The position numbers were made by a program, and so were the translations under genes. This document shows, one piece after another, positions 1 through 64,000 of a stretch of DNA of 64,000 bases; position 1 is the first letter of the stretch, and each line of letters begins with the position of its first letter. The notes beneath the pieces are model-generated. The model had not been told where the DNA came from, did no database searches, and was given only the letters and a program-made list of their open reading frames with translations. This DNA is from Limisphaerales bacterium. GTDB taxonomy: Bacteria > Verrucomicrobiota > Verrucomicrobiia > Limisphaerales > JAEYXS01. Location: the NCBI GenBank assembly GCA_965283725.1, contig CBDIPT010000009.1, positions 96,938-160,937 on the forward strand, in the 5' to 3' direction.

Positions 1-689
1 ATTACTTGGGTGGTGCCCTGACCGCGGCGGAAAAGCGCAGTGCAGCCGGCAAGTTCAAGCTGCCCGTGGTGTTGTGCCCGGCGGACAAGATCCCGACATA
101 CACGGCGACGTGGAACCAAGATGCCGCCGGCAATGAAGTGCAACGCCGCAGCTACTCGATGCCGCGCCATAACATGGGCATCGTGCCGGCCAGCGCGACT
201 ACCTTTACGACGGGGGCTGGTTACTCGATGAGCGGTGTTTCGCGCGCCGAAGACTGGCCGCCCAGCCCGGCGAACCGTTGCGGCATGGGGTTGAATTGGA
301 GCGATGGCGCCGGCACCTTCATTGGTTGGAATAATTTGGACGTTCGTGCGGGTGATAGCAGCTTGGATCCTTACCGGCAAATGGCGGTGCGCGGGGCAAT
401 CATCCAAGCCCCGGTGGAGACCATCTTGATGACGGAACGTTGGTCGCAATCGAGCCTGACGACTTATGGTTCGGGCTACATCCAGCGCGCGAATGAGCAC
501 AATCCGGCGAACGGCTCCGCGCCGATCTATCCCGCCGTGGACCTGAAGACGCATCACAACAGTTTCGTGAACTATCTGATGGTGGATGGACACGTGGAAC
601 AGCTTGATCCGGCCGCGACGCTGGGGGCGACAAACCGTTCTAACTTGGGCATCCAGTCCGGTATGTGGACGATCGCTCCGAACGACTAA
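1..689 (+). CDS. DUF1559 / H-X9-DG family protein, C-terminal part (5' end outside window)
   Basis: The ORF is open to the window edge. The C-terminal 'NYLMVDGHVEQLD' is an H-X9-DG motif, and the tail matches the full-length paralogs at 17108-18100 and 61424-62266. Confidence 0.7.
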   Translation, partial: YLGGALTAAEKRSAAGKFKLPVVLCPADKIPTYTATWNQDAAGNEVQRRSYSMPRHNMGIVPASATTFTTGAGYSMSGVSRAEDWPPSPANRCGMGLNWSDGAGTFIGWNNLDVRAGDSSLDPYRQMAVRGAIIQAPVETILMTERWSQSSLTTYGSGYIQRANEHNPANGSAPIYPAVDLKTHHNSFVNYLMVDGHVEQLDPAATLGATNRSNLGIQSGMWTIAPND

Positions 690-714
690 GCCCTAGTTCC
701 TGTTTTTGCGCCAA

Positions 715-743
715 CGGCCCTCAGCAATGAGGGCCGTTTTTTT
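715..743 (+). terminator. rho-independent terminator
   Basis: Stem-loop cggccctca-gcaa-tgagggccg followed by a T7 run, 26 nt after the stop codon. Confidence 0.65.
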
Positions 744-769
744 GTGCCCGAAAAAGGTGTTCAGCGGGC

Positions 770-1207
770 TTACCGGGTCGGTTTCTCGTTTAACAATAAC
801 CAGTACAGCCCCAGCTGGCCGACGGCTTCGATGAATTGCTCGAAATCCACCGGTTTGCGGATGTAACTGTTTGCGCCGTTCGCGTAACCGTTCAAAATAT
901 CCTGTTCTTCCTTGGAAGAGGTCAGGATGACTACGGGGATGAGCTGGGTGCGCGGGTCGGCCCGGAGCCGTTTCAACACTTCGAGGCCATCCACCTTGGG
1001 CAGTTTGAGATCGAGCAAAATGACGGTGGGCTTTTGGGAGATGTCGCGGTTGGCATAGTTGCCCGTCCCGAAAAGGTAATCCAAGGCCTCCGCACCGTCG
1101 GTCACGACCTGCACGGCGTTCATTATGCGGTTCTTCTGGAAGGCGCGGAGGGTCAGCTCGACATCGTCCGGATTATCTTCCACCAGCAATATGTGCTTTT
1201 CGTTCAT
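770..1207 (-). CDS. single-domain response regulator (CheY-like receiver)
   Basis: Motifs 'ILLVEDNPDD', 'ILLDLKLPKVDG' (phospho-acceptor Asp) and 'VVILTSS...KP'. The ATG overlaps the kinase stop codon (ATGA at 1204-1207). Confidence 0.9.
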   Translation of the reverse strand: MNEKHILLVEDNPDDVELTLRAFQKNRIMNAVQVVTDGAEALDYLFGTGNYANRDISQKPTVILLDLKLPKVDGLEVLKRLRADPRTQLIPVVILTSSKEEQDILNGYANGANSYIRKPVDFEQFIEAVGQLGLYWLLLNEKPTR

Positions 1208-4200
1208 AGACCATCCTTTGGTTCGGGGAGTGTGAAATAGAACGTGGCACCCGCGCCGGGTTTCGCCTCGGCCCAGATGGAGCCGCCGTGGCGGTGGATC
1301 ACCCGTTGGACATTGGCCAGCCCGACACCGGTGCCTTCGAAATCGGTGCTGTTGTGCAGCCGTTGAAAGACGCCGAACAATTTGTTGGCGTAATTCATAT
1401 CGAAACCGGCGCCGTTATCCCGCACGTAGAACACGGTTTTACCATCTTGGAGATTAGCACCGAATTCGATCTTGGGCGAATCTTGCTTCTGCGTGAACTT
1501 CCACGCGTTGCCCAGCAGGTTGTCCAGCACCACGCGCAGGAGGCGGGGATCGCCATACGTGCGCAAGCCGGGGGTAAGTGACCATTCGACGACGCGATCT
1601 TTTTGCCCATCGTGCAACTCTTCTTTTACCAGACTGGCCATCTGGGAGAGGTCCACCGTGGTGCGATTGATCTCCGCACGGGTGACACGGGAGAGCTCAA
1701 GCAGATCATCGATGAGCTGGGCCATGCGTTTCGTGGCGTTGCGCACGCGTTGCAGGTAGCCATGGCCGGTTTTATCCAGCAGTACGGCATAGTCTTCCTC
1801 CAAGGCCTGGCTGAAACCATCGATGGCCCGCAAGGGCGCGCGCAGATCGTGTGACACCGAGTAACAGAATGATTCGAGCTCCTTGTTCGCGCTGGAAAGC
1901 TCGGCGGTGCGTTCGGCGACGCGCCGTTCGAGCGTGGCGTTCAACTGACGGATCTCGAACTCGGCCCGTTTCCGGGCGTCAATATCGATGATGGTGCCGA
2001 TCCATTCGCGCACGGAGCCGTCTTCGTTCAAGAGCGGCACGCCGCGAGTGACGCAGTAATGCCACGAGTCGGAGGGCGCATGCCAGTGGCGGGACTCGGC
2101 GACGAAAAGGGCTTTCTTCTCCTTGGCTTCCTGCCAGGCGGCGATCACGTGCGCCTGATCGTCCACATGGATCATCTTGAGCATGCCTTCCGTGCAGACT
2201 TGCTCCCAAGTCTGGCCGGTGAAGGCTTCCAGGATGGTTGCGGCACGACGACTTTGCCGTTGGCATCGGCCCCCCACACGATGGAGGAAGTTGCCGAGAC
2301 GAGCACGCGGTAGCGCTCCTCGCTGAGCTTCAGCGCAGACTCCGCTTCCTTGCGTTCCGTGATGTCCCGGATGAAGCCGGTGAAGAGCGGTTGCGCGCTG
2401 AACTCCACGCGGTTGATCGTCAGTTCAGCCGGAAAGCGGGAGCCATCTGCGCGGCAGGCTGTGAGCTCGATGCGGCGACCGAGGATGCGGCTCTCGCCCG
2501 TGCGCACACAATGCATCAGCCCGGCCCGATGCTGTGCCCGCAGTTCGGCTGGGATGATCTTTGAGCCCATATCCTGCCCGATGATCTCATTGTTCTGGTA
2601 GCCGAACATGCGTTCAGCCGCCGGGTTGAACTCCACCACGTGCCCTTGTTGATCGATAGTGATGATGCCATCGAGCGCCGAGGCCAGGATCGCTTGCGAA
2701 CGCGCCTGGCTCTCGCGCAATTCGTTCTGCGTGCGCAAGCGCTCCGTGATGTCCACCGCGATGCCGCCGATGTAGTCCTCCCCCTCGGTCTCTCCAGGGA
2801 TGATGAACTTGTTCACCAGATACGAGTGCGGGCCATCCGGCTGGATGAATTTTTCCACCACTTGCAAGGGCTGGCGGGCGTGCCGGAGGAGCTTGTCACT
2901 CTGCTGGAATTCCTCCGTCATGATCGACGGGAAGAGATCGCCATCGTGCAGGCCGCGGACCTGTTCGAGCTTGCGACCGAAGAGTTTTTCCCACGCGGCG
3001 TTGACGAAGATGTAGCGGCCCTGGCCATCCTTGATGAAGGCGATACCGGAAAGGTTCCCCATGAACGCCATGAACCGCTCCTGCATCTCGTGCAGCTCTA
3101 CCTCGGCCTCACGGGCGGTGGTGATATCCAGGGCGATGCCGCCCACGATATGCGACTCCGGGTTGGCTCCGCGCACGCGGAACTTGCTGGAGAGCCAGTA
3201 ACTGGGCTTTGCCCCGCGTGGGACAGTCTCCACCACTTGAACTGGTTTGCCCGTGGTAAGCACTTCTTCATCCGTGCGGGCAAAACCAGCGGCGATCTCT
3301 GCCGGGAAGATTTCTGCATCCGTCCGCCCGAGGACTTTTTCCGGGCCGAGATCGAAGATGTGTTTCCAAGCTTGGTTCACATAGAGGTAACGGCTCTGGG
3401 CATCTTTGATGAACGCCACACCGGGCAGGTGGGCCATGAACGCCTGAAAACGGCCTTCGGATTCGCGCAGTTCATCCTCGATGTTTTTGCGTTCGGTGAT
3501 GTCCGTCAGCATGGCGAGCACACCGATGAATTCCCCGTGGGCATCGTGCAGGGGATTCGCGCTGGCAAGCACCCAGAGCGCGGTGCCATCCGCCCGGCGC
3601 AACCGCAGGTCTTGCTGTTCCTGCGGGAAGACCCCCGTCTCGTTCGAAAGGGTGGAGATATCCTCCACGAGCAGAAACTCCTGCGCTGAACGGCCGAGGA
3701 TCTCTTCCGGCATACAGCCGAGCATATTCGCCAGGCGCTGGTTCACGAAGGTGGTGCGGCCGGCGATATCGGTCATCCAGATGCCTTCCTGGGTGGTCTC
3801 GACGATCTGGTGATAGCGCTCCTCCTGCTCGTGCAATTCTGCCTCGGTGCGGATACGGTTCATCGCTCCCGCGCAAAGGTCTGCGATGATCTGCAGGAGG
3901 TCCAAGTCCGCGGCGTTGTAAGCAAAGTGAGTATAGCTCTGAACCGAGAGCACGCCGAGGACTTGCTCGCCGCTGCGCACGGGGACGAACATCAGCGAAG
4001 CAGAAGGGCGGTTCGCATCGCCAAAACGGTTCAAGCCTTCGGAGCCCGCTTTGCCGGTGGGATCGCGGAGGATGAGTTTAGGGCCTTCCTTCAGCACCTT
4101 TTGTACAAGTGCGCTCGGCGGGGATTTGTCATACGCGGGCGGCACTTCCTGCCGGCGGCCGTTCACGGTATCGAGCGTATGCACGGCGCGGATCTGGTTC

Positions 4201-4982
4201 GTGCGTTCATGATACGCATCCAGGGAAAAAGCATCGCAGGTGAAAAGGCGGGTGCAGGTATTGGCCAGTTGACGCGCGGCTTCCAGTTCACTGCTGGTGG
4301 CGGAGATGACTTGTGTGAGCAGTGCAAACTCATGCTGGCGCCGTTCTTTCTCGACGTGCTCTTTGGCCAGCGCCTGGAGGCGTTCGTTCGCCTGGCTGAG
4401 TTCGGCGGTGCGTTCCTGTACGCGTTGTTCCAGGGAATTGTTCAGGCGTTTCACTTCGTCTGCTGCCTTGCGATGTTCCGCGATCTCCACGGCCAGTTGT
4501 TCGTTGGCCAGTTGCAACTGGCTGGGGCTGGGCAGCGCCAGAGCTTGGGGTATCAAGCGCCAGAGCAGGATGGCGGTGGGGACGGATGCGAGGGCCGTGA
4601 TGGCCTTGAAACTGCCTGAGAGCCAGTAATACGGCCGCCACACGGAAACGATCTCCATCACGTGCGTCATGCCGCAAGCGATGATGAAGATGGCAAAGCA
4701 GAGGAACATCCAATCAAAGCTCAGATCGCGCCGTTTCCGCACGAAATAGATGAGCGCGAATGGGATGGTGAAATAGGCGAGGGCGGTGAGACCGTCTGAA
4801 ATGACATGCAGGTATACGACGCTTGGATCCCAGATATAGCAGTGGCCATGCGGCATGAAATAGCCGGTGGTAAAAAGCTTTTCGCGCAGCAGCACACCGA
4901 GGAACAACAACAAGGCTGCGCCCGCGAGCATATACCCGAGGACATTTCGACTCCGTGGATCGGTGTGAGTCTGGATCTTCAT
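1204..4982 (-). pseudogene. multi-domain sensor histidine kinase (ethylene-binding-domain-like membrane module, GAF, multiple PAS, HisKA, HATPase_c) interrupted by one frameshift
   Basis: Two overlapping ORFs: 2172-5414 (plausible ATG at 4982, 'MKIQTHT...') and 1204-2277. One PAS domain spans the junction ('...IVWGADANGKVVVPQPSW' then 'EAFTGQTWEQV...'), and the frame switches at a G-run around 2230-2232. The C-terminal part carries the H-box 'SHDLRAPL' and ATP-binding boxes 'DNGAGF' and 'GTGVGL'. Confidence 0.85.
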
Positions 4983-5845
4983 GCAACTTCCTTCCGTGTC
5001 CGGCCGGTCCGCTGCCCATCTTCTTGCTAGGCGAGTGTGGTTGTGGTGGTGACCAAACAACTTGATCACGCGCAAGGCACACTTGCTGCCTCCCCTAAAT
5101 GAAAACTCCCGCTGGCCGGTGAACGCGTGCAGGATAGCCTCACTGATTCCTGAAAACAACTGCGCAAACAAAGACCGCGTCACGGAGTCCGGATGAGTGA
5201 TGCATGAATCGCCTGCGAACCGATCGTGCGGCGCGCGGAGTGAGGCTGGATGTGCCAACGCGGATTGAACGCGCAGCCGTGTGAGCGGGTCTGTAATGGT
5301 GGCTCCAATTGTGAACGCGCTATCTATATAGATAGAGGCCCAGCCGGTTATGCCTCGGCTGTTTCCCCGCGTTTCGTTGTCCTCCTTGGACTTTGAACAT
5401 GGGCGTATTCTCACCTAGGGGGTGGGACATAGGCTGTCCAACCCGCAAAATATTTTAGCTTCCGCTCGCCGTATTTCGACCAAATTGGTGAAACTCCTTC
5501 CCGCGCACGCCAAAGTAAACGCTATGTGAATACAATGTATTTACGGGAAAATTTGTAATCGCATGGGTGAATGAGCTGGGAAAGTCTGGGCTATGGAGGG
5601 TTTTGCTGGTGTAGAAAAGATCTTTTTTGGATGGTTTAAATTGTTCTTAAGTCTTTTGTTTTAAATGCTTTGTGAATTATTTTAAGTGTATGATATGGGT
5701 TGTTCCTGGTTCGATTGGGGAAGGACGGGTGAGAAAGGGGCGTAGCGCACGCAATTGTAACAACTTGGAGCAAAAAAACCCTTTGACTTTGGGGGGCTGG
5801 TCCGCCAAATTGAGCGTGCACACTAAATCAGCAAGTAACTCTCAA

Positions 5846-6478
5846 ATGAAAACTAAAGCTCTAATTCTTGCGGGATTGGTCTCGCTGGCCGGGGTGGTGG
5901 CGTCCCAAGCGCAGACGGTTTACTCCGTGAATATTGTTGGTTATGTTAATTTGACCATTCAGCCGGGTTTTTCGATGATTTCGAATCCTCTGCAAGGACA
6001 AAGCACTTCCATTCCTACTTTGATCCCTGCGCCGCCTGAAGGTACTTCGGTCTTCAAGTTCAACCCGGCAACAGGTGGTTATTCCGTTGCTCAGTTCGTT
6101 GATGGTGCGTGGGAAGGTTCTGCGGTGACATTGGCTCCCGGTGAAGGCGTCTTCATAAGGAATTCCTCAGCTTCTGCGTTCACGCTGACTTTTACGGGCG
6201 AAGTTGTTCAGTCTTCTTCTGTCGCTTTGCCGCAAGGTTTTTCAATTGCCAGCTCAGTTCTTCCGCAATCTGGTAGCCTTTCCTCTCAGTTACAGTTTCC
6301 TGTGACTGAAGGCGATGCTGTTTATTTCTACAACCCCAACACTGGCGGTTATAGCATCTTCAATTACATCGATGGTGCTTGGGAACCTACTGAGCCGGTG
6401 GCTCAAGCGGGTCAGGCCTTTTTCCTCCGCAAGAGTGCTGCGCGGAATTGGGTCAGAAATTTCACGTCCGGAACCTAA
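5846..6478 (+). CDS. secreted protein with internal duplication, unknown function
   Basis: Signal peptide 'MKTKALILAGLVSLAGVVASQAQ' at an internal ATG (5846) of ORF 5672-6478. Two repeats are present: 'NPATGGYSVAQFVDGAWE...PGEGVFI' and 'NPNTGGYSIFNYIDGAWE...AGQAFFL'. Confidence 0.7.
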   Translation: MKTKALILAGLVSLAGVVASQAQTVYSVNIVGYVNLTIQPGFSMISNPLQGQSTSIPTLIPAPPEGTSVFKFNPATGGYSVAQFVDGAWEGSAVTLAPGEGVFIRNSSASAFTLTFTGEVVQSSSVALPQGFSIASSVLPQSGSLSSQLQFPVTEGDAVYFYNPNTGGYSIFNYIDGAWEPTEPVAQAGQAFFLRKSAARNWVRNFTSGT

Positions 6479-6518
6479 TAACTTGGAACTGAAGATAATT
6501 CATTCGTAATTAATTTTT

Positions 6519-7088
6519 ATGAAAAAATTTCTAGCAATTGCACTGTTGTCTTTGGGTGCGCTTACTGGTTACTCGCAATCTGTCAACTTTGGTAATGTTG
6601 ACTTGGCCTATGACGCTAACGCGAATCTGATTGATTCATCCAAGTTGGTTCGTGACGTCTCCGCAAACCCTCTAACTGGCACCAACTGGAAAGCGGTTTT
6701 GTATGCTGGCACTCTTGCGAACTCTTTGACTCAGGTCAGCACGCCATTCAACTTTCGTGCTGGTACCACGACGCGCCCTGGCACATGGTCGGGTGGTGAT
6801 GTTACCTTGACTGGTTACAGCCAAGGTCAATCCATCTTTCTGAGCGTTAAGGTTTATGACGGCACCTTGTTCTCAACTTTTGAGAGCGCAGTCGCTGGTA
6901 ATGGCATCGTAGGTAGTTCGAGTGCTTTTGCTTACAGCATTCCTACTGCAGGTGCGCCCCCCTCTTCTTTTACCATGTCTAACTTCAGCGGTTTCCAACT
7001 CGCTGCGGTTCCTGAGCCGACGACCATCGCGCTCGGTGTGATGGGTGGCATGGCCCTCTTGGCCCGCCGCCGTCGCAACGCGGCCTAA
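6519..7088 (+). CDS. PEP-CTERM sorting-domain protein
   Basis: N-terminal signal peptide. The C-terminal 'VPEPTTIALGVMGGMALLARRRRNAA' gives the PEP motif, a TM helix and a basic tail. Confidence 0.85.
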   Translation: MKKFLAIALLSLGALTGYSQSVNFGNVDLAYDANANLIDSSKLVRDVSANPLTGTNWKAVLYAGTLANSLTQVSTPFNFRAGTTTRPGTWSGGDVTLTGYSQGQSIFLSVKVYDGTLFSTFESAVAGNGIVGSSSAFAYSIPTAGAPPSSFTMSNFSGFQLAAVPEPTTIALGVMGGMALLARRRRNAA

Positions 7089-7115
7089 GAGTTACTCGTT
7101 TAGTGTGCAAATTTA

Positions 7116-7141
7116 AACCCCGACTTCGGTCGGGGTTTTTT
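7116..7141 (+). terminator. rho-independent terminator
   Basis: Stem aaccccgac-ttcg-gtcggggtt followed by a T-run. Confidence 0.8.
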
Positions 7142-7227
7142 CTTTTCCCACAGTCTGAAAATCCCGCGTGGGCTGTCATTCCTATCATTGACGCCTAACG
7201 TCAACCTCCGCACAGTTCCGCCCGTTT

Positions 7228-7722
7228 ATGGCGCATATCCACGAGAAGATTGATTTCACCTCGGCGATTTTTGTGGTGCACGATCACAAGATCTTGCTGA
7301 TCCATCATCGCAAGCTTGGCAAGTGGTTGCCGCTCGGTGGTCACATCGAACTCGATGAGGAACCCGAGCAGGCCGCTTTGCGCGAAGCCAAAGAGGAGAG
7401 CGGTTTGGACGTGGAATTGATCGGCGAGCGTCCTCCCACCACCAGCCCCGGCACGCGTGCCCTGATCGCTCCGCGTTTTCTGGATATACATCGCATCAGC
7501 GATACCCATGAGCACATCGGTTTGATCTATTGGGCCCGTCCCAAGGGTGGCACTGTGGCTTTGGCGGCAGAGGAACACCATGCCATCCGCTGGTGCACGG
7601 CAGCGGAGTTGGACACGCTCCAGCCGCCCATGTCCTCCGCCGTGAAGTGGTATTGCCTGAAAGCCATTGCCGAGATTTCGGCCATCCCACCCCACGTGAC
7701 CCAACCCATCCTGCTGGCGTGA
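7228..7722 (+). CDS. NUDIX hydrolase
   Basis: Nudix box 'GGHIELDEEPEQAALREAKEESGLDV' (GX5EX7REUXEEXGU). Confidence 0.85.
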   Translation: MAHIHEKIDFTSAIFVVHDHKILLIHHRKLGKWLPLGGHIELDEEPEQAALREAKEESGLDVELIGERPPTTSPGTRALIAPRFLDIHRISDTHEHIGLIYWARPKGGTVALAAEEHHAIRWCTAAELDTLQPPMSSAVKWYCLKAIAEISAIPPHVTQPILLA

Positions 7723-7831
7723 CGAACTGACTCCCTACTGCGATTGGATGACGAATACACGGTGATGGGATTAGGTGGCTGAGCTGCATTCCCTTTTCGT
7801 GTAATTGCCCGTATTTCGTGGTTAACCCCGC

Positions 7832-9002
7832 ATGCGTCCCCCATTTTTCAAGACCATCTGCTACGTCCTCGAAGGGCTGAACGCCTTCGCAACGGCGTAT
7901 TATTTCAACTACCTGATGTTCCTGTTGCAGAAGGAATATCACTTCGATAACAAGCAGAACCTTGCCGTTGGTGCCGTTCACGGACTCATCTACGTGCTGG
8001 CTTCGTGGCTGGGTGGGAAGATCGGGCAGAAGGCGGGCTATTTCACCATCATGCGGGTCGGCTTCATCGGCATGGCCTTGAGCGTGGGGCTGGGGGCTTG
8101 TTCCCTTCCATCATCCTCCAACTCGTGGCCCTTGCGCTCTGGACCATCAGCATGTGCGTTACGTGGCCGATGCTTGAGGCGCTTGTCGCCGAGCATGAAG
8201 ATGCCACGGTGTTACCGCATCGTATCGGCCTCTACAACCTCATTTGGGCGGCCAGTGCGGCGGCCGCTTATTTCACCGGGGGCATGATCTTTGAATCGCT
8301 CGGGCTCAAGTCGCTCTATTGGTTGCCCGCCATCCTGCACATCGGGCAAATCCTGCTCACTCTGCCTTTGCAACGGTGGCATGATGAATGGCTCGCCAGC
8401 GCACCGCCTATCCGGGGTGAAGCGGCTGTACGTGGTGAAGGGGTCGGGAAACCGCGCTATTTCCAAAAGCTCGCTTTCATGGCGAATCCCTTCGCCTACA
8501 TGACGATCAATACCTTGCTCGCCGTCGTGCCTGTATCGCGGCGAATAATGGGCTGAGTGTGGCGGAGGCGGGGCGTATCATGTCCCTGTGGTTCATAGTG
8601 CGGGCCATCTCTTTTGTCGTGCTGTGGTTCTGGCACGGCTGGCATTATAAATTTGGCTGGTTCGTCGCGGCGTTCATCATGCTGCTCAGCGGCTTTCTGA
8701 CCCTCATGCTCGCCAACGCCGTCTGGCAGCTCATCGTCGCACAGATCGTCTTCGGCATCGCCACGGGCCTGATCTATTACTCCTCACTCTTCTACGCCAT
8801 GGATGGCAGCGAAGCGAAAGGGGAGCATGGCGGCATCCATGAAGCCCTCATTGGCGCCGGTATCTGCGCCGGTCCGGCCATCGGTGCTTTCAGCCTTACC
8901 TTGGCTCCGGGACACCCCACGGCCGCGGCTTGGGCAGTGAGCGGTATTCTGCTCTTGGGGCTGGGCGGGCTGTTCAAGGTCCGAATGGGTAAAAAGACTT
9001 AA
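7832..9002 (+). pseudogene. MFS-type transporter broken by two frameshifts
   Basis: Three consecutive ORFs (7832-8287, 8005-8556, 8559-9002) together encode one polytopic protein. The first switch is at G5 run 8092-8096 ('SVGLG|GLFPSIILQ'). The second is near 8533 ('LLAVVP|GIAANNGLSVAEAG'). Confidence 0.75.
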
Positions 9003-9189
9003 GTTCCAAATCCAAAGCACTCCAAGCGCCAAAGAATGTTAAATCACCAAGTCCCAATGGCGCTTTGAGCATTTACGGCTTTGATTTTGGAGCGTCACTG
9101 GAGCTTGGAGCTTTAGATTTGGGCTTTTTTCCGCACTTGCCACTCCTTCCTCCCGTCCGGCAAACTCAGGGGAATAACGTTTTTCGCTT

Positions 9190-9960
9190 ATGTCACTACT
9201 CGCAGGTAAAATCGGTATCGTTTTCGGTGTCGCCAACAAGCGTTCCATCGCGTGGGCCATTGCCCAAGCCTGGGCCAAAGCCGGTGCGACACTTGCCTTC
9301 ACCTATCAAGGCGAACGCCTCAAGGAAAACGTGGAAGAACTCGTCGCCACCTTCGGCCCGGACACGCTCCTCATGCCGTGCGATGTCACGAAGGATGCGG
9401 ACATCGACGCCGTGTTCGCCCAGGTGAAAGAGAAGTTCGGCCGCCTCGATCTGCTCCTGCACTCCGTCGCCTTCGCGCCGAAGGATGCGCTCGAAGGCCG
9501 CTTCGTGAATACCTCGCGTGACGCCTTCAAGATCTCGCACGACATCAGCGCTTATTCGCTCGTCGCGCTCGCTCGCGGTGCCGCGCCGCTCATGACCAAC
9601 GGCGGCAGCATCGTCGCCATGTCCTACTACGGCGCCGAGAAGGTCGTGCCGCACTACAACGTGATGGGGGTGGCTAAGGCCGCGCTCGAAGCCTCCACCC
9701 GTTACCTTGCGTATGATCTCGGCGAACAAAAGATCCGCGTGAATTGCATCAGTGCCGGTCCCGTGAACACCCTAGCTGCTCGTGGTATTTCCGGCTTCAG
9801 CACCATGCTCAAACACTACGAAGAACACGCTCCGCTCAAGCGCAACGTGTTGCCAGACGAACTCGGTGCCACCGGCACCTTCCTCGCCAGCGATGGCGCC
9901 GCCGCGATCACCGGCCAAGTCCTCTACGTAGACTGCGGCTACCAGATCATGGGCATGTAA
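9190..9960 (+). CDS. fabI: enoyl-[acyl-carrier-protein] reductase (NADH)
   Basis: Motif 'LLAGKIGIVFGVANKRSIAWAIAQ', the SDR Y-x6-K region 'YYGAEKVVPHYNVMGVAKAALE', and 'ISAGPVNTLAA'. Confidence 0.9.
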   Translation: MSLLAGKIGIVFGVANKRSIAWAIAQAWAKAGATLAFTYQGERLKENVEELVATFGPDTLLMPCDVTKDADIDAVFAQVKEKFGRLDLLLHSVAFAPKDALEGRFVNTSRDAFKISHDISAYSLVALARGAAPLMTNGGSIVAMSYYGAEKVVPHYNVMGVAKAALEASTRYLAYDLGEQKIRVNCISAGPVNTLAARGISGFSTMLKHYEEHAPLKRNVLPDELGATGTFLASDGAAAITGQVLYVDCGYQIMGM

Positions 9961-9980
9961 GTTAATCCTTTTTCCAGCCA

Positions 9981-10016
9981 AGGCCGCGTTCATCCCGAAC
10001 GCGGCCTTTGTTTTTT
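9981..10016 (+). terminator. rho-independent terminator
   Basis: Stem aggccgcgtt-catcccg-aacgcggcct followed by ttgtttttt. Confidence 0.7.
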
Positions 10017-10108
10017 GGCCTATGAATAGATATGGAGATTCCATCGTCCACTCTTTGCCGTTGACGATTTGGGCCGTTACGCTTGAATCCCTCCGAACCG
10101 AATTAATC

Positions 10109-10951
10109 ATGAAAGCACTCTCTTTACGTCGTTTTCTCTTTTCCACCGTGGCTGCTGCGGCTGTCGCGCTCGCCTCTGTCTCCTCTACGCAGGCAGCGGA
10201 CAAGGCCGGTCCCAAGCTCGGCATCCAGACCTGGACGCTGCGCAACATGACCTTTGAACAGGTCGTGGACTTCGCGGTGAAGCATGACATCAAACAGCTC
10301 CAGATGATCGGCAAGCACATCGACCCGAATGGCACCAAGGAAGACTGGGCCAAGAAAAAGGCCGTGCTCGATGAAAAAGGGCTGACCTGCTACACGTTCG
10401 GTGTCGCCGGTACTTCGATGAAGAAGGAAGAGAACCGCAAGCTGTTCGAGTTGGCAAAATTCCTCGGCTGCAAAGTCATCGTGGTGGAACCGCGTGAGAT
10501 GGGCATCTGGGACAATCTCGAAGAGCTCGTTAAGGAATACGATATCAAGCTCGCGATCCACAACCACGGCAAAGGCACCGTGTATGGTGATCCCGCCACG
10601 GTGAAGAAGATCCTCGATTCCCGTGATAAACGCATCGGCGTCTGCATGGACATCGGCTGGATCACGGCCGCTGGTTTTGATGCCGCTGAAGTCTTCAAAG
10701 GCTATAACGGTCGCGTGTATGACATGCACCTGAAGGACAAGAAGATCGAGAAATCTCAAGACGGCAAAGACATCGTCCTCGACGTCGAAGTCGGTTCCGG
10801 CGTGGCGAACTACAAGGGTCTCTTCGCCGAGATCAAGAAAGAGAAGTGGAACGGCGTGATGTCCATCGAGACGGATAATGCCTCGTTCGCTCAAGAGCCG
10901 GCAAAGTTTGTGGATGTCGCTGCGAAGTTCTTCAAAGAGAACGTGAAGTAA
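10109..10951 (+). CDS. secreted sugar phosphate isomerase/epimerase family protein (xylose-isomerase-like TIM barrel)
   Basis: Signal peptide 'MKALSLRRFLFSTVAAAAVALASVSSTQA' at an internal ATG (10109). The layout 'LGIQTWTL...VVVEP...LAIHNHG' is typical of the family. Confidence 0.65.
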   Translation: MKALSLRRFLFSTVAAAAVALASVSSTQAADKAGPKLGIQTWTLRNMTFEQVVDFAVKHDIKQLQMIGKHIDPNGTKEDWAKKKAVLDEKGLTCYTFGVAGTSMKKEENRKLFELAKFLGCKVIVVEPREMGIWDNLEELVKEYDIKLAIHNHGKGTVYGDPATVKKILDSRDKRIGVCMDIGWITAAGFDAAEVFKGYNGRVYDMHLKDKKIEKSQDGKDIVLDVEVGSGVANYKGLFAEIKKEKWNGVMSIETDNASFAQEPAKFVDVAAKFFKENVK

Positions 10952-10976
10952 GTCAGGCACGTTTTTATAAATTGCG

Positions 10977-11012
10977 AAGGCCGCCGGATGAAAATCCGGC
11001 GGCCTTTCTATT
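10977..11012 (+). terminator. stem-loop terminator between convergent genes
   Basis: 12-bp stem aaggccgccgga / tccggcggcctt with a 6-nt loop and the tail tctatttc. Confidence 0.55.
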
Positions 11013-11212
11013 TCAGCAATTACGAGTGACCGGAGGAAACTCGGGGAAAGGATATGAATATGAAATACGCTCCAATGGAGCGGACGGAAAGCAGGGTATT
11101 CGTTCGCCCCGATGGGGCGGGATATTTTGTGGAATTACACCACGAGTTCCCGTTGGTCACTCATGGCTACTATCGCTTGCCTCTTCAAGGCAAATCACTG
11201 CATCGGCTTTCT

Positions 11213-12637
11213 TCACACCGTCCGGATCTTCGCGAGCAACGCCGTGGCCTCGCTCCAACTGATCTCGTGTGGCTGACGTTTGTTCTTGGCGGCGATGGCT
11301 GCCACCGCTCCCGCGGCTTCACCCATCGCCGTGGCATTGCCGGTGACGCGATAGCTGGCGTGCGCGATGAAATCACCACTGATGCATCGGCCCGCCATCA
11401 ACAATCCATCGACATCTTTGGCAACTAGGGCACGTAATGGAATATTGTAAGGCTTCACCTTCACACCCGCATTGGAGTAAGCGGTGGTTTTGTTCATCTC
11501 CATGCTCAGCGCGTGGATATCCACCGAGAATGTCGGCCGCACCACGGCGTCTTCATGTCGTGCCCCGTTGATCACATCATCCTTGCTGACCACATAACGC
11601 CCGCGGATGCGTCGGCCATCGCGGACGCCGATCTGTTCGGCCGTGGCCACAAGCTGCAAGCCTTCCCAGATGCCCCCGAGACCACGCAATCCGTTCACGA
11701 TCCGGTTCATCTCGCTGCGGGCCCGGACGGTTGCCGTAGTGACTTCGGCAGCGTCAAAAGGCTTCACGCTGTATTCGTGATTCATCATCACGAGTAAAAG
11801 GTTGTCGCGGATCTGCCAGAGCGTGGGTTTGCTGTACCAGGGGAAGAATCCGGCACGCTTGATCTCGGCGAGGAAGTTGTCTTTGCACTTGGGATCATCG
11901 TCATGCAGCATCGGCTTGAGTTGCGTCGCATCCTTTACCACGAGCAGGGCGTTCAGCGACATCGGCTGGCAGGGGCAATCCTTTGCCTCACCAATCTCCC
12001 ATTCGCACCCCGCCAGCGCACCCAAGTCCCCATCGCCCGTAGTGTCGATGAACACCGGCGCTCGCCACGCCTGCCGACCAGACTTCGATTCTGTGACAAT
12101 CGTATTCAACTGCCGGCCCTCGCGATAAGCTGCCGCCACGCGCGTGTGCAGTTGAAATTTCACGCCTGCTTCCACCAGCAAATCCTCGAGCAACAGCTTC
12201 ATGCCTTCGGGCTCGTAAGTGATGGAGCTTTTGCTTTTGCCCCGACGGATGCCGCGTTCTTCCAGTTTCTTGGCGAGCTCTTGGGCGAACCCGGGTTTGT
12301 TGAAGTCCAGCAGATAGCCAAGCAAACCAGCCGTCCACACACCGCCGACACAGCCGCGCCATTCGAACAAGCGGACGCGTGCTCCACCCCGCGCCGCCGT
12401 GATGGCGGCAGAAACACCAGCCGGACCAGCTCCGCAAACGATCACATCGGCATCATTCGCCAAGGGCAATTCACGGCCCGGCTCCGCAAAGCGGTCCGCC
12501 GCCACGGCCTTCGCCATCTCCGCGCCAAGTAACTTGGGGGCGACGGTCGCGCCCGCACCGAGCAATGCCGTGCGGAAGAAATGGCGACGATTGAGACCGG
12601 AAGCATCGGACCCGTTGTGGGAAGGAGATGAATTCAT
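11213..12637 (-). CDS. Tat-exported FAD-dependent oxidoreductase
   Basis: Twin-arginine leader 'RRHFFRTALLGAGA' and dinucleotide-binding motif 'DVIVCGAGPAGVSAAITAARGG'. Confidence 0.8.
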   Translation of the reverse strand: MNSSPSHNGSDASGLNRRHFFRTALLGAGATVAPKLLGAEMAKAVAADRFAEPGRELPLANDADVIVCGAGPAGVSAAITAARGGARVRLFEWRGCVGGVWTAGLLGYLLDFNKPGFAQELAKKLEERGIRRGKSKSSITYEPEGMKLLLEDLLVEAGVKFQLHTRVAAAYREGRQLNTIVTESKSGRQAWRAPVFIDTTGDGDLGALAGCEWEIGEAKDCPCQPMSLNALLVVKDATQLKPMLHDDDPKCKDNFLAEIKRAGFFPWYSKPTLWQIRDNLLLVMMNHEYSVKPFDAAEVTTATVRARSEMNRIVNGLRGLGGIWEGLQLVATAEQIGVRDGRRIRGRYVVSKDDVINGARHEDAVVRPTFSVDIHALSMEMNKTTAYSNAGVKVKPYNIPLRALVAKDVDGLLMAGRCISGDFIAHASYRVTGNATAMGEAAGAVAAIAAKNKRQPHEISWSEATALLAKIRTV

Positions 12638-12727
12638 GGCAAAAGTGGGTAAGCCATGAAGCTAGCGGTTAGAATCTGCCTTGGCAATCTTTGGCACAAG
12701 ACAGAAGCAGAAGGAGAGCAGGGCGAT

Positions 12728-13462
12728 TTACAGATCCAACGGGCCAGCCATCTTGTCGCCGTCCATCTCGTAGATGCCGACCAGATAACCGTTCTCGCGG
12801 ATCTCGCCGACTTTGATCGTGCCGTAGAGCGTCACGGCCTGATCCATGATGGGTTTGATGCCTTTGCTGGTCATCTTGACGCTCACCCATTCGTTGATCT
12901 TCGGCACCGCGCCGTAGCAGCACATGGACTGGTCACGCATGATGAGCAGTTCGGTGATCAAACCGCCTTCCACCTTCAAAGGCAGCATGAAACCTTTGAG
13001 CGCGATCTGCTTCTTGTTCAGCGAGCGGATGGTTGCTGGAATCTGGTCTTTCGGGGTCGCCGCTACAGCCGTCTTGTTCGTGCTCGTTTCGTCCGGGATC
13101 ACATATTCAAAACCAGAGAGCACATCGAAACCCACGTTGAAATATTCCCGGCCTTCGCCCGTCACGATTTTTTCCAGTGCGAGCGGCTTGGCGGCGGCAT
13201 TCGTGCTCGTGGCGGCAGCGGCCACGACCGGAGCGGTTTCTTTCGAGGCGCTGGCGTTGGTGGTGGTGACGGTTGGAGCGATCACCGGTTCCCCGATCTT
13301 TGTGCCGCGCACTTCAGCGGTGGCCGGAGCCGCCGGCCCGTTCGCCTTGAACGTCTGGCCTTTCTTAAAACCGTACACCATGAAGCCGATGGCCCCGACG
13401 ACCATGACCAGGCATAGGACCACCAGCAAAGCATTTCCGCGTTGTGCGCTACCACGTTTCAT
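12728..13462 (-). CDS. DUF3299 domain protein (membrane-anchored)
   Basis: N-terminal TM helix, an Ala/Thr/Pro linker, and the C-terminal signature 'IMRDQSMCCYGAVPKINEWVSVKM' characteristic of DUF3299. Confidence 0.7.
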   Translation of the reverse strand: MKRGSAQRGNALLVVLCLVMVVGAIGFMVYGFKKGQTFKANGPAAPATAEVRGTKIGEPVIAPTVTTTNASASKETAPVVAAAATSTNAAAKPLALEKIVTGEGREYFNVGFDVLSGFEYVIPDETSTNKTAVAATPKDQIPATIRSLNKKQIALKGFMLPLKVEGGLITELLIMRDQSMCCYGAVPKINEWVSVKMTSKGIKPIMDQAVTLYGTIKVGEIRENGYLVGIYEMDGDKMAGPLDL

Positions 13463-13538
13463 ATCAGTTGTAATCTACTACAAATCCGCGCTTATCAAAC
13501 CCTAAATATCCCCGCAGATATTGACGTTCTTTGACCGT

Positions 13539-14054
13539 TTATTCTTCAGAACCTTTGGGGAAATTGAACTTCACGTCCTTGTATTCACGCCCGCGGATCG
13601 TGATTTTTTTCAGGATGGCATCAAATTTATCCGTCGTCTTCAACCAGTCAGCTTCGGCCTCGAAGAGGGAGGTGTTGCCCACGGTTTCGCCGGTGGCTGT
13701 GCTGGCTTGAGCCTTGAACGTCAAGGTCTTGTCCTCGGTGCCCACCTTGGCTGTGACCTCAAAGGATTCGGTGAGGATGCGGGCGTAGCCGCTCATGTGT
13801 GGCAGGAGAATCCAGGCCTTCATCTTGCCCGTGGCGGCATCGCGCAGGAACTCGATGTGGAACTCTTCATCGCCCAAGGTCAGGCCCGTGCCCCCATGTG
13901 GCGGTTCGTGATGGTGATGCGCGCTTTTCTTCTCCTGGCCGTGATCGTGGCCGTCGTGTTCATCATGTTTGTCGCCACCTTTGCAGGCGCTGAGCGAGAC
14001 CAGCAGGCCGAGGCCCAAGGTGAGGGTGAGCAGGCGGTTCAAAATAGTTTTCAT
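13539..14054 (-). CDS. His-rich lipoprotein (putative metal-binding)
   Basis: Lipobox 'LLVSLSAC' at an internal ATG (14054), followed by 'DKHDEHDGHDHGQEKKSAHHHHEPPHGG'. Confidence 0.65.
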   Translation of the reverse strand: MKTILNRLLTLTLGLGLLVSLSACKGGDKHDEHDGHDHGQEKKSAHHHHEPPHGGTGLTLGDEEFHIEFLRDAATGKMKAWILLPHMSGYARILTESFEVTAKVGTEDKTLTFKAQASTATGETVGNTSLFEAEADWLKTTDKFDAILKKITIRGREYKDVKFNFPKGSEE

Positions 14055-14064
14055 ACAGCTAAGA

Positions 14065-15276
14065 TTACGACACCGGGAGCAGGTTATCGGCCACATTGGT
14101 GCGATACGCTTTCCACGCCGGAACGATACCGCACAGCGCGCTCAAGGCAATCAAACCGAGCGGCGCACCGATCATCATCGGATTATACGCGAGCGGATTC
14201 AGCACCACCCCGGTTTGGGCGCGGATGACGTTTGCTGCCGCCATGGTGATCAGCCCGTAAACCAGCAAGCCCGCGATGGCTCCGAGTGCGCCAATGGTGG
14301 TCGCCTCCAGCACTACCGCACTGAAGATAGTGCCTTTGCGCGCGCCCAAAGCCCGCAGAATGGCGATGTCCCGGCGACGTTCATTCATGGAGTTGTAGAT
14401 GCTCGCCAGGACGGAACCCGCCGCAACCACTGCCACCAAGATGGCGACCGCCGCGAGCACGCGGTCAAACCACGCGATCTTGTTGAATAACTGGGAAACG
14501 ATGGTGGCGATGGGCCACGCGAAGGTCAGCCGGTCACCTTGTTTGTTGTAGAGCTGTTCGAGGTTGCGCCCGATGAGCGGGCTGCCGGCCTTAAACTTAA
14601 TAAGCACACCGCTGATCTCATCCGCTGTGCTGGCCGCATGTCCGGCCATCTTCTGCAGACCGGCGAGCGGAATCCAGATGACGCGGTCCGCTGGCGTGTT
14701 GCTCGGCTCCATGATGCCGACCACGACATACGTTTCCGCGTGTTGATCATTCGGATTAAAGATGAGCCCGTGGTAAGGCTGGAACTTATCGCCATACTTC
14801 AAGCCCAGCCGTTCCGCCACGAAACTGCCGATTACCGCCTCACGATATTGCTGGTCGAACACCCGGCCTTGACCGGCGACACTGAACTTCTTGCCTGCCA
14901 CATACTCCACATCGCTGAAGAGATTTGTGGTCGTGCCGACGAGCCGGTAACCCATGAAGTTATCCCCCACGGCAATGGGGATGGCAGCTTGGATATTCGG
15001 GTTTTTCTTGATCGTCTCGTAATGTTCCCACGCGATGTTGCCGGGGGATTCTTCGAGGTGGAAGATGGTGTTCAGCACGAGCTGCAGCTTGCTTCCCCGG
15101 GCGCCGAGGACGGCATCGAAGCCGCAATTCATGCTCGTAAAGGCGTTGTTCGATTGCACCTTGAGCGTCCACACAGACATCAGCAGGCCGGTCGCCAGCG
15201 CAATGGATAAGGCTGTGATGACGGTCGAGAGTGCGTGCTGTCGCAGGCTGCGCCGGATGATGAGCCACAAGGTCAT
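14065..15276 (-). CDS. ABC transporter permease, FtsX/MacB/LolE-like
   Basis: N-terminal TM helix, a large periplasmic domain and a C-terminal 3-TM FtsX-type module ('RRRDIAILRALGA'). It overlaps the ATPase gene by 4 nt. Confidence 0.85.
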   Translation of the reverse strand: MTLWLIIRRSLRQHALSTVITALSIALATGLLMSVWTLKVQSNNAFTSMNCGFDAVLGARGSKLQLVLNTIFHLEESPGNIAWEHYETIKKNPNIQAAIPIAVGDNFMGYRLVGTTTNLFSDVEYVAGKKFSVAGQGRVFDQQYREAVIGSFVAERLGLKYGDKFQPYHGLIFNPNDQHAETYVVVGIMEPSNTPADRVIWIPLAGLQKMAGHAASTADEISGVLIKFKAGSPLIGRNLEQLYNKQGDRLTFAWPIATIVSQLFNKIAWFDRVLAAVAILVAVVAAGSVLASIYNSMNERRRDIAILRALGARKGTIFSAVVLEATTIGALGAIAGLLVYGLITMAAANVIRAQTGVVLNPLAYNPMMIGAPLGLIALSALCGIVPAWKAYRTNVADNLLPVS

Positions 15277-15956
15277 GACGCCACCTCCTGCACGGCGGCG
15301 CGATTGATAGCGGTCAGCTTGCGGACCATCTCAAATTGTTCGAGCACATGGATGTCATGGCTCACCAGCAGCAGCGAGGCGCCGTTTTCTTTCGAGGCTT
15401 CCCGGATGAGCGCCAAGGCTTCCCGCGCGTTTTTGGCATCGAGATTGCCCGTGGGTTCATCGGCGAGGATAAGCTTGGGCTTGTTCGCCAAGGCCCGAGC
15501 CACTGCTACGCGTTGTTGCTGGCCGGTAGAAAGCTGACGTGGGTAATGGTTCAACCGGTTGCCCAGGCCGACGCGCTGGAGCAGTTCTGTCGCCCGCTGG
15601 CGATCCGCGCCGGGGCCAAAAGACATACCCAGCAGGACGTTTTCGAGGCAGGTAAACCCTTGGAGCAGATTGAAGGTCTGGAAAATGTAACCGATTGTGG
15701 TGGCGCGAACGTAATCGCGTGAACTTTCGCTCATGCCGCCCAATTCCGCACCGGCGAGATGAATGGTGCCGGAGTCCGGCTTCAGGATACCTGCGATGAG
15801 GTTTAGGAACGTCGTCTTGCCTGAGCCGCTTTCGCCAGCGAGTGCTTCCTGCGTCTTTTCATCGAGGGAAAATGACGGCACATCGACAACCAGATGCGTC
15901 CCGCCCTCCGGGGTGGCATAGGCTTTCTTCAGGTCTTTAATTTCCAGCAAAGGCAT
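15273..15956 (-). CDS. ABC transporter ATP-binding protein (LolD/MacB-type)
   Basis: Walker A 'GESGSGKTT', signature 'LSTGQQQRVAVARAL' and Walker B 'LILADEPTGNLD'. Confidence 0.9.
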   Translation of the reverse strand: MPLLEIKDLKKAYATPEGGTHLVVDVPSFSLDEKTQEALAGESGSGKTTFLNLIAGILKPDSGTIHLAGAELGGMSESSRDYVRATTIGYIFQTFNLLQGFTCLENVLLGMSFGPGADRQRATELLQRVGLGNRLNHYPRQLSTGQQQRVAVARALANKPKLILADEPTGNLDAKNAREALALIREASKENGASLLLVSHDIHVLEQFEMVRKLTAINRAAVQEVAS

Positions 15957-16073
15957 GATGCGTGATGCAGTCCATTATCGCCCGCGTTACGGGCTGGAAG
16001 CAAATGGATTGCATAGACGAGTTTTGGACGGCTCAAGCTTGTTTTTGTTCACGCTTTTCTTTTTGGTGAGGCC

Positions 16074-16955
16074 ATGAAATCCGCCTCTCGTCCAACGGTT
16101 GTTGTCATCGGCAGTGCCAATATGGATTTACTGTCTCGTGTGAAGACCTTCCCGCGACCCGGTGAGACGCGGAGCGGGGATGCTTTGCAGCAACGGCCGG
16201 GCGGGAAAGGGGCGAATCAGGCCATCGCCGCTGCCCGATGCGGGGCCAAGGTGAGTTTTATTGGAAATATTGGCCATGGCGCGTTCGGTGATGTGTTGGT
16301 GCAAGGCTTGGAACGGGAGGGAATTGATCTGACGCATTTGGCGCGTAGTTCACGGCTGCCAGCAGGCACGGCGCTGATTCTTCTGAACGAGGCAGGTGAA
16401 AACCAGATCGTAGTGACGCGCAGTTCCAATGATTTGGTGAGCCCGGCGCAAATCCGACGGGCCAAAAGGCTGATTCAAGGGGCTGAAATGATGCTGCTCC
16501 AGATGGAGATCCCGTGGGCCAGTGTGCAAACCGCCATTGAGATAGCCCATGCTGCCGGAGTGCCGGTGATTTTGAACCCCGCTCCGGTCACGCAGTCGCT
16601 CCCTAAGGGGGTGCTAAGCAAGATCACTTGGCTGACACCTAATGAACACGAACTGGCCATCCTAACCGGCCAGCGTGTGGACAGTCCCGCTGAGATTGAG
16701 GCAGCGGCTGGGTGGTTGTTGGCGCAAGGTGTTCCTAACGTGGTGGTTACCTGTGGAGCACGCGGGGCTTTCTGGGCTTCAAAAACGACCCGAAAATGGG
16801 CTCCCGCTCCAGTAGTTAAAGTTATTGATACGGTCGGCGCGGGGGATTTTTTTAATGGTGCCTTCGCCTTCAACTTGGCTGCTGGAAGGGGGGCGCTAGG
16901 GGCTCTGGACGCTTCGATTCGTATTGCTTCTGCAAAAGTTGCTCAAAAAAGCTGA
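16074..16955 (+). CDS. rbsK: ribokinase
   Basis: PfkB motifs 'GGKGANQA' and 'DTVGAGDFFNGAFA', with the N-terminal 'VVVIGSANMDL'. Confidence 0.8.
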   Translation: MKSASRPTVVVIGSANMDLLSRVKTFPRPGETRSGDALQQRPGGKGANQAIAAARCGAKVSFIGNIGHGAFGDVLVQGLEREGIDLTHLARSSRLPAGTALILLNEAGENQIVVTRSSNDLVSPAQIRRAKRLIQGAEMMLLQMEIPWASVQTAIEIAHAAGVPVILNPAPVTQSLPKGVLSKITWLTPNEHELAILTGQRVDSPAEIEAAAGWLLAQGVPNVVVTCGARGAFWASKTTRKWAPAPVVKVIDTVGAGDFFNGAFAFNLAAGRGALGALDASIRIASAKVAQKS

Positions 16956-17107
16956 CAAAGCCTTAGACTTGGTGGATATTGAATATATTCCGATGCATTT
17001 TAAGGATTCTTAATCCGCTCTTAATGCTGTATTATTTAGGGTCACCCAAAATGCTTAGAGAATTTGTTGTAACAAAGACTTAAGTTGCTCCGTCAATAGA
17101 CATAGAT

Positions 17108-18100
17108 ATGAAAAAGATTTCGGAACAGTTGCGTGTTAAGCACGCGTTTACACTTATCGAACTGCTGGTGGTCATCGCCATCATCGCGATTTTGGCCGGT
17201 ATGCTTCTGCCCGCTTTGGCCAAGGCCAAGGCCCGTGCCATTGCCAACAACTGCATGAGCAATTTGAAGCAGTTTGGGGTTGGACAGGGGATGTACGCGG
17301 CGGATAACAGCGACAAGATCATGTATAGCCACATCCGCTTTAAGTATGGTGTGGAAATGACTTGGGATGATCTTTTGGGCAACTACATCGGGTCGTCCAT
17401 GTCAGAAGCCGAGCAGTGGTCTGGGCCTTATAACAATTCCACGGGCAATTACGCCGGTTACAATAAATCGCTGCTTTGCCCGGCTGATAAATCGATCGGG
17501 CCTTCTTGGTGGGGTGCTGCCAGCAAGAATATCCATCGTTCCTATTCTGTTCCTCGCTATATCTCTACGGATGCCGGTGCCGGTTGGCCGCCGAATCCGT
17601 CCTCGAGCACGGGTATTGGTCTGGCTTGGAATTTCGGCAATGCAGCCGCAGATTCGCAAGCTAACGGCTACAATCCGTGGAACAAGGTGGAAAGAGATTC
17701 AGTGAATACGGTTGCCGGTCCGGTGATCACCTATACCAGCAGCACGATTCCTACGCCGGCTCCGAAGAAGCAGATGGCGTTCTACGGCAGCAGCTTGAAA
17801 GCGGGCGACGAAATCATCTTGCTCACGGAACGTATCCATGTTTCCAACATGATGGGGCACCCTGACGTGTCGTTCATTGATAACTCAAACCAACATGTGA
17901 CGACGGGCACTGCTACGGCTCAGCAGGGCGGTTTGGATTATACGTATCCTTTGGAGCGCGATTATCACGCCAATGCGAGCTTCAACTATCTCTTTGTCGA
18001 TGGTCACGTTGAATTCTTGGCCCCGGGCAAAACCTTGGGTGCTACCAATGTGAACCGTGGTCTTCGCACCGGTATGTGGACGGTCAATCCGCAGCAATAA
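17108..18100 (+). CDS. DUF1559 / H-X9-DG protein with prepilin-type N-terminal methylation motif
   Basis: '[32 protein letters not shown]' at the N-terminus and '[12 protein letters not shown]' near the C-terminus. Confidence 0.9.
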
Positions 18101-18103
18101 GTT

Positions 18104-18553
18104 ATGCGTCGTAATTATCAAGGTATCCTGATCGCTCTGGGTTTGGCGTTGGTGGGTTGCGGTAAAGATCCGGAAACCGCTCCTTCGGCACCAAAGACGA
18201 CCACGGCGACTGAAGTGACGGCAACACCGGCAACGCCGGTTGTCGCTCCGGCTCCGGCCCCAGCTCTGGTCGCCCCGCCTCCGGGACAAAACCTGGCGGC
18301 GACGACTCCGAGTGCCCCGGCAGCTCTTGCTGATTCGGACATCATGGGTGGCAATGGTCGCCCGCTGACGGCTGATGAGAAGATGCTGTTGAACTACGGC
18401 ATCGACATGTTCAACACCGAGAAGGGCCGTTATCCTAAGGATCTGGCCGAAGCGGTGGCCAGCAAGCACATCACGCGCCTGCCGAAGTTGCCGCCGGGTG
18501 AAGAGCTTAGTTACGATCCTAAGACGGGCAAAGTCACCGTCATCAAGAAGTAA
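18104..18553 (+). CDS. small Pro/Ala-rich lipoprotein, unknown function
   Basis: Lipobox 'LALVGC'. It starts 4 nt after the DUF1559 stop codon. Confidence 0.7.
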   Translation: MRRNYQGILIALGLALVGCGKDPETAPSAPKTTTATEVTATPATPVVAPAPAPALVAPPPGQNLAATTPSAPAALADSDIMGGNGRPLTADEKMLLNYGIDMFNTEKGRYPKDLAEAVASKHITRLPKLPPGEELSYDPKTGKVTVIKK

Positions 18554-18571
18554 CTCCGCCCCTATTTCAGG

Positions 18572-18603
18572 GCCGTTGGACCGCAAGGTTCAACGGCTTT
18601 TTT
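18572..18603 (+). terminator. rho-independent terminator
   Basis: 11-bp stem gccgttggacc-gcaa-ggttcaacggc (GNRA loop) followed by T6. Confidence 0.8.
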
Positions 18604-18621
18604 GTTGGCCGGGAGGCTTAA

Positions 18622-19996
18622 TCAACATCTGCCCGGATTCAGCGTGCCGTGGGGATCAAGGGCTTTGCGGAGTTCGCGCATCACGCGCATCTGGGCGTCG
18701 CCCGCGAACTTGGGCAGGAATGATTTCTTGGCCATGCCGATGCCATGTTCACCGGTGATCGTGCCGCCGAGCCGGATCGCTTCTTCGAAGATCTCTTTGA
18801 AGGCTTCCTCCACGCGGTGCATCTCGTCTTTGTTGCGTTCATCCGTGAGGAAGGTGGGGTGCAGATTGCCATCGCCCATGTGACCGAAGGTGCCCACGCG
18901 AAGATTGTATTTCTTGGCCACCTGTTCCACGAAGCGGATCATTTTCCCCAGCTCACTGCGTGGCACCGTGGCATCTTCAAGAATGGTGGTGGGGAAACCC
19001 GCGCAAGCGCGGAGAAGGCAGCCCGGCGTGCGCTGGCCAGCTTCGTTGCTTCCGCGTCATCCTTGGCCACAATGACCTCCAGGCAACCGGCTTCACGGCA
19101 CTTCGCCTCCATCTGCGCCGCCTCTTCGGCGACTACCGCAGGGTGGCCATCCGTTTCGATCAGGAGCAAGGCTTCGCAATTCAACGGCAGACCGATCTTT
19201 GCATAATCCTCCACGCAATGGATCGTCATGCGGTCGAGGAACTCCAATGTGCACGGGATGATCTTCGCCGCGATGATGGCCGAGACGGTTTCCGCCGCCT
19301 GGCCCATGCGCGCGAAGGTGGCAATCATCGTTTTCTTCGTCTGCGGTTTCGGGATGAGCCGCAGTAACACTTTGGTGATGACTCCAAGCGTGCCTTCTGA
19401 GCCGATAAACAAGTCTTTAAGCGAATAGCCGGCCACATCTTTCACGCACTTGTTACCGGTCCATAACACTTCGCCATCGGGCAAAACCACTTCCAGGCCC
19501 ATCACGTAATTCCGCGTGACGCCATACTTCAAGCCGCGCAAGCCGCCTGAATTCTCGGCCACATTCCCGCCAATCGTAGAAATGCGCATGGAGCCGGGGT
19601 CAGGCGGATAAAAAAGCCCAACCTTCTCCGCCGCTTCCGCGACTTTCACCGTGGTGATGCCCGGTTCGACCAGCATCGTGAGATTCGCCTCATCCACCTC
19701 GAGGATCTTATCCATCCGCACGGTGCACATGACGATGCAATCGGGCGAGGGGAGGCTGCCACCGCTCAGGCCCGTGCCGGAACCGCGCGTGACCACGGGC
19801 AGCCGGTTTGCATCCGCATACTTCAACAGGGCAACGATCTGCGCTGTCGTCTCCACGAAGAGCACGCACCCGGGCATCTGGAGCATCGCCGCCGTGCCAT
19901 CAAAGGCATACGGCACCAAGTCCTCTTCTTGGTCAGAACGTTGTGCGGACCAACGATGCCTTGTAAGGCGTGCAGATGTTCAGCGGTAAGAGCCAT
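18622..19996 (-). pseudogene. glcD: FAD-linked oxidase, glycolate oxidase subunit GlcD-like, with two frameshifts
   Basis: ORFs 18622-18966 and 18939-19919, plus a short 5' piece starting at ATG 19996 ('MALTAEHLHALQGIVGPHNVLTK'). The frame is restored by +1 nt at 19929-19930 ('TKEEDLVPYAFDG') and at G4 run 18991-18994 ('ARVSPTTILEDATVPRSELGK'). The total of 1375 nt plus 2 gives 459 codons. Confidence 0.8.
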
Positions 19997-20059
19997 AGAG
20001 TTGCCTAAGATGATTCAATACACCGTTTTGTGTCTTTTGTGCTTCTTTGTGGCTAGGCT

Positions 20060-21181
20060 TTATTTCACTTTCCCAAACAACGCGCGGAACTTCTTCGCTG
20101 CGTTGGGGAACTCCGTCTTTTCTTTTCCATCCACACCGGGCGACAACTGATGGTGGCCATCGGGGGCCTGCACATCGAAGTAGCAATGGAAGAACACGTT
20201 GTTCTTCGGGTCCGTGATGAAGGCGTGCATCTGCTCCACGAAATACGCGTTATCCAAGCCGCCGTGTTGTTCGGGGAAATCCACGCGATTATTGCAGCCC
20301 CATTCCGGAATCACGAGGGGCTTCTTATGTTCCGCCGCGAACTTGCTCCAGAAGACAAGGCCGTGATCGCCATTATAGATGGCGTCATTCCATACCTTCT
20401 TTTGTCGCGAAAGAATAACCTCCGGGCTGGCGTCCTTGGGCCACGGATAACCGTCTGTGATCCATGACTCGTCATAGACATCAAGCCCGACGTAATCCAC
20501 GTATTCATCCCCCGGCCAGGCTTTCTCGGCGGGAAATTGCTGATAGCCGAGCGTGGGATTCCAGCAAAACTTCAACTTCTCCGTGCCGGGAACCGCGCGC
20601 ATCGTCTTCACGATCTGGCGCCAGTATTCGGCGAAATGCTTTTCCTTGTCCTTCGCGCGCCAGGTGTACCAACCGCCGTTGAATTCCCAGCCGGGCCGGA
20701 GGATGGCATCACCTAGGCCGTTTTTCACCAGGTTCTCGGCCAGCGTCTTGTAGAAATAATTGTATTCGCCATTGGCACCTTTTTCCAAAGAGACGGGCTG
20801 CTTGGCATTCGTGCCTTGCGTGGCACCGCTGCCATCCAGTGGTCCGGGCAGCATATGCACGCCGAAGATGAAGCGGCGGCCGGGCTTTTCCTTCACCCAC
20901 TTGCCCCAATGCTCCAGCCACCAAACCGGCCACGAAACGTTGTCCCATGTTTCTGTGCCGGCAAAGTCCTCACCCCAGACGATGGGCTGGTTCAACCACT
21001 GGGCGAAGGCATTCACATTCGTGGTGCCATTGGGCCAGCGATAGACGGCGATCTGCGGGGTGGTGGCTTTATTCGTTTGGCCCAATCCGTTTTGGGCGGT
21101 GACCAGCCAAGCCAGGCAAACAAACGCCATGAACAGAAATTGCCGGGGATGAGTACGCGTGAACATAAACTCTTTGAGCAT
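20060..21181 (-). CDS. secreted glycoside hydrolase, clan GH-A (GH26-like)
   Basis: Signal/TM 'FLFMAFVCLAWLVTAQ', a candidate acid/base motif 'RPGWEFNGGWYTW' and a candidate nucleophile motif 'LVIPEWG'. The start is uncertain (21181 or 21166). Confidence 0.55.
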   Translation of the reverse strand: MLKEFMFTRTHPRQFLFMAFVCLAWLVTAQNGLGQTNKATTPQIAVYRWPNGTTNVNAFAQWLNQPIVWGEDFAGTETWDNVSWPVWWLEHWGKWVKEKPGRRFIFGVHMLPGPLDGSGATQGTNAKQPVSLEKGANGEYNYFYKTLAENLVKNGLGDAILRPGWEFNGGWYTWRAKDKEKHFAEYWRQIVKTMRAVPGTEKLKFCWNPTLGYQQFPAEKAWPGDEYVDYVGLDVYDESWITDGYPWPKDASPEVILSRQKKVWNDAIYNGDHGLVFWSKFAAEHKKPLVIPEWGCNNRVDFPEQHGGLDNAYFVEQMHAFITDPKNNVFFHCYFDVQAPDGHHQLSPGVDGKEKTEFPNAAKKFRALFGKVK

Positions 21182-21285
21182 GAGGTGAATCGAATCGGGC
21201 TGCAAGATGGGAGAATCAAACGATACTTTTTCATTCCACTTGCCTCCTTTTGGTGGCGCTGCTTTTCTCAACGCGCACTGATATT

Positions 21286-21708
21286 ATGAATTTTGAAAAG
21301 GCTTCCCAACTCATCACGGAGTGTGCCGTCCAGATGACCCGCCTCTACGGCACGGCCGTGTTCAATGAACTGGTGGTGGTCTCGTTCGTCGGCGAGCGGG
21401 AAGAGGTAGTTGGTTACGTGGGGCCACGTCCTGAGCGTGTGCAGAATGATTTTGCACAAGACCTCCACAAGCTTAAGGAAGAACTGTTCAGTGCCAAACA
21501 TGGCATCGGTGAGTTTGAGTTCGCCCGTTCCGCCGCTGGCACCCACTTCGATGCCTTCATTGTGGTGGGAGACTGGCTCTACTTGATCTGCAACAATACG
21601 TCACTGACCATGGAAGAGATCACGAAGAAGCCGGAATGGCGGCAGGCGCAGGTGCCGTTTGTGGAGCTGTGCGAGAAGTTCCGCGCCGATCCGTTACGGC
21701 TGGGGTGA
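21286..21708 (+). CDS. hypothetical protein
   Basis: 140-aa ORF from an internal ATG. I recognised no motif. Confidence 0.5.
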   Translation: MNFEKASQLITECAVQMTRLYGTAVFNELVVVSFVGEREEVVGYVGPRPERVQNDFAQDLHKLKEELFSAKHGIGEFEFARSAAGTHFDAFIVVGDWLYLICNNTSLTMEEITKKPEWRQAQVPFVELCEKFRADPLRLG

Positions 21709-22143
21709 GTTGGGGAATTCCGGCTTGAGCTGAAACGTCTCGCCGGGGGAGTAGATATTCCCGCGCTGATAGATCTGAGTCTCGGTCTTGCGCTGGCAGA
21801 TGCGGCAGTTGAAGAGCTTCTTGCCGTCCCAGTGGATGCTCGTTACCGCGAACAGTTCATGGCAGCCATCGCAGCGTTCCAAAGCGTCTTCCGGGTCGAT
21901 CGGGATGGCGATCCAGTAATCTCCCGTTTCCTTGTTTAAGCGGTGGATCTGGCCGGGGATATCGTCCGCCACATGGTCGAAGATAAAGGCATCATCCTGG
22001 CTTTCCACCAAGGAGATGACGCCCTCATTCAGCGCAATGAAATCCCCGCGAAAATAGCTCTGCACCAATACCCGGATGCCAACGACCGGATCAACCGCTT
22101 TCAGCGGTTGATCCGGATCGGAATTGGTCTCGGGTGCTGACAC
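21694..22143 (-). CDS. hypothetical protein with C-terminal CxxC...CxxC zinc-ribbon-like motif
   Basis: Motif 'CDGCHELFAVTSIHWDGKKLFNCRICQ'. Its 3' end overlaps the 3' end of the convergent gene 21286-21708 by 15 nt. Confidence 0.5.
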   Translation of the reverse strand: MSAPETNSDPDQPLKAVDPVVGIRVLVQSYFRGDFIALNEGVISLVESQDDAFIFDHVADDIPGQIHRLNKETGDYWIAIPIDPEDALERCDGCHELFAVTSIHWDGKKLFNCRICQRKTETQIYQRGNIYSPGETFQLKPEFPNSPQP

Positions 22144-22150
22144 AGGCAGC

Positions 22151-22900
22151 TTACTTGGTGAGTTCGGCCACTTTGCTGGCGATCGCGTCCGCCCAGATCT
22201 GGTAACCTTTGGCAGAGAGATGCAAGAAGTCCGGCATGATCTCCTTCGTCAAGGTGCCGTCGGGTTGGAGGAACTTGTCGCCGATATCGAGGAAGAATAC
22301 ATGCTTGCCGTCATCCAACTTGGCGATGGTGGCATTCACTGCCTTCAGCTTTTCGCGTTGCGGATTCGGTTTTTCACCACGCGGGAAGACGGCGAGCAGG
22401 AGAATCTTCGTATCCGGCGTCTTGGCGCGGATGGTCTCGACGATCTTCGTGATGCCTTTAGCGATGCCTTCGGCGGAGTCGTTGCCGGAATTGTTCGTGC
22501 CGATCATGACCACCGCAGCCTTGGGCTTGATGCCTTCCAGTTCGCCGTTCTCGATGCGCCAGAGCACATGCTGGGTGCGATCACCGCCGATGCCGAAATT
22601 GGCCGGCTTATATTTGCCGAAAGCCGCTTCCCAGATCGCCTTCTGACCGTTCCAACCAGCCGTGATGGAATCACCGAGGAAAAGCAGGCCCACATCACCC
22701 TTTTTGGCGGTGGCCACGAAACTCTCATGGCTCTTTTGGAAACCGGCATTCACTAAGCCGTTCGTGCCCATTTTCGGAGCGGCGACGTCCGGCAATTGCA
22801 CCACCGGTTTGGGAGCCGGGGCGGGGGGAGCCGCGTTTTGAGCGGAGGCATGGATCAAAGTAGCGGACAACAATGCTAAAGCTAGATAACGGGAATTCAT
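22151..22900 (-). CDS. secreted SGNH/GDSL hydrolase
   Basis: Signal peptide from ATG 22900. Block I 'FLGDSITAGW', block III 'GTNN' and block V 'DFLHLSAKG'. Confidence 0.8.
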   Translation of the reverse strand: MNSRYLALALLSATLIHASAQNAAPPAPAPKPVVQLPDVAAPKMGTNGLVNAGFQKSHESFVATAKKGDVGLLFLGDSITAGWNGQKAIWEAAFGKYKPANFGIGGDRTQHVLWRIENGELEGIKPKAAVVMIGTNNSGNDSAEGIAKGITKIVETIRAKTPDTKILLLAVFPRGEKPNPQREKLKAVNATIAKLDDGKHVFFLDIGDKFLQPDGTLTKEIMPDFLHLSAKGYQIWADAIASKVAELTK

Positions 22901-23002
22901 GGCCCCCAAATCTGTTATGCCCAAGCTATTCTGCCAAGCGAATTAAGGAGGCCGGAGTTGACAGAAGTTCGATTTCCCCTGAGGTTCTTTTAAACATTTG
23001 CC

Positions 23003-23846
23003 GTGTCCACGACCCGTCAGAGCCTGTTATTGCTTATTCCGGCCTACAACGAAGAAGGCCGGATCGAGCCCGTTTTGCGGGAATACGGCACGTACTTCGC
23101 GGCCAATTATGCCGGTCGTTTCCAGTTGGTAGTGGTCTTGAATGGCTGTCGCGATAATACGATGGGGGTGGTGAATCGCGTGGCCCAAGATTTCCCCTTC
23201 ATCTCGGCGATCGATTTCCCGGCGCCCATCGGCAAAGGCGGCGCGCTGATCGAGGGGTTGAAGCTGGCCCCGCTGGCCGATCTCGTAGGGTATGTGGATG
23301 CAGATGGGGCGACACCGCCGAAAGCGTTCCATGACCTGGTGAAGCACGTGGGCGAGGCGGATTGTGTCATTGGTTCGCGCTGGATCGAAGGGGCGGTGCT
23401 GCATCAGGCGCAGACCACCAAGCGCCAGTTCGCCAGCCGCTGTTTTCATCTCATCGTCCAGAGTCTATTCTGGATGAACATCCGCGATACGCAATGCGGG
23501 GCCAAAGTGATGAAGCGCGAGGCGGTGGAGAAAATTCATAGCATGTTGCGCATCGCGGATATGGCATTCGACATCAATCTCCTCTTTGCTCTCAAGCGAG
23601 CCGGTTACCGCATCTTGGAAGTGCCCACCGAATGGACTGATCAGATCGGTTCCAAAGTGGTCTTGGGCAAGACTTCGCTGACGATGCTGCTTTCTGCCAT
23701 CCGATTGCGCCTTTTATTCGCCGTTCTATGCGTGGCTGCGGCCTTTGCGTCCGCTGGAGACCTGGGTTTACGTGAAGTTACTGGGCGCGCCACAGCCGTT
23801 GAAGGGGCCGTCACCCAGCAGCAAGCTGGAACTTCAGCCCAAGTAA
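23003..23846 (+). pseudogene. family 2 glycosyltransferase (dolichyl/polyprenyl-phosphate hexosyltransferase-like), probable frameshift near the 3' end
   Basis: 'LLLLIPAYNEEGRI' and 'YVDADGATPP' (DxD). After T-run 23712-23715 the in-frame continuation to 24235 runs antisense through the GT4 gene. The +1 frame instead gives 'YSPFYAWLRPL...' with a stop at 23844-23846. Confidence 0.65.
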
Positions 23847-24949
23847 CGCCGGTAGAGGACTTCCAGCTTATCCAGCATCACCTCGATGCTATGTTCCTTT
23901 TCCACGAAACGCCGGCCATTTTCCACATAAAGCTGGGTCTGGTCTTTTTGCTGGATGGTTTCTTTGATGGCCCGGGCAAGGGCTTCGCCATTGCCAGCGG
24001 GGAAGTTGCGGCCGGTTTCACCTTGGCGGATGATTTCCGGTGTTCCGCCGACATCGCTGCCTACCACGGCGGTTTTGCTCGCCAGTGCTTGCAGACCGAT
24101 CTGTGGCACGCCTTCGTGCTGGGTGGAAGCGATGACCAAGACATCCAGGGCGCGGAGAATATCCGCCACGTCTTCCCGATGTCCGCACAGTTGGATAACG
24201 TCACTCAAACCTGCGTTCTTGATCTTCTCCGTTAGGAACGGCTGTTGTGGCCCATCGCCTACAATGAAATAGCGCGCGGCAAAACCCTCGGCCTGCAAGC
24301 GTTTGATGGCGTCCAGAAAAGTGTCATGCCCTTTCCACGAACGCAGCACGGAGATCATCGCTACGGTCGGCAGGTTCTGCGGATTGCTCTTGGTGATTAG
24401 GGCAGATTTAGGGCCTTGGGGATGAAAACTCTGTACGTCGATGCCTGTGGGCAAAGTCGTGATACGGTCATCCGCGAGTTGAAAATTCGCTTGGAAATGC
24501 GCGGTGATTTTCTGGCTGGTCGTCAGCACATGGTCCGCCAAGGTCGTGAACGCGTGCTTGCTCAACCAACGGTTCGGATAACTGACATCGATATGCCGGC
24601 TGCGGATGAGCAAGGGGACCTTGGCCATCCTGCCCGCGATACCCACCAGCCAGCCGTCCGCAGAGCTATGGGTGTTTAATACATCAATTTTCTCTCGCTT
24701 GAGCCAAGACGCGAGCCGCATGGCCTCCGGTATGAATCGCAATTTGCCAGGGCGGATAGGTTCGACACCGATGCCCGCTTCCTTGGCACGTCCGTAGACA
24801 CGCGCTGATTCCGGAGCCAGCAAGAAAACGGGATGCCCGCGCTTCTGAAAGCCTTTCAGCTCCGCGTAGACGCGATGCTCCTGGCCACCCCAACCGAGGG
24901 ATGCCTCCGAGTGGGCGATGCGCCAGATGCGTTGCGGGCTGTTGCTCAT
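23834..24949 (-). CDS. family 4 (GT-B) glycosyltransferase
   Basis: 'EGVPQIGLQALASKTAVVGSDVGGTPEIIRQGETG' matches the EX7E region. Confidence 0.85.
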   Translation of the reverse strand: MSNSPQRIWRIAHSEASLGWGGQEHRVYAELKGFQKRGHPVFLLAPESARVYGRAKEAGIGVEPIRPGKLRFIPEAMRLASWLKREKIDVLNTHSSADGWLVGIAGRMAKVPLLIRSRHIDVSYPNRWLSKHAFTTLADHVLTTSQKITAHFQANFQLADDRITTLPTGIDVQSFHPQGPKSALITKSNPQNLPTVAMISVLRSWKGHDTFLDAIKRLQAEGFAARYFIVGDGPQQPFLTEKIKNAGLSDVIQLCGHREDVADILRALDVLVIASTQHEGVPQIGLQALASKTAVVGSDVGGTPEIIRQGETGRNFPAGNGEALARAIKETIQQKDQTQLYVENGRRFVEKEHSIEVMLDKLEVLYRRYLG

Positions 24950-24965
24950 CCCAAAAGTTTTTATC

Positions 24966-25081
24966 TGTAGCGCAGACTGTCAGTCTGCTGTGTCGCAGAT
25001 TGGTAATCTGCGAACGACGAAATAATCGAGTGCCTGCCGACTGCCAGTCGGCGACACAGCAGGTTGACAACCTGCGCTACA
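24966..25081. repeat. compound palindromic intercistronic element (four short hairpins nested in a long-range inverted repeat)
   Basis: Hairpins at 24972-24988, 24994-25012, 25036-25052 and 25059-25075. The outer arm tgtagcgcag (24966-24975) pairs with ctgcgctaca (25072-25081), and ctgctgtgtcgc (24985-24996) pairs with gcgacacagcag (25051-25062). Confidence 0.8.
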
Positions 25082-25115
25082 AAAAATGGTTGTAAATCGA
25101 CCATGTCCCTCCGGT

Positions 25116-25882
25116 TTATCGCTGCTTCATGCCACACACGATGATAGTCCGGCCCAGCAACACTGGCACGGTGTTCATCGTATCGACTAGGGGAGCATTA
25201 TGGATATCGATAGTTTTGTACTCGGTCACTTCCTTGTTGCGTGCCAATAGACCGAAGAATTTTATGGGCAGGTAGAAAGTACGAAGGCCGGAATCGAAGA
25301 GCGTTGATACTTGTCCACGCTGAATTTCAATTCATCGAAACCCGCATCCATCATCGTATGGCCGATGTAGAAGCTGGAAACCGGATTGATATGGCCGCCG
25401 GTGGAGTAGAGCTTGCTGTTGCGCACCGGCAGGGGACCGAAAAGGTTCCAGTAACCGCTGGAGAAGAAGCGCAACCGTGACTTGATGTTCAAGATGTTCG
25501 GGGTGCTGAGGATGCATACTCCGCCTGGCTTCAATACGCGATAGAACTCCCGTACGGTCTCACGATAATGCTCCAAGTGCTCGATCACTTCCGTGGCCGT
25601 CACCAGGCCGAAGGACTTGTCCGGATAGGGCAGTCCCTCGTGGTTCAAGTTGGCCACGTCCACCTTTTGCCCCGGCAGTTGCATCAGGGTATCGGTGTAA
25701 TCGCAGGCGGAGGATTGCACGCCGAAGCGCTCTTGCATCAGCTTGATCAATTGACCGCGGCCGGAGCCGACGTCGAGGTGCGTTTTGAATGGACGCTGTG
25801 CGTGGTAACCGGCCACGAGGTCCAAAACCGCTTTATAAATAGGTTCGGTGCTCACAAGTTTGGGGCAAAGCCGCAGAAACAC
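25116..25882 (-). pseudogene. class I SAM-dependent methyltransferase with a 3' frameshift
   Basis: 'HLDVGSGRGQL', 'ATEVIEHLEH' and 'LKPGGVCILSTPN'. ORF 25262-25882 stops prematurely. Adding 1 nt at the A3 run 25276-25278 extends it ('...PAFVLFYLPIKFFGLLARNKEV...GRTIIVCGMKQR') to the TAA at 25116-25118. Confidence 0.7.
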
Positions 25883-25955
25883 GAACTGCGATGCCCCGTT
25901 CTAAGAGGGGTAGCGACTGGCATTCAAGCGCAGACTCTGTCAATCTCACGCAAAC

Positions 25956-26858
25956 ATGAGCGGTCCAAAGGTCAAAAAAGTGCTGGTAACGGGTAGTGAC
26001 GGGTTGCTGGCGCAAGCCATCAAAGCCCAGAATCGGCCTGGATTTGAACTGGTTTTCTGCCCGCGCAGCCAGTTCGACCTGCAATCCGCCAGCCAGATGG
26101 CGTGGCAATTGGACACAATTCAGCCCGCGATCGTCATCAATACCGCCGCCTACAATCTCGTAGATAAATGCGAGATCGAGCGGGATTTGTCTTGGGGGAT
26201 TAACGCTTTGGGGCCGAAAACGCTGGCTGAGCTGTGCGCTCAACGCGGTATCCAGCTCATCCATTACGGCACCGATTACGTTTTTGATGGTTCCAAGCAG
26301 TCACCCTATGTGGAAACGGACGCGCCCAAGATCATCAACCACTACGCTGCCGGGAAGCTGGCCGGGGAAGAGGCCGTTTTGGCCGCCAGTCCTAAACACT
26401 TGGTGCTGCGGACGAGCTGGCTCTTCGGTATCAATCCTATCCGTCCCCAGCGGTCTTACATCCATGCCATCGTGCGGCAGGCCTTGGACGGCAAACCCAT
26501 CCGGGCGACGACGGATCAATTGGCGGTGCCGACGTATGTTGGTGATTTGGCTGGTTGGACGCTGGATCTGGCGGAGCGCCAAACGGCAGGCCTGTATCAC
26601 GCCGTGAATGATGGCGGGCTGAGCCGCTATGATTGGACGAAAGAGATTTTAGCTGCGGCCCAAGCGCAAGCGTTGATTGCTTCTGTGCCTTCGGTTGAGC
26701 CAGTCACCACGGAGTTTTTCAATTCTACCATCCGTCGCTCCACCTATAGCTGGCTGAGCAATGCCAAGCTGACCGGGCTTTTGGGGCGCCCGTTGGGCTC
26801 ATGGCAGGCGGGGATGAAGGCGATGCTCGGGCAAGCCTTATGGCCGGAGATAAAGTAG
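25956..26858 (+). CDS. dTDP-4-dehydrorhamnose reductase family (RmlD-like) NAD(P)-dependent sugar reductase
   Basis: 'VLVTGSDGLLAQ', 'INTAAYNLVDKCE', 'HYGTDYVFDG', catalytic 'YAAGK' and 'RTSWLFG'. Confidence 0.8.
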   Translation: MSGPKVKKVLVTGSDGLLAQAIKAQNRPGFELVFCPRSQFDLQSASQMAWQLDTIQPAIVINTAAYNLVDKCEIERDLSWGINALGPKTLAELCAQRGIQLIHYGTDYVFDGSKQSPYVETDAPKIINHYAAGKLAGEEAVLAASPKHLVLRTSWLFGINPIRPQRSYIHAIVRQALDGKPIRATTDQLAVPTYVGDLAGWTLDLAERQTAGLYHAVNDGGLSRYDWTKEILAAAQAQALIASVPSVEPVTTEFFNSTIRRSTYSWLSNAKLTGLLGRPLGSWQAGMKAMLGQALWPEIK

Positions 26859-27060
26859 ATATGCCATTCGGCCCTCTCCAAACAAAATCCTCGAATCTCC
26901 CGCTCCCTCGCGCATACTTTCGGTGCTTCGATGACAAGATTGGGACATAGCGTTGGTTTGTGCCGTAATGCTCTGGTGGAAATTCCTTCGGTTGAAGGAT
27001 TTTCCTGGAGCTGTTTTATCCTGACGCTGGGAGCCGGTCCGCTTATCGTTTTCCTGCAAC

Positions 27061-28320
27061 ATGATTCACGAACGCAATCAATGCCGGGCTTGTGGTTCCG
27101 CACGGCTCGAACTGATCGTTGACCTGGGCAAGACGGCCTTGGCGAATGATTTTTTGGACGCCGGCGAGGTGTTCAGCTACCGCACTTTTCTGCCCTTGCG
27201 CCTTCGTTTGTGCCGGGACTGTACGCTCGTCCAGCTCGCGGAAGTCGTCGATCCTGGCGTGCTGTATTCCCGTTACGCCTACGTGACCTCCACCTCGCGC
27301 ACGATGGATGAGCATCTCTCCGCTCAAGCCAAGCATGTGCTGGCATCGGCTGGGGTTTCGGGGCGTCCAAAGGTGCTGGAGATCGCGAGCAACACCGGCC
27401 TGTATCTGCAAAAGTTCAAGGCCCTAGGCTGCGATGTCATCGGCGTGGAGCCGGCCCGCAACATCGCGGAACTGGCCGAACAATCCGGCATTCCTACCTG
27501 GACCGATTTCTTCAATGCACCCAATGCCGAGCAAGTACGTCAAGAATGGGGTAGTCCGGATATCATCTTGGGTCGGCATGTGTTCGCCCATATCGATAAC
27601 TTGCAAGATCTGGTGAAGGGCCTGGAAACGCTGGCGCACGAGCGCACATTGGTCGGCTTTGAAGTGCCTTATCTCGTCGATTTCTTCGAGAAGACGGAAT
27701 ATGACACGGTCTATCACGAGCATCTTTCCTACGTTTCCGTGACATCGGTAGAAGCGTTGCTGAAAGGCACTCCGTTCCAATTGGAACGCGTGGAATACTA
27801 TCCGATCCATGGCGGATCCATTCTGTTCCAGTTCCGTCGTAAATCTGCCGGGGTGCCAGTGCACGAAAGTGTGGCGGCCTATCTGAAGAAGGAAGCGGAT
27901 TTGAAGCTCAGTGAACCGGCTACATGGGAGCCGTTTGTGCAGCGCGTGCAATCCATCCGGGAAGAATTGCCCAAGCTCGTGCGCAAGCTGCGCGCGGAAG
28001 GCAAACGGGTCATCGGCTACGGAGCATCCGCCAAGGGCAACACGCTCCTGAATACCTGTGGTTTCACGGATAAAGACCTCGACTACATCATCGACAACAC
28101 GCCGTTCAAACAGGGCAAGGTGGCCCCGGGTTCGTGGATTCCGGTGAAGCCACCGGAGACGTTGTTGAAGGATCAACCGGACTATGCACTCTTGCTGGCC
28201 TGGAATTTCGCCCCAGAGATCGTCCGGCGTGAGGTAGAATATCAGCAGCGTGGTGGTCGCTTCTTGGTGCCGATTCCGGCCCCCAAAATCATCGAGTTTA
28301 ACGGCCAGCCGGCCTTGTAA
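27061..28320 (+). CDS. NDP-hexose C-methyltransferase family protein
   Basis: N-terminal Cys pairs 'CRACGS...CRDC', a central SAM-methyltransferase fold ('VLEIASNTG') and a C-terminal domain ('GYGASAKGNTLLN') typical of sugar C-methyltransferases (TylC3-like). Confidence 0.7.
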   Translation: MIHERNQCRACGSARLELIVDLGKTALANDFLDAGEVFSYRTFLPLRLRLCRDCTLVQLAEVVDPGVLYSRYAYVTSTSRTMDEHLSAQAKHVLASAGVSGRPKVLEIASNTGLYLQKFKALGCDVIGVEPARNIAELAEQSGIPTWTDFFNAPNAEQVRQEWGSPDIILGRHVFAHIDNLQDLVKGLETLAHERTLVGFEVPYLVDFFEKTEYDTVYHEHLSYVSVTSVEALLKGTPFQLERVEYYPIHGGSILFQFRRKSAGVPVHESVAAYLKKEADLKLSEPATWEPFVQRVQSIREELPKLVRKLRAEGKRVIGYGASAKGNTLLNTCGFTDKDLDYIIDNTPFKQGKVAPGSWIPVKPPETLLKDQPDYALLLAWNFAPEIVRREVEYQQRGGRFLVPIPAPKIIEFNGQPAL

Positions 28321-28327
28321 GTTTATT

Positions 28328-28957
28328 ATGAATTACGATTTCAGCGTGAGTTTCTGGCGCAAGCGCGCGGTCAAAGCGGCCTTGGACCGGCGTGATGACA
28401 AGCATACCTGGGGCGGCTTTAGTTTCCGCAAATTTCCCTCGGACGGAGTTGCGATGCAGGAACTGCTCTGCCGTGTCCGCCCGCAGGTGCTGGTCGAACT
28501 GGGCACCCAGTATGGCGGCAGCACTCTGTTCTTTTCCTCCGTGGCGCCTCTGGCCGGCATTGAAGCCATTGTCACCGTGGATATTGATGCCTTAGAGCAT
28601 CCATCTATTCCGATGGCCACTTTCCTGACGGGCGATGACAGTTCCTCCGAGATTTTCTCGCAAGTCAGAGCTTTGGTGGGCAATCGTACGTGCTCCGTGG
28701 TCATCGATTCCAATCATCACGCCGAGCATGTGGACAAGGAGTTGGAACTGTACGGCCCGTTGGTATCTCCCGGTCAGGCGCTCATCATGGAAGACACCCA
28801 TGTCGACGTGCTTGGTTTCAAAAAATTCCGCGAGCATGGCGGCCCCTTGCGCTCCATTCAGAAATACATGCCCAAACATCCCGAGTTTGTGCTTACCACG
28901 GATATCGAGCCTTATATCACTTCGAATTTTTTCGGTTACTGGGTGAAAAAGGCATGA
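28328..28957 (+). CDS. CmcI (cephalosporin hydroxylase)-family methyltransferase
   Basis: Internal ATG at 28328. The layout 'WGGFSFRKFPSDGVAMQELL...RPQVLVELGTQYGGSTLFF...VIDSNH' matches the CmcI fold. Confidence 0.65.
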   Translation: MNYDFSVSFWRKRAVKAALDRRDDKHTWGGFSFRKFPSDGVAMQELLCRVRPQVLVELGTQYGGSTLFFSSVAPLAGIEAIVTVDIDALEHPSIPMATFLTGDDSSSEIFSQVRALVGNRTCSVVIDSNHHAEHVDKELELYGPLVSPGQALIMEDTHVDVLGFKKFREHGGPLRSIQKYMPKHPEFVLTTDIEPYITSNFFGYWVKKA

Positions 28958-28980
28958 TGCCTTTTCGTTTTGCGTGAGAC

Positions 28981-29743
28981 ATGAAGTACAGTCTTATAGT
29001 TCCATACTTTAAGACGCCGGAGATCACCCGGTTCTGTCTGTATTCCATCTTCAAGTTCGCCCGGGGCAACCCGGAAGTAATCGTCGTGGACAATGCTCCC
29101 GGCGGTGAGGAGTCGAAGATGCTGGCGGAATTTCCCGACATCCGTCTGGTGAACAACCCCACGCAACAACTGGGGTCATACGGTAATTTCGAAGCTATCG
29201 AGATTGGATTGAAAACAGCGACCAACGATCTGGTGGGCCTGATCCATAGCGATAGCATTTTTCTGAGCGAAGGTTGGGATAAACGCTGGTTCGGCCGGTT
29301 GGTGAACCAGGATACTGGGAGCGATCAGCACGTTCGAGCGTGAAGCCAATCCCTTTCGTCCTTTCAGGAAAAAAGTGAGCGATTATTTCCAGCATTTGCG
29401 CCATCAGTCGCGTCCCCCGACGGACGCTACGGAAAAGCTGATGTATCACTTTTTCCTTACGCGCAAATCTGTAATAGCGGAGATCGGCTTTGATTTCATG
29501 AAGGAGCGGCATTTGCTGGCCAAACACTTCGTGGGGCGCCGCAATGGGGTGGAGGTGCTCAGCCTCGTCCAGATGAGCCGTTTCATGTGGCACACCAGCA
29601 ACATCACGAGCGTTCTGACTGGCCAGATGAATGATCCGGAAACGCTGAAGAATTATCAGGAAAAGCGCCGCCGTTTCATGGAGAACCCCTATATACAGAA
29701 GCATTTCCAACCAGTTTTGTCGGAAGAGTTTCGGAATACGTAG
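28981..29743 (+). pseudogene. GT-A (GT2-like) protein, paralog of 30754-31515, with one frameshift
   Basis: ORFs 28981-29343 and 29375-29743 align end to end with the 253-aa paralog. Removing one G at 29310-29311 restores 'WFGRLVNQILGAISTFEREANPFRPF...'. Confidence 0.75.
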
Positions 29744-29764
29744 GCTTGGCGGTTCGGCTGCCGA

Positions 29765-30598
29765 TCAGGGCACCAGTTCGCAATAGGGATTGAACTTCAT
29801 CACTTCTTGCTTCTGCGGTGGCAAGGAAGAGAGATCACTGCCTTTGCAGGTGATCTTCTTGAAGTGACGGACGGTGACGTAACAATAAGTCACAGTATCC
29901 CGGGTGACGGTCCGGTTCCGGTTGCCGCTGTGCAGGCCATTGGCATCGAAGATAGCTACGGTGCCTGCAGGCCCAGAAACATCCACGATTTTGTCCGCCG
30001 AGTCCGGCATCTTTTGCACATCTTCTTCGAAACGGGAGCCCTCCGCCAGACCGCGATAATGATCGTAATAACGATGGTGTGAACCCTTCAGGTAGGTCAT
30101 GCGCTGGCCATCCTTGGGGACTTCCGTCAGCAAAATCATCAGGTGAACCTGCCGGCCACGGGCATCATGATGCCACTGATAGGAGCCATACCGGACCGGT
30201 TCGCTGGGGAGCAAGCGCATTGCACTCGCGCGACCGATGGAAAACTTCTTCTGATAATAACCACCCACGATATCCAGCAGGGTGTCGTCCATGGCGGCGG
30301 CCAGGAAAACGGGGTCTTCGTGCAGGAATTCCGTATTGATGAATGAATCTGGATCTTGCTTGTTGGGGCGACCCTCCACGGCCTTGTCAAAAGCCTGCCG
30401 GAGTTTTTCCAGTGCTTCGCCTTTGAAATGGCTCGGCAAAAACACTATGCCATCCTGCTTCAGAGTTTCGACCTGGTGGGCAGTCTGGCTATTACGGCTA
30501 AATGACCAGTTGAAAGCAGGGTCGGGGCGACGGTGCAGGTATTCCTTGGCAATAAACAACGGCGTTTTGATAAAGGACACTAGGCGGTTGTGTTTCAT
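29765..30598 (-). CDS. phytanoyl-CoA dioxygenase (PhyH) family Fe(II)/2-oxoglutarate oxygenase
   Basis: 'YQWHHDARG' (HxD) and a distal 'ANGLHSGNRN' His. Size and layout are typical of PhyH. Confidence 0.65.
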   Translation of the reverse strand: MKHNRLVSFIKTPLFIAKEYLHRRPDPAFNWSFSRNSQTAHQVETLKQDGIVFLPSHFKGEALEKLRQAFDKAVEGRPNKQDPDSFINTEFLHEDPVFLAAAMDDTLLDIVGGYYQKKFSIGRASAMRLLPSEPVRYGSYQWHHDARGRQVHLMILLTEVPKDGQRMTYLKGSHHRYYDHYRGLAEGSRFEEDVQKMPDSADKIVDVSGPAGTVAIFDANGLHSGNRNRTVTRDTVTYCYVTVRHFKKITCKGSDLSSLPPQKQEVMKFNPYCELVP

Positions 30599-30753
30599 AT
30601 CATTGGTTGTTTTTGCGAACGTCGTCCGTTTCAGCTTGCCTCAGCCGTCTGTTCAGTAAAGTAAAAGTTTATTGCTTTCCCTTGGTCTGAGGTCTATGCA
30701 GCAGGGCGATTTATGGCAAGTCAACCTCTGTGTAAACTGCTGACTGCGGCAAA

Positions 30754-31515
30754 ATGATTCCGCCTTACACGCTCATCTTACCGGACTACCGCACTCCGGA
30801 TATCACCCGGATGGCGCTGCATTCCATCTTCCGTTTCTGTGAGGGGAACCCGGAAGTGCTGGTGGTGGACAATGCTCCTGGCCGGGAGGAATCCCAGATG
30901 CTTGCGGAATTTCCCAAGATCCGGCTCATCAACAACGCGACCAAGACAGTCGGATCGGACGCTAATTTTGAGGCGCTTGATATCGGCATCCGGGAAGCCT
31001 CGCATGACCTGATGGGGTTACTGCACAGCGATACCATTTTCATGCAGCAAGGCTGGGATACCCAATGGTTTGGTTATATTGAAGCCAAAAACCTGGCCGC
31101 TTTGGGCACCTTTGAGCGCGAGGCCAATCCTTTTCGGCCTTTGCGCAAGCGCATCGAGGACCGGTTCAAGCACTTCACTCACCACCGGGAAGTGCCAGCG
31201 GATAAGTCTGGCAAGATGGCCATGCACTTTGTTTTGACCCGCCGTTCCGTCTTGCAGCAGGCAGGTTTTAATTTCATCCGAGATCGTGATCTTCTGAGCC
31301 GCCATTTCCAAGGCATCCAGAACGGAGTGGAAGTCTTGAGCCTATGGGAGATGAGCCGGTTTGTCTGGCATACGAGCAATATCACGAGCCTGCTGACCGG
31401 CCAGATGGATGATCCGCGTCTGATCAAATCTTATGAATCCAAACGCAAACGGTTCCTCGAAGACCCGTTTGTGCAGGAGCACTTTGCCGGTGTCCTGCCA
31501 AAACAACGAGGCTGA
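30754..31515 (+). CDS. GT-A (GT2-like) protein, intact paralog
   Basis: 'LILPDYRTPDITRMALHSIF', 'VLVVDNAPGREES' and 'LLHSDTIFMQQGW' (at the DxD-equivalent position). Confidence 0.7.
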   Translation: MIPPYTLILPDYRTPDITRMALHSIFRFCEGNPEVLVVDNAPGREESQMLAEFPKIRLINNATKTVGSDANFEALDIGIREASHDLMGLLHSDTIFMQQGWDTQWFGYIEAKNLAALGTFEREANPFRPLRKRIEDRFKHFTHHREVPADKSGKMAMHFVLTRRSVLQQAGFNFIRDRDLLSRHFQGIQNGVEVLSLWEMSRFVWHTSNITSLLTGQMDDPRLIKSYESKRKRFLEDPFVQEHFAGVLPKQRG

Positions 31516-31527
31516 GCCGGAGAACAC

Positions 31528-33024
31528 ATGGTCTTTAGCTCCTTTCAATATGTCCTCGCCTTTCTGCCTCTGGCCGTGCTCGTTTTCATGGTGCTGCAAC
31601 GGTACGGAAGGGTGCAGGCCTCGTCGTATTGGTTGATCGCGGCGTCGCTCTTTTTCTACGGGTGGTGGGACTGGCGTTACCTTCCGTTGCCCATTGGGTC
31701 GGTCGTTTTCAATTATTACGTTGGCACCCGCTTGCTGCGATCGGAGCGAGCGGACCGGACTCTTTTAACCCTCGGGTTGATCGCCAACCTGGCATTGCTG
31801 GGTTATTACAAATACGCCGGTTTCTTCGTGGACAATCTTAACGGGCTTTTTGGTGAGGCGTTGCCGGTGCCGCATATCGCTCTCCCTCTGGCGATTTCTT
31901 TCTGCACCTTCCAGCAAGTTTCCTTCCTCGTAGATTGCTACCGAAAGCAAGTGGCACCGTTCACATTCCGTTGTTATCTGCTCTACATCACGTTTTTCCC
32001 GCACTTGATCGCTGGTCCAGTAGTGCGGCACAACGAACTGCTGCCGCAACTCGAATCTTCGCGAGACTGGGATGCGCGCTGGCACGATATCGTCCGGGGG
32101 GTGCACCTCTTCGCGCTGGGACTGGCCAAGAAAGCCATCTTTGCCGACACGATGGCCGGATACGCCAATCCGGTTTTCAATGCGGCAGCCACGGGTGCCA
32201 CACCGAGCTTTCTGGAGGCGTGGGCGGCCGCCTTGGCTTACACGTTGCAACTGTATTTCGATTTCTCCGGGTATGCTGACATGGCTTTGGGCAGTGCGCG
32301 CATGCTGGGTATCCATTTGCCGGAGAATTTCAATTCCCCTTATAAAGCGCAGAACATCGCGGACTTCTGGCGCCGGTGGCATATCACGCTGAGTCATTTC
32401 CTGCGCGACTATCTTTATATCCCGCTGGGTGGTAGTCGTGCAGGCAAAGGACGTACCTATCTGAACCTGATAATCACTATGTTGCTAGGTGGCCTTTGGC
32501 ACGGCGCGGCGTGGACGTTTGTGGTCTGGGGAGCGATGCATGGTGCGGCGCTGGCGGTGTGTCACTGGTGGAAGGAGTTCAGCGAAGCACGCAAGTGGTC
32601 GATGCCGCCTTTCATGGCCTATGGCCTGACGATGCTGTTCGTGATTGTCGGCTGGGTCATCTTCCGGGCGAACACTTGGGAGGCGGCGGGCCGAGTCTTG
32701 GGCGGGATGTTTGGTCAGACGACTTTTATTCTGCCCAAAGAAATGACGTTTCTCCACCAATGGGGCGGGGGCTTCAGTGAATTGGCCATCGCGAACACAC
32801 GCAATCTTGGCAGCCTGCCGGATGCCAACGTGTTCGTGTTCGCGCTGGCCTTGTTCGCCATTTGCAAATGGACGCCAAACACCCAGGAATGGATGCAGGA
32901 AAAGGGGTTCGGTTCATTGGATAATCTAACGTTGGACCGCTGTCTGTTGCTGGCGATGCTGCTTACGCTCTGCATGGTCAACTTGCTCGCGCATAATGAG
33001 GTGTTCATCTATTATGTCTTCTAA
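31528..33024 (+). CDS. MBOAT family membrane O-acyltransferase (AlgI/DltB-like)
   Basis: 'FWRRWHITLSHFLRDYLYIPLGGSR' and 'LGGLWHGAAWTFVVWG' (invariant His). Confidence 0.9.
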   Translation: MVFSSFQYVLAFLPLAVLVFMVLQRYGRVQASSYWLIAASLFFYGWWDWRYLPLPIGSVVFNYYVGTRLLRSERADRTLLTLGLIANLALLGYYKYAGFFVDNLNGLFGEALPVPHIALPLAISFCTFQQVSFLVDCYRKQVAPFTFRCYLLYITFFPHLIAGPVVRHNELLPQLESSRDWDARWHDIVRGVHLFALGLAKKAIFADTMAGYANPVFNAAATGATPSFLEAWAAALAYTLQLYFDFSGYADMALGSARMLGIHLPENFNSPYKAQNIADFWRRWHITLSHFLRDYLYIPLGGSRAGKGRTYLNLIITMLLGGLWHGAAWTFVVWGAMHGAALAVCHWWKEFSEARKWSMPPFMAYGLTMLFVIVGWVIFRANTWEAAGRVLGGMFGQTTFILPKEMTFLHQWGGGFSELAIANTRNLGSLPDANVFVFALALFAICKWTPNTQEWMQEKGFGSLDNLTLDRCLLLAMLLTLCMVNLLAHNEVFIYYVF

Positions 33025-34258
33025 GCGCCTCACACCGAAACAGTTTTTGCTCCTCTTGCTGGGACTCGTGTTCCTGCTATGCAGTCCTATGCTGTTGAGC
33101 TACCGCTTCTTGAAACAGAACGGCGAGACACTCAGTCCGGTGGAGATCGTGGACCGTTTGCAGGCGAATCCCGAGGCTTACTACCGTTCGGCGATCCACG
33201 ATAATTTGCGCGAGACGGCATTGGAGATTTTGAAGCGTCGGCAACCGGAAGTCGTCGCCTTGGGCTCTTCGTTGAGTTTTGATTTTCGCGAGGAGTATTT
33301 TTCCAGTTCGTTTGGGTGTGGTTGCGGGGTGATGGATTCGTTGAGTGATGGCGAGGTGTTTGTCCAAAAGATGTTGGAGGTTAGCCACCCCAAAGTGGTA
33401 CTGTTCGTCTTGGATTTCTGGTGGTTCACGGATGATGAAGTGCGTCCACGTGGCGAGTTGGCGCCGTTGGACCAGAGTCCGCGATTTTCTTTCTCTAAGT
33501 TAAAACAGCCTTACAAGCTCATCGGGAAAAAGCAGATCACTGTGAGCCAGTTTCTCGGGTTTGAACCGTTACCCAGTTCGCCAGCCGTCGCCAATCCAGC
33601 GATCGGACTGATGGCCGAAGAAGATAATGTGGGCCGCCGTTTTGATGGATCACAATTGAACGGCATCGTATTCAGCGAGCGGGCCAAGGAGTTCTACGCC
33701 CCTGTCCGGGAATACTTTGCTGATGCCAAAAGTTTTGTGCTGAAACCCGGCCGTTTTGGTCCTGACCGCAAGATTCATCCTGAGCGTATCGCATTGTTGC
33801 AACGTCTCGTTAAACAAATGGAGGATGCGGGTGCGCATGTAGTGCTGCTCTATCCACCAATGGCTCCGCCGATCGCCCAGGCGATGGCGGAATCGGGGCG
33901 GCATGAGTATATCTCGGAGCTGGGCAAACAGCTCAAAGCATTGGGATTCGAAGCGTATGATTTTCATTCGCCACAGGCTTTGGGCATCCCAACGAGCGAG
34001 TATTCTGATACGCATCACGCAGGGAATACGGCGTATATGCGATTGCTGGCGGAAATTGTTCGACGGCATCCGGAGTCGCCACTGTCAAAACGGGTAAAGC
34101 GGGATGAGATTGTCCAGCGGATTGAACAGTTCAAAGGAACCACGGTAGCGGTGCTGGAAAAAGACCGTATTCAGGCAGCGGAAACGGATTTCTTGGGTTT
34201 GGGTGTGACCAAGACCAACGCTCCACATCTGTCGGGTCAAAGAGCGGACAAGCGTTGA
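33014..34258 (+). CDS. membrane-anchored partner of the MBOAT (possible AlgJ/AlgX-like acyl-transfer protein)
   Basis: The ATG at 33014 overlaps the MBOAT 3' end by 11 nt. It has an N-terminal TM helix, and 'YSDTHHAGN' resembles the AlgJ/AlgX 'DTHW' motif. Confidence 0.5.
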   Translation: MSSKRLTPKQFLLLLLGLVFLLCSPMLLSYRFLKQNGETLSPVEIVDRLQANPEAYYRSAIHDNLRETALEILKRRQPEVVALGSSLSFDFREEYFSSSFGCGCGVMDSLSDGEVFVQKMLEVSHPKVVLFVLDFWWFTDDEVRPRGELAPLDQSPRFSFSKLKQPYKLIGKKQITVSQFLGFEPLPSSPAVANPAIGLMAEEDNVGRRFDGSQLNGIVFSERAKEFYAPVREYFADAKSFVLKPGRFGPDRKIHPERIALLQRLVKQMEDAGAHVVLLYPPMAPPIAQAMAESGRHEYISELGKQLKALGFEAYDFHSPQALGIPTSEYSDTHHAGNTAYMRLLAEIVRRHPESPLSKRVKRDEIVQRIEQFKGTTVAVLEKDRIQAAETDFLGLGVTKTNAPHLSGQRADKR

Positions 34259-35325
34259 TACTCTGCGGTCAGCTTCACCATCGCGATATCAACAGTGAAC
34301 TTGTTCCGGATATTCATCTGAGCCCGGGCAACATCGATTTTCATCGTCTGCCAACTGCTGATAAGATGTTCCAAACGTTCTGCGAGTTCAGTGGGTTGAT
34401 AGGCGTGGAAAAGAAAGCGGGGGTCTTCTTGCACTTGCTCGATGATTCCGGTGCGGCTCGTGAGCAGAGGGACGCCTGCCGCCAGCACCTCCACGGCGGC
34501 CATACCGAAGCTCTCCATGCGCGTCGGGTTGATAACGAGATCATAACCACGCACGAGTGCGCGAAAGCCTTCCACGCGACCGATGAAATTGTATTGGCCA
34601 ATCTTCAAACGCTCTAGTTTGAGGTCATTCTTGGCGGGGTCAGGTTTGTCACCGGTGAAGTCAAATGTCAGCGCCGGCAGGCATTGTTGTTCTTGCAGGA
34701 GATAAAGGGCTTCGGTCAAGTCTGCCCAGCCTTTCCAATCCAGCGCGGAGCCGATGGCTAAGATGCGTTGTGGGAACTGCTCGGCCTTGGGTTTGACGTC
34801 GGCGAATTCACCGGTCTCGATGCCGTCGTGCACGAGCTTGAAGTTCACCGTTGGCGCCCAGCCTTGGTTGCGAGTGAGGAGTTCATCACCCACGACCGCA
34901 ATAAAATCGTATTCCGTGCAGCCGTATTTGAAGAGGTCTTCGCGCTTCATGCCGGGCGAGCGCAAGAAGATGGCTTTACGGGCGTTCAACTCCTTGGCCA
35001 AGGCAGAACCGAGCAGACCTTCTAAGTGATCGTTGGCGTGGACGATGGTGGGCTGCAGGCCCTTCGCTTGCAGTTGCGCCTTAACCTTGCCCGCCCACTT
35101 GCGATTCCCAAACAGACGTGAACTCAGCGATCGCGAGCTGGGGAAAGGCTCGATGATTACTGGAACGTCATGCTTCTCGCATTCGCTGGTGAGCCAGCCC
35201 GCTGCGGAGCAAACGAGCACTGGCTGCCACGGCTTCATCCCGGCATGACGCAGCAGTCGCGCGAGGCACGTTTGTGCGCCTGCCCGGTGAGTGCGTTTCT
35301 GGATGAAGAGGACGCTCGGTGTCAT
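34237..35325 (-). CDS. family 4 (GT-B) glycosyltransferase
   Basis: 'RMESFGMAAVEVLAAGVPLLTSRTGIIEQV'. Confidence 0.85.
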   Translation of the reverse strand: MTPSVLFIQKRTHRAGAQTCLARLLRHAGMKPWQPVLVCSAAGWLTSECEKHDVPVIIEPFPSSRSLSSRLFGNRKWAGKVKAQLQAKGLQPTIVHANDHLEGLLGSALAKELNARKAIFLRSPGMKREDLFKYGCTEYDFIAVVGDELLTRNQGWAPTVNFKLVHDGIETGEFADVKPKAEQFPQRILAIGSALDWKGWADLTEALYLLQEQQCLPALTFDFTGDKPDPAKNDLKLERLKIGQYNFIGRVEGFRALVRGYDLVINPTRMESFGMAAVEVLAAGVPLLTSRTGIIEQVQEDPRFLFHAYQPTELAERLEHLISSWQTMKIDVARAQMNIRNKFTVDIAMVKLTAEYQRLSAL

Positions 35326-36365
35326 TTCGTCAGCAATTTGTCGGCTGCGGCCAGCACGGCGTCAACGCTCATGCTGTCCATGCAGGGGAAAATCTTGTTC
35401 TTATCGCAAGTGAACTGACGGACCTGTTTGCAACTGCATGGTCCAAGGACGAGTTCATGCCGGACCTGCCACGGATGCCAGCTCCACTCCGACGAAGGCC
35501 CAAATAGGCCAACGATGGGTGCTTGCATGGCGGCGGCGAGGTGCATGGCCACGGTGTCCACACCGAGGAATAATTTGGTTCGCTTCAGCATCCAACCGAG
35601 CTCATGCAGGCTTGTCTTGCCTTCGTTCCACAATGGCTTGGTATTGGTGGCGGCGAGGATTTGGTGGACGTAATCATGCTCGCGTGCGTCGGGGCCGGTA
35701 GAAAGCAGCACCTTCAAGCCGTGATGTTGTCCGATTTGATCAGCCACTTGCGCCCAGCGTTCCGGCACCCATTCCTTGAAACTCCAACGGCTGGTCGGAT
35801 GCAGGATGGCAAAGGGACCGAGGTCACGCAGAAAGGGCAGTTTAGTGAAGAGCGCGGCTTCATCCACTTGTGGATGAAAGGATAGCGGGCCGGGTTTGGC
35901 GGATGGGTCTACGATGTCGGCCACGGTGCGAAAGTCGCGCAGCACCTGATGTTCCCGCGCCCATTCGAAGTGCGAGAACTGGTTGAAGAGATTACGTTTC
36001 CAACCATTAACAACTCCGTAGGCGTCGTTGATGCCGCGGTGCTTGGCTCGTCCGGCGATCAGCCAGAACTTGGCGCGATCGGAATGCGAAAGATCGAAGC
36101 CGTAGTCGTAGCCCTCTAAGCCGATGGCACTCCAGGCTTTGGAGAATTGTTGCCAGCCATCGGCGAAAGAGCGCTGCTGCTTTTCTGGACGCGCTACGGG
36201 AATGAGATTGGTGATGGCTGGGTGGCCGCGCAGCATGACTTCGCAGCCGCTACGCACGACGACGTCAATGCGGGCGCCGGGATATTTCTGCGCAAGGAAA
36301 TCAATCGTCGGAGACAGCAGCAAGGTGTCTCCGAGGTGATTCAGCTTAAGAAGCAGGAATTTCAC
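35322..36365 (-). CDS. family 9 glycosyltransferase (heptosyltransferase-like)
   Basis: 'LKLNHLGDTLLLSPT' and 'GVDTVAMHLAAAMQAPIVGLFGPS'. Confidence 0.85.
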   Translation of the reverse strand: MKFLLLKLNHLGDTLLLSPTIDFLAQKYPGARIDVVVRSGCEVMLRGHPAITNLIPVARPEKQQRSFADGWQQFSKAWSAIGLEGYDYGFDLSHSDRAKFWLIAGRAKHRGINDAYGVVNGWKRNLFNQFSHFEWAREHQVLRDFRTVADIVDPSAKPGPLSFHPQVDEAALFTKLPFLRDLGPFAILHPTSRWSFKEWVPERWAQVADQIGQHHGLKVLLSTGPDAREHDYVHQILAATNTKPLWNEGKTSLHELGWMLKRTKLFLGVDTVAMHLAAAMQAPIVGLFGPSSEWSWHPWQVRHELVLGPCSCKQVRQFTCDKNKIFPCMDSMSVDAVLAAADKLLTK

Positions 36366-36416
36366 ACCCTCAGCATTAATTTAGGGCTGGTTGACGACAT
36401 GTTTCAATGCATCTAC

Positions 36417-37814
36417 CTAAGTTTTCTTGTGCTTGCTGCATAGCGCGGCGTCGATTTGAGCGCGGGCTTCCTTCACATCGCGTGGTTTGATGGATTTATC
36501 GTAAGCGTAGCTCTTGATAGCGTAACGGCCACGGTTCACGCGAACCTTCACCGGCATCAAGGGGTCAAAATGGTAGGCTAGTCCTAGATTGCGCATCAGC
36601 TTGAGCTTGGCGGCGCGCCGCATATCGGTGGCGTTTAGCCCGGACCAGTCGATCGACTTGATCTGATGCACGGCGTGAGAGATAAGTTTGGTCAGACGTT
36701 CGCACGAAGTGCCATCGGGTGAATCACACCATTTGGCGAGATGCCGTTGCCGCGAGGCGAGGATCTCTTTGCTTTCGCCCTGTTTGAGCACGGTCGCAAT
36801 CATGCCGGGCAAGTCTTCAGGCCGTTCGCAATGGGTGTTGCTCTTGCCATGCTCGTCATGGAAGAACATCGGGTTCTTGAAAAAGATCAGCTCCAGCGTT
36901 GGTTTGCTGGCGATCCAGCTCTCCATCGCAGTGGTGCAGGTTTCACAGGAAATCTCAAGATCGCAATCAAGGATCAACGGTGTGATGCTGGAGCTGGGGT
37001 CCAGTGTCACCCATTTCTTGCGAGCCTCGGGCAACTTCGCCACCCAGTCGGCGTAGAGCTGGACGTCTTCGCGCGGATGCGGACGAAGAACGAGATCGAA
37101 TTTGTCGGCACTGACCAAGGAATCAAGGTAATCGAACAGCTTCTTACGGGCGTTGAAGTTGTCTTCAACGGATTTCCAGTAGTTCTTGTAAACCGGAATA
37201 CGGTCCTTCCACGCGGCGAAGAACTTGTCCGCCTCGGTCTTGGGCAATTCCCAGAAACGGGCGATGGAGAAGTTGGTGCACAGCAAGATGCGCGGACGTT
37301 TGCGGGTCTTGTCATCCGGCTGGTAGGAGATGCGGGACCACGGCTCAAAGTAGAAATCGAAACGCGGCACGCCAATGACTTCAATCTTGGTGTTTTTCCA
37401 AAGGCCCGTTTCCAACAGCGTATCCTTGTGCAGTTGGTTCCAGCAGAAGAAATAGTCGATGTGTGCGCCGCTGTGGTGTTTGCCGGAGTTGAACTTCAGG
37501 TCTTCCTGGTCGTAGTTGATGCCTTCGTTCGGCAGGACGGCTGTGAGCACGCCCATCTCATGCAGGCGTTTGGAGTAGGCTACGAGGTGGCTCGCAGTTA
37601 GATGGTTGAAGACGATCATGTGCGGGCGGTAAGCGCCCAGCACGGCGCGATAGGCTTCGAGCGGTTCGAGAAAGCAATCGACGCCCAAGTTATCGAGGTG
37701 ATGGGCGATGAGGGCGGCCAACGGCAGATCACGCGTCTTGCTGTCCACTAGCACGACAACGCGGGGTCTTTCACCGGCGACAAGTTTCGTAGATTTGTTC
37801 TTCATCCGTTTCAC
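36417..37814 (-). CDS. uncharacterised GT-B-like protein with HP motif (candidate CMP-sugar transferase)
   Basis: 'RVVVLVDSKTRDL', 'IEVIGVPRFD' and 'FDLVLRPHPRED' (His codon 37077-37079). The annotated start is a GTG at 37814, and an ATG at 37805 is an alternative. Confidence 0.45.
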   Translation of the reverse strand: MKRMKNKSTKLVAGERPRVVVLVDSKTRDLPLAALIAHHLDNLGVDCFLEPLEAYRAVLGAYRPHMIVFNHLTASHLVAYSKRLHEMGVLTAVLPNEGINYDQEDLKFNSGKHHSGAHIDYFFCWNQLHKDTLLETGLWKNTKIEVIGVPRFDFYFEPWSRISYQPDDKTRKRPRILLCTNFSIARFWELPKTEADKFFAAWKDRIPVYKNYWKSVEDNFNARKKLFDYLDSLVSADKFDLVLRPHPREDVQLYADWVAKLPEARKKWVTLDPSSSITPLILDCDLEISCETCTTAMESWIASKPTLELIFFKNPMFFHDEHGKSNTHCERPEDLPGMIATVLKQGESKEILASRQRHLAKWCDSPDGTSCERLTKLISHAVHQIKSIDWSGLNATDMRRAAKLKLMRNLGLAYHFDPLMPVKVRVNRGRYAIKSYAYDKSIKPRDVKEARAQIDAALCSKHKKT

Positions 37815-38581
37815 AGTTGGCCGGCATTACGGACGGCCAAGCCAGCGCGGGCCAGGTGTCGTTTCGCTTCCAAAGGGGTTTGCTGGGTAAAATGAAAAAT
37901 ACTGGCGGCAGCGACGGCTGAAGCGTGGCCTTTGATCAGCACATCCAGCATGTCCTGATAACTGCCTGCACCGCCCGAAGCGATGACTGGAATGGAAACA
38001 CGGCTGTTCACGCGTTCGATCAAGTCGATATCGTAGCCCAGCATGGTACCATCGCGTTCCACGGAGGTCAGCAGAATCTCGCCCGCACCAAATTCTTCGG
38101 CGGCTTCGGCCCATGTCTCGGGGGCAATACCGGTCGGGCGTGTGCCGCTGTGGCTGTAACATTCATAGCGTCCATCCGGATGTTTTCGCACGTCAATGCT
38201 CACCACGACGCATTGGGAACCAAAGCTATAAGCGGCCTCGCGGATCAACGTTGGATTCTCATAAGCAGCGGAGTTGATGCTTACTTTATCGGCTCCCGCC
38301 AGAAGCAACCGGCGAATCTGGTCGATGTTCTTGATGCCGCCCCCGACCGTGAGCGGGACAAAGCATTCACTGGAGAACTCCATGACCGAATCGTAATCCG
38401 GCTCGCGGTTGTCCAAGGTGGCAGAGATATCCAGCACCATCATCTCATCCACTTCGCGCAAATTATAGACCTTGATGGCGGGCAGCACCGTACCGACCCG
38501 GCGCCAGCTATCAAAGCCCACGCCTTTGACAAGGCCGTGGTTTTTCCACAAGAGAGTGGGGATGACGCGGATCTTTAGCAT
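37811..38581 (-). CDS. hisF: imidazole glycerol phosphate synthase cyclase subunit paralog (HisF-like, glycan-cluster type)
   Basis: 'RVIPTLL', 'VPLTVGGGI', 'ADKVSINSAA' and 'VIASGGAGS'. The start is an internal ATG at 38581. Confidence 0.85.
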   Translation of the reverse strand: MLKIRVIPTLLWKNHGLVKGVGFDSWRRVGTVLPAIKVYNLREVDEMMVLDISATLDNREPDYDSVMEFSSECFVPLTVGGGIKNIDQIRRLLLAGADKVSINSAAYENPTLIREAAYSFGSQCVVVSIDVRKHPDGRYECYSHSGTRPTGIAPETWAEAAEEFGAGEILLTSVERDGTMLGYDIDLIERVNSRVSIPVIASGGAGSYQDMLDVLIKGHASAVAAASIFHFTQQTPLEAKRHLARAGLAVRNAGQL

Positions 38582-39147
38582 GGCCGTGCGCCTTTCCAGC
38601 CGGTCCATTCCGCCCGCAACAGGCCGAAGAGCAGGATGTCCACCGGACCGTCATCAAGCAATTCCTGCTGCCGCTGGGTGCCTTCCTGAACCATGTTCCA
38701 ATGGCGGAAGATTTTGACCATGCCCTCATTCCGTGCGGCTGTTCCGCCGGTGATCTTACGTAAATTCAAGGTGCCGAAGCCATGAGCAAGGGCCAATCCC
38801 CAAGCCTCTTTACCGCAGCCAGTTCCGGCGGCGGCAGCATGGCCGATCATGATGCCCAAGTCTGCCGTCTGATGATGGGTGTCCACATACGTGGTCATGG
38901 TGCCGACGTGGAAGCCGTCACTGAGGCGTTCCACGGCCCAGAAGAAATTCGGCGAACCGGGAAAAGAAGACAGATAACCGAGGCTGCTTTCAGTGGTATG
39001 GGTACGCAGGCGTTGCCGGGAGAAGCGCATCAGGTGCTTGTTGTTCAGCCACGATAAATACTCGGTCGTAATATGCGCAGCCGTGAACGGCACCAGACGG
39101 ACATTCTTACCCACATAGGCTATGGAATCGGCAACTGCCATGAACAA
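38575..39147 (-). CDS. GNAT family N-acetyltransferase
   Basis: RimJ/RimL-like layout: 'VRLVPFTAAH...YLSWLNN' and 'GTGCGKEAWGLALAHGF'. Confidence 0.7.
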   Translation of the reverse strand: MFMAVADSIAYVGKNVRLVPFTAAHITTEYLSWLNNKHLMRFSRQRLRTHTTESSLGYLSSFPGSPNFFWAVERLSDGFHVGTMTTYVDTHHQTADLGIMIGHAAAAGTGCGKEAWGLALAHGFGTLNLRKITGGTAARNEGMVKIFRHWNMVQEGTQRQQELLDDGPVDILLFGLLRAEWTGWKGARPC

Positions 39148-39195
39148 CCGCTATGATTCCCTAAACCGGTGCTGGTACGCAAGACTGCGGCTTGA

Positions 39196-40371
39196 TTAAG
39201 AAAGAAAAGAGGTCACCGCAGAGGCTACCCGCTGGCTGGCACCTTCCAAGGGAAGTTCGTGCCGGGGAACGGCTTTCAACGCGGTCCAGTCCCGGGCGGC
39301 AAGGCGGGAGCAGATGGCCGGAATGCCTTCCGGCGTAAAGACGCCCAGGGTGTAACCCAAGGTATTCGACATGCAGGGGTCGGGTTCGCCACTGGTCGGG
39401 AGGCCGGGTTCCAGACTGATCGAGGGCTTGCCCGCCAAGGCTCCTTGGAGCAGGGCAATGGTCATCATGCCCACGACGGCATCGGAGGCGGTGATCCAAT
39501 CGAGCGAAGAACCGCTGCGAGTGATGCGTGCCCGCAGATGCTTTAACTGGGCATGGGCGAGAATGGTTTGCAGCACTTCATCATGCTCCGAGGGGTGCGG
39601 GCGGATCACCAGTTCGGCTGTTCTGCCGACCTGAGCCAGAGCGTTATCCAGTTCGCGCAGGAAAACCGGCAGGACATCCTCGACGGTGTAGCCGTAAAGT
39701 CCTGTTCCATCGGGTTTCATGACGGCTCCGGGACCACTGTAAAAGGCGTGGTTCGGGCCGTTGAAAAACGGATCGGAGAAGAAGGTGATCAAGAGCGCAC
39801 TCGAAGGGATCTGCTCTTGAGCCCGCCACTGCAAGGCGTTTTCGGGAGGTTGCTGACGGAGTTGGCGGATGGTCCGTTCCATGTCCGGGTGACCAGTGAG
39901 GATCACGTCGTTGAAGCCGGCGCGCTGCATCTCTTGCTGCGTCAGGGTGTCGATGGCGCAGACCTTATCCGGCGGACTGAAGCTGAGTGCGCCGTTCAGA
40001 TTGCGCTCGAAACGTTCGCGGTAGTTGAACCACGAATCCAGCAGAGCCACGATGGGGATATGCTGAGCACGGGCGGCAAGGCGGGCGGTGTGTTCGATCT
40101 GGTTATAAAGCCCGGCGGCGGAGAGAAGCACACGGCAGTGTGAATCTTTGAGCATTTGCCCGATGGCAGCTTCAGACGAATCATCTGCGATGGCTAGGAC
40201 TTGGCTGAAATTTGCATCAGGTGACCACAGGGATACAGCGGGGCCGGCGGCCAAGCCGATGATGGAGTGGCCTTGAGCTTTCAACTCCGCGACCACCGGG
40301 AGCAGGGCGCGAGCACCACCGGCGTCGTGAGCGACGGCCACGATGGACCCGGCTGGTCGCGAGGGGCTCAT
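39196..40371 (-). CDS. uncharacterised GT-B-like protein with HP motif (second copy of the architecture)
   Basis: 'IVAVAHDAGGARAL', 'VILTGHPDME' and 'AELVIRPHPSEHDE' (His codon 39595-39597). Confidence 0.4.
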   Translation of the reverse strand: MSPSRPAGSIVAVAHDAGGARALLPVVAELKAQGHSIIGLAAGPAVSLWSPDANFSQVLAIADDSSEAAIGQMLKDSHCRVLLSAAGLYNQIEHTARLAARAQHIPIVALLDSWFNYRERFERNLNGALSFSPPDKVCAIDTLTQQEMQRAGFNDVILTGHPDMERTIRQLRQQPPENALQWRAQEQIPSSALLITFFSDPFFNGPNHAFYSGPGAVMKPDGTGLYGYTVEDVLPVFLRELDNALAQVGRTAELVIRPHPSEHDEVLQTILAHAQLKHLRARITRSGSSLDWITASDAVVGMMTIALLQGALAGKPSISLEPGLPTSGEPDPCMSNTLGYTLGVFTPEGIPAICSRLAARDWTALKAVPRHELPLEGASQRVASAVTSFLS

Positions 40372-41663
40372 CCGCGCAGTTCGTGCCGGTTTTCGTAAAC
40401 CTTCGTGAACGCATCGGCCACGTCTTGCATATCCGCCGTCGTGCAGGGCGGACGCATGAACTCAGTGCCGATGATGCGCGTCTCGATCGATTCCGTCACC
40501 GGGCAGATGCCGCGGCTATAGTTCACCGTGCCCTTATATTCCGGGCACTTGAACGGATACCCTTTACCGAAGGCGACTTGCTGCTGATACATTGGCAACA
40601 GGTAAAGCGGGTTCAAATATCCAGCGTAGACCAAGGACCATTCACGGTCCGCCGCCAAGGGTAGTTCCTTATCCACGGCTTCCACAAAACGATCGCGCGG
40701 GATGCCAACCACCGAGGCGTCATAGAGGAACGGTTGGACGTAATAGGCGTGGGTGCAGCCGGGCTTTACTACGGGCGCGCGCAGACCGGGCAGCTTGCCG
40801 ATGGTGTTGTTCAGGTGGTTCGCATTGGCAATGCGTTGCTCCAGCAGCACGGGCAGTTTCTTCAACTGTTCGATGCCGATGGCGGCAGTGATCTCCGTCA
40901 TGCGCAGATTGAAGCCGAACGTATTGACGAGATTCTTCACGCCCTTGTCAGCTACGACCGCTTCACCGTGGTTGCGGATCAACTGGAGACGTTCGGCGAA
41001 ATCATCGCTATTTGTCGTGACCACGCCACCTTCACCCGTGTGAATGTGCTTGTGGTAATTCAGGCTGAATATCGTCATGTCGCCCAAGCCACCGACCTTG
41101 CGACCATTGTAAAGAGCGCCCGGGGCTTGCGCGGCGTCTTCGATGAGCACGAGGTTATGCTCCTTGGCGATGGCGAGCAGTTCATCCATGCGCGCCGGAT
41201 GGCCGAAGATGTGCACGACCATGATGGCCTTGGTGCGTGGCGTGATGCAGCGGCGAACGGATTCGGGATCAAGGCAGAACGTCTCCGGCTCGATGTCCGC
41301 AAAAACAGGGATGCCGTTGTAAGCGATGATCGACGTGGCCGAGGCGGCCATGGTGTATGGCGAGACAATGACTTCATCGCCGGGACCCACACCGGCAGCA
41401 CCGATGGCGGCGACGAGGCCGGAGGTGTTCGAGTTGATGGCTACGGCGTGTTTCGTGCCGACGAACTCTGCCCACATGCGCTCGAGTTGCTGGACTTTTG
41501 GGCCGCCGAAAAAGTCTTTGTGCCAACAGCCGATGTATTGGGAGAGGTTGCCGCTATCGAGCACCTCGTTCACCGCGCGCTTCTCTTCCGCGCCGATAAA
41601 GTTATGCGGCGGAAAGATCTTGGTGCGGACCGGTGATCCGCCGTGAATGGCCAGCTTGCTCAT
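40368..41663 (-). CDS. DegT/DnrJ/EryC1/StrS family PLP-dependent sugar aminotransferase
   Basis: 'VIVSPYTMAASA', 'LIEDAAQAPGA' and 'FSLNYHKHIHTGEGG' (PLP-binding Lys). Confidence 0.85.
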   Translation of the reverse strand: MSKLAIHGGSPVRTKIFPPHNFIGAEEKRAVNEVLDSGNLSQYIGCWHKDFFGGPKVQQLERMWAEFVGTKHAVAINSNTSGLVAAIGAAGVGPGDEVIVSPYTMAASATSIIAYNGIPVFADIEPETFCLDPESVRRCITPRTKAIMVVHIFGHPARMDELLAIAKEHNLVLIEDAAQAPGALYNGRKVGGLGDMTIFSLNYHKHIHTGEGGVVTTNSDDFAERLQLIRNHGEAVVADKGVKNLVNTFGFNLRMTEITAAIGIEQLKKLPVLLEQRIANANHLNNTIGKLPGLRAPVVKPGCTHAYYVQPFLYDASVVGIPRDRFVEAVDKELPLAADREWSLVYAGYLNPLYLLPMYQQQVAFGKGYPFKCPEYKGTVNYSRGICPVTESIETRIIGTEFMRPPCTTADMQDVADAFTKVYENRHELRG

Positions 41664-42637
41664 CGTGATTTGTGCCCGTGGTTGCCGGGTTGCATTTGAG
41701 AGTAGAATCTATGCAGAAATTGCTGCCGGTCCAATTCCATTTCCAGATGTTCGGTGGCAGCAGCCGTGGAACGCGCAATCTTTTGCAGATGCTGCATCGC
41801 GTAAAGGAGCAGGGGCTCCTTCTCCATAGGCCAGGAAATACGGGGCTGTAAGCCCTGAAAACCGGGGAAATTGGGGTGTTCCTGCGGGGCGCTCAAGATG
41901 AGTTGCTCCGGTATGCCGGTGAATTCCACACGCCCCAGATCGGTCTCCACGCGAACTTCCCAGACGTAACATTCTTTTTGCGTTGCCGAAGTCAGGAAGA
42001 GGTCGATATCACCGGATTTGTTCACTAGGCGAAACCATTTATGGGTGAGCGATTGCTGAACGCACACGACACGTTGCACGGGCGGGCACCAACCAGCGAT
42101 CAAATCCAAGGCGTGACTGCCATTGTGCAGCAAGCCGCCGGAGCAGGTGATCTCCACGCGCAAGATGTGGCCGAGCTTGTCTTGCTGCAACCATTTGCCC
42201 GTCTGTTGCACACCGGGATGCCAACGACGCGGGTAATTGACCATCACCGGCACGCTGAGTTTGCGCGCCTGTTTCAGCCATTTGATGGCCGACGTGCTGT
42301 CTTCCCCAAGCGGCTTCTCGACGAGGATCGCCTTGGGTTTGATAGGCAACAACGCTTGCAGATCGGTCAAGTGCTGGTCGTCCGGGGTGGCGATGCAGAA
42401 GATGTCCCAATCCTGCTTGAGCCAGGTTTTGAAATCGCGCGAGGTCTCCGGGCAAGACCACTTTTTCTCAGCAGCGATGGTGCGCTGAACATCCTTGTCG
42501 TAGAAACCGCCCAGTTCCAGACCCGCGCATTCACGCACGGCATGGGCGAGCGTGAGAATCTGGTTGCTGCGCGGATTATCAAAGCCTTGGGCGATGCGTC
42601 CGGCCCCAAGGATGCCTACTTTAAAAGGCCGTTTCAT
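41660..42637 (-). CDS. Gfo/Idh/MocA family oxidoreductase
   Basis: 'FKVGILGAGRIAQGF' and 'KAILVEKPL'. Its ATG overlaps the upstream stop codon (ATGA at 42634-42637). Confidence 0.8.
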   Translation of the reverse strand: MKRPFKVGILGAGRIAQGFDNPRSNQILTLAHAVRECAGLELGGFYDKDVQRTIAAEKKWSCPETSRDFKTWLKQDWDIFCIATPDDQHLTDLQALLPIKPKAILVEKPLGEDSTSAIKWLKQARKLSVPVMVNYPRRWHPGVQQTGKWLQQDKLGHILRVEITCSGGLLHNGSHALDLIAGWCPPVQRVVCVQQSLTHKWFRLVNKSGDIDLFLTSATQKECYVWEVRVETDLGRVEFTGIPEQLILSAPQEHPNFPGFQGLQPRISWPMEKEPLLLYAMQHLQKIARSTAAATEHLEMELDRQQFLHRFYSQMQPGNHGHKSR

Positions 42638-43398
42638 TTGCTGCCCCAACCGGGGCGATGACTCAGGCTGCGGTTATGGAGTTCGGGATTCGCACGAATC
42701 CATGCGACAAGTTCACCAGCACCGAAATAAGGGTTCGCCGGGCTCAGGGCTTCGTGGGCGGCTTTGATGAGTTCGTAATCCTCGCGATAATCGAGCGAAA
42801 TCCACTGGCCTGCCGTGCCGACAGTGCTGGCATGCGTCACGAACTTGGGACGCCAACGATTGCCGGATTCAGGACGATAGAAGCCATAGGAAACATGTTC
42901 GCGATCGGCGGGGTCCACCGCTTCGCGGTCCAGTTGCAGCAGGGCACTGGCTTGAAAAACTTGCACATCCAAGCCCGCTGGCACGCTGCGCTTTGGATCG
43001 GAATTGCTGACGTAAACGGTGTCGCGTTCAGCCGCGAAAGCATCGAGGCATTCGTTCACGATGGCGGGGTCCGCGAGCGGGCAATCGCCAGTGACCTCCA
43101 CGCAGATGTCCGCGTGATGCGTATAGAGGCAATCAGCGACGCGCTTGAGCACGTCTTCTTCGCTGCCGCGAAATGAGGAGACGCCGATCTTGGCCGCCAG
43201 TTCCACGATCGCGTTGTCCGTGGCGTTCACGGTGGTCGCGATGACGATCTCATCGAGGCGTTCCACTTGCTTGAGGCGTTCACAGAGGATTTGCAGCAAG
43301 GGCTTGCCACCCGCCAGCATCAGCACCTTGCCCGGAAGACGGGAGGAGGTCATGCGGGCTTCTACCACGGCGACTACTTTCTTTCCGGCGATAGCCAT
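42634..43398 (-). CDS. SpsF-type cytidylyltransferase (CTP_transf_3-like)
   Basis: 'VVAVVEARMTSSRLPGKVL'. Confidence 0.75.
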   Translation of the reverse strand: MAIAGKKVVAVVEARMTSSRLPGKVLMLAGGKPLLQILCERLKQVERLDEIVIATTVNATDNAIVELAAKIGVSSFRGSEEDVLKRVADCLYTHHADICVEVTGDCPLADPAIVNECLDAFAAERDTVYVSNSDPKRSVPAGLDVQVFQASALLQLDREAVDPADREHVSYGFYRPESGNRWRPKFVTHASTVGTAGQWISLDYREDYELIKAAHEALSPANPYFGAGELVAWIRANPELHNRSLSHRPGWGSK

Positions 43399-43408
43399 AG
43401 GGATGAAA

Positions 43409-44029
43409 TCAAACGGGAGCGTATTCGAGGAAGTTCTTCAACAAAGCGAAACCGGGCTTGGAGCTTTTCTCCGGGTGGAATTGCGCGCCGAGCACATTGC
43501 CAGATTCCACGGCGGAAACAACGACGCCACAGTAAGGCGTGGTTCCAGCGATCTCAGCCGGATCACCGCCGCAGAGGTGGTAGCTGTGAACGAAATAGAA
43601 ATCCGTGCGATCCGGGATGCCAAGGAAAAGCTGGCTGTTGTTGCGGCTGGTCACTTCGTTCCAGCCCACATGCGGGATGCGTTCGTTGTTCAGCGGCAGC
43701 ATCAATTTCACTTCGCCCTTGATGAGGCCTAGCCCAGGTGTTTCGCCGCCTTCGTAGCCTTTTTCCGCGAGCAATTGCATGCCTAAGCAAATGCCGAGGA
43801 GAGCCACGTTTTTATTGGTCAGAAGATCGTTCAGCTTCTGCGGCCAACCGCCAGCATGAAGGTTCTCCATGCCTTTGGCGAAGGAGCCGACACCGGGCAA
43901 CACGATACGTTCGGCGTGGTCCAACTCATCCGGCGTCTCGGCGATCATCGCGTTGGCACCGCATTCCTCGAAGGCCCGGCGGACCGAGGCCAGATTGCCC
44001 ATGCCGTAGTTGATGATCGCGACGTTCAC
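43409..44029 (-). CDS. hisH: glutamine amidotransferase subunit paralog (HisH-like, glycan-cluster type)
   Basis: 'LPGVGSF', 'LGICLGMQLL' (catalytic Cys), 'HVGWN' and 'QFHPEKS'. Confidence 0.9.
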   Translation of the reverse strand: MNVAIINYGMGNLASVRRAFEECGANAMIAETPDELDHAERIVLPGVGSFAKGMENLHAGGWPQKLNDLLTNKNVALLGICLGMQLLAEKGYEGGETPGLGLIKGEVKLMLPLNNERIPHVGWNEVTSRNNSQLFLGIPDRTDFYFVHSYHLCGGDPAEIAGTTPYCGVVVSAVESGNVLGAQFHPEKSSKPGFALLKNFLEYAPV

Positions 44030-44035
44030 CCGGAA

Positions 44036-45204
44036 TTAAGCCGCCGTCTGCAGACCAAGGTTGTCGTAGTTCACCTTGGTGAGATTGCCATGCTTGTCTT
44101 TCAACAGATTGCCGCGAGCGTCCTTGACGAACAATTTCTTGTTCGTGAAGCGGTCGCAAATCTTGATGAATTCATCCACTGTGAGGTCCAACGGTTCGAG
44201 GATCTGTTCGAGCGGCTTGCCCAGATACGTCCACGGGAACTTGCCATCGTGGCGGCGGACCATCTCGATCGCGTCCTGCCGGGTAATGCGGCCACGACGC
44301 AGGTGCAGGCACGCGAGATCGGTGGCGCGACCGAAGCCGAACTTCAGGAACTTAAAGTAATCGTGGATACCCGTCTGGTGGTTGTCGATGTTCTCGTAGT
44401 TCACCACGGAACCCTCGATGGGATGCGGGTGACTTTCGAAGCCATTGGCAACGGCGATCAGTGTGTTCGCCAGGCCATCCCAAGGAATATAGTGGCCGAG
44501 GAAAAGGCCGGTCACGCCGACGCGCTGTAACTCTTCATCACTCGGATAATTGTAAGGGATGAGGTCTTTGCTGGCGAGTCCTTCAACGCCGATCAAATCA
44601 CTCACGCGCAAGCCCAGCAGGCCGCCGAATTCCTCGAGCCAGCGGCGGTCGAGCACGTTGTTATCCGCAGCGGCCGCAGGTCCGCCGTATCGTTCTGTGA
44701 ATTCTCACCCCAGATGAGCAGGGGAACGTTGTATTGTACCGCAGCACGGACGGGGATGGTGAAAATGCCCACATGCTCCGGCCAAGAGATATCGCCGACC
44801 TGTTGTAGGCCGATGCGGTTCAGCTTCGCGCGGACCAGCGGATTCGGCGAGAACTCGACGTAATCCACGCCGAGCTTTTTGATGTTCTGGATGTTGCGCC
44901 GGCCGACCTCCGAGAGATCGCACGTCGTGGCAGTGACGCACAGCGGATTCATGCCCAACTGGAGCATGCGCACGACCTGAAACGTGCTGTCCTTGCCGCC
45001 ACTGACGGGGACGATGCAGTCCCAGTGGCTGCCGCTGGTGTTGCGGTAGCGGGCGAGCAATTCTTCGAGTTGTTTGCGGCGCAGATCCCAATCTACGACC
45101 TTGCGCTTTTCAAAGGAACGACAGGCGTTGCATACGCCTTCCTCATCCAGCTTCAAATCCGGCTTGGTGTCCGGCATCACACAATTTGTGCAATAACGCA
45201 GCAT
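44036..45204 (-). pseudogene. N-acetyl sugar amidotransferase (WbpG/PseA/WbuX family, PP-loop) with one frameshift
   Basis: ORFs 44602-45204 ('CTNCVMPDTKP...CNAC', PP-loop 'VPVSGGKDS') and 44036-44656. Adding 1 nt near 44689-44693 gives 'IWGENSQNEYGGPAAAADNNVLDRRWLEEFGG'. Confidence 0.85.
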
Positions 45205-45261
45205 AGATTCCTTCGATTGACCGACAAAGGCTAAGTTTTTTCCAGCAAGAACCAGGTGATG

Positions 45262-45903
45262 TCATCGGGGGAAGTTCGGGTCGCCATGGTAAGCGAAACC
45301 GTAATCTACCAACTTCAGACTCGGATGCCGCTTGAGCAGCTCTCCGGCAAAATCACGTTTGAACAGGCGATCCGTGTGACCGCGATACGGGATGGCTACG
45401 GGTGACGGATTGTAATACTCCGCCACGCAAATGTAACGCTGGCTGGCCGCGAACATCAGATCGTAAACATCAGGCAGCTTCTCCGGGTTAATGTGGATGA
45501 GCACGCCCTTGATGAAAACGAGATCGGACTTCTGCGGTGGCTTAAAATCCAAGATCGACGCGTGATGAACCGTGGTGCCTTCGATCTGTTGCAGTTCCTT
45601 GATCGCCTTTTGGTTGATCTCTACGGCGGCGAGTTTCGCCGCGGGCAGGAGCAGGCGGAGGGCGCGCAGGTTCAGGCCGATGTTCGCACCCAGCTCCAGC
45701 ACGGACTGCACGTTGCGCGTGCGGTCCAGGATCTTGGCGAAAAGGGCGAGGTTGCTGGCGACCCACTGGGCACCGCGGTTACGGGCCGTGTATTCGTCAC
45801 CAAATTCGCCTGCCCAAAATGATTCTTGTTCCGTCGCGAAGGCAGCTTTGCCCGCAGCGCGGCGCACGGGTTTTTTAGTTCCCGAGCTTTTTCTGTTCGA
45901 CAT
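45262..45903 (-). CDS. pseudaminic-acid-biosynthesis-associated methylase family protein
   Basis: 'FWAGEFGDEYTARN' and 'VLELGANIGLNLRAL'. The family is typically embedded in Pse/Leg clusters. Confidence 0.7.
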   Translation of the reverse strand: MSNRKSSGTKKPVRRAAGKAAFATEQESFWAGEFGDEYTARNRGAQWVASNLALFAKILDRTRNVQSVLELGANIGLNLRALRLLLPAAKLAAVEINQKAIKELQQIEGTTVHHASILDFKPPQKSDLVFIKGVLIHINPEKLPDVYDLMFAASQRYICVAEYYNPSPVAIPYRGHTDRLFKRDFAGELLKRHPSLKLVDYGFAYHGDPNFPR

Positions 45904-46621
45904 GGGCGTTGAGATTGTTCAATTCCGGGCGCGTTTTCAATAACTTCACGATATCTTCCGTACGAAACAGCAGGTGAGGCTGCCAAAGCGCCGCGTAAAC
46001 AGCTTCCACCAACTGCCAGTCTTCCGGGGTGTCCAAAGTCCAGCGATAGCAAGAAAGGTCCACCTTTCCCGCGTAGGAACGGAGCCGGAAACGCTCCGGG
46101 TGCTGGTAAAAGAACGGGGTCACATGCTCGCGTTCAGGCTGTTTGGTGGCTTCCCAGTGAGCCGTCGCCAAACCCGCAAAGGTGAACACTTCGGCATCCA
46201 GGCCGCGCGGATACGTCCGTTCGAGCACATTGCTCATGTAATCGATCGTCGGGCCGGGCTGGTTGGCCTCGGCAAAGACCGCCAGCATGTCATCCAAGAG
46301 CCAGCCATCGAACATCGGACAATCTGATGTTATACGTACAACTGTCTCTGCTTCAGCTTGTTGCGCGGTGTGGAAGTAGCGGGAAAGAACGTCTGATTCG
46401 CTGCCGCGATAAGCCGGAACACCCAGCCGCGCACACTCTTCCACGATAGCCATGTCTTCTGGGGCTTCCGTGGTCGCGACCCAGACGCTATCCAAACGTT
46501 TCGCCACTTTTACACGCTCAATAACGTGTGCGAGGACGGTTTGGTTACAAAGTTTCCGTAAAACTTTGCCGGGTAACCGCGAGGACCCCATACGGGCTTG
46601 AATGATGGCGACAGTCTTCAT
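45875..46621 (-). CDS. SpsF-type cytidylyltransferase (second copy)
   Basis: Internal ATG at 46621: 'MKTVAIIQARMGSSRLPGKVL'. The upstream 184 codons of ORF 45875-47173 overlap pseI and are rejected. The 3' end overlaps the methylase start by 29 nt. Confidence 0.75.
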   Translation of the reverse strand: MKTVAIIQARMGSSRLPGKVLRKLCNQTVLAHVIERVKVAKRLDSVWVATTEAPEDMAIVEECARLGVPAYRGSESDVLSRYFHTAQQAEAETVVRITSDCPMFDGWLLDDMLAVFAEANQPGPTIDYMSNVLERTYPRGLDAEVFTFAGLATAHWEATKQPEREHVTPFFYQHPERFRLRSYAGKVDLSCYRWTLDTPEDWQLVEAVYAALWQPHLLFRTEDIVKLLKTRPELNNLNAHVEQKKLGN

Positions 46622-46647
46622 GCGTTGAGATGGCAGGCAAAAAATGC

Positions 46648-47703
46648 TTACCGAGCGATCAATTCCCAAGCCAGCGGGGTACCGGCTTGGATATTCTTCG
46701 CTGCTTTTTGGCCCAGTGCTTCGGCCAGGTGCCGCGTATGCAGGCCATGTCCTGGGCGGATCGAACGCACATTCTTCGGGGTGAACGGTTCTCCCGCCTG
46801 CATATCCGCCACCACGAAGAGGGAGCGCCGGAACTGGCGACTCTTGCTCTCGTTCGCACTGACTTCGTAGTTCACCTTGCCGAGTGCGCGTTCCGTGACG
46901 CGGATGGCCTCGACCATCGCCTTGAACTCCTGCGGTTCGAGCGAAAAGGTGGAGTCTGGTCCTGGCACCTTGCGATCCAGCGTGAAATGTTTCTCCACGA
47001 TGCATGCGCCGAGCGCTACCGCGGCCACGGGAACCGTGTGGCCCATGGTATGATCCGAGAGACCCGCCGGCACATCGAAGCGTTTGCTGATGTCGGGAAT
47101 CGTGACCAAGTTCATTTCCTCCGGCAGGGCGGGGTAGGCGCTGGTGCACTTCAGGAGCGCCAGTTGCGTGCAACCACCCGAGCGCAAAGTCCGCACCGCT
47201 TCCGCGATCTCCTCCTGCGTGGCCATGCCCGTGGAGGCGATCACCGGTTTCTTTGTCGCGGCGATTTTCTTCAGCAAGGGGATGTCCACCAATTCAAACG
47301 AAGCGACCTTGTGCACGGGCACAGCCATCGCTTCGAGGAAATCCACCGCCGAATCATCGAACGGCGTGGAAAAGAAATCCATGCCCAGCTCTTCGGTGAT
47401 GGCCTGGAGTTTCGGCTGCCAGTCCCAAGGCATGTAGGCTTCCTGGTAGAGATCGTGCAACGTGCGGCCATCCCACAGCGTGCCGCCGCCGATGCGGAAA
47501 TACTCGTTATCGCACGGGATGGTGAGCGTGTCCGCCGTGTAGGTCTGCACCTTCACCGCGTCTGCGCCGGATTCCTTCATCGCCCGGATGATGCGCACCG
47601 CCTGATCGAAATCCTGCCCATGATTCGCCGAAAGCTCGGCGATGACATAGACCGGATGTCCCGGCCCGACGCGACGCTGACCAATGACCAATTCGTTGCT
47701 CAT
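46648..47703 (-). CDS. pseI: pseudaminic acid synthase-like nonulosonate synthase (NeuB family with C-terminal SAF domain)
   Basis: 'VIAELSANHGQD', 'GTLWDGRTLHDLYQEAYMPWDW', 'KCTSAYP', 'GLSDHT' and the C-terminal 'RRSLFVVADMQAGEPFTPKNVRSIRPGHGL'. The start is an internal ATG at 47703. Confidence 0.85.
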   Translation of the reverse strand: MSNELVIGQRRVGPGHPVYVIAELSANHGQDFDQAVRIIRAMKESGADAVKVQTYTADTLTIPCDNEYFRIGGGTLWDGRTLHDLYQEAYMPWDWQPKLQAITEELGMDFFSTPFDDSAVDFLEAMAVPVHKVASFELVDIPLLKKIAATKKPVIASTGMATQEEIAEAVRTLRSGGCTQLALLKCTSAYPALPEEMNLVTIPDISKRFDVPAGLSDHTMGHTVPVAAVALGACIVEKHFTLDRKVPGPDSTFSLEPQEFKAMVEAIRVTERALGKVNYEVSANESKSRQFRRSLFVVADMQAGEPFTPKNVRSIRPGHGLHTRHLAEALGQKAAKNIQAGTPLAWELIAR

Positions 47704-47920
47704 TTCGTAATGAACAAAGGTTGCCTCAATGCGGATAAAAAGACGAAACAATTTCGTGCCGGGGGCAAGTGGCGAGATGAGGTGTTCAGGTAAGCGGAAG
47801 GTGACTCGTGTCTTGAATGACGCGAAGTATCATCGCGCCGGGGCGGAGACCGGCACTCCTGTTCCGTAAAAGCCTTTCATGGATTTTGAGGTGAAAAAGA
47901 TAATGAGGGCGGCCGAGTAT

Positions 47921-48100
47921 TCTCCCTCTCCCCTCAACGGGGAGAGGGCTGGGGTGAGGGGTGAGTCGTAGCAAACGCGTGAGTTCCCAAGTAAATGTCC
48001 AAGTTTTCCTGGAGGTAACATTGGACGCCCTGTGTTTCGGCTCACTCCTCACCCAGTTCCGCTTGAGGCGGAACTGACCTCTCCTCGTTTAGAGGAGAGG
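47921..48100. repeat. inverted pair of ~48-nt GC-rich hairpin repeats (MITE-like configuration)
   Basis: The left copy (47921-47968) is tctccctctcccctcaacggggagagggctggggtgaggggtgagtcg. An inverted copy at 48037-48100 carries an extra gttccgc/gcggaac hairpin. A solo copy lies at 62305-62350. Confidence 0.7.
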
Positions 48101-48425
48101 TAACATTTCACCCGTTTTCCGCGTTTTCTCTCATGAAATACTCATGAAGGGCTCTAGGATTTAATAAGAGCATGCCCTGAAAGGTTTTCAGCCGATAAGT
48201 GATAGATGCAACCCGTTCCGGGTAGTGTCTTCTAGTTCACCTTTCCCAGCGTAGCCATGCTCCTGCGTCGCACAGCAACATTGGGCTGATTGATTTTGCC
48301 CTTTCAGGGCAGGAAATACTGATCGCTCGAACTCCCTTTACAGGTGGGGTGACATGAGAGAAATTGCTGTCTGAAGTTTTCCCACTGAAACAGGCATCGG
48401 TAAATCTGCCGGTGGGGTTTCAACT

Positions 48426-49784
48426 ATGGCTGAGGAGGAGAAAATACCCGAAAAGAAGGGCGGCAAGCTCCGCTGGTGGCTTTGGTCTTTGGGGTTAGTT
48501 ATTCTTGGCGGGGTAACCATCGGTATGTTGGCGGCGGTGGTGATGGGTACGTTTGAGCCTAAGTATTCCGACAAGCCGATGAGTTACTGGATCTCCGAGT
48601 TGAACGGGACCAATTACATCCGGCGTGAGATCGCGGCGGATGCACTGGCGCGGATCGGCGAACCAGCGATCGATCCCTTAGTGGGAGCATTGCGCAAGGA
48701 GCGCTCTTTCGGCCTGACTTTGCGGGAAAAACTCTGGCTCAAGGTGCCGCTGAAATGGCAAGCCAAGATACCCCGCCCATGGGGGGCGGATGTGATGCAG
48801 TATAATGCCTTGATCGGTCTGGCGGCGATGGGAACGAATGCTGCCCGGGTGGCGCCGGATGTCATCCTTATCTTCACGAATAACTCACCTGCCTTGACCA
48901 GCCGGGCGGCGTTTGCGTTGAACCGGATGGGATCGAATGCGTATCCGGCATTGTTGAATGGCACGAAATCTACGAACACATTCACGGCTGAGCAGTGCCG
49001 GTATATCTTAACTCAGGCGAGAGTAGATATTCCCTTCACACCGGAGATGACCAAGGGTTTGGAAGGAACACTACTTGCCTTTCAGGTGAGCAACAGTCAG
49101 TTGATGACGCTGGCTGCTTCCCTCCAGTATGCTAAAGGCAAGGCTACCCAGCTATTGGCGATTTATCTGGAACACAAACGGCCAGAAGTGTGCCTGCGGG
49201 CGGCTATTCTATCAGCCAATCTGGGGGTTTCCAGTCAGCGCATCGCGGATCTGCTGATACAAGATCTGGAGAATGCGAAGGCGGAATACTATGATGAACG
49301 GGTTTCCCTGCTGAATGGCCAGCGAGCCTATCTCCAAAATCATCAGGAGAAGATAGTGAAGCTGGCGGCAGCGGATGATTTGGTGGTCGCTGCCCAATTT
49401 GTGCAACTGGCAGATCAGCATCTAGGGCGGTCCGACCTTTTCTGGAACGTATTGGGGCGCTTGCTGGCGGAGGATAAAAAATGGAATTGGAATAATGCCG
49501 CTCAACTCCTCAGCCGACATAAGATGGAACTACGGGACCAAAAGGAAGCTGTTCCCGTCTTTTCCCAATTGCTGAAGAGCCGGGAGACGCCGGTGTTGCT
49601 GCACACATTGGTGCAGTTGCAGCGCGGAGCGAGCGTGCTATGGCCACTGCGTCCAGAGGTGGAAAAAGTGTCCGCCGAGATAGCGCAGGATGCGAAGTTG
49701 AAAATGCTGCAAAGTATTTCCAATCTGGCGATCCAAGCGTTAAAGCGGGAGGAAATCAAAGCGAAGGCGGCGGAGGCACCATGA
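48426..49784 (+). CDS. membrane-anchored HEAT-repeat protein
   Basis: N-terminal TM 'WWLWSLGLVILGGVTIGMLAAVV' and PBS-lyase-type HEAT repeats ('REIAADALARIGEPAIDPLVGAL'). Confidence 0.75.
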   Translation: MAEEEKIPEKKGGKLRWWLWSLGLVILGGVTIGMLAAVVMGTFEPKYSDKPMSYWISELNGTNYIRREIAADALARIGEPAIDPLVGALRKERSFGLTLREKLWLKVPLKWQAKIPRPWGADVMQYNALIGLAAMGTNAARVAPDVILIFTNNSPALTSRAAFALNRMGSNAYPALLNGTKSTNTFTAEQCRYILTQARVDIPFTPEMTKGLEGTLLAFQVSNSQLMTLAASLQYAKGKATQLLAIYLEHKRPEVCLRAAILSANLGVSSQRIADLLIQDLENAKAEYYDERVSLLNGQRAYLQNHQEKIVKLAAADDLVVAAQFVQLADQHLGRSDLFWNVLGRLLAEDKKWNWNNAAQLLSRHKMELRDQKEAVPVFSQLLKSRETPVLLHTLVQLQRGASVLWPLRPEVEKVSAEIAQDAKLKMLQSISNLAIQALKREEIKAKAAEAP

Positions 49785-50173
49785 AGCGGGTTGTTCATTG
49801 TTTGTTGCTCTTGTTTCTGGTCGCCATTTCAGGATGCACATCGGTGCCGGTGTCTTCAGGTTCCGCGAAGGTGAGCCATAGGTATGTGGGGCAGAAAGAA
49901 GGGGATAGTGTTTATCTGGTGGATATTCAGGGGCACACTTTTGAGCATAAATCATCTACGGGCGGGATAAGATTCATGCAGGACAGGAAGCATCATCTGG
50001 TGATGGTGCAAGTGGGGTTAGGCAGAGGGACCTATGCGGGGTTTGAGATCGGGCATATTTACCATATCAGCCATTCTGGTAAGGTGAACTATTGTGGGCA
50101 AATGCAACTGGGCTGGTATGAAGATGAGACATGGGTGGAGACGGGGTTGGCCGGCTTTGAAGGGATGAAATGA
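49781..50173 (+). CDS. small lipoprotein, unknown function
   Basis: Lipobox 'LVAISGC'. The ATG overlaps the upstream stop codon (ATGA at 49781-49784). Confidence 0.65.
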   Translation: MKRVVHCLLLLFLVAISGCTSVPVSSGSAKVSHRYVGQKEGDSVYLVDIQGHTFEHKSSTGGIRFMQDRKHHLVMVQVGLGRGTYAGFEIGHIYHISHSGKVNYCGQMQLGWYEDETWVETGLAGFEGMK

Positions 50174-50252
50174 TCTGGCTTTGGTCAGGACGGCAAAGGC
50201 GAGGCGGGAGATATGATTGTGTAGTGACCTGACTATCGATGTATGGAATCAG

Positions 50253-50337
50253 GCGTCACTGACGTGACGCTGTCCGGAAGGCTTCACCCGGCGGCTTGAA
50301 AAGCCGCCGCTAGGAATCTTTCGTGCCTAACGGCACG
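50253..50337. repeat. three consecutive short GC-rich hairpins
   Basis: gcgtcac-tgac-gtgacgc (50253-50270), ggcggctt-gaa-aagccgcc (about 50290-50308) and cgtgcc-taac-ggcacg (50322-50337). Confidence 0.6.
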
Positions 50338-50425
50338 GGGAATATGTCTGGCAGAGGCTGGTATTGCTTTGCTGGGCTTTTGTAGCAGACGCAGCTCACA
50401 AAGTGGACCTGATCAAAAATCATCA

Positions 50426-50592
50426 TCTCCCTCTCCGCCAGCGGTAGCTGGGGGAGAGAGTTAGGGGAGAGGTGGTGCCTGCCCCTGATCTCCTCTTTTT
50501 CCGCCATCAGGAAAACACGCCACTTATCTGTTATTCTTTGGCTCAAGCCCCCTCTCCCCGGCCCTCGTCCCCCGACGCCGGGGGCGAGGGAG
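50426..50592. repeat. diverged copies of the tctccctctcc.../...ggggagag hairpin repeat family
   Basis: 50426-50475 is tctccctctccgccagcggtagctgggggagagagttaggggagaggtg. 50562-50590 is ccctcgtcccc-cgacgcc-gggggcgaggg. Confidence 0.55.
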
Positions 50593-50617
50593 GTTTACCG
50601 CAAAATACTTTCACCAA

Positions 50618-51277
50618 CTATTTCTTCTCGGTCAGCAGCTTGGGCTTGAGCGTTTTGGCGATGGGCTCGTTGCCGGGGCCATCGGGATGCACGCCGTCTT
50701 TCAGGAGGCTTGTGTCCGGCACTACGCCGAAGAGGCTCACGTAATCGCACTTCTCTTCCTTGGCCAATTTTTCAAACGCCGCGCCGAGTTCTTTCAATTT
50801 GCCTTCGCGTTCATTGGCGATGGGTTTCGTCGCCACGAGCGCGCTCTTGTTGATGTTGGATGGGCCGACGAGGAGAATGGGCAGACTGGCTCCGTAGGCT
50901 TCGCGTCCTTTCGTGATCATCGCGCGCACGTTCTTCACGGCTTTGGGCGCGCACTGGTCCGTGATGTCCCGCGAATCATTCATCCCCAGCAAGATCACCA
51001 GTTGGTCCGCCTGCTTGTGTTTCAATAGCATTGTGTCGAACTCCTTTACGGAATCCGTCGGGCGCCCGCCTTTGCCCTCATTCAGCAACGTGGCTTTGCC
51101 CGCGAGCTCTTTCTCGATCCGTGCGACCCACAATTGGTCCTTCTGCTCCTTCGGCAACGCACCGCCTTGCGTGATGGAATCCCCAAAGAGAATGATGGTC
51201 TTTGGTTCCGCAGCGGGGGAACTGGCGGCGCTGGCGAACAAGGCCAGCGTGCAAAGAAGGAATAAGCGGCGTGTCAT
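50618..51277 (-). CDS. secreted SGNH/GDSL hydrolase
   Basis: Signal peptide from the internal ATG at 51277. Motifs 'ILFGDSITQGG', 'LLGMNDS' and 'DGVHPDGPG'. Confidence 0.8.
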   Translation of the reverse strand: MTRRLFLLCTLALFASAASSPAAEPKTIILFGDSITQGGALPKEQKDQLWVARIEKELAGKATLLNEGKGGRPTDSVKEFDTMLLKHKQADQLVILLGMNDSRDITDQCAPKAVKNVRAMITKGREAYGASLPILLVGPSNINKSALVATKPIANEREGKLKELGAAFEKLAKEEKCDYVSLFGVVPDTSLLKDGVHPDGPGNEPIAKTLKPKLLTEKK

Positions 51278-51338
51278 GGCCTTGAAAAGTATGGAGGATA
51301 AGTTGAATTGCATGGAGCAGTATTTAGAGGGTACGTGG

Positions 51339-51635
51339 CTATTCGTAAATCTTACCCATGTACAGGATATCCGCACACCGTTTCCACGGGTTCTCCGGCT
51401 TTTGATAAAATTGCAGCCCGTTTTGGGATGCGGCTCCCCATGCGGTGGCGGCATCGAGGAACGCTTCGATAGTCCCATTCTCCCAGCCGTTCGCTCCTGC
51501 ACCATAAGGTGATGATGGCTTTTTCTTTTCTTTCGCTACCTCATCCTCCCGATCAGCCTTTAAGGCGGAGAGAAATTCGAGAAATGTTCTTTCGTCGCAT
51601 ACCGCATCACGCTTTGATTCGAGGTCTGAGGTCAT
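51339..51635 (-). CDS. small conserved hypothetical protein
   Basis: 98-aa ORF. 'GWENGTIEAFLDAATAW...WKRCADILYMGKIYE' resembles a recurrent small-protein family of unknown function. Confidence 0.6.
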   Translation of the reverse strand: MTSDLESKRDAVCDERTFLEFLSALKADREDEVAKEKKKPSSPYGAGANGWENGTIEAFLDAATAWGAASQNGLQFYQKPENPWKRCADILYMGKIYE

Positions 51636-51698
51636 TGGATGAACTGTTAAGTCGATAATTAATTCCCGCCGATGTGAATCCGTAGTTATGATAGCGGT

Positions 51699-52397
51699 CT
51701 AGTCCTTTGTCGCTTCATTTCCGATAATTTCATTTAGACGATAGGTATATGCTAGATGGAGAAACTCTGCTGCCGTTTTGACGGGCCGGTCATTGATAAG
51801 AAACAGGCTTTCGCCTTGGAATTTCCGAGCTGGATCATCGCGGCCTGTGCCACGCATCAGGATTCCACCCTGAGAATCATAGCGGAATATCCAATAACGA
51901 TTGGAATTGCTGTTGCTGTAATCCGACCAAACAGGGTTGCCTTGGGCATCCAGCCAGTGGTGTTCCTTGAAGCCGTTTCCATAATGGAAATGTTTGCCAC
52001 GCAACCGGCCATCTGGCAGCCATTCAAACTCAGGGCCATAAAACACCTGGCTAGCATCGGTGAATAGTCGTTTAGCTTCGCCGGCTAGTCGGGATCCATC
52101 CAATAGATAGAATGCGGTGTAGCGTTTGTTGCTGGCTTGGGCAGCTGTGAAGGAAGTGACAGCTGTGTCGTTCTTGTCTGTTCTCCTGATAGAGAGATGG
52201 TAGGAGAGGCCATTGTTCGTGAGTCCTTGTGGCCAGTTTTTCTGATCCAGCCAACGGGCGTCGTTTATAGGCCGGATATTTGAGGGTGGCGCCACCGGAG
52301 GCTGGATGTTTCTTAATGCAGCGCGTGATCCTTGGGTACTGCAGCCTGTGCAGGCCAGCCAACCAAAGCCGAAGATAAGCAACAGGAGAAATTTCAT
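51699..52397 (-). CDS. lipoprotein, unknown function
   Basis: Lipobox 'GWLACTGC'. Confidence 0.7.
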   Translation of the reverse strand: MKFLLLLIFGFGWLACTGCSTQGSRAALRNIQPPVAPPSNIRPINDARWLDQKNWPQGLTNNGLSYHLSIRRTDKNDTAVTSFTAAQASNKRYTAFYLLDGSRLAGEAKRLFTDASQVFYGPEFEWLPDGRLRGKHFHYGNGFKEHHWLDAQGNPVWSDYSNSNSNRYWIFRYDSQGGILMRGTGRDDPARKFQGESLFLINDRPVKTAAEFLHLAYTYRLNEIIGNEATKD

Positions 52398-52483
52398 GGC
52401 GTTCCTTTTCCAGTCATCAGGGCGGCGAGAAAAGTTTGTTCATCATATGCCGCATTGCGCTTTGATTCGAGGCCGGAATCCAT
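52394..52483 (-). other. 29-codon upstream ORF, a truncated homolog of the 5' end of 51339-51635
   Basis: 'MDSGLESKRNAAYDEQTFLAAL...' compared with 'MTSDLESKRDAVCDERTFLEFLSAL'. Its TGA overlaps the lipoprotein ATG (ATGA at 52394-52397). Confidence 0.45.
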
Positions 52484-52600
52484 AAAGCCCAACTTTTAAT
52501 GAATTTTGTCCGAGAATAACGGGGAATAGCGAGGCTAAAGCTAACGCAAGGGTGGAAAACGTGCAAAGATGTTGCCAAGATGACGATAGCGATTGAACAG

Positions 52601-52754
52601 GAGAAAACAGAGAAAACAGAGGAAGCAGAGAACGGGGGGTGGGAAACATCGAACTCCGAACATCGAACGGAGAAATTAACCGTAGAGAACGCAAAGACTA
52701 CAGAAAGAACCATGGTATGTTTTTAACGATTCAACCATTTAACGATTTAACCAA
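52601..52754. repeat. cluster of short tandem duplications in an AT-richer intergenic region
   Basis: A 9-mer gagaaaaca/gagaaaaca/gaggaagca (52601-52627), aacatcgaac x2 (about 52645-52670), and a 16-mer ttaacgattcaaccat/ttaacgatttaaccaa (52723-52754). Confidence 0.7.
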
Positions 52755-52852
52755 ATCGAGGACGATGACGATGGTGGCGCATTCTTTGAATTTGCTATCT
52801 TCCGTTACCGTCTCTTTCTCGTTGCTTCTGGCAGAAAGCAGTTTTCCATAGC

Positions 52853-55801
52853 ATGAGCATGACGAAATTTCTTTTGAGCGGTCTGGCTTCCCTGACAGCG
52901 GTCGTGTCGCTGGCGGCGGCGGATGGGCCGGTGGCAGCGAAGGACGCGCTCAAGCAGTTCAAGCTGGAGAGCGGCCTGAAGCTGGAGCTTGCTGCGGCGG
53001 AACCGCAGGTGGTCAGCCCGGTGGCGGTGGCGTGGGATGAGGATGGCAAGATGTTCGTGGCCGAGAATCGCGGCTATCCCGTGGGCCCGGGCGAGGGGAA
53101 GCCGCCCGTGGGCGTCATCGCGCAACTGGAGGATACGGATGGTGATGGTTATTACGAGAAGCGCACGGTTTTCGCCGAGAGCCTGACGTTCCCAAACGGT
53201 TTGCTCCGCTGGAAGGGCGGCTGGATCGTTACTTGTGCGCCGGACATCCTTTACTTCAAGGACACGAATGGTGACGGCAAAGCGGATGTGCGCGAGGTGT
53301 GGTTCACCGGCTTCAACACCAATCAGACCACGCAACTCCGTGTGAGTCATCCGACACTTGGGCCAGATGGCTGGGTTTATCTGACCAGCGGCTTGACCGG
53401 CGGCGAGATCACCACCCCGAAGAACAAGCAGCAAGCGCCGGTGAAGTTCACGAAGAACGATTCACGCTTCAACCCGCAGACCTTTGAGTTTCAAGTGCTC
53501 GGTGGCACGGGTCAGTTCGGGCAGGCGTTTGATGCCTTTGGCCGGCGCTTCACGGTATCGAACCGCAATCCTTTGCAACAGGTGATGCTCGAGCCGCGCC
53601 ACTTGAAGCGGAACACAAATTATGCGTTCGCCGAGATGGTGCAGGACGTTGCGCCGTTTGGTGACGCGGGCAAGGTGCATCCGCTCAGCACCGACAGCAC
53701 TACGGCCTCCTTCATGCCGAGTCTCATGAGTGCGCCTCATGCGGGGACGTTCACCTCGGCCTGCGGCATCCATGTCTTCTACGGCAGCGGGATGACGCCG
53801 AAGCATGTGGGCGATGTCTTCATCTGCGAGCCCGCGCAAAATCTCGTTCAGCGCCAAATCCTTATCCGAGACGGTTCCTCGTTCCGCTCGGAAGTCGCGG
53901 ATGCCAAGACTGAGTTCCTCGCCACAGCGGATAGCTGGTTCCGCCCGGTTTACACGACGACTGGTCCCGAAGGTGCGTTGTATGTTTGCGACATGTATCG
54001 GCGAGTGGTGGACCACCCGCAGTATTTGCCCGAGAACATCCGCGCCACAGCCGACTTCGAGAGCGGCAAGGACAAGGGCCGCATCTATCGCATAGTGGGC
54101 GCAGACATTCCGCCGAAAGATTTGACCGAAGGCCGTTCATCCAAGATGGCGAAGCTGGGCACGGAGGAACTCATGTCTGCGTTGATGGCGACGAATGGTT
54201 GGGTGCGTGAGACTGCCCGACGCCGGTTGATCGAGAATCCCGAAGGCATGCGCCGTGATCTCATGCAGAAGCTTGCTCGCAAGCGCGACAATGAGTATGG
54301 CGCGGCTGCGGCCATATCGGCTTCCTTCGCCACCCGCCCGCGTGATGAGAATTTCATGCGTTCCGTGATGGCCAATTCTCTGGCTGATATCCGGGAGATC
54401 GGCTTGCAGATCGCCGAGAAGAATTTTGCGGAATCGGATTACCTCGTGGAGCCCATCAGCAAGATGGCGGATGACGCCGATCCCCGCGTGCGTTTCCAAT
54501 GTGCGCTCGCCTTGGGCGAGGGGCGGGACCTGCGCATCGTGCCGCCTCTCTTGCGCATCGCCCTGCGGGATGGGGCGGACAAATGGACCCGCGCTGCGGT
54601 GCTCAGCTCCATCGGCTCCCATGCCCCGGATCTGTACCGTGGTCTGGTGGAGGAGGGGAATCGCGGCACGGCGGTGAATCCCAGCTTGATGAAGTCCATG
54701 GGCCAGATGCTCGCGGCCGGGCAAATCCCCGAACGCACGATCTATCTGCTCAGCCTGGTGGACCCGAAAACTGAACCCGATTGGCCGATGGCTTTCTTGA
54801 GCGGCGTGGCTGAAGGCTTGCGCGGCAAGGTGAAGGGCAAGGAAAGCTCGCCCGTGCTGAACTTGGTGGCGATGGAGTCGGGTTATTCGGAAGAGGCGAA
54901 AGCGGTGGTTCACGCGTTGTTCGAGCGCGCCTTGAAGACGGTGCAAGACCCGATGGCGGATGAAGCTCAGCGCCTGTCTTCCATCGGTCTGCTGGCACAG
55001 GCTGATTACGCGCAAGCAGGCGAGCCGTTGCTGACGCTGGTCAATCCCAAGCAAACGGCCGATGTCCAGGTGGCCGTCATCCGTTCGCTCGGCCAGATGA
55101 ATGATGCCAAGATCGGCGAGGCACTCTTGAGCCGCGAACGTTGGCGCGCTTACAGCCCCGCCGTGCGTGAGGCGGTGCTGGGTATGGTCACGTCGCAAGC
55201 GCGGTTTCTGCCTGCCTTGTTGGATGCGCTGGAGGCTGGTCACGTGCCGCCGTTCGCCTTGAGCCCGGCTCGTCGCACTGGATTGACGAAGAGCAAGGAC
55301 GAGAAGATCCGCACCCGCGCCGAAGCCTTGTTCCAAAATGGTGGCGGTGGTGATCGCATGAAAATCTACGAGGAACTCAAGCCGGTGCTGGCTATGAAAC
55401 CGAACAGCCCCAGCGGGCATGAAGTCTTCAAACGCACTTGTGCCTCGTGCCACAAATTGAATGGCGAAGGCGCGAACGTCGGCCCTGATCTTACAGGCGT
55501 GCGGAATCAACCGTCGGAAGTGTTGCTCCTGCACATCATTGTGCCGGAGTACGAGATTTATCCGGCGTATCTGGCTTACGAAGTGGAAACAAAAGACGGC
55601 CAAAGCATCACGGGCTTGTTGGCGGCTGAAACGGCGAACAGCGTGACGTTGCGTCGCGCCTTGGGGCAGGAAGATACGATTCTGCGAGCGAACATCGCGT
55701 CGATGGCGTCCACGAGCCTTTCGCTCATGCCGCAGGAATTGGAAAAAACAATGACGAAGCAGGAGCTGGCGGATTTGATCGGTTATCTGAAGGGGAATTA
55801 G
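52853..55801 (+). CDS. PVC-type heme-binding CxxCH protein (membrane-bound-dehydrogenase-like N-domain + HEAT repeats + C-terminal cytochrome c domain)
   Basis: Signal peptide; 'WDEDGKMFVAENRGYP'; HEAT repeats 'DPRVRFQCALALGE'; C-terminal 'CASCHKLNGEGANVGPDLTG'. Confidence 0.8.
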   Translation: MSMTKFLLSGLASLTAVVSLAAADGPVAAKDALKQFKLESGLKLELAAAEPQVVSPVAVAWDEDGKMFVAENRGYPVGPGEGKPPVGVIAQLEDTDGDGYYEKRTVFAESLTFPNGLLRWKGGWIVTCAPDILYFKDTNGDGKADVREVWFTGFNTNQTTQLRVSHPTLGPDGWVYLTSGLTGGEITTPKNKQQAPVKFTKNDSRFNPQTFEFQVLGGTGQFGQAFDAFGRRFTVSNRNPLQQVMLEPRHLKRNTNYAFAEMVQDVAPFGDAGKVHPLSTDSTTASFMPSLMSAPHAGTFTSACGIHVFYGSGMTPKHVGDVFICEPAQNLVQRQILIRDGSSFRSEVADAKTEFLATADSWFRPVYTTTGPEGALYVCDMYRRVVDHPQYLPENIRATADFESGKDKGRIYRIVGADIPPKDLTEGRSSKMAKLGTEELMSALMATNGWVRETARRRLIENPEGMRRDLMQKLARKRDNEYGAAAAISASFATRPRDENFMRSVMANSLADIREIGLQIAEKNFAESDYLVEPISKMADDADPRVRFQCALALGEGRDLRIVPPLLRIALRDGADKWTRAAVLSSIGSHAPDLYRGLVEEGNRGTAVNPSLMKSMGQMLAAGQIPERTIYLLSLVDPKTEPDWPMAFLSGVAEGLRGKVKGKESSPVLNLVAMESGYSEEAKAVVHALFERALKTVQDPMADEAQRLSSIGLLAQADYAQAGEPLLTLVNPKQTADVQVAVIRSLGQMNDAKIGEALLSRERWRAYSPAVREAVLGMVTSQARFLPALLDALEAGHVPPFALSPARRTGLTKSKDEKIRTRAEALFQNGGGGDRMKIYEELKPVLAMKPNSPSGHEVFKRTCASCHKLNGEGANVGPDLTGVRNQPSEVLLLHIIVPEYEIYPAYLAYEVETKDGQSITGLLAAETANSVTLRRALGQEDTILRANIASMASTSLSLMPQELEKTMTKQELADLIGYLKGN

Positions 55802-55810
55802 CGAAGGGCG

Positions 55811-56410
55811 TTACTTCTTCGCGTTTATCCGCCCGGTATCCGAAAGCAGCTTGATCTTCGTATAGAAGCGCCGCATGTCCGCCTGATGTTGCACGGCGGG
55901 TTTGCGAATGAGATTGAAACCTTCCAGCGCCTGATCGCTGCACAGCGGGGGATCCGCCTGCAAGAGTTCGCCTGGTTCTAAAGAGCCACTCTCAGCGATG
56001 TAAGCTTGGAGCGGGTCCAGATAGAGCGTCGTCTGCGGGTCGGCTTGGACGGCCTCGATGAAATCCGGCAGAGTGAGATTGAACTCCGTGATGTGGCCCA
56101 TCTCCGCTTCCATTTTGGCGACGAGCCCATCGCGCAGGATAAATTGGTTGCCGAGATAATCTTGGCCAAACGGTATGTCCGTCGCGCCCATCGCCCGGTA
56201 GTAATTGTGGAAGGCATGCTCGCTCATCCAGGCACGCCGTAGCGAGTGCCACTCCGGATCCCGGCAAGCGCCGCGGATATGCAGCCCGCCGCCAAATTGG
56301 ATGAAGCCATTGACCTGCTCCAGCAAGGCCTTCAATTCAGCCGGCAGCAGATCAAACAGCTCGGGATCGTCCAACTGCGGTCCCGCGTATGTCACTTGCA
56401 ACAAATCCAT
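55811..56410 (-). CDS. hypothetical protein (possibly SMI1/KNR4-SUKH-like)
   Basis: Internal ATG at 56410. 'LPAELKALLEQVNGFIQFGGGLHIRG' resembles SUKH-family N-termini. The family call is weak. Confidence 0.4.
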   Translation of the reverse strand: MDLLQVTYAGPQLDDPELFDLLPAELKALLEQVNGFIQFGGGLHIRGACRDPEWHSLRRAWMSEHAFHNYYRAMGATDIPFGQDYLGNQFILRDGLVAKMEAEMGHITEFNLTLPDFIEAVQADPQTTLYLDPLQAYIAESGSLEPGELLQADPPLCSDQALEGFNLIRKPAVQHQADMRRFYTKIKLLSDTGRINAKK

Positions 56411-56736
56411 GGTCTCTTGGGCGCAGGCACATCCACCACTGCGCGACCCGGCCAAAAGGCATGGTCGAACCATGCCGAAATGGGTGCCTGAGTTGCCGTA
56501 ACATAGTGGGCAGGATCGGATGTGTCGAGTGCGGCCGGGCAAAAAACTGTGCTTGGGAGGCCCGTAGGCAAAAAAGGTTGAGATATCTGTTTTTAAAGGT
56601 CGAGTTTTTGCCAAGTAGTGTTAGATTTTATAGCAACCAAAACAACTAACCTGCGCCGGACGCTTTTGCTGTTCACGGCCAAGGGGTAAAGGGTGGCTTT
56701 TAGCAGCTGGGCTCTGCGCCTAACTACGGAGCAACC

Positions 56737-57183
56737 ATGCAAACTCAAGGCAACCTCGATCTCATCCTCAGCCACAAAAACCATGCCCTCTGGAGTATCT
56801 CGCCTGGTGCCACGGTGTTCGATGCCATCCAGATGATGGCCGATCACAACATCGGCTCCGTGCTCGTGATGCGAGAAGGCAAATTGCTCGGTGTCCTCTC
56901 TGAGCGCGATTACACCCGCAAGGTCATCCTGAAAGGCCGGCAGTCCCGCCAAACGATGGTCAACGAGATCATGAGTTCACCCGTGGTCACCGCTTCACTG
57001 GATTGTTCCATCGAGGACGCCTTGCGTCTGATGAGCGAGAAACGCATCCGCCATCTCCCGGTGCTGGAGCGCGGCCATGTTGTCGGGGTTGTTTCCGTGG
57101 GTGACTTGATTAAATGGGTCATCGCGGCCCAAGACGCCACCATCAGCCAGTTGGAGAGCTATATCACCGGCAGCTACGCATGA
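56737..57183 (+). CDS. CBS-pair domain protein
   Basis: Two CBS motifs: 'IGSVLVMREGKLLGVLSERD' and 'IRHLPVLERGHVVGVVSVGD'. Confidence 0.85.
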   Translation: MQTQGNLDLILSHKNHALWSISPGATVFDAIQMMADHNIGSVLVMREGKLLGVLSERDYTRKVILKGRQSRQTMVNEIMSSPVVTASLDCSIEDALRLMSEKRIRHLPVLERGHVVGVVSVGDLIKWVIAAQDATISQLESYITGSYA

Positions 57184-57240
57184 TAATCTTTTCCAAATCC
57201 TTGTAACAAATGCTCGCTCCCGATGTCTTGCTTGTGAAGT

Positions 57241-59988
57241 ATGGACATCGAAGCGATGGATGAATTGGGACAGGATGCCGCCGCCGTGGCCGCCGTACGG
57301 AACGGTGATGCCGAGCGTTACCGGGAGTTGGTCGAGCGCCACGAACACCGCGTGTTCGCTGTGGCGTGGAGTCGGTTAGGAGATGCCGAACTTGCCGAAG
57401 AAGCCACCCAAGAAGCCTTTATCAAAGGTTATCACCGCCTCTGGTTACTTGCTGATGGGGCTAAATTCGCCGGTTGGATCGCTTCCATCGCCCGCAATGC
57501 CGCCATCAATCTGGGGATGCGCCATCGGCGGGAACTGCAGAAGCGCGAACGCTGGGCCTTGGAGCAACCAGCCAGTTCTGCTGCCACCGAGCATGAGGCG
57601 GAAGACGTTTGCTCCCCGGAGATACTTCGTGAAACTTTGCTGAGCCTGCCCGCTGCCCACCGGGAATGCCTTGTGCTGTTTTATCTGGAAGGAAAAAGTG
57701 GTGAGGAAGCCGCGTTTGCCTTGAGTGTTTCGGAATCTGCCTTTCGTGTGCGCCTCCATCGGGCCAAAGCCGTTTTACGCGAGCAATTAGAAGAAAAGCT
57801 CGCCGGCTCCTTGGAGAAGCTGCGGCCATCTAAATCTTTGGTACCCGTCATCATGGCCACTGTGTTGGCTTCGTCCTCAGCGCAGGCCGCTACCACGGGT
57901 GGCACCATTGGTGTGGGCTTTGGGACAAAGCTGATCACAACCTTGGGCAAATCGACTTTGTTTGCCTGGTTGCTGCCTTTCATCGGCCTTGTGGGTGTTC
58001 TGCCAGGCATGTTGTTTACCTGGTGGTGGAGTCGGTTGGAACGTCAAAACTACCGCGAGCAGGATGGCTTTCGTCCGCGAATGCATGAGCGGCTGTTCCG
58101 CAGTTTTTTCTGGGGCTTCCCTTTGGTGATGGTTTCCATCTGGATGTTGGTGAACGCGGGTGGTGCAGCTTGGGGCGTTTTGACAGTGATGGGCGTTTTC
58201 ACTTGCTTGATGCTGCCACAATTATTTTTCAGCTTCCGGTTGCTAGCGATCAATCGGAGTAACTATTTCATCCTGAATTTAGTCTGTTTCACGCTGATAT
58301 TCTTGTTGCTGGTGAGCGTTTCTTTGGGGTTCTTGCCGCCCACGTTCTTATGCTTATTCACTGGTGCTTATACCTTTGCCATTTTAGGTCGAAAAGATCG
58401 CCCCAACCGGATCGACTACAATCTGTTCCTCCGTGCCGTTCAAAAGATGTTGCCTTCAACTTCTATTCCTGTGCCTCGGGCAATTCCTCCGCTGTCTCGC
58501 AATGAACTGTCAGCCTTTGCCCGCTTCATGGGGGAGCAGTGGTTGGTTTGTGACTTTCGTTGGGAATCACAAGGCTTGGTTTTATATCTTCCACCCGTCA
58601 GCAGTTCATTTCTTAAGAATATTCGACACAGCTTCCTGCCCTTGCACCGGAACGGATCTTCCCTATGTCTTCATTGGGATGGCTCCGTCAACGCGCGCTG
58701 TGGTGAGAAGGATTTTATCACTTTGCACTCCATGGAGGTGGGCCAGTGCTGCTCCATCGCAGATCTCGAAGAGCAAGTCGGGATCGCGGTGGAGCAGGCC
58801 TGGCGTGAATATCGGCAAGGCCACGCCGCCGCTTCGCAACGTTTGCTGGGCGAGGTCTCTGATGATTCCGTGTTTCTTGTTCCACCAGCCCGGTCCAAAG
58901 CCGTCCGTTGGCAGCGGTTTGCTCTTGGGCTAACGCTTATCCCATTGGCAGCTTTGCTGCTGGTGATGATGGTGAGGCCACAGTGGCTTTCGGATTTGAA
59001 GCCGGTTGAGGTGTCTGAAGCCCAGGTTCGCGCCGCTCTGGTGCGGTTTGGACAGCCAGGAGAGAAGCGACCGGTCACCGATGTTGCCACGCATTCATTG
59101 ATGAATTGCTTCGTCCTCCCCGCCCAAGCTGACTTCGATGAAACCATTTTTTTCGCTTTGCGAAATCAACTTCTGAAAAGTTCCCAGTTTGATCCGAACG
59201 GGACCTCTGAGGCCAACGTGAACCACTTAGAACACGATTGGTTGCTGAAACGAGCCGTGGTCGTCGGATGGCTGACGCTAAGTGATCTGAAAGTGACCTC
59301 CGCTGCTATGAAGAGTTATTTGAGCGATCCGAAGCAGCCCGCTCACAAATTCATGCTCTCCCAACGGAATGTCCGGACGGATGCCGGTGATCATACCGTG
59401 GAACAGTTAGACAGCCAGCAGTTGGCGCAATTACGCGTTTGGCAGCAGTTGGATTGCTTGAGTTTTCTGGATCGAGAAAAATTGATCCGGCAGGTGGCCT
59501 CCTGGCAAGTAAGCAATGGGCAAGCCTACGGAGATCGCCCGCCTTTACCTGACTGGCGACAGGCGCGCGGTCTGTTTGCCACTTCGGGTTGGCCTGCCAT
59601 CCAAGATACCTATTTTGCAATAGCCGGTTTGGAGATCCTCGGCGGGTTGGATAAAATCGATCGCGAAGCCTGTATTCAGGGCATCCTAAGACTGCATCAT
59701 GGTGAAGGGTTCTTTGCTGCCACCCGGGTCAATGAAAGATGGAAAATTCAGGTGCGAGGTGATGCCAAAGATACATTTTGCGCCTTCGAGATACTTCGCA
59801 TGCTCGGTGCGTTGGATCGGGTCAAAGACCTTGAAAAATGGCAATTCCGCGTGAAGTCGAATCGCAAAACAGAGCAGGTTACTGGGGATGAAATCGAGGC
59901 TTGGGTATGCCAGCAACGGCTTGCCCGGGTCGTGAAAGAACGGAAAATAAATCCCCAGGCACCAGTGCGGTCGTTGCTTGAACCCTGA
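57241..59988 (+). CDS. ECF sigma-70 factor fused to a polytopic membrane region and a large C-terminal domain with prenyltransferase/terpene-cyclase-like (alpha/alpha toroid) repeats
   Basis: Region 2 'YRELVERHEHRVFAVAWSRLGDAELAEEATQEAFIKGY'. Region 4 'LPAAHRECLVLFYLEGKSGEEAAFALSVSESAFRVRLHRAKAVL'. About 6 hydrophobic helices at aa 195-400 plus one near aa 565-583. C-terminal 'WQVSNGQAYG...DTYFAIAGLEILGGLDKIDREACIQGILRLHHGEGFF'. Confidence 0.75.
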   Translation: MDIEAMDELGQDAAAVAAVRNGDAERYRELVERHEHRVFAVAWSRLGDAELAEEATQEAFIKGYHRLWLLADGAKFAGWIASIARNAAINLGMRHRRELQKRERWALEQPASSAATEHEAEDVCSPEILRETLLSLPAAHRECLVLFYLEGKSGEEAAFALSVSESAFRVRLHRAKAVLREQLEEKLAGSLEKLRPSKSLVPVIMATVLASSSAQAATTGGTIGVGFGTKLITTLGKSTLFAWLLPFIGLVGVLPGMLFTWWWSRLERQNYREQDGFRPRMHERLFRSFFWGFPLVMVSIWMLVNAGGAAWGVLTVMGVFTCLMLPQLFFSFRLLAINRSNYFILNLVCFTLIFLLLVSVSLGFLPPTFLCLFTGAYTFAILGRKDRPNRIDYNLFLRAVQKMLPSTSIPVPRAIPPLSRNELSAFARFMGEQWLVCDFRWESQGLVLYLPPVSSSFLKNIRHSFLPLHRNGSSLCLHWDGSVNARCGEKDFITLHSMEVGQCCSIADLEEQVGIAVEQAWREYRQGHAAASQRLLGEVSDDSVFLVPPARSKAVRWQRFALGLTLIPLAALLLVMMVRPQWLSDLKPVEVSEAQVRAALVRFGQPGEKRPVTDVATHSLMNCFVLPAQADFDETIFFALRNQLLKSSQFDPNGTSEANVNHLEHDWLLKRAVVVGWLTLSDLKVTSAAMKSYLSDPKQPAHKFMLSQRNVRTDAGDHTVEQLDSQQLAQLRVWQQLDCLSFLDREKLIRQVASWQVSNGQAYGDRPPLPDWRQARGLFATSGWPAIQDTYFAIAGLEILGGLDKIDREACIQGILRLHHGEGFFAATRVNERWKIQVRGDAKDTFCAFEILRMLGALDRVKDLEKWQFRVKSNRKTEQVTGDEIEAWVCQQRLARVVKERKINPQAPVRSLLEP

Positions 59989-60062
59989 TGCTTGCGCGGG
60001 CTTTCCGCTCGCCAAACCGGAACACCTCTCATACTTTGGCGGCGTTCTCAGCAACGTCGCGC

Positions 60063-61379
60063 ATGAATCTTTCGCAGTATCCCCGGAACGTACGGCTCTT
60101 TGTGCTGTTCCGGATGCTTTTCAACGCGCGCTTCTACTATCCCGTTTTCGCCGTGATGTTCCTTGATTACGGCCTGTCCATGAGCGAGTTCGCGTTGCTG
60201 AACGTCGCCTGGGCGCTCGCCATCGTCGGTCTGGAAGTTCCCTCCGGCGCGTTGGCGGATCGTTATGGCCGCAGCCTTATGGTGAAGCTCGCCTGTGCCC
60301 TTATGGTGCTGGAGATGGCCCTCATCGCATTTGTTCCGGCGGGCAACCATGCGCTGGTGCTAGGCGCGTTTTTGCTGAACCGCGTTTTAAGCGGTGCCGC
60401 GGAAGCCTTGGCCAGTGGAGCGGACGAGGCGCTTGCGTATGATTCGTTGATGGAAGTGGGACGGCAAGCCGAGTGGCCGCGCATCCTGGAAGTCATGATG
60501 CGCTGGCAGGCGCTGGCCTTTACGGTGGCGATGCTTATCGGTGCCGCGGTGTTTGATCCCATCTTCATCCAATCCATCGGCGGCATGTTCGGCTTCGACT
60601 GGCAGGTGGCCAAATCCCTCGCCATGCGTCTGCCGGTCATCCTCACCTTGGGTTCAGCGCTCATCATTTTCTTCGCTTGCCTCAATCTGCGCGAAGCCAA
60701 GCTCGTCACGCATCAAGACACCGCCGAAGCCAGCGGCACGATGGACATGATGCGGCAGGCGGGCGGTTGGATTTTGCGCTCGCCCGCCGTGGTGAGCTTG
60801 CTGATCGTCGGCCTGTTGCATGACAGCTTTACCCGCGTTTATCTGACGGTCGGCTCGGAGTATTATCGCCTGATCAAACTGCCAGAGTTCTCTTTCGGCA
60901 TCATCGGTTCCGTGTTCGCAGCGATGGGCTTTGGTCTGCCCATTCTTTCCCGCTGGCTGGCGGAAAACCGGCGGCAAGGATTCAACTTCACCGTGGTCGC
61001 CATCCTGAACGCCATCGGCTTGATCGGTTTGGGCTTTGCCTTTCCTTACTTTGGCTTGCTGTTTCCGTTCTTGATGCGGATCGGCATGGGGTTCATGAAT
61101 TTCTTTTCGTCCCATTATCTGAATCAGTTGGTGGATTCGCGTCATCGCGCCACGGTGCTGAGCTTCCGCGGGCTGACCTTCAATCTAGGCTACGGTCTGA
61201 TGCTGCTGGTCTATGCGGGCATCTATAAATTTCACGGGCACAACCTGCCAGGGCAGCCGGATCTCGCTTTTCAGCGCACACTTGGAACGTTGCCAGTCCT
61301 GTTCCTGCTGGGTGGAGTGGGTGTTTGGATCTTGGTGCGCAAGTTCGGCGGCAAAGTTGCAACGGCTGTGCAAGATTGA
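60063..61379 (+). CDS. MFS transporter
   Basis: Polytopic protein. 'EVPSGALADRYGR' is the MFS loop 2-3 motif. The start is an internal ATG at 60063. Confidence 0.8.
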   Translation: MNLSQYPRNVRLFVLFRMLFNARFYYPVFAVMFLDYGLSMSEFALLNVAWALAIVGLEVPSGALADRYGRSLMVKLACALMVLEMALIAFVPAGNHALVLGAFLLNRVLSGAAEALASGADEALAYDSLMEVGRQAEWPRILEVMMRWQALAFTVAMLIGAAVFDPIFIQSIGGMFGFDWQVAKSLAMRLPVILTLGSALIIFFACLNLREAKLVTHQDTAEASGTMDMMRQAGGWILRSPAVVSLLIVGLLHDSFTRVYLTVGSEYYRLIKLPEFSFGIIGSVFAAMGFGLPILSRWLAENRRQGFNFTVVAILNAIGLIGLGFAFPYFGLLFPFLMRIGMGFMNFFSSHYLNQLVDSRHRATVLSFRGLTFNLGYGLMLLVYAGIYKFHGHNLPGQPDLAFQRTLGTLPVLFLLGGVGVWILVRKFGGKVATAVQD

Positions 61380-61423
61380 ATTGGCAAGCGCGTGGATTCA
61401 TCCTAATCTGCGTCTGCTAGGAG

Positions 61424-62266
61424 GTGTGCGTGAGATGGCATCTTTGTTGTTGGCATAAAAATCCGATTTCTGACGGCTTGAAATGTCGGCGAGGCCTTTC
61501 GCATCGTCGTGCCTTCACCTTGGTGGAGATGCTCGTGGTCATTGCTGTGATCGGCATTTTGGTGAGCATGCTCCTGCCTGCATTGGGGCGCGCCAAGCAG
61601 AAGGCGCGGAATGTGAAGTGCATCAGCAACCTGCGGCAACTGCACCTGGCGTTCAATGCCTACGCCAATGATCATGCAGACCAATTGCCGCCGTTGAACA
61701 GTGGCGGGACGTTCAAGAATCCCATCAAACCGCATGACTCCACGAATTGGTGGTATCGCATCCTTTCTGAGAATGGCGGTTACATCACCTCCGTGACGAA
61801 CAAGAATGGCGTTTGGCGTTGTCCCAATGTGGCGGCGGATGATCTGGATTCACCCTTCGGCGAGCAGATGGAAGGCTACGGCGTAGTGGAAAACCTCGAT
61901 CACGTTCCCGGCCTCGATTCACTCATCTGGTACGCTTTTGATCGTGAGGGAAAGCCTCGTGGCAGCTACCGTTTGAGTTCTATCCGGCGCCCGGCGCAGT
62001 TATGGCTCGTGGGGGATGTCGGTGTGCCCAAGAACAACATCGATGATCTCTCGCAGCATCCCTATGGCGGCTACTACCGTACGGATATCTCCACCTTTCC
62101 GCCCGATAACTTGGGCATTTGGGACAACAAACCCTCACCCAAACAGCCGGCGCTGCGCCATAATCTCCGCGCAAACATTTCCTACGTGGATGGCCACGTG
62201 GAAGGCAAAGAATACCTGCCGCTCTCGCGCAACGAAAACGACATCTTCGGCCTCAAGAGTAAGTGA
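61424..62266 (+). CDS. DUF1559 / H-X9-DG protein with prepilin-type N-terminal motif
   Basis: 'AFTLVEMLVVIAVIGILVSMLLPALGRAKQKA' and 'ISYVDGHVEG'. The start is uncertain (GTG 61424 or TTG 61478). Confidence 0.85.
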   Translation: MCVRWHLCCWHKNPISDGLKCRRGLSHRRAFTLVEMLVVIAVIGILVSMLLPALGRAKQKARNVKCISNLRQLHLAFNAYANDHADQLPPLNSGGTFKNPIKPHDSTNWWYRILSENGGYITSVTNKNGVWRCPNVAADDLDSPFGEQMEGYGVVENLDHVPGLDSLIWYAFDREGKPRGSYRLSSIRRPAQLWLVGDVGVPKNNIDDLSQHPYGGYYRTDISTFPPDNLGIWDNKPSPKQPALRHNLRANISYVDGHVEGKEYLPLSRNENDIFGLKSK

Positions 62267-62304
62267 TTTCAGACGTCAGTCCCGTTTCAATAAGGGCCAA
62301 ATGT

Positions 62305-62350
62305 TCTCCCTCTCCTCTAATGAGGAGAGGGCTGGGGTGAGGAGTGAGCG
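62305..62350. repeat. solo copy of the hairpin repeat seen at 47921-47968
   Basis: tctccctctcctctaatgaggagagggctggggtgaggagtgagcg is about 85% identical to the 47921 copy and in the same orientation. Confidence 0.7.
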
Positions 62351-62394
62351 AGCCGATCGTATAGAAATAAATCGGTCGCCTTCGAGATGGACCC

Positions 62395-63528
62395 TCACTT
62401 CTTCTTCAAAGAAGAAAGATACTCCACCAAGTCCACAAACTCCTGCGTCGTCATCGTCATCTGCAAGCCCGCGGGCATGACGGACGTCTTGAGCTGTTGA
62501 CGGCTTGTAATGTCCTTCTTGGCGAGTGGACGACTTAAGCCCGTGGCATCTTTCACGGTGAGCGTGTCATTCGTCTCGCTGACCACCAGACCATAGACTT
62601 CGTCACCGTTCTTCAATTTGATCTCCCACGCTTCGTAGCCGAAAGAGATGCCCGCGCTAGGTTCGAGGATGGCTTCGTAGATCGCATCCTTGCCCAGCTT
62701 CGTGCCGATCTCCGAAAGCGCCGGACCGAAGTCTTTGCCCTGACCATTCACGATGTGACACGTCGAGCAGGTGGAGAGCGGACGCATGAACACTGCTTCA
62801 CCGCGCTTCACATCGCCTTTCATTGTGAGTAACTGGCTGACCGGCGGCAAGGTCTGCGCGCCGCCACCCAGCGGCATCGGGAGCACTTCGCTCGCTTGCT
62901 TCTGCACATCTGGGAAACGCGAGGCGTTCAGTTCTGTGGTGGCGAGGAGCTTCACGTCCGTCGGCAATTTGTCATCCTTCGCCAGCTTGAGCACGGCCAG
63001 TGACGCCGCTTGCACTTTGGCCGCCCCCTTCACCGCTTGACGCCGCACCGCGAGATCACGCTTCGTATCCGAGATGAGCGGCAGCAAAAGTCCTTCCGTG
63101 TTGTTCCCACCCGTATTACCGATGGCTTCCGCCAAACTCGCAACACGGACATTATTTGTCTTGCCCAATTCACCCCGCACCAAGTCCAAACCATTATTCC
63201 CATACAACGCTCGCAAGGCTTCCACGCCTTCCTGTTCCGCCGGTTTGGCGATAGCCATCTCCAACAGGTCCGGATTCCGTTCCGTGAGTTTGAATTTGCT
63301 CACCAGGTTCACGAACTCGCTCGTGCCCTTCGTGCTGTCTAGCGCACGACCCAACGCCGCTTTCAACTCCGGTTGCTCATTCACCTTGTTCACCGGCAAC
63401 CGGCTCAAGGCTTCAAGAATGATGGCGCTTTGATTGGTATCGGCGGCTAAAAGGGAATTTGCGCTCAAAACGAGCGCTACCACTAGCGGGAAAAATGATT
63501 TCATACAGCTTTGCTTAGTTGTCTTCAT
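62395..63528 (-). CDS. secreted HEAT-like / PVC-type c-type heme-binding domain protein
   Basis: Signal peptide and C-terminal 'CSTCHIVNGQGKDFGPALSEIG'. The start is at 63528 or 63504. Confidence 0.7.
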   Translation of the reverse strand: MKTTKQSCMKSFFPLVVALVLSANSLLAADTNQSAIILEALSRLPVNKVNEQPELKAALGRALDSTKGTSEFVNLVSKFKLTERNPDLLEMAIAKPAEQEGVEALRALYGNNGLDLVRGELGKTNNVRVASLAEAIGNTGGNNTEGLLLPLISDTKRDLAVRRQAVKGAAKVQAASLAVLKLAKDDKLPTDVKLLATTELNASRFPDVQKQASEVLPMPLGGGAQTLPPVSQLLTMKGDVKRGEAVFMRPLSTCSTCHIVNGQGKDFGPALSEIGTKLGKDAIYEAILEPSAGISFGYEAWEIKLKNGDEVYGLVVSETNDTLTVKDATGLSRPLAKKDITSRQQLKTSVMPAGLQMTMTTQEFVDLVEYLSSLKKK

Positions 63529-63545
63529 CTGCGGTTAACCGCTCC

Positions 63546-64000
63546 TCACTTGATCGTCGTCAGCACTTGCACCAGCGCCTTTTCCTTTTCGGCTCCTTCA
63601 AAATAATCCATCGCCCGGAAGTAACGCGGCCATTCGTCTTTCTCGCTTTGGCGCGCGATGATGAGTTTCGCCAACAGAGCAGGGGTTTGGGCTGCACGTG
63701 AGCGCCAGATGATGTCGCGTCCAGCGGCGGTATTCCAATTGTCCCCCACCGCCGCGAGCCAAGCGCCGAGGAAGGCATCCCATTGCTGATCCGCGCTGAT
63801 GCCGAGGGCTTCCAGATACCAACGGTCCTTGCCGTCGTATTGTTGCGCGAGCTTTGTCCATAGGGCGGGCGCTTCACTGGCCTGGCTGTGCCGCAGAGCG
63901 ATCGCGCATTCACGACGCACCTGCGGATTCGTATCATTCACCAAAGTCTGCAACGCCGTAATCAGATCGAACGTCAATTCGTTGCTCAGGTTGGCGGCGA
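63546..64000 (-). CDS. HEAT-repeat protein, C-terminal part (5' end outside window)
   Basis: The frame is open to the window edge. HEAT repeat 'NPQVRRECAIALRH'. It sits immediately upstream of the heme-binding gene. Confidence 0.6.
   Translation of the reverse strand, partial: AANLSNELTFDLITALQTLVNDTNPQVRRECAIALRHSQASEAPALWTKLAQQYDGKDRWYLEALGISADQQWDAFLGAWLAAVGDNWNTAAGRDIIWRSRAAQTPALLAKLIIARQSEKDEWPRYFRAMDYFEGAEKEKALVQVLTTIK

What the first reader, a model, noticed from the sequence alone, without database searches (positions are those of the whole stretch)
1204..4982. Plant-type ethylene-binding-domain (EBD)-GAF sensor kinase with coupled orphan receiver in a PVC bacterium
The three N-terminal TM helices (about 4500-4850) align without gaps, from my recollection of the sequence, to helices 1-2 of Arabidopsis ETR1. 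The window sequence 'ISDGLTALAYFTIPFALIYFVRKRRDLSFDWMFLCFAIFIIACGMTHVMEIV' matches ETR1 '[52 protein letters not shown]'. The Cu(I)/ethylene ligands Cys65 and His69 of ETR1 are conserved as Cys103 (codon 4674-4676) and His107 (codon 4662-4664). The helix-1 Asp, Tyr and Ile-Pro residues are also conserved. A GAF domain follows directly, as in plant receptors, then multiple PAS domains and the kinase core. A single-domain receiver gene is translationally coupled (ATGA at 1204-1207). EBDs outside plants and cyanobacteria are known mainly from sequence surveys and are rarely characterised. An EBD feeding five or so PAS modules is an unusual architecture.
Basis: partly seen in the sequence, partly recalled or inferred. 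Interest (0 to 1): 0.65.

Follow-up and report, generated by a model that had tools for sequence, protein, structure and literature searches.

The report
Bacterial ethylene-receptor-type sensor kinase
A soil or freshwater Verrucomicrobiota bacterium carries a two-component sensor kinase whose membrane part is a clear relative of the copper-containing ethylene-binding domain of plant ethylene receptors; it is an ordinary member of a very large, already named bacterial family, and its apparent frameshift is almost certainly an assembly error.

Summary
The minus-strand gene 4982..1204 encodes a 1259-aa sensor histidine kinase once a missing base at 2229-2230 is restored. Residues 53-150 match Pfam ETR1_N (PF25487) end to end (E 2e-39). 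All seven ETR1 residues needed for ethylene binding are conserved, including the Cu(I) ligands (Cys103, His107). So is the Asp-Lys bridge (Asp63, Lys126). The domain is 51% identical to that of AzoEtr1, a bacterial receptor shown to bind ethylene. A coiled coil, a GAF domain, five PAS domains and an intact kinase core follow. A stand-alone receiver gene overlaps the stop codon (ATGA), as at AzoEtr1.

The novelty claims do not hold. The family has about 8,757 sequence clusters. More than 90% of the bacterial homologues checked keep all seven residues, and domain-plus-multi-PAS kinases are common. The receiver is paired, not orphan.

The frameshift is a one-base homopolymer deletion. A 99.4%-identical intact allele exists in two metagenomes, and the window has similar deletions elsewhere, so it is most likely an assembly error.

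Extras: a fourth N-terminal helix, a conserved FMPHGxCYLW motif, and a FixL/DosP-like PAS4 that keeps the haem-ligand histidine. Verdict: new member of a known kind.

The parts
1204..4982 (-). Sensor histidine kinase gene. It encodes 1259 aa once one base is restored at 2229-2230. As the sequence stands it reads as two ORFs: frame A from 4982 to 2172, and frame B from 2277 to 1204.
   Evidence: Intact orthologues are P0456 (1259 aa, 8 differences), P0193 (1272 aa) and P0194 (1255 aa).
4987..4995 (-). Shine-Dalgarno-like GGAAGGAAG, 4 nt upstream of ATG 4982.
   Evidence: Orthologues keep the same N-terminal extension.
4887..4943 (-). Extra N-terminal hydrophobic helix TM0 (residues 14-32), which places the next segment outside the cytoplasm. 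Only about 10% of homologues have room for it.
   Evidence: Hydropathy; AF2 helix 9-36; conserved in P0193 and P0194; motif position statistics.
4830..4859 (-). Conserved motif FMPHGHCYIW (residues 42-51) before TM1. It includes Cys48, the only Cys in the position where plant receptors have their dimer disulfide cysteines.
   Evidence: H45 372/374, C48 371/374 and W51 372/374 in bacterial homologues. The single Cys of cyanobacterial receptors is noted in PMC6682694.
4533..4826 (-). Ethylene-binding domain: three transmembrane helices, residues 53-150.
   Evidence: Pfam PF25487 ETR1_N, E 1.8e-39, profile 2-97/97. AF2 helices 53-83, 90-115 and 119-149, mean pLDDT 85.8. Alignment with plant receptors and AzoEtr1.
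4794..4796 (-). Asp63, equivalent to ETR1 Asp25. In ETR1 this residue makes a polar bond to the His ligand and to Lys91.
   Evidence: Invariant column. Role described in PMC10266040 and PMC11971883.
4674..4676 (-). Cys103, equivalent to ETR1 Cys65 (Cu(I) ligand).
   Evidence: Invariant column. Conserved in all four orthologues.
4662..4664 (-). His107, equivalent to ETR1 His69 (Cu(I) ligand).
   Evidence: Invariant column.
4605..4607 (-). Lys126, equivalent to ETR1 Lys91 (TM3 partner of the Asp; signal transmission).
   Evidence: Role described in PMC10266040.
4293..4532 (-). Helical, coiled-coil-like linker (residues 151-230).
   Evidence: No Pfam domain matches this stretch. AF2 helix from 153 onward. 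The rest is read directly from the sequence.
3858..4292 (-). GAF domain (residues 231-375).
   Evidence: Pfam GAF_2 E 7e-11, GAF E 1.6e-9.
2712..3830 (-). PAS1 (residues 385-505), PAS2 (510-632) and PAS3 (636-757).
   Evidence: PAS_4, PAS_3 and PAS matches. DIT-E/T-R linker motifs at residues 494, 619 and 744.
2337..2705 (-). PAS4 (residues 760-882), of FixL/DosP-like haem-PAS type. His818 (2529-2531) aligns with the proximal haem ligand.
   Evidence: All 13 PDB hits with E of 4e-13 or better are FixL or DosP haem-PAS chains. His conserved in orthologues and in 169/173 similar PAS domains of the family.
1960..2327 (-). PAS5 (residues 886-1008). It is interrupted by the frame break.
   Evidence: The repaired segment gives a full-length Pfam PAS match, 1-113/113.
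2229..2230 (-). Frame break. The window reads GG (CC on the + strand) where all relatives have GGG: TCC TGG AAG in the window against ACx TGG GAx in the relatives.
1684..1872 (-). HisKA dimerisation and phospho-acceptor domain (residues 1038-1100). The phospho-acceptor is His1045 in SHDLRAP (1849-1851).
   Evidence: Pfam HisKA; motif position.
1219..1554 (-). HATPase_c catalytic domain (residues 1144-1255) with N, G1, F and G2 boxes present.
   Evidence: Pfam HATPase_c E 1e-23; motifs DNLLGNA, DNGAGF, FGVFQRL and GTGVGL.
770..1207 (-). Cognate single-domain response regulator (145 aa; Asp66, Thr96, Lys118). Its start codon overlaps the kinase stop codon (ATGA, 1204-1207).
   Evidence: Pfam Response_reg. 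PDB 5brj 6.6e-44, RcpB and RcpA. The 4-nt overlap is conserved in L014-L017.
713..738 (.). 11-bp perfect hairpin between the convergent genes. A T-run follows it on the + strand only.

Best explanation
This is a bacterial two-component receptor of the ETR1/SynEtr1/AzoEtr1 type.

Proposed mechanism:
- An N-terminal helix (TM0) inserts the protein so that the conserved FMPHGxCYLW segment faces the periplasm.
- The next three helices form the ethylene-binding domain.
- Cys103 and His107 on helix 2 hold one Cu(I) inside the membrane. Asp63 on helix 1 polarises the His and bridges to Lys126 on helix 3.
- Ethylene (inferred ligand) binds the copper. The change passes through helix 3 and the coiled coil to the GAF and five PAS modules.
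- Those modules can add further inputs. PAS4 looks like a haem PAS.
- The combined signal sets autophosphorylation of His1045.
- The phosphoryl group goes to Asp66 of the co-translated single-domain receiver. That receiver has no output domain, so it must act by protein-protein contact on an unknown target.

Shown here: domain identities, residue conservation, gene pairing, and intact alleles in relatives.
Inferred: copper loading, ethylene as the ligand, the direction of regulation, and the output.

The frame break at 2229-2230 is most likely an assembly error, so the organism probably makes the full protein.
For: - Pfam ETR1_N scores 134 bits over the full profile length.
- The alignment with five database plant receptor fragments, recalled ETR1 and AzoEtr1 has invariant columns at D63, Y70, I73, P74, I100, C103, H107 and K126. 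These equal ETR1 D25, Y32, I35, P36, I62, C65, H69 and K91.
- Those residues are described as required for ethylene or copper binding in PMC6586836, PMC8879215, PMC11819568 and PMC10266040.
- The domain is 51% identical to that of AzoEtr1. I identified AzoEtr1 by its length of 525 aa and by the published cloning primer, which encodes its first residues (MFGGVEAF). Its first 130 residues bind ethylene saturably (PMC11819568).
- AzoEtr1 also has a downstream single-domain receiver that overlaps its stop codon, the same gene layout as here.
- The kinase and receiver catalytic motifs are complete.
- The orthologues show purifying selection. There are 8 amino-acid changes among about 54 nucleotide differences from L016, and 15 of the 17 differences downstream of the frame break are synonymous in frame B.
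- Four of the five indels against L016 over 12 kb are one-base homopolymer deletions in the window. Two of them split an MFS gene that is intact in L016.
Against: - No biochemical data exist for this protein or for any verrucomicrobial member.
- No solved structure of the domain exists to check geometry, and the AlphaFold database library was unavailable.
- The family is so large (8,757 clusters), and found in so many free-living soil and water bacteria, that a single physiological ligand for all members is not assured.
- The conserved FMPHGxCYLW motif has no plant counterpart and no known role.
- As the sequence stands, the kinase core is out of frame.
Confidence: 0.7

Rival explanations
1. 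The membrane domain is a true homologue of the ethylene-binding domain, but in this bacterium it reports something other than ethylene. Candidates are periplasmic or membrane Cu(I) availability, redox state, or another small Cu(I)-binding ligand such as another alkene or CO.
For: - The family is very abundant in free-living environmental bacteria of many phyla.
- A nearly invariant Met/His/Cys-containing motif, FMPHGxCYLW, precedes helix 1 and is absent from plant receptors. It could be a second metal site.
- Only two bacterial members have been tested (PMC11819568, PMC6682694).
Against: - All seven residues needed for ethylene binding, plus the Asp-Lys bridge, are conserved here and in more than 90% of the homologues checked.
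- Both bacterial members that were tested bind ethylene.
Confidence: 0.15
2. The gene is a genuine pseudogene in this strain. A real one-base deletion truncates the sensor after PAS4 and removes the kinase core, so the system is dead here.
For: The window, and the NCBI gene call made from the same contig (P0195, 1003 aa, which lacks the kinase part), carry the frame break. The run is only three bases long, which is short for a typical homopolymer error.
Against: - Two metagenome contigs with 98.6% nucleotide identity carry the intact 1259-aa gene.
- 15 of the 17 substitutions downstream of the break are synonymous in the shifted frame.
- The window shows three more one-base homopolymer deletions within 12 kb. 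Two of them break an unrelated MFS gene. That is the signature of consensus errors.
- There is no slippery heptamer that would allow programmed frameshifting.
Confidence: 0.1
3. The three-helix domain serves here mainly as a membrane anchor and dimerisation module. The physiological signals enter through the cytoplasmic GAF and PAS domains, for example O2 or redox through the FixL-like PAS4.
For: - The protein has six cytoplasmic sensor modules.
- PAS4 matches only haem-PAS structures and keeps the proximal His.
- Paralogues without the membrane domain (P0196-P0200, 42-57% identical) have the same GAF-PAS-kinase module in Verrucomicrobiota.
Against: A mere anchor would not keep every ligand-binding residue under selection. 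The domain is 74-87% identical among orthologues, with all key residues invariant.
Confidence: 0.05

Closest known systems
AzoEtr1 / AzoRR(etr1) of Azospirillum brasilense (PMC11819568)
   Same: - Bacterial ethylene-binding domain with all seven binding residues; 51% identity over the domain.
- The same FMPHGxCYLW-type N-terminal motif (LPHGVCLFW in AzoEtr1).
- A PAS-containing histidine kinase.
- A stand-alone receiver gene immediately downstream whose start overlaps the kinase stop codon.
   Different: - AzoEtr1 is 525 aa with one PAS domain, no GAF and no TM0. The window protein is 1259 aa with a coiled coil, GAF and five PAS domains.
- The receivers are only 22% identical. The one here is of the Rcp1/RcpA phytochrome type.
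- The host is an alphaproteobacterium associated with roots, not a verrucomicrobium.
SynEtr1 (Slr1212/UirS) of Synechocystis, and GeiEtr1/2 of Geitlerinema (PMC6682694)
   Same: - An ethylene-binding domain fused to GAF/PAS-type sensor modules and a functional histidine kinase that signals to a response regulator.
- A single N-terminal Cys.
- GeiEtr1 has the order ethylene-binding domain, GAF, kinase.
   Different: - In SynEtr1 the GAF is a bilin-binding cyanobacteriochrome. I found no evidence of that here.
- SynEtr1's partner regulator has an output domain (stated from memory).
Arabidopsis ETR1 and other plant ethylene receptors
   Same: - Homologous three-helix Cu(I)/ethylene-binding domain: 30-34% identity to the plant sequences and recalled ETR1, E 1e-14 to a wheat fragment.
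- The same Cys/His/Asp/Lys constellation.
- A GAF domain and a histidine-kinase-like domain downstream.
- The extra N-terminal hydrophobic segment recalls subfamily 2 receptors.
   Different: - No detectable similarity beyond the ethylene-binding domain.
- Five PAS domains are inserted.
- One N-terminal Cys instead of two.
- Output is by classical His-Asp phosphotransfer to a separate receiver, not through CTR1/EIN2.
FixL / DosP haem-PAS oxygen sensors (for PAS4 only)
   Same: - All PDB sequence matches with E of 4e-13 or better, the best at 8e-20, are FixL or DosP haem domains.
- The proximal His (FixL H200) and the distal residues I215, L236 and I238 are conserved as H818, I833, L854 and I856 (FixL numbering from memory).
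   Different: - The distal Arg (FixL R220) aligns with Ile838; Arg836 and Arg837 sit one and two positions earlier.
- FixL R206 aligns with His824.
- Haem binding has not been tested.

Membership tests
Ethylene-binding domain family (Pfam PF25487 ETR1_N) | Profile HMM match above the curated threshold over the whole domain | tested here: met
   134 bits against a cut-off of 27, E 1.8e-39, profile positions 2-97 of 97.
Ethylene-binding domain family (Pfam PF25487 ETR1_N) | Three consecutive transmembrane helices at the N-terminus | tested here: met
   Hydropathy peaks. AF2 helices 53-83, 90-115 and 119-149 with pLDDT around 90. One additional helix lies upstream.
Ethylene-binding domain family (Pfam PF25487 ETR1_N) | Cu(I) ligands Cys65 and His69 of ETR1 on helix 2 | tested here: met
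   C103 and H107 fall in the invariant columns of alignment A1 with plant receptors and AzoEtr1.
Ethylene-binding domain family (Pfam PF25487 ETR1_N) | All seven residues required for ethylene binding in ETR1 (D25, Y32, I35, P36, I62, C65, H69) | tested here: met
   D63, Y70, I73, P74, I100, C103 and H107 are all identical. The residue list was assembled and from memory of Wang et al. 2006, which was not readable here.
Ethylene-binding domain family (Pfam PF25487 ETR1_N) | Asp25-Lys91 polar bridge that couples binding to helix 3 | tested here: met
   D63 and K126 are conserved. Role described in PMC10266040.
Ethylene-binding domain family (Pfam PF25487 ETR1_N) | Copper-dependent, saturable, high-affinity ethylene binding | not testable with these tools
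   Needs a 14C-ethylene binding assay on the expressed domain.
Bacterial ethylene-receptor two-component systems (SynEtr1, AzoEtr1) | Ethylene-binding domain fused to a catalytically complete HisKA/HATPase_c kinase | tested here: met
   After repair of the one-base gap, H1045 and the N, G1, F and G2 boxes are all present. The frame is intact in P0456, P0193 and P0194.
Bacterial ethylene-receptor two-component systems (SynEtr1, AzoEtr1) | Adjacent cognate response regulator in the same operon | tested here: met
   ATGA overlap at 1204-1207. The 4-nt overlap is conserved in L014-L017. AzoEtr1 has the same layout.
Plant-type receptor architecture (EBD-GAF-kinase, with or without receiver) | GAF immediately after the ethylene-binding domain, homologous to the plant GAF, with the kinase next | tested here: not met
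   An 80-residue linker precedes the GAF. There is no pairwise similarity to a plant fragment beyond the ethylene-binding domain (that fragment holds only part of the GAF). Five PAS domains lie between GAF and kinase.
FixL/DosP haem-PAS (PAS4 only) | Proximal His haem ligand at the FixL H200 position | tested here: met
   H818 aligns with it in HMMER alignments to FixL chains and is conserved in orthologues.
FixL/DosP haem-PAS (PAS4 only) | Distal Arg that stabilises bound O2 (FixL R220), and actual haem binding | tested here: inconclusive
   The aligned residue is Ile838, with Arg836 and Arg837 adjacent. Haem binding cannot be tested with these tools.
Rcp1/RcpA/RcpB-type single-domain response regulators | Stand-alone receiver closely related to phytochrome-associated regulators, with Asp/Thr/Lys active-site residues | tested here: met
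   PDB 5brj 6.6e-44, 5ic5 1.3e-42, RcpB 1.8e-27, RcpA 1.5e-25. D66, T96 and K118 are present.

The most novel reading that the evidence does not exclude
The protein is a dual gas sensor. A membrane Cu(I) site senses ethylene and a FixL-like haem PAS (PAS4, His818) senses O2, or NO/CO. One kinase integrates both. This would let a verrucomicrobium read ethylene together with oxygen status, for example near roots or in waterlogged, anoxic soil where ethylene builds up. The nearly invariant periplasmic FMPHGxCYLW motif would act as the copper-acquisition or dimerisation site specific to bacterial receptors. The pairing is recurrent: 16 of 110 unbiased family representatives of at least 400 aa carry a His-bearing FixL-like PAS.
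Probability: 0.3. Interest if true: 0.5.

Novelty: new member of a known kind. Interest (0 to 1): 0.3.

Why it matters
Ethylene perception outside plants has been shown experimentally in only a few bacteria: Synechocystis, Geitlerinema cells and Azospirillum. This locus adds a well-conserved candidate from Verrucomicrobiota, with intact alleles available for cloning. I found no paper on ethylene receptors in that phylum. It also illustrates how large and uniform the bacterial family is. Its practical value is modest. It offers a test case for whether free-living soil and freshwater bacteria sense ethylene, and for whether ethylene and haem-based gas sensing are combined in one kinase. It does not change what is known about how the domain works.

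Tried and rejected
- PDB searches for the membrane domain found nothing by sequence or by fold. No solved structure exists.
- The AlphaFold-database Foldseek library was not available. The structural comparison with ETR1 models, and the Cys/His pocket geometry, could therefore not be checked. The predictor returns no coordinates.
- The scan of GTDB species genomes found no close orthologue, only the domain in Proteobacteria, Myxococcota-like, Acidobacteria and cyanobacterial MAGs.
- Exact look-ups of the receiver and of P0195 in the contig index failed. The organism was inferred instead from cluster mates.
- Rfam found nothing in the window.
- NCBIfam gave no hit for the partial neighbour ORF 6-689.
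- Programmed -1 frameshifting was considered and rejected. There is no slippery heptamer at TCC TGG AAG, and similar homopolymer deletions occur in other genes.
- Alternative starts (Met18, GTG at Val30) would give the usual three-helix N-terminus. I rejected them because only ATG 4982 has a Shine-Dalgarno-like sequence and both distant orthologues keep the TM0 extension.
- The long upstream ORF extension to 5414 was rejected. That stretch is full of substitutions and has an indel against L016.
- A LOV-type PAS4 (weak YtvA_fam hit) was set aside. I see no NCRF-type flavin-cysteine motif on reading the sequence, and all strong PDB hits are haem PAS.
- Wang et al. 2006 and Lacey & Binder 2016 could not be read.
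- My recalled ETR1 sequence was not confirmed at 100%. The best database plant fragment was 91% identical, so database plant sequences were used beside it.

Full report
**What is there**

The region holds two minus-strand genes. The first starts at ATG 4982, which is preceded by GGAAGGAAG four bases upstream. It runs in one frame to a stop at 2172. A second frame, 2277..1204, continues the protein.

Joining the frames at TCC TGG|GAA (one extra G) gives a 1259-aa protein. Its Pfam matches are:
- ETR1_N (residues 55-150, E 2.7e-39, profile 2-97 of 97)
- GAF (231-375)
- five PAS stretches
- HisKA (1038-1100)
- HATPase_c (1144-1255)

The second gene, 770-1207, is a 145-aa stand-alone receiver. Its ATG overlaps the kinase TGA as ATGA at 1204-1207.

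**Is the ethylene-binding domain real?**

Yes. I aligned the N-terminus with:
- five plant receptor fragments from the protein database (named 'ethylene receptor', 'ethylene response sensor 1', 'EIN4');
- ETR1 as I recall it, used only for numbering (the best database match to it was 91% identical);
- AzoEtr1 of Azospirillum brasilense Sp7.

I recovered AzoEtr1 from plasmid p1. I identified it by its published length of 525 aa and by the published cloning primer, which encodes its first residues, MFGGVEAF.

The invariant columns are D63, Y70, I73, P74, F96, F99, I100, C103, G104, H107, K126, S133, T136 and P145. In ETR1 numbering these are D25, Y32, I35, P36, F58, F61, I62, C65, G66, H69, K91, S98, T101 and P110.

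These include both Cu(I) ligands and the seven residues reported as required for ethylene binding. They also include the Asp25-Lys91 bridge proposed to transmit the signal.

Identity over the alignment is 29-34% to the five plant fragments and recalled ETR1, and 48% to AzoEtr1. tblastn gives 51% to AzoEtr1. AzoEtr1 residues 1-130 bind ethylene saturably.

An AlphaFold2 model of residues 1-170 has mean pLDDT 85.8. It shows helices at 9-36, 53-83, 90-115, 119-149 and 153-169. No solved structure resembles the domain by sequence or by fold.

**How common is it?**

Very common.
- A full scan of 1.84 billion cluster representatives with the domain alone gave 8,757 clusters at E of 1e-3 or better, and 2,091 at 1e-30 or better.
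- Among 373 bacterial homologues collected here, 353 keep all seven residues. Of the 376 that also count this protein's own three near-identical or orthologous copies, all keep Lys126 and all but four keep Cys48.
- Roughly 110 of the 120 best full-length hits combine ETR1_N with several PAS domains and a kinase, up to 1,642 aa. Some 15 also have GAF. Named examples come from Verrucomicrobiota, Acidobacteria, Chthoniobacterales, cyanobacteria and Thermodesulfobacteriota.

So the architecture is not unusual. Putative receptors in many bacterial phyla are already described in the literature.

**Organism**

All ten window proteins I looked up sit on one NCBI contig of 183,869 bp. The cluster mates, at 90% identity or more, of the methyltransferase at 27061-28320 are named Verrucomicrobiae, Verrucomicrobiota or Verrucomicrobia MAG proteins.

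Neighbouring genes fit this. They are a PEP-CTERM protein and, in the orthologous loci, N_methyl proteins with faint SBP_bac_10 (DUF1559) hits. 'PVC bacterium' is supported.

**The frameshift**

- Two orthologues are uninterrupted and share the synteny NUDIX, two small secreted proteins, kinase, overlapping receiver, N_methyl protein. They are P0193 (79% identical, 1272 aa) and P0194 (77% identical, 1255 aa).
- A near-identical allele, P0456, occurs on two JGI metagenome contigs. It is exactly 1259 aa and differs from my repaired protein at 8 positions.
- At the break the relatives read TGG GAx, where the window reads TGG AA.
- Over the coding region the window and L016 differ at about 54 nucleotides but only 8 amino acids. 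Downstream of the break, 15 of 17 differences are synonymous in the shifted frame.
- Over the 12 kb shared with L016 there are five indels. Four are one-base homopolymer deletions in the window, at 2230, 8096, 8533 and 10016. Those at 8096 and 8533 split an MFS transporter gene that is an intact 390-aa gene in L016.

This pattern points to consensus errors in the assembly rather than gene decay. There is no slippery site for programmed frameshifting.

1. There is a fourth, N-terminal hydrophobic helix (residues 14-32). It is conserved in the orthologues. In 336 of 374 homologues the conserved motif sits within the first 25 residues, so this helix is a minority variant. It is topologically compatible with the domain, because it keeps the start of helix 1 outside and the C-terminus inside.
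2. The segment before helix 1 carries FMPHGHCYIW. In bacterial homologues the consensus F-M-P-H-G-x-C-Y-L-W is almost invariant. Plant receptors lack it, apart from a Cys and a Trp in the aligned region. The single Cys probably makes the dimer disulfide, as suggested for cyanobacterial receptors. A role in copper handling is speculation.
3. PAS4 (residues 760-882) matches only haem-PAS oxygen sensors in the PDB at E of 4e-13 or better: FixL at 8e-20 to 5e-18 and DosP at 5e-17 to 4e-13.
   - His818 aligns with the proximal haem ligand. The distal hydrophobic residues are kept, but the distal Arg is displaced (FixL numbering from memory).
   - The other four PAS domains of the protein do not resemble PAS4.
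   - The His is kept in 169 of 173 similar PAS domains of family members.
   - 16 of 110 unbiased family representatives carry such a PAS.
4. The receiver belongs to the Rcp1/RcpA/RcpB phytochrome-type class and is only 22% identical to the AzoEtr1 partner. It is a paired partner, not an orphan.

**Mechanism**

The best-supported reading is a Cu(I)-dependent ethylene sensor. Its signal passes from helix 3 through a coiled coil into a GAF and five-PAS integrator. That sets phosphorylation of His1045 and transfer to Asp66 of the receiver (motifs).

- Shown: homology, residue conservation, complete catalytic motifs, operon structure, purifying selection.
- Inferred: copper loading, ethylene as the physiological ligand, the sign of regulation, and the output.

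Rival readings are another Cu(I)-dependent signal, a true pseudogene, and a domain that is mainly a membrane anchor. They are listed with their tests.

**Verdict**

The thing itself is an ordinary, uncharacterised member of a large, named and partly characterised family. The 'plant-type', 'orphan', 'unusual' and 'frameshifted' elements do not survive checking.

The novelty class is new member of a known kind, and interest is about 0.3. The most novel reading still open is a combined ethylene and haem-based gas sensor, at probability about 0.3.

Noticed in passing
window 7832-9002 (+); indels at 8096 and 8533: An MFS transporter gene is split into three ORFs by two one-base homopolymer deletions relative to L016, where it is an intact 390-aa gene. 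A further T-run deletion lies at 10016, just upstream of ATG 10022. This suggests the window comes from an assembly with homopolymer consensus errors, so other 'frameshifts' in this window deserve the same suspicion.
   Followed up: partly
window 2337-2705 (-), PAS4; His818 at 2529-2531: PAS4 resembles the haem-binding PAS of FixL and DosP. The proximal His and the distal hydrophobic residues are conserved, but the distal Arg is displaced by one to two positions. Similar His-bearing PAS domains recur in about 15% of family members found with the ethylene-binding domain alone.
   Followed up: partly
window 4830-4859 (-), residues 42-51: The motif F-M-P-H-G-x-C-Y-L-W before helix 1 is almost invariant in 374 bacterial homologues and absent from plant receptors. 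Its role is unknown; it could be a dimer disulfide or a copper-handling site.
   Followed up: partly
window 4887-4943 (-), residues 14-32: [quoted passage not shown] It is conserved in the three orthologues but present in only about 10% of homologues, and it is reminiscent of plant subfamily 2 receptors.
   Followed up: partly
window 4983-5671 (intergenic), especially 5272-5324: The 690-bp region between the divergent kinase gene and the secreted-protein genes has a dense cluster of substitutions against the otherwise 98%-identical L016: about 25 mismatches in 50 nt at 5272-5324, plus an indel at 5362. The cause is unknown.
   Followed up: no
window 5672-7088 (+) and 6-689 (+); L014, L015, L016: Synteny around the kinase-receiver pair is conserved in four related loci. 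On one side lie two small secreted proteins (one PEP-CTERM) and a NUDIX hydrolase. On the other lies an N_methyl protein with faint SBP_bac_10 (DUF1559) hits. The cell-surface flavour of these neighbours recalls the surface and biofilm outputs of SynEtr1 and AzoEtr1, but no functional link was tested.
   Followed up: partly
window 713-738: An 11-bp perfect hairpin (AACGGCCCTCA GCAA TGAGGGCCGTT) followed by a T-run on the + strand lies between the convergent genes. It is probably the terminator of the + strand gene. No T-run follows it on the minus strand for the kinase-receiver operon.
   Followed up: partly
proteins P0196-P0200 (related loci, not in the window): Verrucomicrobiota proteins of 838-965 aa share 42-57% identity with the GAF-PAS-kinase part, including a PAS4-like domain, but lack the ethylene-binding domain. 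This suggests the membrane sensor was gained or lost as a module.
   Followed up: no
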